Positions 1-64,000 of a stretch of 64,000 nucleotides of DNA are shown one piece after another. The stretch's first letter is position 1; each line of letters starts with the position of its first letter. This DNA comes from Mizuhopecten yessoensis (lineage: Eukaryota). The translations under genes were made by a program, and so were the position numbers. The notes under the pieces were generated by a model. That model did no database searches and had not been told where the DNA came from. It saw nothing but the letters and a program-made list of their open reading frames with translations. The stretch lies in NCBI RefSeq assembly GCF_002113885.1, contig NW_018407152.1, positions 91,092 to 155,091 of the forward strand, in the 5' to 3' direction.

Positions 1-1090
1 TATACATAATAAGATCATGTAACGAGGAACTTGAAAAACTGCACATGCATTTGTAAGGCCTAAAAAGAAATAAAGAATACTGTTTTTTAATCGGAATATT
101 ACAATACAATTTGTGTCATAATTGTAATGCATAGATCTCCAAAAATAATCGCTTAACCAATTCAGGTTGTCAGATAACAGATGTTTGGTTCAACAATACT
201 TGTTGTAATGCGCTGGTCTTCTTATGTAGTTTTCAAAATAAAGGGGCAATAGCATCATATTATAAATAAGGCAGGATGTTGGAATTAGTAACTTGCAGGT
301 TTGATGAAATTAAAGATTCAATTCACAATCACTAGATGTATACGTTTCAACTTTTAAATAACATATTTTTCATATCACTTTATTGACTAATATGAATGAT
401 AGTATTGACAACATTTCATTACTTCTGATTCCATAGTTTGGTCAATTATCAAATTTTCCACAACAAATGAACCTTTTATCAGTTTATTGTGATACTGAAG
501 CTGTCAATTTGCATCGATGAATCCTGATGATGAAATATAACTAGCTATAAGAATTGTTCTTGTCAACTGATTATATATGCAGGCCAACTAACATTCCAGA
601 AAGGTGGCATTAACACCTCAGTACCTGCTAAAAATACATATGGCGAGACCGGGGCTAACAAACTTCAGTTTCCGCCAGGGTTCAATGATCTTCATGTGGG
701 CATGTTTATTATTATGTTCTCGCCCAATCACGTTTGACAACGAGATGTGAATAAGTAGTTGGAGTAAATTTCAAAATATCACCGTGGCTCCAGGTTATAC
801 AAAATGTATATGCAACAGATGTGAAATTTGTTTATTGTATACGAATGTTTATTTAAATACTACTGGCTGGACTTTATTCAAATTTTCGACCAGAATGCAC
901 TCATTTAAATTCAAACAATATCGTTGCTTTTCGTTTGAAATATCATTTTGCTTATTGTAAGAAAAGCCGGCTTTTGGCGTGAAGACGAATGTTGATATTT
1001 GCAGTGGCGGGTGAAAATAATCGCTCGATTCAAGCATTAACAAGTAACTTCTCAACGACTGGCACCCACCACCGAGCACCGACATCATTC

Positions 1091-13683
<12,593 letters not shown>

Positions 13684-14921
13684 CATGTCACAGTTCTATG
13701 ACTCACATCAGTGTTTAATGCCTGCCATAACATTATTTCCACATTTTTGGTTTGAATTTCTAGTAAGAAAATCAAGACATTATGATAAGACAGATATGAA
13801 GATTAAATCTAAATGGACACCTGTTCTTGTAAAAAATTCAAATCTGTGACAAAAGAATCTATTTGATGATTTTAATTCAGTGTTTAATGTGTATCGATAC
13901 ACGCAGTGCTTTTGAAGTTAAGATATTGCATTATATGCATGTAGTGTACAAGTTTTTTTGCTGGATTATGAAACACATTTACCACACAGCGGTTCATTTG
14001 CACTATGTAACCAATGCTGTGAGTTTCAGTCCAAAAGCAGTTGGCATTTTCACTTTGATAAAAATAAGTCACTATATCCAGATGACCCATTCCAAATTTG
14101 GAAACAGATAATGACCTGCATTTCTTCATGAGCTATAACTTACCAAATATATAAACAGGATATTTTTGTCCTGCTCTTGGATGCAGGGTCAGTGCTATAT
14201 CTACAATTACTGTACTTTCTCAGTTCTGAATGGCTGCTGATCGTTCTGGACAATAGCTACCACCCCCTGTCCTCCGTCCCCTCCACACACACACACCTAT
14301 GCATGGAAAGTAAGGGAAAATGTTGGGTGGGCTTATTATGAGGCATGGGCTTATCAGCAGTAAAAAAAACCAGTAAATATGAATGGATTGTGACCTACAT
14401 AAATAGGAATGGCTGCCAAAAAAAAGTAAATAGGTATAAAATTATTAGTTCATATTAAGTTACACAAATATGATTGTGATTGTTTCAAGTTTTCCGGGAA
14501 TGGATGTGTATAGAGCTGCAGGGCCTTTGTATTATAACACTCCTACAACTGTCAGACCCTCAAATGTTCTCATTTAGGACTTTGAGTGACATTTGTTCTA
14601 TATTTTTGTTCTCATTTTGGTAAGAACTGTTTAAAGCCTGTCAAATTTTCATTATTCAACATGAATTCGTAACATTCCATTCTTTACAAGTACAGTACTT
14701 AAACTCGTTTTTTTTTATATTGTCAAGATTGCATAATATACAGATGTATATTGGATGCTTTTAAAAATCAAACTTTTTGGTGTGATAAAGAACAACGTGA
14801 CTGTACTGTAAAGTTTCAAAGGATCAGTTTTAATTTTTGATGTTGACCTTGATTTCTTATTGTGTGTTTCAGAAGAAATTCTTTATTAATATGTTTGACA
14901 ATGAATGTTTTTCTAACATGT

Positions 14922-14964
<43 letters not shown>

Positions 14965-17675
14965 NTTAACTGAGATACATCATAAAATACTGATATTGTA
15001 CCACGCGTGATGATCAAACAGATGTTTTACTATAAATCAAACTCATCTCAACACTTTCACAGTGGCTATGATCAATTCTTTACCACCTTGACATGTTTAG
15101 GGATCGACTGTTTAGAGTAGGCAGACACATCATGTCATAATAGTATTTTATATACATGTATAAATGATAGTTTGGAACAAATGAAAAAGTTGTTTTAAAA
15201 AGAGATCATTACACATTGAGATAATAACAAACTGCCATTGGCAATAATTATATAATATATGTATGAAAACTGTCATTAAAATCACTGCCAATGTTTACAT
15301 TACTATAGATTTACAGGTTATAAAGTGTCTAGTTTGATTGATGTATCGTTGTTAACCACATTTACTGACCAGCTAAGCAGCTTTATTGATTCTCCTGCCA
15401 TGGTTTTATTCTGGTTACATTTGAAATCAAATGATGACACTATTTATAACACTTACTATATTTGTAAAGTGAAGGATTTGAATTGGTTTCAAAAATAATG
15501 TTATTGACAATCTGACGTGATTTCCATATTTATGTTAACATGTTTTATTTCATTAAGGTGCTACATGTGTGCTTCTAGTTTAGTTTACAGAATCAATATT
15601 AACACAAAACCATATTTAAAGTAACATTACAGAACAAGCGTCTTGGCACGACTTGACTGGGTCGGACACAGTAATGCTTTATACTTTGTATACGTTGTAG
15701 CTTTTTATAAATGTTTTATTTCTATTAACGTTTTTAACCAACATCTGAAGCCTTTGGATTAATTGTTTGTATTATCTATTACCATAAGTTAATACTTCTA
15801 CATGTGTTTTTTCTTTTTTCTTTTTATCTAGAGTTCACAAACGTTCAAACCTTTTGAAAATCCTTTGAGTTAATTGTTTTCTGGTGGAGTAAGAAGAGTA
15901 TTACATCCTTTTCACTGTTCTTTTAGAAATGTTTCAGAAAAAATCATATTCATATAATTAATTTTCTAGAATCTGTCTCAATATGTTTATTTTGATGGTA
16001 CACAACAGTATTGTCACTGTGTGTCCTGTGTTACGCAGGTGTTGAATATGTGTATTACCCATGTTAACACTTCATTCTCAGAAGTTTTTTATGTATACAT
16101 TAAAACTTATTTAATACAACTATACAGAGAATTTTAAATGATTTTACACGTCACAAAGTGTTTTTATTGTTATGGCATATCATTTAATTTACAAGTTAAT
16201 GTACGGTAAAAAATATTAAATATATTGGTGAAATTCAATTTCTCAATTTCTTGGATCTGAAGAGTTTATTTTAAGATTAATCTGCTGGGCAGATATGCTT
16301 GTTCTTCTCACCATGTGAGAAAGGAGTTTTCTGTTGGGTGTGAGAAATTTGTTTTCTGTTGGGTGTGAGAAATGAGTTTTCTGTTGGGTGTGAGAAATGT
16401 GTTTTCTGTTGGGTGTGAGAAATGTGTTTTCTGTTGAGTGATATCAACTGTTAGTGTATGGTCAACCTTTTGGTTAACATAGAAATCTCATTTTATCAGA
16501 TATCAAATGATATTGTTTTACAAATGAAAGTCTGTGGTATATAGCTGCCTTTGCTTTGTTTATATGTACATATCTTAGGACTAGTAAATCTCATATTTTA
16601 TGTAGAGGTGAATCAAACACTACAACAAATTCCTTGGTTGTCCAACAGCATTTTGGCATTGGGGGAGGGGGGGGGGGGGGCATAAAGGAATTGTTAAGAA
16701 GAAAAATGAACCGTGAAAATATGTGGATGGTTTGCAAGGTGACAAATTGAAATAAGAAAAGAGGTATTACATCAAGGGTTTACTGTATAACCGACTCACC
16801 ATTATCTCGGACAGTTCTTTATGTTGTTATGTACATAGTACACAAGTACCTTGAGGTGTCTGTTAGCTGTTTAGTAGAAGTATTACATTTATAAGTTTGA
16901 GATATTTATTTCCACTTTATAAAGCTGTGAACAGGGTGTCTTTTTTTATCCATCTTCTTCAATAAATATTTATGTTTCATATTTTTTTTCGTAATAACCA
17001 CAGGGCCCGACATGTAAAAGCTATCCATGATAAGGAATAAGTTGGAGAGTTGTATATGAAATAGTCCTGTGTGATTCCACTCCTAGATATTTGCTTTGAT
17101 TTTTAGGGCACTTTTCCTCCCCCACACCATTTCTTGTTGGCACTGTTCTTCCTTTGGGGGTTTTCCCACTGGGAGATACCTTATGTGAAAACATGTTGCC
17201 CCATCATATTGCATCAAGCATGAAACGTCGGCCATTGCTTTCTGTTTTGCCCTGTTGACACAAACAATGGCAGCACTCAGAACAAATGTGCCATTCTGGT
17301 GAGTCAGTGCTAAAATATATTCTACTTAATGGAAAATTGATTTACTCAAATGGAAATCATTTGTCTCTACTAGCTATACTCTTTGTGATTTTATGACCAT
17401 TATATTTAATATAATGATCAGTGGATTCTAATATTGATTTTAATGGTTACAGGATTGGAAAAATATAATGTATAATATTCTTTATATGTTTTTAACATTT
17501 TCAGCAACATTTTGTATACATTGACTTAAGTTAATATTGACCATGTACCTAGTATGGTAGTTACATGTCTGGTCACTCTGCTCTTTCCATATTGTTGATC
17601 AAATTTTACCTTAAAATTTTCAATAAAAAATAATAACAAGGTTTAGAGCTAATAAATATGTGCATTGAACAAGTT
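13684..17675 (+). other. Long 3' UTR of ANKRD10
   Basis: No coding signal after the stop; AATAAA at 16961, 17621 and near 17651 followed by T-rich sequence; end is approximate. Confidence 0.45.
16315..16440. repeat. 25-bp minisatellite, ~5 copies
   Basis: TGAGAAATGTGTTTTCTGTTGGGTG with period 25 (16341, 16366, 16391, 16416). Confidence 0.9.
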
Positions 17676-18684
17676 TATTTACTTCAGGATGCTGAATCAT
17701 TTGTCACACTTCAGATCAGATTGACCATAAAAGATTAAAAAAAAAAAAAAAAAAAAAATTCCTCTTTTATCCACTGCTTCATATACAATTTCAATAGATT
17801 TAGGATGATTCATAGAGAAAAAAATTACATTGGTGTCTTTTTGAAATAATTTTGGCATGAAGCGCTACCCAAATTTTGATCGGTGACGTACAAAGCAAGA
17901 CATTATTCATTTTGTACCTATTATATTTATAATGTGTTACATATTGGCGGGTTATTAAAAGTAACGCCAACAGTGACCGATTTCTACATTGTGTTAATGT
18001 TCAGTCTTTTCTGCTGTTTTATTATGTTATTATATCTTATTATGTTATGAAAAAGTTAAGCAATGTTGTAGTAAAGTACGTGCAATTTAGTTCTTTGATA
18101 TGCTGTTCTAGTTGTCATTTTTTAAACATCAGAACTGTCACTCTAAGTTTATTCATCTCACAAAGTATATGCTTTAACCATACAAAATTAGCTACTACAA
18201 CAAAACTTAGGTGTTCGGAATAATTTTACACGTTTTAGGGGTTAAGATCAACTCTCGGTGAAAATACCACCCGAAATGATGGTATATCTCATTATCTGAA
18301 ACCCTAAAGTCCAAATATAGCTGTAACAACTTCACAGGTCCCTGTGCTTCTCTATACACTGACGGACTTCTTAATGCTGCAAACTAAAGACTAAAACCCA
18401 ATATTTACATTCGCTCCCATTGAAGCTGTGTAAACCGTGACTGCGTATACATTACCGTATACGCAGTGAGATTCCTTGGAGACCATTGTTTCCTATTGAT
18501 GACGTAATTTACATTGTGACATCATAATGGTAACGTTGGAGATCCATCGCTGCTCGCAGGCTGTAGGCTGTTCATTTGTTTGGATTTACGCACGTTACGG
18601 AGGTTTTGTACCATTATAAAAGCAAATGTATTGGAGTTAGCTTTATTCTGAGTGTATTATCATAGTAGGAAAATATGTAAATAT

Positions 18685-19200
18685 AAGAATTGATCTTCAG
18701 TTTGACTGCGTATACGGTAGTATGAACGCAGTTGGCAACGAACATATTCTTTATGGAGCGCTTACGCGCTCCATAGAATATGTTCGTTGCCAACTGGGTA
18801 TTTCGGGGTTAAGATCAACTCTCGGTGAAAATACCACCCGAAATGATGGTATATCTCATTATCTGATACCCTTAGCTCAGTTTGACTTCGTATACGGTAG
18901 TATGAACGCAGTTGGCAACGAACATATTCTTTATGGAGCGCTTACGCGCTCCATAGAATATGTTCGTTGCCAACTGGGTATTTCGGGGTTAAGATCAACT
19001 CTCGGTGAAAATACCACCCGAAATGATGGTATATCTCATTATCTGATACCCTTAGCTCAGATTGACTTCGTATACGGTAGTATGAACGCAGTTGGCAACG
19101 AACATATTCTTTATGGAGCGCTTACGCGCTCCATAGAATATGTTCGTTGCCAACTGCGTTCATACTACCGTATACGCAGTCAAAATGAAGGTCAATCCTT
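18685..19200. mobile_element. Foldback (palindromic) MITE with internal 180-bp tandem amplification
   Basis: Outer arms ttgatcttcagtttgactgcgtatacggtag / ctaccgtatacgcagtcaaaatgaaggtcaa; 180-bp period (18721, 18901, 19081); a ~75-bp sub-block also occurs alone at 18234-18308. Confidence 0.8.
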
Positions 19201-20639
19201 AAATGAACAAGGCGGCGATCAGTTGGTCGAGAGTAGATCAAGGAGGGTTACAAAAAAGTATGGCATTATCATACCAACCAAGGATTAGGCCACATAGTGC
19301 TAGCATACGCCTGTTTGACGTATAATCGAGAATAAACTAAAAGGAAAACCTTCGTTGCCCGCGGTGAGTAAGAAAGACCAAAGGCTGTTCCGCAAAGACT
19401 TGTAAATAAAACAATAGGCAGCCCAATTTACGTTTCATCTTGATCGGCTTTGAATGGTTTCCTGATGTTCTAAAGACCCGAATGTGTCCTATACAGCGAA
19501 ATCTACCCAGCATGGACTTGAATATCATTTTATTCCGTGGTTCCATCTAGTTTTGCATACTTAGGTTTGTCCAAATTATGAAACACCCGTGGTGTACCAA
19601 GTACCGTTGTCATTATTTGTCGAATATCAGGTCCGAAAATTAAAGGAGATTGAACAAAGAGTGAAACCTGTCCAATCATGTATCGTGATCATAACTGGCA
19701 GTCATTTAAAAAGACAAACACGTACAACTCGTAATGATATGTAAGAGGAAGATCTAGAAATGATGGAGAGGAGAGAAGTGTTCATGTGGTGGCGCACAGA
19801 AAATCAAATGTTTCATACAAAAATACGGACACAATCCATTCGTCTTTCACGATTTGAGGGGTTACGATTCCTATATCACCATAGGTGATAATCAAAATGA
19901 AAAGAGATCAAATGCATACCGAACAACAAAGAGGAATGCACCTCCTCTCATAGGAATGAAACGATTTCATACAGCTTGCAATTTCTCTGTACATCTTTGA
20001 AGAAACTGTTAAAAGATTTAAGCTAAGTAATTACAGGTTAAAACTTTCACAATAGTGAACCCTATCTCGAATAGCCTGGTGAAGAGTTTCTCAATTGCAG
20101 TTTTCTACTAGCGCTTACCCCTCCTCCCCCTACTTTAGAACTCTTAGAATCAGGTCAGACACGAAAGTGAGCAAACTTAATAGTTATTTTTAATCGTGTT
20201 ATTTTTCTAAAAAATCTAGAGACTGGTGCGAGTCCATATCTCGATCTGTTGTGACAGAAACAAGCTCTAAAATATACCCTTTCCACGACTTTAACTTACA
20301 AAAGTATTACATAGATTCCATGAAGATCAGTGAAACCCTCATTACAATATAAATAATAGTTAGTCTGGTATGTCTGTATGACAGAGGAGTTTATGACCTT
20401 GACAAATGTGTTTAGTGACTTCCAGATTAAGAATTTCGCAGAAAATTCCTCGTGGATATATTTGAGAATTTCAGAAACCAATGTCTTGGTTCATCCGGTG
20501 TAGACGTGGTCCAGGTTTTGCGTCTCCGAGCTTGACATGCGTCCAGCTAGAGCCTCTCTCAAGGACACTTAACATGCCTTTGTTGAGAAAGGTCCCTTAC
20601 GTGGTGGCATATCAATGATGACCCATTGACGCAACGGCC

Positions 20640-22680
20640 AATACCAATAACGAGTATGTCACCAAAAAAAAAATCAACAAGTACATCACCAAAACCAATA
20701 ACGAACAGTACGTCACCAAAACCAATTACTAGTATGTCACCAAAACCAATATTAAATACGTCACCAAAACCAATAACAAGTACGTCACCAAAACCAATAA
20801 CAAGTAAGTTACCAAAATCAATTACTAGTATGTCACCAAAACCAATTACTAGTATGTCACCAAAACCAATAACAAGAACGTCACCAAAACCAATTACTAG
20901 TATCTCACCAAAACCAGTAAGAAGTGTGTCACCAAAATCAGTAAGAAGTATGTCACAGAAACCAATAATGAGTAGGTCACCAAAACCAATAACGAGTACG
21001 TCACCAAGACCAATAACAAGTACGAAACCAAAACCAATTACTAGTATGTCATCAAAACCAATAACGAGTACGTCACAAAAACCAATAACGAGTTAGTCAC
21101 CAAAACCAATAACAAGTACGTCACCAAAACCAATTACGAGTACGTCACCAAAACCAATAACAAGTACGTCACAAAAACCAATAACAAGTACGTCACCAAA
21201 ACCAATAATAAGTACGTCACCAAAACCAATAACGAGTTAGTCACCAAAACCAATAATAAGTACGTCACCAAAACCAATAACGAGTACGTCACCAAGACCA
21301 ATAACAAGTACGTCACCAAAACCAATTACTAGTATGTCATCAAAACCAATAACGAGTACGTCACCAAAACCAATAACGAGTACGTCACCAAAACCAATAA
21401 CGAGTACGTCGCCAAAACCAATAACAAGTACGTCACCAAAACAAATAACAAGTAAGTTACCAAAACCAATTACTAGTATGTCACCAAAACCAGTAAGAAG
21501 TGTGTCCCCAAAATCAGTAAGAAGTATGTCACCAAAACCAATAACAAGTACGTCACAAAAACCAATAAGCAGTACGTCACCAAAACCAATAACGAGTACG
21601 TCACCAAAACCAATAACAAGTACGTCACCAAAACCAATAACAAGTAAGTTACCAAAACCAATTACTAGTATGTCACCAAAACCAATAACAAGAACGTCAC
21701 CAAAACCAATTACTAGTATGTCACCAAAACCAGTAAGAAGTGTGTCACCAAAATCAGTAAGAAGTATGTCACCAAAACCAATAACAAGTACGTCACAAAA
21801 ACCAATAACAAGTAAGTTACCAAAACCAATTACTAGTATGTCACCAAAACCAATAACAAGAACGTCACCAAAACCAATTACTAGTATGTCACCAAAACCA
21901 GTAAGAAGTGTGTCACCAAAATCAGTAAGAAGTATGTCACCAAAACCAATAACAAGTACGTCACAAAAACCAATAACAAGTAAGTTACCAAAACCAATTA
22001 CTAGTATGTCACCAAAACCAATAACAAGAACGTCACCAAAACCAATTACTAGTATGTCACCAAAACCAGTAAGAAGTGTGTCACCAAAATCAGTAAGAAG
22101 TATGTCACCAAAACCAATAACAAGTACGTCACAAAAACCAATAACAAGTAAGTTACCAAAACCAATTACTAGTATGTCACCAAAACCAATAACAAGAACG
22201 TCACCAAAACCAATTACTAGTATGTCACCAAAACCAGTAAGAAGTATGTCACCAAAACCAATAACGAGTTCGTCACCAAAACCAATAACAAGTACGTCAC
22301 CAAAATTAATAACAAGTACGTCACCAAAACCAATTACGAGTACGTCACCAAAACCAATAACAAGTACGTCACAAAAACCAATAACAAGTACGTACGTCAC
22401 CAAAACCAATTAGGAGTACGTCACCAAAACCAATAACAAGTACGTCACCAAAACCAATTACTAGTATGTCACCAAAACCAATAACGAGTACGTACGTCAC
22501 CAAAACCAATAACAAGTATGTCACCCAAACCAATTACTAGTATGTCACCAAAACCAATAACGAGTACGTACGTCACCAAAACCAATTACTAGTATGTCAC
22601 CAAAACCAGTAAGAAGTGCGTCACCAAAACCAATAACGATCGCGAGTACGTCACCAAAACCAATAACGAGTTCGTCACCG
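20640..22680. repeat. 24-bp minisatellite (~85 units) with 168-bp higher-order repeat
   Basis: Unit TCACCAAAACCAATAACAAGTACG; variant AGTAAGTTAC recurs at 21643, 21811, 21979, 22147. Confidence 0.95.
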
Positions 22681-23050
22681 GATATGATCTGAACAAGAGG
22701 AGTGAAACAATAAAGGAAAAGAGATTCTAGTAAGATCTTGGCGCCCTCCATCAAAGAATATGTATTAGATCTACAAAAGCTGATAGTTGACCTCTTTTAC
22801 TCGCCTTTTCCTTTACATGTACTATTACCCATTCCCATGTTGGAAATATGAATCTTGAACACTGACTTAAACCTTGTAATGCCACAATATTATGTTATTT
22901 GCCTCAAAGACAAATGTTATTGTATAAAAATTGCATGTTCCTTTATACATGTTATCTAAAAATAAAAATATGCAATTCTTGCATGATAAAAAATTCTGTC
23001 AGTGACGGATGAATTCTGACCAGGGCCATGGATATTTCTAACAAGGCATT

Positions 23051-23124
23051 TTCGATATCAAGGGGTTACGCTCACTTACGCTCTCTGTAGAAAGCGTAAA
23101 TGAGCGTAACGTCTGGATATCGAG
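23051..23124. repeat. Short palindromic element
   Basis: tcgatatc..gttacgctcacttacgct / agcgtaaatgagcgtaac..gatatcga. Confidence 0.6.
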
Positions 23125-23136
23125 GATGCTAATTAG

Positions 23137-23704
23137 GGTAGCAGTGTACAGTAGAAATGGCTTGACCCTAAAAATAAAGGGCATGTCTCAGATAAACATG
23201 GATAGTGAATTTCAATCTGCAAAAACTATTTTCCCCAGATTTGGGACTTGTGAAAACCATGGTTAACACATAAAAAACCCCACCAAAATATGCAAAATAA
23301 CAAGATTTTAACCCAAAATTTGACCCCCGCAAGTAGTTTTTTTCCCCTTAAAACCCATCTGAAGTTAAATACCGCCTACTCGGTAACAGAAATACTCACG
23401 TTTTAGCAAAGGTCATACCGGTGGATTTTTCACAATATTTACACATGTGCTGAGTACAAAAATAAACTACATGAAAAGCTAGCTTTTGTTGTGTAGACAC
23501 AGATTTGTAAATGCCCAAAACTTTAGTCTCAAACCAAATTCGATTTTTTTTTTAAATTATGAAGCCCACATAGTCCACTTCATCATGTATATGCCAATTT
23601 GAGTGCTGTTTTTTTTTAAATTTTAATACATGCTATATTACAGGGGTTATTCATGGTATAAAAATATCACCCGTGGCCACCGTACGCTACTGTACACTGC
23701 TACC
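23137..23704. mobile_element. Non-autonomous TIR element, PIF/Harbinger-like
   Basis: Perfect 18-bp TIR GGTAGCAGTGTACAGTAG / CTACTGTACACTGCTACC with TTA/TAA in the flanks. Confidence 0.65.
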
Positions 23705-23965
23705 TAACAATGGGACCAAGAGGAAAATTGAACTGCAAAAATTCAAGATGGCTGTCTGGTGGCCATCCTGTTTTTCCAAAGCAGTCCCTAAAACCAACAT
23801 GCATAAGTATGGACCATTGGAAACCTTCGTGTAAATTTGAAAAATATCTCTAATACTTTCTGAGAAATAGTGCTGAAAATCTTTAACTCGATCTTAAACT
23901 TCAAGAGGACTGCCTGTCGGCGATCTTGGTTTTCCGATCAGTCTTGAAATTAAAATATGCATAAC

Positions 23966-23996
23966 CACGAAATTAGATTAGTTATCTAAGTCCGTG
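23966..23996. mobile_element. 31-bp CA...TG palindrome flanked by a 7-bp duplication (candidate P-type footprint)
   Basis: GCATAAC-cacgaaattagattagttatctaagtccgtg-GCATAAC. Confidence 0.65.
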
Positions 23997-25091
23997 GCAT
24001 AACTAAGGACCATGGGAAATGTTTATGTGACATTTGAGAAAGATCCCTTCAGCGCTTTCTGAGAAGTAGGGCTAACAAACTTTAACTCTAATAATTCAAG
24101 ATATCCGCCTGTCGTCCATGTGTTTTAAAATGTAGTGTTTTTGCGTGAACTTCTATGTCTTAGTCCGTGGTCAGACACATGCTCCATTGGCGTACACAGC
24201 TAGACAGAAAGATACGTATAAATCTTCTAAAGTCATCATATGACAAATGCAAAGGTCACGCACTGTTTAATGATCGTTTACTACAAATCTAGTGTTTCGG
24301 GATATGAAGGATTAGACTTTTGGTAATAAAATCCATGCCTTCGTTGGATTAAAATCTAATATGTGCAAGTGTAGGCCTACTTTTATGGCATTATAACATA
24401 TAACAGTGCATGGACAGGATCCGTGAGGTATAGCAATCATATATCCGTGTCGGAACAAAAACTGCAAAAGACGCCAAGAAAAGAAAAACCGTCATTAATA
24501 CGAAGACATGAGCAGTTTCTCTTTGACCGAGAAGTACAAATATGAAAAATTACACAGATCCACAGTTACGACCACCAACTATAGAAGCATGAACAAAATT
24601 GAACAATAGTCCTTCGACGGCAATGCTATCTGCTCCCCGAACCAGCCTATACAAGGTATCGCCTTGACATCTAGGAGGAGCTACATGTAGTATATGAATG
24701 CCAATAGCCAGAACATCTTCATGGCGGGAATCCGTCGGCTGTTTTATATCCACTGGTCAAAGATATTGGTAACGTGACGTCATTATCCGTCCTGGATGTC
24801 GTTTTGACCAATTTGTTGTTAGGGGTCTAGGGCAACTCCAACCATACACTTGCCCTCAGGCGAAATTTTGGGTGTTTCCAATTTGAGAGAGCAATTTAGC
24901 ATTATAATTCCACCAAATCTTACATATATTTTTCACCGTAATATATGCATGTTCAGTGAGATCAGTAACTTAAATCAAATTCCTATTAAATGTTTATTAA
25001 GCATTGTAGAGCGTAGCAGGGACGTATATACTGTCCCTGAGCGTAGTAAGACATTGTATTTCTCCCCAGTATTGCGCAACCCAACTAAAGA

Positions 25092-26366
25092 CAGGGGGGA
25101 CCCAGGAATTAATTTTGGGTGTTGCCCAAAATTTTAAACTCAGAAAAAGACTAAAAAAAACCTAATAAATTATATTTGTCATGTCGGTGTATTTTTTTTA
25201 CATCACAGATACCGCAACATCCACCCCAGACCATTTTATACTCCACCTGGATTGTTGGAGTTGTGTGGGCAGGAGAAAAACACTTTCTCTGATATTCCAT
25301 GCGTGCGACGCAATGGTAAAAATGTAGGTTTTTGGTTAAAATGTTGATGTTTGTGTCATGCCTTTCATGTGCATGTAGTTTAGGCGAGCATTTTGGCAAT
25401 TGAATATTAATTTATTTTGTCATAAATATGAATTATGATTTGACTATCTTTTATTGTGAATTTGTATGCATGCATATGTACAAGGGCAACACCTGTTAAA
25501 AAGGATATATATATACATGCCAGGCTTTTATGCTAACATTGGTTGTTTTTCACCTGATAACGTGATGCTAAGGTGGATGCTTTATTGTCTTTGAAATTTT
25601 TGAAATTTACATTTTTTAACACTCCTGGTGATCATGTGTACATGAAACCACAGGTGAAAATACAGGTTTATCTATCATGAAATGGACTCTACCTTTGAGA
25701 TAACAATTAACATATTTATACCTTATTCCAACAGATGGTTTTATCCTCTCTCATCAGTGGACAGCGTGATCACCACACCGTGACATTAGAACAATACAAT
25801 TAGGCAGACAGTCCGGTGAGCCTTCACCACTGACCTGACTGGAGACCCTACTAATATATAAACAAAAGAGGATTAACCCCCTATTTTTAGAGTTTAAGTA
25901 GTGGACTCCTTGTTTGGGCAACTGCACCTTTAAGCATATATAGATATTCAAACTGCTGCTTGCCATAGAAAATCATAGTTCACAGGATGGTTGATATTAG
26001 ATGAAAATCCCATATGAAAAAGAGGAAAATATTCAAAAACCTAAGTCCAGATTATTTTTGGACACAGAAAAAGGGTGTTTTATGTTGTGTCAGATTTTTA
26101 TTAGTTTAAGTTATATACCAGTACATATACCTACATATAATCAATTATATACTATTTCTGGCTCTGTAAGGGAGAGAGTTCATAAAGGTGGACAGAGTTG
26201 ATATGACCAACACCGAATCAGAACTTTTTCCAAATACAGCTCAGTCGGGGTGTATGTTACTATATAATAGGTAAACAATCTTCAAACTATTATGCCTTTT
26301 ACCTGAATAAATATTATTATTATTGTTGCCCGGGCAACTAGGGCAACACCCCTGGGTCAGCCGCTG
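25092..26366. mobile_element. Non-autonomous DNA transposon, hAT-like termini with 5-bp TSD
   Basis: CAGGGGGGACCCAGG...GGGTGTTGCCC left end, GGGCAACACCCCTGGGTCAGCCGCTG right end, AAAGA on both sides, internal GGGCAAC motifs. Confidence 0.55.
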
Positions 26367-26649
26367 AAAGATGTGAAGTGTCCAACTACTACAACTGTCT
26401 TTTTTATTGAATCCAACTCCCTTGCAATTATGTATACGATAATGTCCAGGTTCCGCCCAAGCACTAATGATTTAGAAAATACTCGTGTCAACTTTTAATG
26501 GCAAGTATTTACAAGAATCTAATAAAAAAAAATAAAAAAATTAAACATATACGATAGAAACGAAAAGGCAAGAAGGAGATGTCTAATTCATGTGGTATTC
26601 AAAATGAAACACATTTTTTAAAATTCTTATTTGTAGTTATAATTATCAT

Positions 26650-26673
26650 CACGGACTTGGATCTAATTCCGTG
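26650..26673. mobile_element. 24-bp CA...TG palindrome, same family as 23966
   Basis: TTATCAT-cacggacttggatctaattccgtg-TTATTAT. Confidence 0.55.
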
Positions 26674-26857
26674 TTATTATAAAGATTTTTCAAAAAATTA
26701 AACAATTTAGATGCTTAAATTTGTCTTTCAGTTTTGAGTGTTTATTGGGCATTTAGACTAGCTGAGTTGATCAGGTTCACTTCATTTGGACTTCGTAGAT
26801 CTAATTAAAGGACGAGGGTACCTACTAAGGGAACACGCAACTCGATCATATCATATT

Positions 26858-27340
26858 CCAGTGGTAGGACGCCGGGCTCGTGAACGAAGGGTTGCGGGTT
26901 CGCGCCACAGGTGCTCGGGTTCTGGAATATATGTGATATAATCGCACCCACTAGATATCGCACCCCCTTATACTAATAAGTCATTTATTAGTATAAGGGG
27001 GTGCGATATCTAGTTATTAGTATAAGGGGGTGCGATATCTAGTGGGTGCGATTATATCACATATATTCCAGAACCCGAGCACCTGTGGTTCGCGGCACGG
27101 CACGGCAATGTGTTGTATTAGTACGTGGTTGGGCAGTGCTAGAATTGTTGAATGCTAGCCGTTAGCGCCGAAATGGCAGCTCCTGCTGTATGCTCCCCAG
27201 GGAGTTGAGAAATATACTGGCTGGTTGCAAAGGCCCTATAAACACGGATAATAATTTGTGAACCGCTTTGAGACGACCTACAAACTTGTTTGTGATAAAG
27301 CGGTATATAAGAACCTCCAATTATTAATTATTATTATTAA
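26858..27340 (+). mobile_element. tRNA-derived SINE (Meta-type central domain) interrupted by a palindromic insertion
   Basis: Partial A box cagtggta, B-box-like ggttcgcgcc, central aaatggcagc..tatgctccccagggagttgag, tail cgctttgag...aaagcggtatataag followed by (TTA)n. Confidence 0.7.
26906..27087. mobile_element. 182-bp foldback CA...TG element inside the SINE B box
   Basis: Near-perfect palindrome cacaggtgctcgggttctgg...ccagaacccgagcacctgtg; flanks GTTCGCGC / GTTCGCGG. Confidence 0.8.
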
Positions 27341-27347
27341 ATTGAAT

Positions 27348-27518
27348 CAGAGACGTATATAACATATAACACGTGTTATATACGTCTCTGATTGACAGCA
27401 CTTTGACCACGGTCTATTTTCTTTGTGTATTTTTTATAGTTAATGAGCATATGTTGAGAAAGGCAAGTAATATTCCGTAAAACCAGACACGTATAAAGCC
27501 ATGTTATATACGTCTCTG
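27348..27518. mobile_element. Two tiny palindromes of one family (27348-27390 and 27484-27518)
   Basis: cagagacgtatataac...gttatatacgtctctg; second copy flanked by exact GTAAAAC duplication, first by ATTGAAT/ATTGACA. Confidence 0.7.
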
Positions 27519-27849
27519 GTAAAACTATGATTAAATTTGTGTATCAATTTTAATTTAGAAAAGATACGTTCGTACAGTCAGTTAAATGAAAAGTAGATCA
27601 CTTTAGTTAACGCGTAACACTGAGGTTTATATAGCATTTATGATTAATCTAATCGAATTTTCATATATCTCTAACTGGTATGATCTAGAATCTTCTCCCG
27701 AAACGTTAGGATCCGTCACTCTTATTTATAGACCATGCATGAATCCCCCCTAATGAATTTTCCCCTTTTCCTAGATTTCATCATATCAAATACACTACCA
27801 TAATGGCCTGTCTAGAGGAACTCCGATAAGGTGGTATTCCGAATTACGT

Positions 27850-28090
27850 AGAACCCCGGATGTAAACGTCACAGATGGAGAGGTCATAGTCACATAATAA
27901 ACATTCACCACTTTGTTGTTGAAAAGTACTTTGATTGGGAGGAATCTGTGATTGTATTTTCTCTATTTTTTTAAATCAGAAATGTCAACACCAGCAAGGA
28001 GACGCCTCATGCGGGATTTCAAAAGGTATGGGCATATATTTTACTGTATTTCTACTCGTACTGGAACAGATGATATCCAAAATGGCTACT
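27850..28090 (+). promoter_or_regulatory. Probable UBE2A promoter motifs
   Basis: ETS-like CCGGATGT near 27856, ACGTCA half-CRE near 27866, YY1-like CAAAATGGCT near 28078; motif matches only. Confidence 0.35.
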
Positions 28091-31000
28091 TTGTAAATGT
28101 TTTGATACTCCTCATACTACTTAAAATGTGACACGCATTAGTATCACGCATGTCGTATATATTATCGTTATGGTTCGATATTGCAGATTACAGGAAGACC
28201 CACCTGCTGGCGTAAGTGGTGCACCAACAGATAATAACATTATGTTATGGAATGCTGTTATATTTGGGTAAGTTCAGATTCTTCATAACAAGCTGTTTGA
28301 ACGTTCCAATGCTTTGTGTTTATTTGGCTTTCGTTCAATACGTTATTACAACCATTTGTCCATATATACAAGTTGATAATACATTATCAATGCTTGGTCA
28401 CATGAATGATTGAGATTCAAAATTTAGCTCACTAGTTAAAACTGACAATGTTGGTTTTGTATTCTGTATCATGTAGCATGTGTACAGGGATTTCCATCGA
28501 GGTACAGTATGTTTCGGTACGACGGTAATCCCTGTTTAATCTCCGTGACCGCTATGTCGACACATGAAGCACTGCTATTATTTTTCGTATACATTGTTTA
28601 TATTATCAATTGTGACATCATACATACGTGCCATTAGTGATCATATGATATACTATTCGTTCCTGGTCGGTTTGCCCCATTGTATAACTAGACTGTTTTG
28701 GATTGAAAATGGATCTCCGTCGAATTCTTCAATTGTAAACAATGAATACAGTAATAAAAAAAGAGTAACAACAGGTGATGTATGAAACTTCTAAGTTAGA
28801 CAAACATGTATAACCTTTTTTTTACTTTCCCCTTCTTTTATAACAAATGAGAAAATCACCTGTGCACAAACATATTTCAAGTTAATTCCTGGTAGATTGA
28901 AGAAGGAACAACATATATTTTAACTAGATCAGAAAATGTGATATACCATATGATGATGTTACAACAGTTCAATTTTGACAGATTATATATATTGTAAATA
29001 TCCTTTTTCATTATTCATTAATGATTCAGACTCTTCAAACTATGTTCTGGTTTGTTTTCATAATCAACGTTCAGTAATTCACCAAAAATGACCATATACA
29101 TATTGTATACCAAGCCATTATCATACTTGCCAGCTCTCCCTAATTTAGAGGGTGAGTCCCAATATGGACCCTAAAATTAAGAATTTCAACCAGTGAATTT
29201 GCTAAACTTTTCCGATTTTGTTAGATCTAATTATTTCACCTGAAAGAACAGCTCGAAAGATGCCATTTCAAAGTGTTATTTTTCTTATGGTGTAACACAT
29301 TTACTTTGTGGTGTTAGTTCTGAGCATGCATAAACTCCCCATTGGAAATTTCCAAAAGTTGGCATGTAGCTAGATATACATTATCCTGAATGGTTCTGTA
29401 TGTATGTGTATACTGAAATGAAAGTGAAAATAGTAAAATCCAGAAAATCCAGCAGTACAAATATGTATGTCAATAAAAAATTGATATGCGATTAAGTGAT
29501 AAACAATGGTTAAATTCATTTATAAACAAATTGTATTGAAAGATTGGGAAAATTTTGACATGAGATATATAATATTCAAAATTTATGAATATGTCTATTA
29601 GAGTCTTACAATATTAACCCTTTCACCACTGTAGACCATAATGGACTCATCCAGATCATGCATGGTAGAGTCTACTAAAGTTACATAGGGGTGAAAGGGT
29701 TAATGTAGATATATACTTCCTTTTAGAATATGCAGCTCTTGAATCTGATCTGCAGAAGATTCTAGGAAAGTTGGATGGTCAGAATATATGACTGGATATA
29801 TACATGATTGTATATGATCATTATAAACATTTCGCATCATAATTTGTGCTGTACTGGTGTATTTGGTGTAAAAATGTTTAATGTATATATTTATTTTCAC
29901 TATTTCAGGCCTCATGATACACCTTTTGAAGATGGAACCTTTAAATTAACTGTAGAATTCACAGAGGAATATCCTAATAAACCACCAACAGTACGATTTG
30001 TATCAAAAATGTTTCACCCAAATGGTAAGCAAGAAAAAAATGGATATCTTGACGACAAAATAATACATTTTATAGCATATTTCAACTTAATAACTTAAGA
30101 ACAATTAATTGGCTTATAGCCTAAAGTAGACAAGACAAGGTTTATCAAACAGGTTTTTGGGGAAGGCTCTAATGTAGTGAAGTATTAGCAATAATTAAAA
30201 TTAACTTTTGAGTTATTGTCATACATTGCATGTATACAGTATCACAACTTTGATGTATTGTCCATGTCAAAATACTGTATGGTTCGTTAAAATCTGTTTC
30301 AGTCTATGCAGATGGCAGTATATGTTTAGATATTCTACAAAATAGATGGAGTCCAACATATGATGCCTCTGCCATATTAACCTCTATACAGGTAAGTCAT
30401 CTGTTAAAGTTTTAGGGGATCTTCTAGCAGTCACTTGACAGTTAACTATAATTTAAAGGTTGTTACTGTTATGTTCAATTAATGTTCCTGTTACGTTCAT
30501 TGTAATATCAGAAACATATGATTGAAATCTAACATGGCAGTAACTTGTCGTAATGGATTTCTATCACCAGATATAAGACGTTATTAAAATTTGTCGTAAT
30601 GGATTTCTATCACCAGATATAAGACGTTATTAAAATACAGCTACTGTTGAATCATGTATTTGTGTACCAGTATGTTAATCCTAAACTTTTTTTATCCTAA
30701 GAAGTTATACCCCGGTAGTGATAGAATGGAAAATAACAACAGTGTAATTTGTCAAATTTTCAGACTTCAATACATAAACTAATTTACTATAAAACTTGTC
30801 TTCAAACATACGTATAAACCCAGCTTTGAGCCAAAGACTGTTGAATTTGTACGCTCCAAAAATGGATTTTGTGATATATATTGTTTTTTTTGCTTGAAAC
30901 CTGCTGCGAGCAGAATATATATTAAACACCAGTGTTACATTTATAATGATTAATAATTAATATACAGTAAAACCCTGTGTAAAGCCACCCGTTTAGCCGC

Positions 31001-33407
31001 CTAACCAACATATCGCCATTAATTTACTCAGAACGGATTTCCCCCCAACGTTTATGCACACGTTGTAATGCCAAACCCGCATACGGCCATCCTCCATCAT
31101 ATTCCCACAACAAATGCTTAAAATGACACTATTTTGACCTCGGTAAATACTGCCAATTTGAGTTGAGTATATCCGGTGACAGGAATGTAACATACATGTA
31201 CATTGTATTGTTACATGTGACTGCCGACTGACCAGATACTGCTAAACTTGTTATACCGCTAAAATCACAGAGGACAGAAGGTGGCGGTATAACAAGGTTT
31301 TACTATTAGCGTGAACCAGTTCTTCTTTATATAGAAGCTTGTTTTGGCTGTAACTTTTATAAACCATAAATGATATCTTTATGAAACTAGAAGTAGGTCA
31401 GAGGTTACTTAAATTGAAGATGCCAATCAAATATCAACATTGACTATTGAGAGGAGATATATATACAAATGTATATGTTTTAGTTCACACCCCCAGCCCA
31501 CTTCAAAGCTTATTTACATTTATATATAATATGTTTCCCAAAAAACGTACAATTTTTCAGAGTCAGTTTTTTGTGTTGAAGAAAAACTATCAAATACTGT
31601 CACTAACTTGTTACAGTACTTATAAAACCTATATCATAAACTATAACCTGACAAATTGAACCTTGTATCCTAAAATTATTTCTTTACAACACTTCATATA
31701 TATAAACTCCTGTATATAAAGAATCTATACCTAATACAAAAGCTAGTTTGTTTGACTGGCTGCTAATTATTTCAGTTTTTTAAAATTAAATTACCCATGA
31801 ATGTTATGTTTTTATTATTAAAAAGAATTATGTAAAAAAATAATTGAAATACAAACTATATGTACAATTAGTTATGCATTCAGGTATAATGCGATGTTAG
31901 TTTTGGCAAATTGCGTTGATAAAAAAGTATGTGTGAAGAATGTTTTATCGCGTAATGGTTTAGCCATTAAGGCAACACCCGAAACAATAACAGTCATTTC
32001 TTTTGCATTTTAGTCTTTACTACATGATCCCAATCCTAATAGCCCTGCAAACAATGAGGCTGCACAGTTGTATCGAGAAAATCGTCGGGAATATGAGAAA
32101 AAAGTTCAATCTATAGTTCAAGAAAGTTGGACGTCCGATAGTGAAGATGAGGAGGAACCTGATAAGAAATCATAGCATTTCATGAAAAATATAAACAAAA
32201 ACTTTATTTGTGCAACTTACAAGCATGTTCTCAACTTTGAGAATCATCATGCCGATTTCGGAGGCCTTTTCCCCCCTCCTTTTTTGAAGTTGAAAGTGGT
32301 TTTTGAGCAACTTGAACTGTTGGTTTGAAGGAAGGACAGTTTTTTGCTGACAGTTAAGATTTTTCATTTGAATAATATGTGCACATGTTAATGTTTTTGA
32401 AAAAGAAATTAGCATGTCTTATAGATTAAACAATATATTACAGATTGGTGATATTTCCTTGCACTGCATTAAATATTGTTGAGGAGATCGTTTGTATAAT
32501 ATCAATATCGCAGTAAACTTAATACTTACATATAATATGGATATGTAGTTTTCTTTTTACAGTTATTTTATTTATTGTTTTATCTGCTTAACTTTTTTCA
32601 TTGTCTTGTTTTTGTGTTGTTTTTTCCATTTGTTTGAAAAATTGATCATGTATTTACCATGCAACATTAGTATATAGATGTCGTACAAGAGTTTTGATGG
32701 AAAAATTGTCATTCCGTGATGAATTTTATGTATTACATTTACATTCATGTCATGGAATTGCCAAAACAAAGAACCTGTGATAATGCATACAGTTTACACG
32801 ATTCCATAGTGTACAACTCTGAAAGATGATTTTCTCTGTCGAAAGTTTAGATACAAATACTGTAATCATCCTGAAATATTATACCAAATTTACAGATATA
32901 AAGACTTCAAACTTGAATTATTAAAATTGACTTATTCTCTGGAATAAACTTTCTGAAATTTAAGATCCAGTATATTGACTTTAACAGAATCTGATAAAAA
33001 TACAGATGTATTGTAAAATGTTTTGATACAAATTTGCATCACACAAGTTTATCAAGTATAATCTACAAGAAAATGACCAATTGAAAAAAAAATAACACTC
33101 TCTGAAATTAGAACCTGAAATTAGAACCTGAAAGTAAAAACCTTCAAGTTTATATACTCTACAATCTTTGACTTTGATAATGTTGCATCGATTTGGATCG
33201 ACGAAAAAGTAAGAGAATGCGATAACAAATCTTACCAAGGGGAAAAATTACCTTTATTTCTGTTCCTTTCAGTCTTTGTTAGATGAACCCAATCCTAACA
33301 GTCCTGCAAATAATGTCGCGGCACAACTGTATCGGGAAAACCGTCGTGAATATGAAAAGAGAGTTAAAGCAGTGGTCGAGGAAAGTTGGATTTATCTGGG
33401 GGATTAA
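27982..33407 (+). CDS. UBE2A: Ubiquitin-conjugating enzyme E2 A/B (RAD6), 154-aa isoform with distal last exon 5B
   Basis: join(27982..28025,28187..28267,29909..30024,30303..30391,33273..33407): [28 protein letters not shown]...[25 protein letters not shown]...[13 protein letters not shown]...SWIYLGD*; catalytic Cys88 TGT at 30323-30325. Confidence 0.97.
29618..29699. mobile_element. piggyBac-like MITE
   Basis: TTAA-CCCTTTCACC...GGTGAAAGGG-TTAA; similar-sized relative at 51512-51594. Confidence 0.7.
30965..31305. mobile_element. Tc1/mariner (pogo-like) MITE, degraded
   Basis: TA-CAGTAAAACCCTG left end, CAAGGTTTTTACTA right end. Confidence 0.5.
32014..32175 (+). CDS. UBE2A: RAD6 alternative proximal last exon 5A with acidic tail (163-aa isoform)
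   Basis: Acceptor tttcttttgcattttag, phase 0, [53 protein letters not shown]; AATAAA at 32943 before exon 5B. Missed by the ORF track. Confidence 0.92.
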
Positions 33408-34011
33408 ACACCTTCATCGTCATCACCTTTCTCATCATTTTCATTTCACTTGTACCTTTGCCATTTTGTGATGTACATGTTCTTGTCATTTCAAATTGTT
33501 TTGTGAAATTCATTGTTAAGATTTGTTCGAGTTTCAGGAAGCTTGAATATTGTTGCAAAATTATAGTTAATGGTTGGGAAATGTTTCTGTGGCAATTTCT
33601 TTACCTTTTGCATAAGATTTACCAAATATATTAGTAAGAGGACTTCCAAAAGTGGAAGCATAAATAATATTGCTTAAATTTGAAAATGCTGCGTGATGAA
33701 AAGTGTGCTTTAATTGTGATGAACAGTGTATAGGTATCGGAAGTAAGGTGTGTTATTATATTTAAGTAAGTATATGTCTAGTTATGCTAGATTTACCAAC
33801 TTTCTTAGCTTGTCAACCAAAGTCAAAGTTGATGAGAAATTATTTCAATGGATTGATTGTTGACCTAATTAAGAATGGCTTGTTACTATATAAATTAGTG
33901 AAAATCCACTACAGGGCTCATTTTGTTGTTCAAACAGAACCTGCATTTGTTTTAAGCCTTCTTGCACATTGTGTTTTAATCTGGAGTCTGTACAACAAGC
34001 AAAATATTTAA

Positions 34012-34403
34012 TAGGGCTGCAACGAAATGCATTCCTCATGATATGATACAAATCGCGGTGTGATGCTTTCAATACGATTTTTATCACAATACAAATATCT
34101 CCTTAAAGGTCAACTTCATAATGATTGCGTGCAGAATTTTGTCAAAGACTAAAATAGTAAATACATGTACTATTGAAATATATTTTTGTATAATTTCTAG
34201 TACTTTTGGGTATGACTGCACAGTGGACCACATCTTTACTGAAGGATTAAAAAAATATAAGTTCACTTTTTAGGAGTTTGATAAAAATTATTGATAATTT
34301 ATGTACTGTTAGTCTATCACGATACAGGAAAACAAAACAATTTGGTACGAAACACAAGAAAGTATCGTGATACAATACAATTTGGTATATTGTTGCAGCC
34401 CTA
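34012..34403. mobile_element. hAT-type MITE in the UBE2A distal 3' UTR
   Basis: TAGGGCTGCAAC / GTTGCAGCCCTA TIRs, subterminal GATAC motifs, similar AT-rich flanks. Confidence 0.7.
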
Positions 34404-36013
34404 AATTTAAGTGTTGCATACGCTGCTATTACTTATCTGTATTTGATTGTATACATGTCCAATGCCAACTGATGTATGTACTGAACATCGGACTCTGGCA
34501 TTGTGCTTGGATGTCCAATATCTACAATTTGATATAATCTACCTGTATTGATGTATTAACACATATTTCAACAAATTGGTTGCAGATTGAAATCTAAAAG
34601 GAGCACATGTATGTCAATTTGTAATACATGTAATAAAATCATGATTTTGATTAATGTTTTTTTTTTAATTACCCGTAGCATCTGGTGTGGATTTGAAGAG
34701 AAACCTCTTTGTAAGAGAATGTATGGTTAAATTTCATTTTAGAAATAATTCAGTTTCATGTTTTTTTTTGTGCTGAAGTAATTTTCCAAGAATGCAGCCA
34801 ATTTATAATTAATACGAGATATCATTACATTTCTACCTGTAATAAATGACAGATTGATAATTTTGTTTTTTCTCCCCAGTTTTACATGGAAAAAGACAAT
34901 CCATTTTGACTATTTCCTCATTGTGTCACTACAGCATACCGGTTTCCTATTTCTGAATCTCGGTCTCGGGTGGTCATGATTGCATTATTGCAAGAGTCCC
35001 AAAACGTAAGATCATTTGATTGAGCTGTTGGGCCTTGGCAACATGACATGTTACAAAAGCTATGAGCATTGATGTACAGTGTTTTCTTACATTTTCACTC
35101 TTGTTCATTGCTAGATTTTTAGACTGGGAAGTTCCTTCTTTTTGATGTTATTGTAGAAAGAGGCTGGCCAATTTTTGTGCTAGGTGCACTTAAAGTGTTG
35201 GATTGTGAAAATCCTTGTTTTTGTTTTAATCTTGAGATATATAACAATAACTTTAGTATAACATGATTTTGGTTATTTGAATTAAATCGGTGCAAGAGAG
35301 ATGCTTTTTTTGTGTTTATTTATCAGTGTTTTCACTACTGTATAACTTGATAGACATGTGTTTACACGGGAAGCGCTATTGTAAATGTAAGTCATTTAGC
35401 AGCACCAGCCTTCACATAGTTCTGTCAGAAGAACAATAGATAAACGAAAATAATTTGCATAGCTTGTCAAAAACAATGAAATGCATCCAATTTTCTTGAC
35501 TGTCATGCATAGATTTGTCTAGTAGAAACATTTGTTCTCCAATTTTTCATCTTGATCACTGTATTTTATCATATATTTACACTGCATTTGTCTAGTTGAC
35601 ATTTTGTTAAAAAAATGCATCTGCATGATTTTAAAGCAGTTTGTAGATTCTGTTATTCTGTGTGAAATCTCCACATTTTGTATTTGAAAGAGATATTGAG
35701 AATAGCATATGTATGTTCACAGTAGACATCAGACAATGATATATCAAGACATTTCTAAACAGTATTTTATTCACTGGATCTTTTCTTTATTATTGTCAGC
35801 ATTGTAATTTTCTTTGTTAAGTTACCGTTATCTACACAGGAAAATCAAAGAACAAAGGTGATATATGTGTAAAGAAACATCTTCCTTCCTGATCGGGTGA
35901 CTGCCGTTGCACGTCATGTAAATGTAGTGGTATGTATAGCCAATGTGTGGATGTACAGACATCTCTGTTTATAACAGAAAGTAGCTTTTGCTAATACTTG
36001 TTGTCTTGTCATA

Positions 36014-36198
36014 TATTCCGTCTTTTCGTATAGCAGTTATCTGCTCTTGTGAGTAGGTATTGATTGTTATGTCATTAGTTTGTGAGAGTAACATCATCAA
36101 TTTTTGAGAAAACAACGTAATTTTCTCGCACACCAATGACATCACAATCAATACCTGCTCACAAGAGAAGGTAACTCTGCAATATGCAAAGGCAGAAT
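36014..36198. mobile_element. Palindromic MITE (second copy at 62386-62575)
   Basis: tattccgtcttttcgta...ttgtgagtaggtattgattg / caatcaatacctgctcacaa; homologous along its length to the 62.4-kb copy. Confidence 0.8.
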
Positions 36199-37340
36199 TG
36201 TAAACAGTATGACAAGTGTACTACATCATATTATCAAATGTAAACAAGTCACTGCCGACAAGTTCTAAGCCTGTGAAGTTTAAGTCCACCTCTATTCTAA
36301 ATACCAGACATTTATATTTGAAAGTCCTATACGGATCAGTATAATAAATGTATGTTATACAGATAAGAGCCTAGGTTACAGTTTATCAATGGGCATGCTC
36401 GTTATCCTGGATTCTACTGATGACGGGGTATGATGTTCCTACTGTCCTATAAGTAGCATGTCTGTATGACATACATTAAGCTTATATAGGCAGAACATTA
36501 TAGGTAATGGTTCTGTGATCTGAGAGTGTGAACTGATTAGGCTTCCACTGTCCGGATATTACTATGTATTTGTATAGTAATTGCATGTATTATTGGACAT
36601 GTTATTGATAACAATCCACTCAAACTAATCATATTGTATCAACACATTGTCTAGTGTGATCATTGTCAAAGTGCAAAATGAAATAAATTTATTTAAATAC
36701 TTATTTGGAGTGATTTTTCTCTCTCTTGATAAATATACTAGTTGAGCAGATTTTGCACAAAGGAGTTTATCAAATAAAAACAAAAAAACAGGAGTTCACT
36801 TGTGTAAAACTCCCTACCCCCAGAAAGTGGAAAAGTGTGGCCTTCGACCTTTTAATCTTGACCAATGACCACCAAATTTAATCTGACATAGAGCTGGAGG
36901 TGATTATACTGTGGTGTTAATTATGAACTACTGTAAAAGTGGAAATTGATTCAGTGTTGAAAAACTTGCATCCAGTAAGTTAGCATGATAATATTTACGT
37001 GATAAATATTGTTTTAAGAACCATTGCCAAAGTGAAAACTACCACACTGCGATCAACTTAAAATTTCCACATTTCCAGGGATTCATGACATCTTGTACAC
37101 AGACTTCTTATTTAACAAAATTTAAAAAAAGTTCAGGTAGGAATGATGATTTCAAGAAACAGAAAAATTGGAAAGATTCAAATCAGAGAACAAAATTCAA
37201 CATTTTATTGGAAGATAAATTAAAGTATAAACAAGTGTTTTGCTTCCCTTAAGTCCCACAGAAATAACTTCCTCAGAAAGGAAGTAAGCTGCACCTATCT
37301 GGTGAGTATTTATAACCAGGGTTGTCATGTGATATCATCG

Positions 37341-40300
37341 TCAGATGGCTAACGGCCTTTGGGGCATACACAGGTTGTAATGGGCGTGCTGATCCCAGAA
37401 GTCCGGTCCTTTCCAGCCACACCATCCCTGGGAAATGGAAAACGTGTACAGATACATCACTAGTACCATAAATATAGCGCTCTTATGAGAGTAAGAGTAC
37501 TAAGACTTCTTATAAAACTTAAATTAAGTGTACTTCAACAGAAAAATAGGTTTACTATGAACTCACTGAATTAGAATATATATATATTTGGGTTATATCA
37601 ATTCCAATTGAATCACATCAAGGAATTGCCACTACAACAAATTTTGTTTTGCAGAAATGATCCAAGTCTCATGATGTATATTATAACTTATGTTTTACTA
37701 AAATCATAATTACAAAACCTAGTGTATCATTGTTTCTTAAAGTAAGCAGCTTCTTCATGTTTTTTTTTTTTTATCCATGACATAGTTCAAAAGAGTACAA
37801 CAAAACACCCACAAACATTGGCATTATGTATTTAATTAGTGCCATCTACTTGATTTAAGTAGGAGATGCTTCATTATAAGTTTTGCTGACTTTCTAAAAC
37901 TCCTTCAGCACACATGTGATATTTAAATTCCACTGCTACTAGTACTGTACTACAGATCTCACTAAAGACCAGGCAGAAGTGGGATGGACCTTGTCCTACA
38001 CATCGACCACTAAAACATGTACACTGTTCACAGCAAAGTGTTAAGTGTAACAACTGTTACTTCCCCGAATCATTTTATGAAAATGATAACACACATATTT
38101 GAAAGCATAATTTGTATTTCTATGCATCTAAACAATTTTTTTCTTAGAAGACATGACACAAATACACAAATGCACAAAGTCAATAGCTCAGCAAAATTAA
38201 GAAGATTTACATACTTTATCCAGAATGACTTTCAGATCTTCAGCACCAGTATAATGAGGATCAAGGATGAGGAATTTCAGGTCTCCAGTCACGTCATTGA
38301 AATCCACCCCTAGGATGGTATGAGCCAATACACCACCACCTACAACAGGTTAAAACAGGGTCAGATAGGCTATTTTACATGTGTTTCAATTAAATGTACG
38401 AAAAAAATACTTGCCATGATTTGCAGCAAACTCTGACAAGGCAGAATGTCAATAGATCCCACAGTGTTCTGTCTTTCACAAAAGCCACATTTAAAAAATT
38501 AGTATTTTGGATATGGCAGTTAAATTATTCAGTTAAAGTTAAATTTACCTATCATGATTGGAGTCCCTTGTGTCTGAAAGTGGAGAGCCAGTTCTCTCCC
38601 TTTAGTTGTCAGCTCTGCACCAGTACTGACAAACATAATCTTTGAAGTTACCTGAAAACAGAAAGTGAAACAATAAGGAAATGTTAAATAGGGACTTGAT
38701 CATTATTGCATCTAGCTGTAAAATACAAAGAAGCTAAAAATAATGTTAATTGGAAGCAGGAAAATAATCCTGTTTGTAAAATGTCTAGAACTCATTCAAA
38801 TCTGTAAAATGTTTCTCTGAACGCCTACACTAAAACCTCAATATAATGCCCATTGTTTCATTTACTTCCTCACTTACTGCCAACATATTTCAAGGTCCCT
38901 TTTTCTTTCCAATTCTTTTATAGGATTATCTCAATTTTTCGCCAAATGCCTTTAAAAGGTTGAATTTCTCTGGACAAATGACACAGCAGTACATTAGGGT
39001 CTTATTCTACTTCGAGAACACAACCTAAAACTTTGTATATATCTGTTTGTCAACTTAGGCTGACAACCTTGTACATGTACTTTGTAATTTAATTTGTCAA
39101 TAAAACCTGTGGATATTAGTTTAATTGGCTCTGCAATAAGATGGTTCTCGTGTAAATGTATGTTGCATACCCCTAAAAGGTGGTCCAGACAGTAGCTGAC
39201 CTCCATTGACCCGATCCACTGGCGTGACCCCACAAATTTGGGATCCTTGTCCCCAACATCAACAAGAGCCTGAAATAAATACCACACTATTCAATGCTAG
39301 TAATATAACGTGTACACATTCTACTACTGTATGACAAGTAATCGTGAAAAGACTAAAACGTCAACTTGCATTTTGTATACTTATCACTTAATATTTTCCT
39401 TCTACATTTAACTGAAAAAGTATAAAATCAATGACACTGTTAACAGGAGTGTTACTTTTCCTAGCTGAAATGTGAAGTGGAAACAAGATGCTTCTCTCGA
39501 GATCAAGGGAACAGTCCTGGATACAGTTTTCACTCCAACAATATAAACTTCATCTTCCTCTCTCAGCGATATCAAACATCAAATTTAATGTTACACAATT
39601 CTTTTCAAAACATTTTTGATATTAGAACAATCAAACTACGTGTTTACTGTTCAGAGCCCGGACCCTCTGCCGACAAGATTTAAAGGGATTCTACCCCTTT
39701 GATTTTAAATGGAGACTAATGTCATCAATTGGAACATATTTGATAGCCATTACTGCCAGCTAACTACTGATTAATATGATGACCCTAAGTCTTCTTTAAC
39801 TTTAGACAAAATCAATAATATATTTTAAAATATGTGACTGAATGTGACGTAGGAATGCAGGTCATCTACTTTAACAAATTATAAATCTCTATATAATACT
39901 CTCTAATTAAAATCATGTCATGTCTCTATAGCTAGCTTCATTTAGAATCAATGTGATATGTTTCGACGTAAAAAAATCAGGGCCCCATGTCACTGCTTTT
40001 TACCTTCTTTAGTAAGGTAGCCATTGACACACGTACCTGCTGCACTTCTTTGTGACTTGCGACAGGTTTTTCTGTGTAGCCCTGCAGCTTGAACCAGGAC
40101 ATGAGAGTTTGCAGAGAGCGGTAAGCACAACCCCACTTGTTGTCATCAAACCTGTCCTGCATGTAATGGTGGTAGCTATAGAGACCATCCACTAGGTACT
40201 GTGTCCCTCCCTTCACTGTAACAAAGCTCATTGATAGATACAGGTTCTCAATTGACAACAAGGAGCCAAAGCTCTCAATACTACCAACAGTGTTTCTGGA

Positions 40301-43300
40301 ATTAGTCAGCACTTTAAACCTGTCATTTACTGCTTCATTTACTGCTTGTTTTCTTTTCTAATCTTTGACTTGTGATGCTAACCTTCTTGACATGGAATGC
40401 TAACCTCTTTTACTGGTAATACACATTCCCTGACAGGTGATGCCTACCTCAATGACAGGTGGTGCTCGCCTCCCTCACATGTGGTGCTTACCTCCCTGAC
40501 AGTTGATGCCTAACTTAATGACTGGTGGTGCTTGCCTCACTGACAGGTGGTGCTTACCTCACTTACAGGTGATGCCTGTATAACTCACTAACAGGTGATG
40601 TTTACCTCCCTAACAGGTGATGTTTACCTCCCTAACAGGTGATGCTTACCTCCCTAACAGGTGATGCTTGCCTCCCCGACAGGTGATTCTACCTTCCTGA
40701 CAGGTGGTGCTTACCTCCCTGACAGGTGGTGTTTACCTTCCTGACAGGTGATGCTTGCCTCCCTGACAGGTGGTGCTTACCTCCCTGACAGGTGATGCTT
40801 GCCTCCCTGACATGTGGTGCTTGCCTCCCTGACAGGTGGTGCTTACCTCCCTGATAGGTGATATTAATTAAAGTACCTCCCTGACAGGTGATGCTTGCCT
40901 TCCTGACAGGTGGTGCTTGCCTACCTGACAGTTGGTGCTTACCTCCCTGATAGGTGATATAAATTAAAGTACCTCCCTGGCAGTTGATGCCTTCCTCCCT
41001 GACAGGTTGTGCTTACCTCCCTGACAGGTGGTGCTTGCCTCCCTGACAGGTGGTGTTTACCTCCCTGACAGGTAATTCTTACCTCATTGACTTGTGATGC
41101 TTACCTCCCTTAATTGTGATGCTTACATCCCTGACTTGTGATGCTTACCTCCCTGACAGGTAATTCTTACCTCATTGACTTGTGATGCTTACCTCCCTGA
41201 CTTGTGATGCTTACCTCCCTTACCTCCTTGACTTGTGATGCTTACCTCCCTGACTTGTGATGCTTACCTCCCTGACTTGAGATGCCTGTATGAGGGTTGA
41301 TCAGATACCCATAACTGGAGCGATCCTCATGAAACATCACAGCATTGCATCTCCTAAATAAGGGCTGGTTTTCTGGCAAACCCAGCATTCTGTGGACCTC
41401 TGTCCGTCTTTGTACTGCCAAAGTAAAGGTCAGTTTAGTTCATGCCCTGGTGACAATAACACTGGCAGCAGTAGCTATTGTTGTTGCATCCTAGTTCATA
41501 TAGAAGGATAAGGAAAGTGTACACGTTTGTGAAAATCATGTAAGTTTTGTTTCTTTGGAGAAAACCTTGGTTGTCATTGATCAACAAGTAAAGAATAAAT
41601 AAGTAAACAATACAAACATAATCAAATTAAAAAATATATCTACAAATATTGTTATTAAGTTAAACATGTGGTTACCATCAGTTGGAATGATCAACAGATT
41701 CTATTGAACCTGTATATGTCCTGGTACTTAATATATCACCTGACTGTTCATCTGACATACTGCATGTGGGGTTCTTAACTGAACTTATGCCATACTATAC
41801 TAAACATATCACTTACCTAACTGTTCCTCTGTCATATTTTGTAAGTACACAACTGAGAATATGGCCTGTAGACCACCTGGCTGGAAGTGGTAGGGAACAG
41901 GTTTACTGAACTTCTCACTTTTTGCCTGAAACAGATTTTTTTTTGTAATTTTCATATTAATTTCCGCTTTATATGATTTCATTACAACTCAAGGTCAATT
42001 ATGATTCATTATATCAGAGACCTACCTCCTCAAATAGGGTTGTCAGTGACCTACAACTAGATAATCATTGATCTTCTCAAATAGGGTTGTCAGTGACCTA
42101 CAACTAGGCCATGAGTGACCTTCTTAAAAAGGTTAACGTTGACCTACAACTAGGCAAATCTGACTTACTTAAAAGGGTTATAAGTGACCTACAACTAGGC
42201 AATTAGTGACTTACTTAAAAGGGTTAGTAGTGACCTTCAACAAGGCCATGAGTGACCTTCTTAAAAAGGTTAACATTGACCTACAACTAGGCAATTGGTG
42301 ACTTACTTAAAAGGGTTAGTAGTGACCTACAACTAGGCCATGAGTGACCTTCTTAAAAAGGTTAACGTTGACCTACAACTAGGCAAATCTGACTTACTTA
42401 AAAGGGTTATAAGTGACCTACAACTAGGCAATTAGTGACTTACTTAAAAGGGTTATCAGTGACCTACAACTAAACTAGGCCATAAATGACCTACTTAAAA
42501 GGGTTATCAGTGACCTACAACTAGGCCATGAGTGACTTGCCATGAGTGACCTACTTTACAGGGTTAACAGTGACCTAAAACTAGGCAATAAGTGACCTAT
42601 TTAAAAGGGTTAAAAGTAACCTACAGCTAGGTTATAGTTGACTTACAACTGTGTCCTTTATGATACAGGCGGCCATGGCTGTGAGCTGGTGACACACAGC
42701 TGTACTGAGAACTGTGTGTAGATCTGTGACCGGTAAGTCTCTGCTGACCACTGCCACAGCATCCACAGGCAGGGTCATCTCAACGCTCTTATAGTTGCCT
42801 GGAAATACATATCATATTTGTTCAGTGGTCGCAAACAAACTTCTGTATATATTAACTTACCAACAACTTGGCAAAAATTACTGAATTATTCTCATGAAAG
42901 TTAATAATAAAAGACAGTTTTGAAATACCCAAAGTTTGAGAGTTACCGTGTTCTATAATGAAATCAGTTGAGTGATCGATATTGACCTGGTTATTAAACA
43001 AAGAAGCTGGCAGCACAGAATTTCATCAGAAGTAATGTTTCTTAAGTTGTATTTTTATACTAAGTGACCTTGTTTCTGACAAAAGAAATTCAAAAGGTGA
43101 ATTCATACATGATGCGATGTTTGTGTAGACATATACTGTATGAAATTAACAAGGAATATAGTTCTATTCAAATATACATGTAAATGCAGTAACAGTGACA
43201 TGAGTTGATGTTTGTGTAGACATATACTGTATGAAATTAACAAAGAATATAGTTCTATTTAAATATACATGTAGTAACAGTGACATGATTTGATGTTTGT

Positions 43301-46300
43301 GTAGACATATACTGTATGAAATTAACAAGGAATATAGATGTAGTAACAGTGACATGAGTTGATGTTTGCGTAGACAGATACTGTATGAAATTAACAAGGA
43401 ATATAGTTCTATTTAAATAAACATGTAGTAACAGTGACATGAGTCGATGTTTGTGTAGACATATACTGTATGAAATTAACAAAGAATATAGTTCTATTTA
43501 AATATACATGTAGTAACAGTGACATGAGTTGATGTTTGTGTAGACATATCGGAGGTTTGTGACAATCAAACAACACATGATGACTGTCGTAGTTTTGTGC
43601 ACTGTACACATATATATATATACAGGCAGATCCCTATCTACCCTCAACATCTCATTCACAGACTGTTGTAGTGTTGTGCACTGTACATATATATATACAG
43701 GCAAATCCCTATCTACCCTCAACATCTCATTCACAGACTGTTGTAGTGTTGTGCACTGTACATATATATATACAGGCAGATCCCTATCTACCCTCAACAT
43801 CTCATTCACAGACTGTTGTAGTGTTGTGCACTGTACATATATATATACAGGCAGATCCCTATCTACCCTCAACATCTCATTCACAGACTGTTGTAGTGTT
43901 GTGCACTGTACATATATATATACAGGCAGATCCCTATCTACCCTCAACATCTCATTCACAGACTGTTGTAGTGTTGTGCACTGTACATATATATATATAC
44001 AGGCAGATCCCTATCTACCCTCAACAACTCATTCCCAGACTGTTGTAGTGTTGTGCACTGTACATATATATATACAGACAGATCCCTATATACCCTCAAC
44101 AACTCATTCCCAGACTGTTGTAGTGTTGTGCACTGTACATATATATATACAGGCAGATCCCTATCTACCCTCAACAACTCATTCCCAGACTGTTGTAGTG
44201 GTGTGCACTGTACATATATATATATATACAGGCAGATCCTTATATACCCTCAACAACTCATTCCCATACTGTTGTAGTGTTGTGCACTGTACATATATAT
44301 ATACAGGCAGATCCCTATATACCCTCAACAACTCATTCCATAGTGTTGTAGTGTTGTGCACTGTACATATATATATATACAGACAAATCCCTATCTACCC
44401 TCAACAACTCATTCCCAGACTGGTGTAGTGTTGTACACTGTACATATATATATACAGGCAAATCCCTATCTGCCCTCAACAACTCATTTCCAGACTGTTG
44501 TAGTGTTATGCACTGTACATATATATATACAGGCAGATCCCTATAGACCCTCAACAACTCATTCCATAGTGTTGTAGCGTTGTGCACTGTACATATATAT
44601 ATATATATACAGGCAGATCCCTATATACCTTTAACAACTCATTCCCAGACTGTTGTAGTGTTGTACACTGTACATATATATATACAGACAAATCCCTATA
44701 TACCCTCAACAACCCACTTCCAGACTGTTGTAGTGTTGTGAACTGTACATATATATATACAGGCAGATCCCTATATACCCTCAACAACTCATTACCAGAC
44801 TGTTGTAGTGGTGTGCACAGTACATATATATATACATACAAATCCCTATCTACCCTCAACAACTCATTCCCAGACTGGTGTAGTGTTGTACACTGTACAT
44901 ATATATATACAGACAAATCCCTATCTACCCTCAACAACTCATTCCCAGACTGTTGTAGTGGTGTGCACAGTACATATATATATACAGACAAATCCCTATC
45001 TACCCTCAACAACTCATTCCCAGACTATTGTAGTGTTGTGCACTGTACATATATATATACAGACAAATCCCTATCTACCCTCAACAACTCATTCCCAGAC
45101 TGTTGTAGTGTTGTGCACTGTACATATATATATATATACAGGCAGATCCTTATATACCCTCAACAACTCATTCCCAGAGTGTTGTAGTGTTGTGAACTGT
45201 ACATATATATATATATACAGGCAGATCCCTATCTACCCTCAAAAACTCATTCCCAGAGTGAAGTAATCTTGGATTTGGTTTAATCACTTTGTATAAAGTT
45301 TGAGATGGAGTCAAGTCTTACCTAGTGAATGTTTTATGACGGGACAACACGATGGAACAGCATGAAATGAAGACTTTTTGTTTATCTGGTGATACATGGA
45401 GAACTGTAGTGTAGACTGGAAATAAATAAATATCCTGGTAAACAAGTATTATTACTGTTCTTACCCTGCAGTATAACGCTTCTTCCTTCACCAGAAATGT
45501 CAAAAAGCAACTGACTGAATAAACTGTAGCTCCTGTATTTATATACTATTCAAATTAAGTCCATAATTACAGAGACTTCTTGGTGTAAAAGTTCTTTTGA
45601 AAATCAGGCAGCTTTACTGAAGGTAAAATATGATGTTCATCAGGGATTTTGAAACAAAATATTTTGCAAATTGAAACAATAATAGAATACATGGTTATAA
45701 CTGTCTTAAAATATAATGTCTAGTTGTGCTTCAATTATAAAGATGAAGTTGCACCACTTTTTTTATCTATCCTTAGCCTTAACCAAATAAACCTTGTTTG
45801 TTATGATGCAATGTATTGACAACACATGCCCAGTATGCTTATTATGGTAATGATCAATCACATCAGATTAAACTGAAATAGATTATACTCAATTTCTCAT
45901 ATACATATACACAATGAATATAGACCTTATGTTTTTCGTTTTAGCTTAATGATAGAATGTTTGTTGTATATCAATTTATAATGCATTGTCTATAGATATG
46001 ACAGGCCATGACAACAATCAGAGAATGAGATGCGATCCATTACCAGTTGTTCCTTTTTTGACTTTCTGCCACCTTCACCGAACCCATCCCCAGTTTTGAT
46101 ATGGGAGTGGAGATCAGAACAGGAAGAATCTCGGGACAGACCACATAGCTGGTCTGATCCCACCAGGATGTCACTGTCTTTAAGATGATATAGCACACTC
46201 CTGGACTGTGATGCATTGCACAATTCATGTATTTCCTTCTGAAGATTTGCCTTCCATATATCTGAAATAACGAGAGACAATGGAGCCTGTATCACTGTAG

Positions 46301-49300
46301 TCACACGATACATTTAGGTTTACAACACTGGACCACTTTATGGCATTATTTGCCGTAAAGTGTCATCCAGGTCTTTGCCTATAATGAAAATAAGGTACAT
46401 TGTATGTGTGTAGGGTTTAATGTCATTATTGTGTATTATTGTATGATTGGCCTATTGGGGAGGATAAGGCATTTGTTTTTTTTATTAAAAGTTATAGAAG
46501 TGTGAGTAAATTTATTGTTTAATAACTAAATTCACTGTTATTTAATGGTGTTGACAAAATATAATTAAGGCTAATCTCAGCAAATTTAACAGATTATCTG
46601 ACAGTCATACAAAATTTCACCATTTATTAGACATTATATTAAACTGCCCTGCATTCCAGCAAGCTACAGGTCAAGAATCTGTACACCAAGCATTGTGGTT
46701 CTTCAGAAGAACAGCAATTTTCAACCCATTTGATTTTCGACCTTAAATAGGAGTCACTATCCCTCATGGTTCATGCGAAGTCATTTAAGACATTTGATAG
46801 TGACCATGAATGTATAGGTAAGTGATATTGAACACAATTGATAGCGCTCACCTCAGCAAGCTACATGTAAAATGTCATTGATTCAGGCCTCATGTAGCAT
46901 TAAAAGAATTTGAAATATTTCGACACAACTGATCACCCATGTGGTTTTCAATATAAGGTTATCAAACCCTGAATGTAAAACCAGGTCATTTGGTAGAACA
47001 CAATACATAGCCCTTCACCACAGTGAGATATATGGAAAATGCCATGACTCTAGGAACTATGGTTCTTGAGAAGTAGTCAGAAGATTTCAAAACAATTTGA
47101 CCCATGCACACTGGAATTAGTGTGAAGATATATTATTGAAATACATTTGATAGCCTAGCTGCCACCCTAAAACCTAAAGGAAAAAATGTCAAGGCCACAG
47201 TCTTTTGCATTTTAAGAAGTTGTTTAAAATGTTGAAGATTACTAGATGATGAATGCTGCATCATGGAGAAAGCCAACAGTCACTTTGTGTCCAGTGAGCA
47301 GCTGATATTTCAGTATAATTGTAATCATAACATCATCTACTAAAATTGTACAAAGTCAAACTTCAGGCTGTATTCTAAATGAATAAAAAAGTGTCCTTTT
47401 TAAATATCATCCAAATGTATACTGGTAATCTGAGAATCTCTAGACTTGAGCATGTTTCATGTTTCCCATACAACCTTCTGATAAAAAAAGTGGCAGTCAC
47501 ATCCTGCTACAGTGTACCAGCCTCACATATAACTACATATATAGGATGCCGGCTGTACCAGTATGGTGCCTTTTACAAATTGATTTCAGTCTCCTACTTC
47601 AAAATTTAGTAAAAACCATGACACAGATGGTTTTGTAACATAATTAATAATTCTTATATATATATCTCCTATTATTAAGCAATATGGCAGGTCATTTTTG
47701 TCATCATCTGCTGGTGATGCAGACATTTTTATTAGTTCCATCAAGATATCCCTACCAGTTAAACATTTACAAGCCTGGGCTAGATGTCACTGAAAAACAG
47801 GAGAGTCAGAGCCAAAAGAATAAGGACTATTACACATGTCTCACTTTGATTCAAATGGGAAATATAATAATCTACATGTATGGCTGTCTGACAAAATACC
47901 TACCAGCTTTTGTAACAAGTTCAAAACTCAAAGGAATGGGACATTTGATCCTAATAGTAAGGAGACTGTCTAGACTGCAGTCACGTGATATGCTGACCGT
48001 TGGTATGGTCAGTGTCTGTCCGTCTGTCCACAAATAAAAGTTCTCCTCAGCAACAGTGTCACACTCAATTCCAATGGGACATACCACCAAATCCTCTCCC
48101 TCCACCAGAATCTGGAAAGACAACGCATGATAAGCTTGTCAATTAACAGGACATCATGATACATACAAATTTACTTTTACAGTAAGCTTTACTTAGTTCA
48201 TACATAATCTAAATCTATTAATTCTAAAAAACATGACTAAAAATCCTTAAAAAACACCCTGTATAGCTATTAGTCTACAGTTATAAAATTTTAAAAAGGG
48301 ATGCCAAAAACAGCAAATTGTCATGAACAATTACGTACATTCATGATGATGAAGACGTTATGGTGTTAACCTTGAAACTGGAGTTTATAAAAAACATATT
48401 GTCAAAACGCCGTTTCACCCTATTTTCATAGGGCCTGTATCGCTCACCTGTTTCTTTTGTTACATGCAACTGACATATAGGTAACTTGAGACCAAATTTG
48501 GTAACTAGAACACAAGACATTTTAACATGTCTTAAACGGTTCTGAAGATATTGTTGTTTGAAACTTGAAATTTTAACTTTAAAGCTTTTAACCAATCTTG
48601 ACCTTTGACTTCCGACTTGCACTTAAAGTTGACCTTTGACCTCATTACTGTAATTGAGAAAAATATTTGAACTGGCTGGTCTACATAACATACCCAAGTA
48701 TCATGACTCTAGTCCAAATGGTTCTTAGGATATTGTTGTTTGAGGTTTTTAACATACTTGCCCCCAGTGACCTTCAAAGCAGGTCTAGGTCTTTTTAATG
48801 AGGAAACTTTATTGCACTACATCCCAGGTACTTACTGGCCAAATATATTGAACCTGGGCCTTATTGAACTTAAGAAGAAGATTGTTAAAGCTTTTAACCA
48901 AAGTTGACATTTGACCCCCGACTAGCATTTAAAGTTGACCTTTGACCTCATAACTGTAATTCAGAAATATATTTGCACTGCTGGTCTACATAACATACTT
49001 AAGTATCATGACTCTAGTTCAAATAGTTCTTAGGATATTGTTGTTTGAAATTTTTAACATATTTGACCCCTGTGACTATGAAAGTAGGTCAAGGTAATTT
49101 TAATGAGGAAAATTTATAGCACTACATCCCAGGTACCTACTGGCCAAATATCATGACCCTGGGCCTTATGCAACTTGAGAAGAAGATTGTTCAAGCTTTT
49201 AACCAAAATTGACATTTGACCCCCGACTACCATTTAAAGTTGACCTTTGAACTTTGACCATCATGACCCTAGGTCCTACAGTTCTTCTGAGGAAGTCGTT

Positions 49301-52300
49301 CAAAAGAAAAAGTTGATGGCCGGATGCCGCAGACTAAAAACAGTCAGGTACTGAATCTAATTCATATTATAGGACATGATGAAATTTGTGTTCCAGTACT
49401 GGAATTACTGGAAACTTTACCTCAATAGGATATGACAGTTATATATAATTACAAACCATCCAGAAAATAAAATAAATATCAAACTTACCTTTTCCAATCC
49501 AAAACTGCCCAAATCTCTGACAATACTGCTAGTGTCCGTAGCAACAGCATTTGAGTAAAACACACCAATAATATATATACCTGAAAATAACAACACAAAC
49601 AAATAGCTAACATGGAAATACAATGTCTGTAGCACACCTAGCCTGGGTATCTACCTATCTCTTGTTCCTATATCTTAGGTCTGTGGGTTGAAAACTATCC
49701 GGTGCTATCCAAATAGCAATGTGTAAGAATCATGGTTACAGCTGTGTTTATGTGTCCAGTATACATACACATTTTATTTAACAGAACATTATAATAATTT
49801 GTGCTGAATGCTTTTGCTTCATTGAAGCAATAATATGTGTTCAAAACATGAAAAGCTGTTAAGTTAAATGTTAAAGTGACTTTTCTGAGTGTAGGGGAAC
49901 AAATATCACAGCTGGTAGTGTGTCAGCTAACTGACTGGAAGTTTGAAGGTTTGTGATTACCCAAGGCAGCTAGATGTGCCATATTTCCTTGAGCAAGACA
50001 TTTTCTCCTTTGTTGCCCAAATCCAGATGCTTAGAGTGAAGTATAATTTGGTTTCTGAGTCCTCATTCTCTAAGTACATGTGGGACACAGACCATGATTT
50101 TTAAATTTAAGATAAATCAGGATACAATGGCCAAAATATTGTACTTTCGGGTGGGAATAAGAAAAGACAATTTTGATGTGGAAAATCATATTTTATGGTG
50201 GCTGAATGCAGATGACCAGTAAATGTGTTGGGACGAACGCAGACAGACTAATTTCCAATTTTCTTCAAATTAACTGAATCCTACATTAAATAAATTGCTT
50301 TGAGTACTCACAAACGATAGAATACTATGATCAGAACACAAAAAACAAGCCAAAAACCAAATCATTATTCTTTAAATGCAACAAAACAGAAATGTGTTGG
50401 GACGAATCGAGACAAAATTAAGTCACCATTTCAAGAATTTTTTGAATTATGAATTAAATTTATTTTATTTTAAAACTATGCAGTACAAGAATCTTCAATA
50501 AAATTGTCTTTTTTATCTCTTCAAATAGATTTCTTGGTTGCTGTAACAACATTTGCAATAATAATGGGTTATTGTGAATTTTAAATTATGAATTTTATAA
50601 TATTTGACTCTTATTGGCACCTTTATGAATAAAGACTCTTCTGTGCTTTAGTATTTAAGCGGTATGGCACTATAAACTAGCCATTTGAAATACTGACACA
50701 AGTTACAGAACACCTACCGGTATACAATATAGTATTCAAGCGGTAAATTATTGACACTATAAATGAGCCATTTAAAATACTGACACAAGATTCAAAACGC
50801 CTACTGGTATACATACTCCAGCACTCAAACACATAGCGAGGAACTATAAGGGATTCACTACCGTTATACTGCATCTGCTTTAAATTCCCCCGATATGTTG
50901 AACGTATATATATATCATCCCTTGAATGTTTAGTGCACTGAATATAATTTTATCTTGAGATGTTAATACCGTAACTCAGGAAGTAGTTAAACTTTTGTCA
51001 TTTTTGCCCTCCATAGTGACTGCAAATTTATCATGACAGCGAATATAACGTAAGTACACATCATACCCTATAGAAATTACATGCAAATGGCAAAACACTG
51101 GGCATTTATGGATTAAACGGCAAACGGCAATATGTGGTGACTGGGTGAAAATGTCCAGGTATACAGTAATTAATGGTACAAACCTCCTGGTAAATACTGC
51201 TTAATGTCGTTTGTGTTCCAGCCATCCTGACATTTTGCACATGCAACAACTTCATAGTTGCTACTATTTCTGTATCCGAGCAAGCATCCTTGAGTCTTCT
51301 GTTTTGAGCTACATATATTTGATAAGACCTTAAAAGTAAATACAGATTAATTTCATTGTAATCTCCATTGCCTTAAATTTGATACAGAGGATAATAACTT
51401 ATGGACAGAAAATCTTCGATTTTTCTGTTCCATTAATCAGATATATATACATTTTGTATGTGAAAGTGAGAAAGTGATTAGCTTTAAATAACATAAATGA
51501 CAAGGGCTAAACTCATTCACCCCTGAAGACGCATTTGAACTCTTCCAATTCAAAGGTTGGAATAGTTCATTATGAAACTTCAGGGGTGAATGAGTTAAAG
51601 ATAAGGAGTGACATTAAGAAGGTATATCATGCTTTCAAGAAAAGTTAGATACCAGTTATGTTTATACCAAGATTGTAATTATTTTTTCCTTTCATTTTCA
51701 AGGGTTTCAAGTGACGATTAAGGATAACGTTACTACAGTAGATACAATGATAGATCACTTATTAAAGGATAAGATAAACTGCAATGTTCAGGGTAAGGGT
51801 TAAGCTGCATATAACTGCAGATTTTATATGTTTAAATACATCTGAAATACCTTTATCTCCTTTTAATATTTTTATTTTTAGGTCACCTGAGACAAAGTCT
51901 CAAGTTTTGCAGAATCCTTCCATGGCCAAAGGTCAACCGAAATTGTGAATTATATGGTACCCAGCACCCAGGGGCAGGGCCAAAAAGGGTCAAATTGACT
52001 AAAATTTCAAAAATCTTCTCCTCAAGATCCAGATATGGTATAATCAAATACTCCTCATAGATGGAAGGGTCTTAAGGTGTTCTACCAAAATTGTGAATTT
52101 TATGACCCTAGGGATCTCACGTTTCCCCTTGGGGAAGGGGGGAAGGGGCAAAATTTATTATGGTTTATAATGGCAAATGATACTTTAAATATTACATGTT
52201 GATAACTTGATTGGAATTATAACCCTGAGTTGACAGTTTGATACTTTGAAAATTTTGAGCCAGCCCCTACCCCCAAGGGCTGTAGGGTGGGGCCCAAACG

Positions 52301-53009
52301 AGTCAGTGTGCTAACATTCTTTCATTTTTCTTGTTTAGAATCAGAGGTGTTAGTTTCAAATACTTTTCAGTCTTAAATCTGTATGCTTGATATTGAATAA
52401 GGTGGTTTTATTGTTTTTTGGCACTTTGAATAATATTTCTGTTCATGTTTTAAAATAAAAAAAATCAACTCTCTGTATAAATAGCAACAAATTAAAATAG
52501 GAAAACACTGGCATAATATTTTTGGCATACTATATACGGTATAAATGAATTAACTTCTATTGTTTATATAGATATGAATTATGATATAAAGTTACTCTTG
52601 TTTTGATATTTTTTTTAAAACTATAAGATGTTTTGGTAACATTGTATTTGGTTTGCATGGAAATTACGAAACGTTTGACTTTCTACAACCTACGCATCAT
52701 TCAGTAAACTTTAATTCATCTACAAATCAATGTCAACAAAACCCTTATCATCATCATGTGTTTTATGTATTTTAGGACCGGCGTCCTAAAATACATAATA
52801 ATGAGACTAGCACATGATAGATATGCTAATGAACGCATATGCTGTTTAAATTTGAGGACACAAAAAGACTATTTTGACTAAATCATCTCATTTTTCCTCG
52901 AAGTTTAACAACATGACAAGTTTGCGATATGTATAGGAACTAACATCACACAAATAAAGTAACATTTTACCGATAAAGCTTCGTGGTGTACCACGACTTT
53001 CTTCGCCAT
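37341..53009 (-). CDS. UFSP2: Ufm1-specific protease 2, 14 coding exons, ~598 aa
   Basis: complement join(52971..53009,51184..51328,49489..49580,47904..48111,46044..46261,45322..45415,42647..42798,41817..41925,41268..41414,40037..40215,39171..39269,38549..38651,38215..38339,37341..37427); phases consistent, 1797 nt. Peptidase C78 motifs [58 protein letters not shown]. Minus-strand AATAAA at 37204-37209. Confidence 0.96.
40420..41285 (-). repeat. 22-bp minisatellite built from the UFSP2 exon 9 donor junction (~39 units)
   Basis: Minus-strand unit ATCAC(AA/CT)GTCAGGGAG|GTAAGC; first unit is the true exon end. Confidence 0.92.
42018..42646 (-). repeat. ~46-bp minisatellite starting at the UFSP2 exon 7 donor (~13 units)
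   Basis: Plus-strand unit GACCTACAACTAGGCAATTAGTGACTTACTTAAAAGGGTTATCAGT, period 45-46. Confidence 0.9.
43110..43550. repeat. ~80-bp tandem repeat, ~5 copies
   Basis: GATGTTTGTGTAGACATATACTGTATGAAATTAACAAGGAATATAG... repeated. Confidence 0.9.
43582..45260. repeat. ~60-bp tandem repeat with variable (TA)n, ~27 copies
   Basis: ACTGTTGTAGTGTTGTGCACTGTAC(AT)nACAGGCAGATCCCTATCTACCCTCAACAACTCATTCCCAG. Confidence 0.95.
48430..49335 (-). mobile_element. Helentron/HINE copy, same family as 5306-6343
   Basis: gggcctgtatcgctcacctg at the left, repeated gttgacctttgacctcattactgta cores, reverse-complement similarity to the 5.3-kb copy. Confidence 0.75.
51875..52320 (+). mobile_element. Related HINE family fragment
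   Basis: TTTTTAGGTCACCTGAG start and repeated CCAAAATTGTGAATT..ATGACCC core. Confidence 0.5.
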
Positions 53010-53482
53010 ACTTAACGTACGTTCAACTTCCGGCATATGTGTCCTCGAGAAAAGTTCAATTTTCGTTTTAAATTATACCCCCACATTGTTACTTCTAATA
53101 ATTTATTTTTATATTCCTTTTAAATAAATAAATCTTGACGGTTTATCGAACGAAATAATGAAATATTGATAAATATTACAGAACTGGATAACAACTTCCG
53201 GTTAATCGACTTTCTACTTTCACTTTGTCAGAAACACGCTGTAAAACTTATAATTCATGAAAACGCTACTTCGTCAACGTTGGTAACCAAAACATAATTA
53301 TTTTCATGATCCTGTTGACAAATATTAGTTGTCTATTATTATTTAATTTGTATTATCTAATATTTGTTTGTCTGTCACGTGTGGTAGTGTTACATCTTTT
53401 CACCCGTAGGTCAACAAATGTAACGGTAGAAAACGTCCATTACTTATTTTTGAATTGTCCTTTATGTTTTAATAGCACCGAG
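53010..53482. promoter_or_regulatory. Bidirectional promoter region between UFSP2 and the J1-crystallin/SelJ-like gene
   Basis: Divergent ATGs 473 nt apart; two ETS-type ACTTCCGG motifs near 53027 and 53194; likely 5'-UTR intron (GTAACC at 53283, acceptor AG 53474-53475). Confidence 0.6.
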
Positions 53483-56400
53483 ATGGTAGACATTGCACAG
53501 AGATGTGTAGGGGCAGTTGTTGGATCTTTAGTGGCAGATGCAGCAGGTATATAGAAAATATTGATGAATAACATTGTGTAACTCCAATATGAAACACACT
53601 TTCTGTTCAAACACAGGGTCTCGTTACAAATGTCTGAAATACACATATGCTATACTGATATGGGTCACAACACACATGTATGACTGTCATACATGTGTGT
53701 TGTGACCCATATCAGTATAGCATATACATGTGTATTTCAGACATTTGTAACGAGACCCTGTGGTTCAAATGTCCCTTGTATGACTTTCAATGAAAGGAAT
53801 ATTGCATTGTTTAGTTTAGTTTATTTTCCGATACAGGATCTATGATCCTCCTCACCGGATTCAAACATGTTTCTTTTTTTAAATAGATAGGTGAATGAAC
53901 AAATACATGTACCATATCAATATGCAAATGTTAATCAATTAAAGAAATGTAAATGTATTTTCATGAAGGTTTATTTTGAGTTGGGATTTATTTTTACCTT
54001 AATCCTATAGCCTATAATTTTCAAACTTTGAAGTTGTATAAAATTGATGTTATATGATATCCAGAATATTTCTCATGTTATTATAAGCAGTATGTAGCAT
54101 ATTTACAGTGTATACCAGCAGCAATGTGTGCAGCGTGAGTTGCTGCAACTTAATGCTGGTTGTGTTTGAAAAAGCTTCATTTGCCTTTCATTTCTGCTTG
54201 AACAGCAACCTTGCAGCAACTATGTGCTACAATTAAGGGCTATTTTTCTGCAAAGAGTTTGCTTCTGTTACACAGTCAAGGTCAGGGCTCAATACATATA
54301 GGGGCTGTCAATACATTTTGAATTACAATCCAGTATATCTCGTGGCAATGAATAGAAATATATTGCTGCCTTAATTAGTCTGTGGAGGAGCAAATTTCTC
54401 TGTTTATTTTTTATTTTTACTAAATTTGTTTCCATAATGTGCTTTTCATTTCTGACGAAAAACAAATAAGAGGAAAACTATGAAACCAGGAAATCACCTA
54501 TTTTCAAATTTTATATATTTGCATCAATGCATTTCAACTCTATATGTATCTTATATGTATAACATAGACAAAAAGAAATTGTTTATATGAAAGAAAAGAT
54601 ATAGATCCATGCTAGTTGTTCTTTTAAATCTTATAACCACCGTGGATGTATGTACATGATTAACATCTGTTGTAGCTATGCCAGTACACTGGATCTACGA
54701 TGTAGGGAAAATGAAAAAGGTTGTAGAAGATTGTCAGCAGAAGCCAGAGTTCCTGCCTGAAAGTCGCTGTCCTTTTTACTCTCTCCCAACTGGTAGATAC
54801 AGCAGCTATGGGGATCAGACATTTGTTTTGCTGAAGTCTATGGTAGAAAACAAAGGTAAGTTTGGTACTTGTAGGTCATTATGGCATTGATAAGTGTATT
54901 ACATACAGGTATATACTATATACACTGTACACACACAACATTACATGGAACCAATGTTTGAAGCTGCTACAAACATAAATGATAGGGTTATCTTTTTTTT
55001 GTTTAGCTTTCCATGGTAAGCATTTCAATACAATACCATTTCAGGAGAGACAGAACCTATAAAACGTTACAAGAAATGTCTAACATGTTGTTTTATAATA
55101 AATGGTATAGAAATCATTATAATGTACGATAAATAGAGAATAATAAACAGAATAAAACATGCCTTTTTCCATATCGCACCAAGTATCAACCCTCGACCAA
55201 TATCAGCCCTCGGGCCTTAGGCCCTTGGGCTGATATTGCAGCCTCGGGTTGATACTGGCTGTGATATGGAAAAAGTCGTGTTTTATTCTGTTTATTACAT
55301 ACTTACTAATAAAAACTACTATCTTATTATTTATTTTTATTTTTGAAATATTGAAAAACGATTTTTTTTTCAAAAGGGGTGTGATATGGGTTTTGCGGGC
55401 TGTTACAGGTTTTGGGGTGTGATACGGCGAGGGCTGATATGGGTTAGAGCAATTGTGTCGTATCGCATATACAAAAAACCCGTATTTATTAGTAAGTATG
55501 TAATAAAGATAAATATCCTTCCAGTTTAACTGCAGGGATGATCCAGTTTGACAACAAATTTTCAACTTTTTAGGATTAAACACAGACCATTACAAGAAAT
55601 CCCTCTATGAAAGGTTTGGCCCCAAATCTGCTTATGAAATTGACCTGGGTCATCCTAGAACCAAAGACGATTTGCCAATCCCAGGGCCCTGGAGACCAGC
55701 ATCACTGACAGAATTTATAAAGAATTATGACGAAGGATTGACCAAGACTGGAAAAGCCACTGACGCACAGGTAGATTCATAAACATCTTTTCTTTTCTTA
55801 AACATCTGAATCAGCTCCGACTGACAAAGAGGCCCAGGGTATGATAGCATTCTGAATGATTTGATGCTTTCTGTTCCTTTTAAAATCGTCTTCATCAATT
55901 GTTATCAGTTATTTCAGTAGTAAATGGTGAATTTAATCAATGAACACGGTTATTATTTAAAATATTGCTAATTAATTGGTTATTATTGTTTGTTTACCTC
56001 CCTTAAATTAAAATCTTTCTGTCATCTGAAATGTAACAATTCATATCTTCAATATCTTCTTAGGAAACATTAGACTTAAGACCATATTTGACCAGAAGTT
56101 AGCAGATATAAGAAGATATCAAAATTGTTCAAATAAATGACCACATAAAGTGTTTTTAAACAAGTTTTTCTAAATTCTCAAGAGGTCTAGGATAATATTG
56201 TTGGCTGCAATGAATTACCTTGATCTCCTTTCCAAATCACAGGTGTCAGATGTGTTAAAAGCTTTAATTTTATTAACTTTTTAAGAGTATAGTCATAAGG
56301 CCTCGAGTCATAATATCATATCTTTGGGAAGTAATTATATAATATGCTTAGTTTGAGAGAAATTGCTTCTGTAGTTTTTAAGATTTGCATGACAAAATAT

Positions 56401-59400
56401 TCTGGACAAACAGGGTGATTCCAATATACCCCACCCCCTAACGTTCTTGCAGGGGGTATAATTAACGTGTGGATCAATGATATTTGGCTTGAAGCGAATG
56501 CTAGGACAAAGGCCTACTTTTTTTTCTTTTTCAAATGAATGAGCTTGGCTGTGGTCAAGATCACAACTCTGAAATCTTTTTAAACATTTTAAAAACATTA
56601 CTATAATGATCTCTAAGAACTATAGATTGCATATTGTACATTTATTCAGGGTCACAGACGTAACGAAAGTCATGATTTAGCCAGTATTGCATTTGATCTC
56701 AATTCAGGGTCAGACATAATGTCATGATTTAGCCAGTATTTCATTTGACCTCTATTCAGGGTCATAGACGTAATGTCATGATTTAGCCAGGATTGCATTT
56801 GATCTCTATTCAGGGTCACAGACGTAATGTCATGATTTAGCCAGGTTTTCATTTGACCTCTATTCAGGGTCACAGAGGTAATGTCATGATTTAGCCTGGC
56901 TTGCATTTGATCTCTATTCAGGGTCACAGAGGAAATGTCATGATTTAGCCAGGATTGCATTTGATCTCTATTCAGGGTCACAGACGAAATGTCATGATTT
57001 AGCCAGTATTTCATTTGACCTCTATTCAGGGTCACAGAGGTAATGTCATGATTTAAATTAGCCAGTATTTCATTTGACCTCTATTCAGGGTCACAGAGGG
57101 AATGTCATGATTTAGCCAGGATTGCATTTCATCTCTATTCAGGGTCACAGAGGTAATGTTATGATTTAGCCAGGATTGCATTTGATCTCTATTCAGGGGC
57201 ACAGAGGTAATGTCATGATTTAGCCAGGGTTGCATTTGATCTCTATTCAGGGTCACAGAGGTAATGTCATGATTTAGCCAGGATTTCATTTGATCTCTAT
57301 TCAGGGTCACAGACGTAATGTCATGATTTAGCCAGGATTGCATTTGATCTCTATTCAGGGTCCCAGAGGTAATGTCATGATTTAGCCAGGATTTCATTTG
57401 ATCTCTATTCAGGGTCACAGAGGTAATGTAATGATTTAGCCAGGATTGCATTTGATCTCTATATCATGGTCACAGAGGTAATATCATGATTTAGCCAGGA
57501 TTGCATTTGATCTCTATATCATGGTCACAGAGGGAATGTCATGATTTAGCCAGGATTTCATTTGACCTCTATTCAGGGTCACAGACGTAATGTCATGATT
57601 TAGCCAGGATTGCATTTGATCTCTATTAAGGGTCACAGAGGTAATGTCATGATTTAGCCAGGCTTGCATTTGATCTCTATTCAGGGTCACAGAGGGAATG
57701 CCATGATTTAGCCAGGATTGCATTTGATCTCTATATCATGGTCACAGAGGTAATGTCATGATTTAGCCAGGATTGCATTTGATCTCTATATCATGGTCAC
57801 AGAGGTAATGTCATGATTTAGCCAGGATTGCATTTGATCTCTATTCAGGGTCACAGAGGAAATGTCATGATTAACCAGGATTGCATTTGATCTCTTTTCA
57901 GGGTCACAGAGGTAATGTCATGATTTAGCCAGGATTGCATTTGATCTCTATTGGTTACCTTTATGGTACAAGGTTCTGATGTAGACATGTGGAAACAAGA
58001 CACTAGTCCCCTTCAAACCTATTCACATCTCATTGTCAGTTGTAAATGCTCCTGATCAATAGTATCAACTATAACAATCGACTGATCAATAATTTTATAC
58101 ATTCTTGTTAAAAAGAAAGAAACATGGGCAATATAACAGTCACTGTACAAGGTTCTGATGTAGACATGTGGAAACAAGACACTAAATGCAGTTACTGAAC
58201 AGCTCCTCAATATATGAAGCAGCTTCATGTTCACAAAATATGGTATCCCAGAAATATTCTTATCAATTTATCAGGCAGATGGATTTTCCAAGGTGGCACC
58301 ATTGGTAGCACTGTATGCAGGAAACACTGCCAAGCTTGTCCAGGAAGTGGAAAAAGCAATCCGGGTCACTCAGGAGGATGCTATTGCTGTTGAATGTGGA
58401 TTGGCTGGTATACATGTCCTATAAAAAACAATAATTTTAAAGAATGTTTTTAACAATTTATATCATACTTACTTCTATAAATACCAGAAAGAATGAGGTG
58501 ACAGGTGATTGTAGGAATTTTGTTATACTTATAAAGTAACTGAACAGAATTATACCCTTTTACCTGCATTTCTGTTTTTATAAATTGTACAGCTAAAGAT
58601 GTTCATATTTTAGTCCCCTTTCAACCTATTCACATCTCATTGTCAGTTGTAAATGCTCCTGATCAATAGTATCAACTATAACAATCGACTGATCAATAAT
58701 TTTATACATTCTTGTTAAAAAAAAAGAAACATGGGCAATATAACAGTCACTGTACAAGGTTCTGATGTAGACATGTGGAAACAAGACACTAGTCCCCTTC
58801 AAACCTATTCACATCTCATTGTCAGTTGTAAATGCTCCTGATCAATAGTATCAACTATAACAATTGACTGATCAATAATTTTATACATTCTTGTTAAAAA
58901 AAAAGAAACATGGGCAATATAAAAGGTCATAGGGGTCAAATAAATTAAAACCTTGAACATATTCTTCTGAATTCTGTGTCTAGGGTGATAATATTTTACC
59001 AGCAGCATGAAGGGCCTTAATTGATCCTTATCTAAGGTCACAGGTATCTATGGTTAAATCTTAACACAATTTTCTCTGAATAAGTAATAAGCAAGTGATG
59101 ATGATATTTTGCAAGTAGCATGCTTTAATGAAGGTCTATTGTATTTGACTTTGTCATACTTTCAAGGTCACAGGGCAAACATTTGTTAATACATAACACA
59201 ACTTCTTTTGAATACTCCCGAGGTTTTTGGCTATGATATTTGGCCATTGGCTGGAATGGAAGGCTATCAAGTTTGTTCAATTAAAAGACCTTGACCTATA
59301 TTCAATTTACATGGGACCATAAGCTACTTATGAATAACCACAACCCCTGATCATGATGTGATATATGGCCAGTAGCATGCTTTGATAAAAGGCTATCTCA

Positions 59401-60999
59401 TTGGTTCAAATAAATTACCTTGACCCATATTAAAGGTCACAGGAATCAGATAAATTATAACATTCTAATCTAGTGCCTTCTCCTGAATAACACATAATCC
59501 AAGAAGGATATTTGATTGGCCAGTAGCTTGCTTGGATAAAGGGCTATCATGTTTGTTAAAATAGATGACTAACTGTAAAAAAAAAATAAAAAAAATAAGT
59601 TTTTCAATAACCTAGAGGCCCAGAATGATGATATTCAACCATAAGCTTGTACACGAATATACTGATATTAGCACTTACTTACATCAACCTATAACCTGTC
59701 TGATAGTAATGTATACACGGTTGTTTGTTGCATGTGATCATTTTCATATATGTAGTGTTATTGTCTTCTTCACATGTAGCTGCCAGTATACTGGAAAAGT
59801 GTGTCCTTGGGAAATCCATAGAGGTGGCTGTCCGTGAGACACTCGAGTCCAGCAATACAGACGTAAAAGCTTACATACAGAAAGCTATCGATGGCAAAAC
59901 AACACCTCATACAGACTTTGTACATCAAGTTGGATCCAGTTGCAGTAAGTAGTAGTTGACCTGTCCTGATGTATTCTCTTGCCATGGACATGATCCCTGT
60001 TTCCTCTGAAAACACACTATTTTGATCTTCCAAACTTTTTGCAGTCATACTGCTGCTTTTCACATACTCATGAGGTTGACACCATTCACCCTACACTCCT
60101 ATTGGCTTGTAATTTCTTGAATCTATGTAATAATATGTTCTTTGCAACCCTCCTCATATATATATACAGTCATTGGTGGTGGTTACTGAAAGTTACCTTA
60201 AACCCCTTAAAACTGTCAGGTCCCTGTACATGTGCTAGCCACGCATACAGTTTGTTACAAGGGTTGGACACATACAGTTTGTTACCAGGGTTGGACACAT
60301 ACAGTTTGTTACAAAAGTTGGACACATACAGTTTGTTACAAGGGTTGGACACATACAGTTTGTTACAAGGGTTGGACACATATAGTTTGTTACAAGGGTT
60401 GGACACATACAGTTTGTTACAAGGGTTGGACACATACAGTTTGTTACAAGGGTTGGACACATACAGTTTGGAGAACACAATGAATGTCTGTCTCTGTTGG
60501 GATCAAACCAGCTTCCCCAGCCTTTCTAGTCCTACACTAACCATTACCCTCTAAAAAGGAAAATCCCTTTGGTTCAAGCTAGCAAGGTGACTTTGAGACC
60601 AAGTGAAAGGTACATCTTGTTTTATTTATAACGCATTGGGTTACGCCAAGTCTATCTTCATTTATGTATATTTCATTTGATTTCAAATTTTGTTTTGTTG
60701 AATTTTAAAAGGCAAACATAAACGATGTATACATATTGTGTTTATCTATTACAGAGGTCCCTGGTAACTTTACCAACTCGGTTCACTGCCTACTTAACTC
60801 TAATGGAGAGTTCCGTGACACTGTCGTCATGACAATAGTCCCCGGTGGCTGTAACTGCAGCAGGTGTGGCTTTGTGGGGGCTACTCTGGGGGCCGTCAAT
60901 GGATTTAAGGCTATACCAGAGGACTGGATCAGCAAAACCTCCAACGGACATGACCTGGTCAACTTTGCAAATCAACTTGTTGGTTTAAGAGAAGGCTAA
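53483..60999 (+). CDS. ADP-ribosylglycohydrolase family, crystallin J1 / selenoprotein J homologue (Cys form), ~327 aa
   Basis: join(53483..53546,54676..54855,55574..55770,58275..58407,59780..59944,60755..60999); phases consistent. Motifs GAVVGSLVADAAAMPVHWIYD, SYGDQ, PIPGPWR, AIRVTQ, GGCNCSRCGFVGATLGA..G...IPEDW. Confidence 0.9.
53612..53762. mobile_element. 151-bp foldback CA...TG element with exact 7-bp TSD
   Basis: GTTCAAA-cacagggtctcgttacaaatgtctgaaatacac...gtgtatttcagacatttgtaacgagaccctgtg-GTTCAAA. Confidence 0.85.
55141..55507. mobile_element. Two abutting palindromic MITE-like elements
   Basis: taataaacagaataaaaca...tgttttattctgtttatta (55141-55297) and ttattacatacttactaataaa...tttattagtaagtatgtaataa (55292-55507). 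Confidence 0.65.
56642..57951. repeat. 54-bp tandem repeat, ~24 copies
   Basis: TTCAGGGTCACAGAGGTAATGTCATGATTTAGCCAGGATTGCATTTGATCTCTA. Confidence 0.95.
57966..58921. repeat. ~180-bp direct repeats on both sides of exon 4 of the SelJ-like gene
   Basis: TAGTCCCCTTCAAACCTATTCACATCTCATTGTCAG... starting near 58004, 58611 and 58790. Confidence 0.9.
60243..60470. repeat. 27-bp minisatellite, ~8 copies
   Basis: CATACAGTTTGTTACAAGGGTTGGACA repeated. Confidence 0.93.
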
Positions 61000-62385
61000 A
61001 ACAATTTTTCATTTCAATTTATGGAAGTTTTCGCTTTAACATATAGACAGTACCTAAGGTGACAATACCCTAAATGGATCACCAATCTATTGTTTTCTTC
61101 ATTCATTGAAAATTCTGTGGATAAATTATATAAGTTTATGGTTGTATCAAAAGAAGGATTATCCATGGGTGTTCTTAGCAACAAAATACTCACCCAGGGC
61201 TAACGTTGGAACGCTCTGACTTCACCAATAATCATTTACGTTTTTTGCAAATGTCAGTACCAAGAACGGATCACGGCTTTATTTTGCACTACAAATGAAC
61301 ATTTTTGTCAGCATTTAACATTTTATAATGATCTTTGAAATTTGTATGAATCCAAATATTTTTATAGTTTGAATTACTTCTACAGTCTGAAACAAAATGT
61401 ATAGTAGTACTCTCGCATGCCATTTTCTAACAAGGTGAACATAAAAAAAAAAAAAATTGAGTTTGAAATACATCTTCTGATGCTATTTGAACTTAAAAAT
61501 TAACAATCTCTAAACATTAAATGATGCATAACTATATATTATAAGAACACATTATTGTAATAACTTTACTGTTGACACATCGGTTATTTCCGGAAGGATG
61601 AAAAACAGCCGGAAAATCTTGTAACAGATGTCCGTTGCATTTATCTCTTTTTCTGTGCCTTAGGTCTTTTTATTATTTCTGTTTTTGTAACAGGCACAAA
61701 AAGTAAAAATGTGAATATTTTCTGAAGACCCTCTTTGTCATCAACCAGTTCTGTTAATATTTCTATCGGGAGATATCTTCATCTTTCTTCTTCTAATATT
61801 TCATCAGCTTTTGATTTCTAGTTGTTGAGAATATGAACGAAATAATTAACATTTTCTAAAGTCTTGTTATAGTCTTAACATAATTTATTTATGCATCATC
61901 ACTCGTAAGAGAAACAATATTGCATTTACGTTGAAATCAACAATGATTTTCCAGACCACCAACCCAAGTTTAGCACTCCTTTTCTTACCCAGTATTATCT
62001 CATTCTGAACAAGTAAATATCAGATATCAACAAATTTTAAGTGCAATGCTCTTTTTAGGCTTTGCCTTTTCATATTATGTGCAACTATGACAATTTTAAT
62101 TTGCCATGGACTTTCAAAACAATTTTTACAAAACTTTTCCATCCAGATGTTTATTCGTGAATGTACCTGTCTATACAGTGGTAATATGCTTTAATCTAAC
62201 CAATGAATACCTTTACAATTGTTTTTCCTAAATAAATTGCTCTTATAAAAAAGATATGATTTCGGTTTTTTTTTATATCAGACTTGTTACTCTCTGATCG
62301 TGGATTTTCAATCATGATCATGACCATGATAAACTGTAGAGAACCACACCTGATGTATTTCATGTTTGAAATCTGACTGAAAGTA

Positions 62386-62575
62386 TATTCCGTCTTTTCG
62401 TATTGCAGAGTTATGTGCTCTTGTGAGCAGGTATTGATTGTTACGTCATTTGTTTGTGAGAGTAACGTCGTCAGTTTTTGAGAAAACGACGTAATTTTCT
62501 CACACTAACCAATGACGTAACAATCAATACCTGCTCACAAGAGAAGATAACTCTGCAATACGCAAAGATGGAATA
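62386..62575. mobile_element. Palindromic MITE flanked by TA
   Basis: TA-tattccgtcttttcgtattgcagagttat...ataactctgcaatacgcaaagatggaata-TA. Confidence 0.8.
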
Positions 62576-63465
62576 TATGCTACCAGATATATCCCAGCAT
62601 ACTTGATAGAAATAACATTGATAAATTGTACTAAAAACAAAATTGTTCAGAGCAGTTGTGCCCTGCATGGATATCTTAAAATTGAAGCCTGTTATTTTGG
62701 GAACAATATACATGGTATTGTATAATGTTTGTAGACTTGAGTCTTCATAGTGAAGTTGATTAAACCTTGAGACTGACATGTTCTAATTGCCAGTATAGAC
62801 GAAAACAATGTACCACCTTAGTAATACATTACAACTTTGATCGCCCAACATTTGGATCGGGATTGGACAAATGCTTAAAATATCCTGTCATCATGCATCC
62901 CACACTGAGCATACCAACATTACTTACTATATTCTATGAAGAATTCTGTTGATGTCTTGTAAAACTTATACAAGACAGTGTTAATGCATATGAAAAGTTC
63001 ATTGATAGTTTTGGATTGCACAAAACACTGATCAAATATTAAGTTTGGTACAGAATTCACTTAAGTGCACAGAAAACTTTCAATGTAGTTTTTTTTTAAT
63101 AAAAACATTCGCGACTTCCCTTGAGTGTGACTTAATCCCCTTCAGATGCTGAAATACTAGCAGTGCTTCCAACCGACTTGGTTAAGGAGAATTTCTGTTT
63201 AGCTCGATTGGCAGAGAAGATGATCCAATTAAAATAATGTGTTGCAAAGAAATCTTGATCAAACCGGAGGTTTTACAAACAAGAGTTAATATATGTATGC
63301 AATATGATTCACAAGCATACATTTCATAAGTTATCAGTATCTTGGCATGCTTATTTTCACTATACTAGCAAATACTTTCCAAAACATGAAAACGCCCACA
63401 ATTAAGGCCTACAGCTGAAATTAATTTATCAAAGAAAACAATCCTGCAGTTGCACTATTTTGACA

Positions 63466-64000
63466 TCATTTTATAAGATTCATCACACTGCAGTCACGTA
63501 AGATCAGAACCACACATACCATCTTGATATTCACACAGTCATTATACAAGTTAGGTTTGTCTGATGGGAGTTCAGTCGCTGAACTGTCCTGCATAGCCTC
63601 ACTTTGGATATTGTTATCAGTAAGCGTTAAGATTTCACTCGCTGAACTGTCCTCCATAGCCTCACTTTGGGTATTATTATCTGTAAGTGAAGGGAGTTCA
63701 CTTGCTTGGCTGGCCTCCATAGCCTCACTTTGGATATTGTTATCCGTAAGCGTTAAGATTTCACTCGCTGAACTGTCCTCCATAGACTCACTTTGGGTAT
63801 TACTATCTGTAAGTGAAGGGAGTTCACTTGCTTGGCTGGCCTCCATAGCCTCACTTTGGGTATTATTATCTGTAAGTGAAGAGAGTTCACTTGCTGGGCT
63901 GTTCTTATCACTGTCGACGGCACATTTATCATAAACTTCCTTGTCACAATCCTTCACACCAGTAAAATGTATGTCAATGTCTTCCCTTTTACTCTCAGTA
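63466..64000 (-). other. Open frame running off the right edge with 60-bp (20-aa) acidic Ser-rich repeats; exon or pseudogene of an unidentified gene
   Basis: No stop from 63999 to 63466; unit ASELPSLTDNNTQSEAMEAS; unique non-repeat sequence open on both sides; possible donor ATG|GTATGT at 63520/63519. Confidence 0.4.

Follow-up and report, generated by a model that had tools for sequence, protein, structure and literature searches.

Tandem last exons behind one splice donor give a scallop RAD6 gene two alternative C-terminal thirds

Can a single RAD6 gene supply an animal with two different ubiquitin-conjugating enzymes and, if so, how old are the two forms and what sets them apart? The question is raised by a stretch of 64,000 nucleotides from the scallop Mizuhopecten yessoensis (the window), which holds one RAD6-family (UBE2A/B-type) ubiquitin-conjugating gene, on the + strand, with two successive last exons, 5A and 5B (A and B for short; Table 1). 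Exons 1–4 total 330 nt, every intron is GT-AG, and overhanging read ends at 29908 carry the 3′ end of exon 2. The donor at 30391, closing exon 4, is common to both last exons, each of which has a polypyrimidine tract and AG, an open phase-0 frame and its own stop; joined in frame to exons 1–4, they yield proteins of 163 aa (5A) and 154 aa (5B). The locus therefore presents two homologous last exons in tandem, of equal phase and behind a single upstream donor, and the coordinates, frames and stops of the original prediction, which had called two intact phase-0 terminal exons with separate acceptors, all held. Since each last exon has its own stop, exactly one of them is translated per mRNA. The isoforms are common over residues 1–110 and differ at 114, 115, 125, 140, 142–144, 146 and after W149; both retain HPN, Cys88, the N-terminal Arg7/Arg8/Arg11 and, as had been claimed for both exons, Ser120-Pro121.

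Table 1 Features of the scallop RAD6 locus, in window coordinates
Feature	Position	Strand	Remarks
RAD6 coding exon 1	27982..28025	+	44 nt, start codon
RAD6 coding exon 2	28187..28267	+	81 nt
RAD6 coding exon 3	29909..30024	+	116 nt, HPN motif
RAD6 coding exon 4	30303..30391	+	89 nt, catalytic Cys88
Last exon A (5A), coding part	32014..32175	+	residues 111-163; H114-D115, E125; orthologous exons in many spiralians
3′UTR of A mRNA, also intron of B mRNA	32176..33272	+	read depth 7–28
Last exon B (5B), coding part	33273..33407	+	residues 111-154; D114-E115, V125; short hydrophobic end
Common long 3′UTR	33408..35880	+	still high read coverage at 35880

Both products are full RAD6-type members of the RAD6/UBE2A/UBE2B/UBC-1/Ubc6 E2 family, N-terminal arginine helix included. 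Their closest relatives are UBC-1 and UBE2A/B (E 1e-14 to 1e-18), with other E2 families at 1e-5 or weaker, and their best solved relatives are UBC-1, UBE2A/B, plant UBC1 and yeast Rad6, those of 5B being C. elegans UBC-1 and UBE2A/B. Searches were made exon by exon, or at full length with the natural transcript contig L009 and the protein P0377; a single-sequence structure model had a pLDDT of 40, and no reading rests on it. The exon-by-exon search found no second RAD6 locus in the genome: 5A and 5B matched only each other, and exon 3 matched, besides its own locus, only distant E2 paralogues (identity <=54%). A second gene copy or a pseudo-exon is ruled out by this search together with the junction reads given below. 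Given junctions in all RNA runs, intact frames, low dN/dS and conservation across phyla, it is scarcely conceivable that either exon is an assembly artefact or a dead copy.

Over the core the two exons are identical at 91/117 nt and 31/39 aa, leaving 8 of 39 residues different, and 14 of the 31 identical residues use different codons, in line with the earlier remark that shared residues are often encoded differently. Between 5A and 5B dS is ~1.9 and dN ~0.10, which gives a dN/dS of ~0.05 rather than a value near 1. Against the closer (mollusc- and annelid-like) orthologous exons dN is 0.03–0.12, with synonymous sites near or at saturation. The dS of ~1.9, the dN/dS and the cross-phylum conservation sustain the proposal of an old duplication under purifying selection. 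A recent, species-specific duplication was rejected, a tree with scallop A and B as sisters being excluded (AU p=0.003).

Are both exons used? The RNA evidence consists of four raw RNA runs from three studies, without tissue labels. Reads splicing into 32014 were found in every one of them: the 5A junction (30391>32014) is covered by 8, 20, 6 and 12 reads and the 5B junction (30391>33273) by 5, 6, 3 and 7, for totals of 46 and 21, with both junctions in 4/4 runs. The share of 5A is thus ~69% of junction reads (95% interval 56–79%), and proximal-site competition is the default explanation for this 2:1 ratio of A to B. No read in the four runs carries an A-to-B splice joint, and A-to-B splicing in scallop was rejected on this ground.

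The original prediction saw in the pair a tissue or germline switch in splicing and polyadenylation, by which a tailed enzyme tuned to chromatin, its UTR short, is exchanged for a general, tail-less enzyme whose UTR is long. This would fit the acidic A tail of nearly all spiralians sampled and the tissue specificity of many old duplicated-exon events in human (PMC9741552). However, the 5A fraction is 0.62–0.77 in each run, with no between-run difference (chi-square p=0.70, from small counts in runs without tissue labels), and the 3′ ends do not follow the expected division. Read depth between 5A and 5B is 7–28, compared with 0.1–1.7 in the true upstream intron, and in two runs it equals or approaches the depth of the A exon itself. 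Hence much A mRNA continues through B into the common long 3′UTR, so that 5B also lies inside the 3′UTR of read-through A mRNA and there is no clean swap of a short UTR for a long one; the proximal exon does not simply end at a poly(A) site of its own before the distal exon.

A possible proximal end exists nonetheless. Putative poly(A) hexamers in the A 3′UTR are ATTAAA at 32425, 32468 and 32920 and AATAAA at 32943; the AATAAA predicted after each exon is therefore present behind 5A, but it is not the main end of the 5A mRNA, because coverage runs past it in three of the four runs. In one run six molecules end at 32513, behind the ATTAAA hexamers at 32425/32468, and depth drops after 5A in the two random-primed runs; a fraction of the A mRNA may stop at about 32.5 kb, although the depth dip at 32490–32689 could also reflect mapping loss in T-rich sequence. 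A segregating T>A at 32426 (~60% of reads, two runs) converts ATTAAA to the canonical AATAAA and could shift the proximal-ending share of A mRNA. At the distal side the 3′UTR is still highly covered at its last listed position, so its true end lies further downstream, where AATAAA at 36343, 36682 and 36773 are candidate signals. Loci of other animals have the same layout: in the spliced transcript contigs L006 and L007 exon 4 is joined to A, and B with its acceptor follows farther along the 3′UTR. In L003, L035 and L093 the interval from A to B is free of AATAAA and ATTAAA. Given the read-through, this layout and the hexamer-free loci, the event consists mainly in choosing one of two 3′ splice sites and is not a short/long UTR swap. 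With the polarity of the tail reversed in arthropods as well, a switch of the kind originally proposed is quite improbable.

Other features of the window lie beside this event. An intronic repeat at 31045–31300, with a 16-bp hairpin (31244–31259 / 31284–31299), looks like a non-autonomous transposon fragment, and its part at 31197–31235 attracts a pile of reads that stem from a related 65-nt tandem unit located elsewhere. Long tandem-repeat arrays with spurious open frames occupy 20560–22410, 43500–45260 and 56670–57460. UFSP2 (Peptidase_C78) adjoins RAD6 at 37200–40357 (-) and, in another locus, at L003:13509–13772, both convergent; in L093:488–676 it lies upstream of RAD6 on the same strand, and the window, L003 and L093 share this conserved microsynteny.

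What distinguishes the two enzymes was first put down to the tail, acidic in one and absent from the other. The scallop 5A tail has 14 residues after W149, of which 7 are acidic and 2 basic, and spiralian A tails are nearly always acidic. The CK2-type sites attributed to it exist in scallop, as two CK2-consensus serines (151, 153), but orthologous A tails do not conserve them, and many lack serine altogether. As the defining contrast the tail fails: thrips A ends two residues past position 149, whereas thrips B has a longer, acidic end, and acidic tails occur on B proteins of thrips, crustacean, chelicerate, tardigrade and nematode; a bryozoan-like locus (L035) has tails on both A and B. The constant difference instead lies in the core, at 114–115, 125 and mostly 131 and 146. 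E125 is found in 133 of 153 xD segments, and the 148 DE segments have L or Q at 125 in 125 cases and E146 in 147, a tally that includes the short hits P0092 and P0150, which match the vertebrate last exon and are possibly mammalian; of the contigs retrieved, none had a human appearance. A constant core combined with a varying tail carrier suggests that the tail is a lineage-specific addition. In spiralians it sits on A, in arthropods and nematodes on B, so a division of labour based on the tail cannot be all of the conserved function.

The pair is spread widely. Exon 4 is followed first by an xDP-type A and then by a DEP-type B, both with intact AG acceptors, in Brachionus (L089), Dimorphilus (L090) and Thrips palmi (L092), in worm-like contigs (L034, L037–L041), in the bryozoan-like L035 and in L003, L004, L023 and L093; molluscs, annelids, rotifers and insects have the pair in identical order. 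For Nucella, Magallana, Elysia crispata, Gryllus, Cotesia and Timema the same exons are revealed by public gene models in which A and B are fused; annotations that fuse A and B or call B a separate gene include P0252, P0362, P0387, P0414–P0417 and L089:6011–6303. In scallop no read of the four RNA runs supports a fused A+B product. The name ‘isoform X1’ in Brachionus, Thrips and Homarus indicates that automatic annotation has already registered isoforms. In the bryozoan-like loci (L033:260–463, L035:841–1593) a donor follows the A stop at a distance of 32–41 nt, and in the transcript of L033 this donor is apparently spliced onto B, so that B becomes spliced 3′UTR of the A mRNA.

The pair is also dispensable, as is evident from Lottia and Bugula, which show no B within 8 kb, and from Seison, which has an intronless A-type RAD6 gene. 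Octopus, owing to gaps, is uninformative on this point. The sampled nematode and vertebrate RAD6 proteins are of B type only, and the dipteran reference protein is of A type. From these distributions, losses of one exon appear to be common and repeated. The worm-like contigs have, next to the A+B gene (L034, L037–L041), a second, apparently A-only paralogue (L015, L018), and Helobdella has separate A-type and B-type models (P0356, P0358, P0371); it is possible that the isoforms were split after gene duplication in these animals.

For the origin of the pair we used a tree of 40 columns comprising A and B exons, molluscs, annelids, rotifers, arthropods, nematodes, fish, sponge- and coral-like loci and fungi. 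All B exons fall on one side (76/80) and the spiralian A exons form one group (97/79), which joins the fungal sequences (84/77, weak). The earlier assignment of residues agrees with this sampling, given that the xDP...xEAA pattern of 5A matches fungal, plant and protist RAD6 and the DEP of 5B matches vertebrates and nematodes. Arthropod A exons stand apart from spiralian A, next to B, and the monophyly of A is not rejected (p=0.36). With a recent duplication rejected and dN/dS at ~0.05, the pair is most likely at least as old as the protostome ancestor, and a single duplication at or before that point would be the simplest reading.

Which exon came first is a near-even choice between an A exon that is ancestral by descent, old and lost several times, and an original B exon from which A would have reverted. 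Vertebrate UBE2A/B carry an extra intron (26/90 split). Scallop exon 3 is without it, and the coral-like L095 and sponge-like L097 keep it; these two and the other sponge-like loci (L098–L100) have only B, directly after the common exon 4, and the claim that A is ancestral is therefore unproven. B may accordingly be the ancestral animal exon, with A derived, either in the protostome stem or independently in spiralians and in arthropods, by reversion to xDP/E125, a scenario to which we give slightly less than an even chance. It accords with these B-only loci, with arthropod A lacking E125 and lying beside B, and with the finding of no A exon in any animal placeable outside protostomes, in a sample that has no echinoderm, hemichordate or amphioxus loci. 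However, it needs about three reversions to a pan-eukaryote state, it runs counter to the weak grouping of spiralian A with fungi, and the A exon of L093 links the arthropod and spiralian types, with S114 as in the former and E125 as in the latter. The absence of A from a few loci is moreover weak evidence, as losses are frequent, and the sponge-like and coral-like labels, hence the taxa of L095 and L097, are inferred from repeats, neighbour genes and sample type.

The swapped segment makes up one third of the enzyme core, covering helices 3 and 4 and loop 8, where the gateway S120 lies. Yeast Rad6 requires residues 141–149 to bind Rad18 and 150–153 for Ubr1, and its acidic tail of 23 residues plays an important part in activity (PMC9630792); W149 and E150 touch Bre1 (PMC10018343), and the tail helps the enzyme to associate with basic complexes, histones and ribosomes among them (PMC9215706). 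Of the eight core differences, four (142–144, 146) lie, as does the whole tail, in or beside these regions of contact with Rad18, Ubr1 and Bre1. Another two lie at 114–115, where the human UBE2A substitution D114V lowers activity ~1.5-fold (PMC6717574).

The two forms might of course be nearly equivalent enzymes, each constrained simply through being translated and either of them losable. The apparently A-only cases (Lottia, Bugula, Seison and the worm paralogues), the B-only nematode and vertebrate proteins, the small number of core differences and the fast-evolving rotifer B exon all speak for such equivalence, but residues 114–115, 125, 131 and 146 stay A/B-distinct across phyla, and it is difficult to see why several phyla should have retained both exons if neither brought an advantage; this makes equivalence unlikely. 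We instead consider it probable that the RAD6 last exon was duplicated in tandem in ancient times and that the copies are exploited through alternative 3′ splice-site choice to make two forms differing in E3 and substrate contacts. The exon-4 donor joins the proximal acceptor A in about two-thirds of cases, by junction reads, or skips to the distal B, and many A mRNAs retain B and the long UTR untranslated. As judged from the yeast and human work, the C-terminal swap would retune E3 and substrate contacts, not catalysis: A would be, in spiralians, the tailed form, more processive on basic substrates, and B the UBE2A-like form, the two being co-expressed with no strict switch. By analogy, the most likely outcome is co-expression of two RAD6 forms that differ in E3 affinity or in processivity. 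A more tentative extension, possible but short of an even chance, is that protostomes keep two specialised RAD6 enzymes per gene, A with the xDP/E125 surface long present in eukaryotes and B with the DEP surface of animals, differing in E3 or substrate preference. Model organisms have kept different exons (A in dipterans, B in nematodes and vertebrates), and their RAD6 proteins would hence be non-orthologous over the last third.

The RAD6 pair belongs to a known class, tandem duplicated terminal-exon substitutions, of which it is an unusually old case. In human, C-terminal swaps are enriched and make up 77 of 236 tandem duplicated exon substitutions (PMC9741552), and as in the described events (PMC9741552, PMC8373072), the scallop has homologous 3′ coding exons that serve as alternatives and are old, constrained and expressed. 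Compared with the human class, the RAD6 swap spans a third of a compact enzyme core and occurs across protostome phyla; UBE2 is not mentioned in the text of PMC9741552. The 3′ variable regions of Drosophila PGRP-LC, CG42235 and Pip (PMC6191721) likewise place alternative duplicated 3′ cassettes behind one donor, but these use docking/selector RNA pairing, whereas in RAD6 no such pairing exceeded shuffles in 150-nt windows at 10 loci, a simple test that is blind to distant or gapped pairings. Isoform A resembles yeast Rad6 in its acidic extension after W149 (PMC9630792, PMC9215706), of 14 residues versus 23 in yeast, but tail length and carrier exon vary by phylum, so the tails need not be homologous. 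In vertebrates the diversity of RAD6 comes from gene duplication, UBE2A and UBE2B both being of B type, whereas the scallop obtains two types from one gene by splicing. The literature searched contained no published description of a RAD6 last-exon splice event, and the pair is apparently undescribed.

For annotation the finding is a warning, given that several public models fuse A and B into a false protein or split off B. The surfaces with which RAD6 serves N-degron turnover, H2B ubiquitination and PCNA-dependent damage tolerance belong in part to the swapped segment, and mutation of human UBE2A in leukaemia blast crisis affects one of the diagnostic sites, 114. The protostome split is >500 million years old. 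Two C-terminal thirds kept for that time constitute a natural experiment on the residues that govern E3 choice and on the role of the acidic tail in animals.
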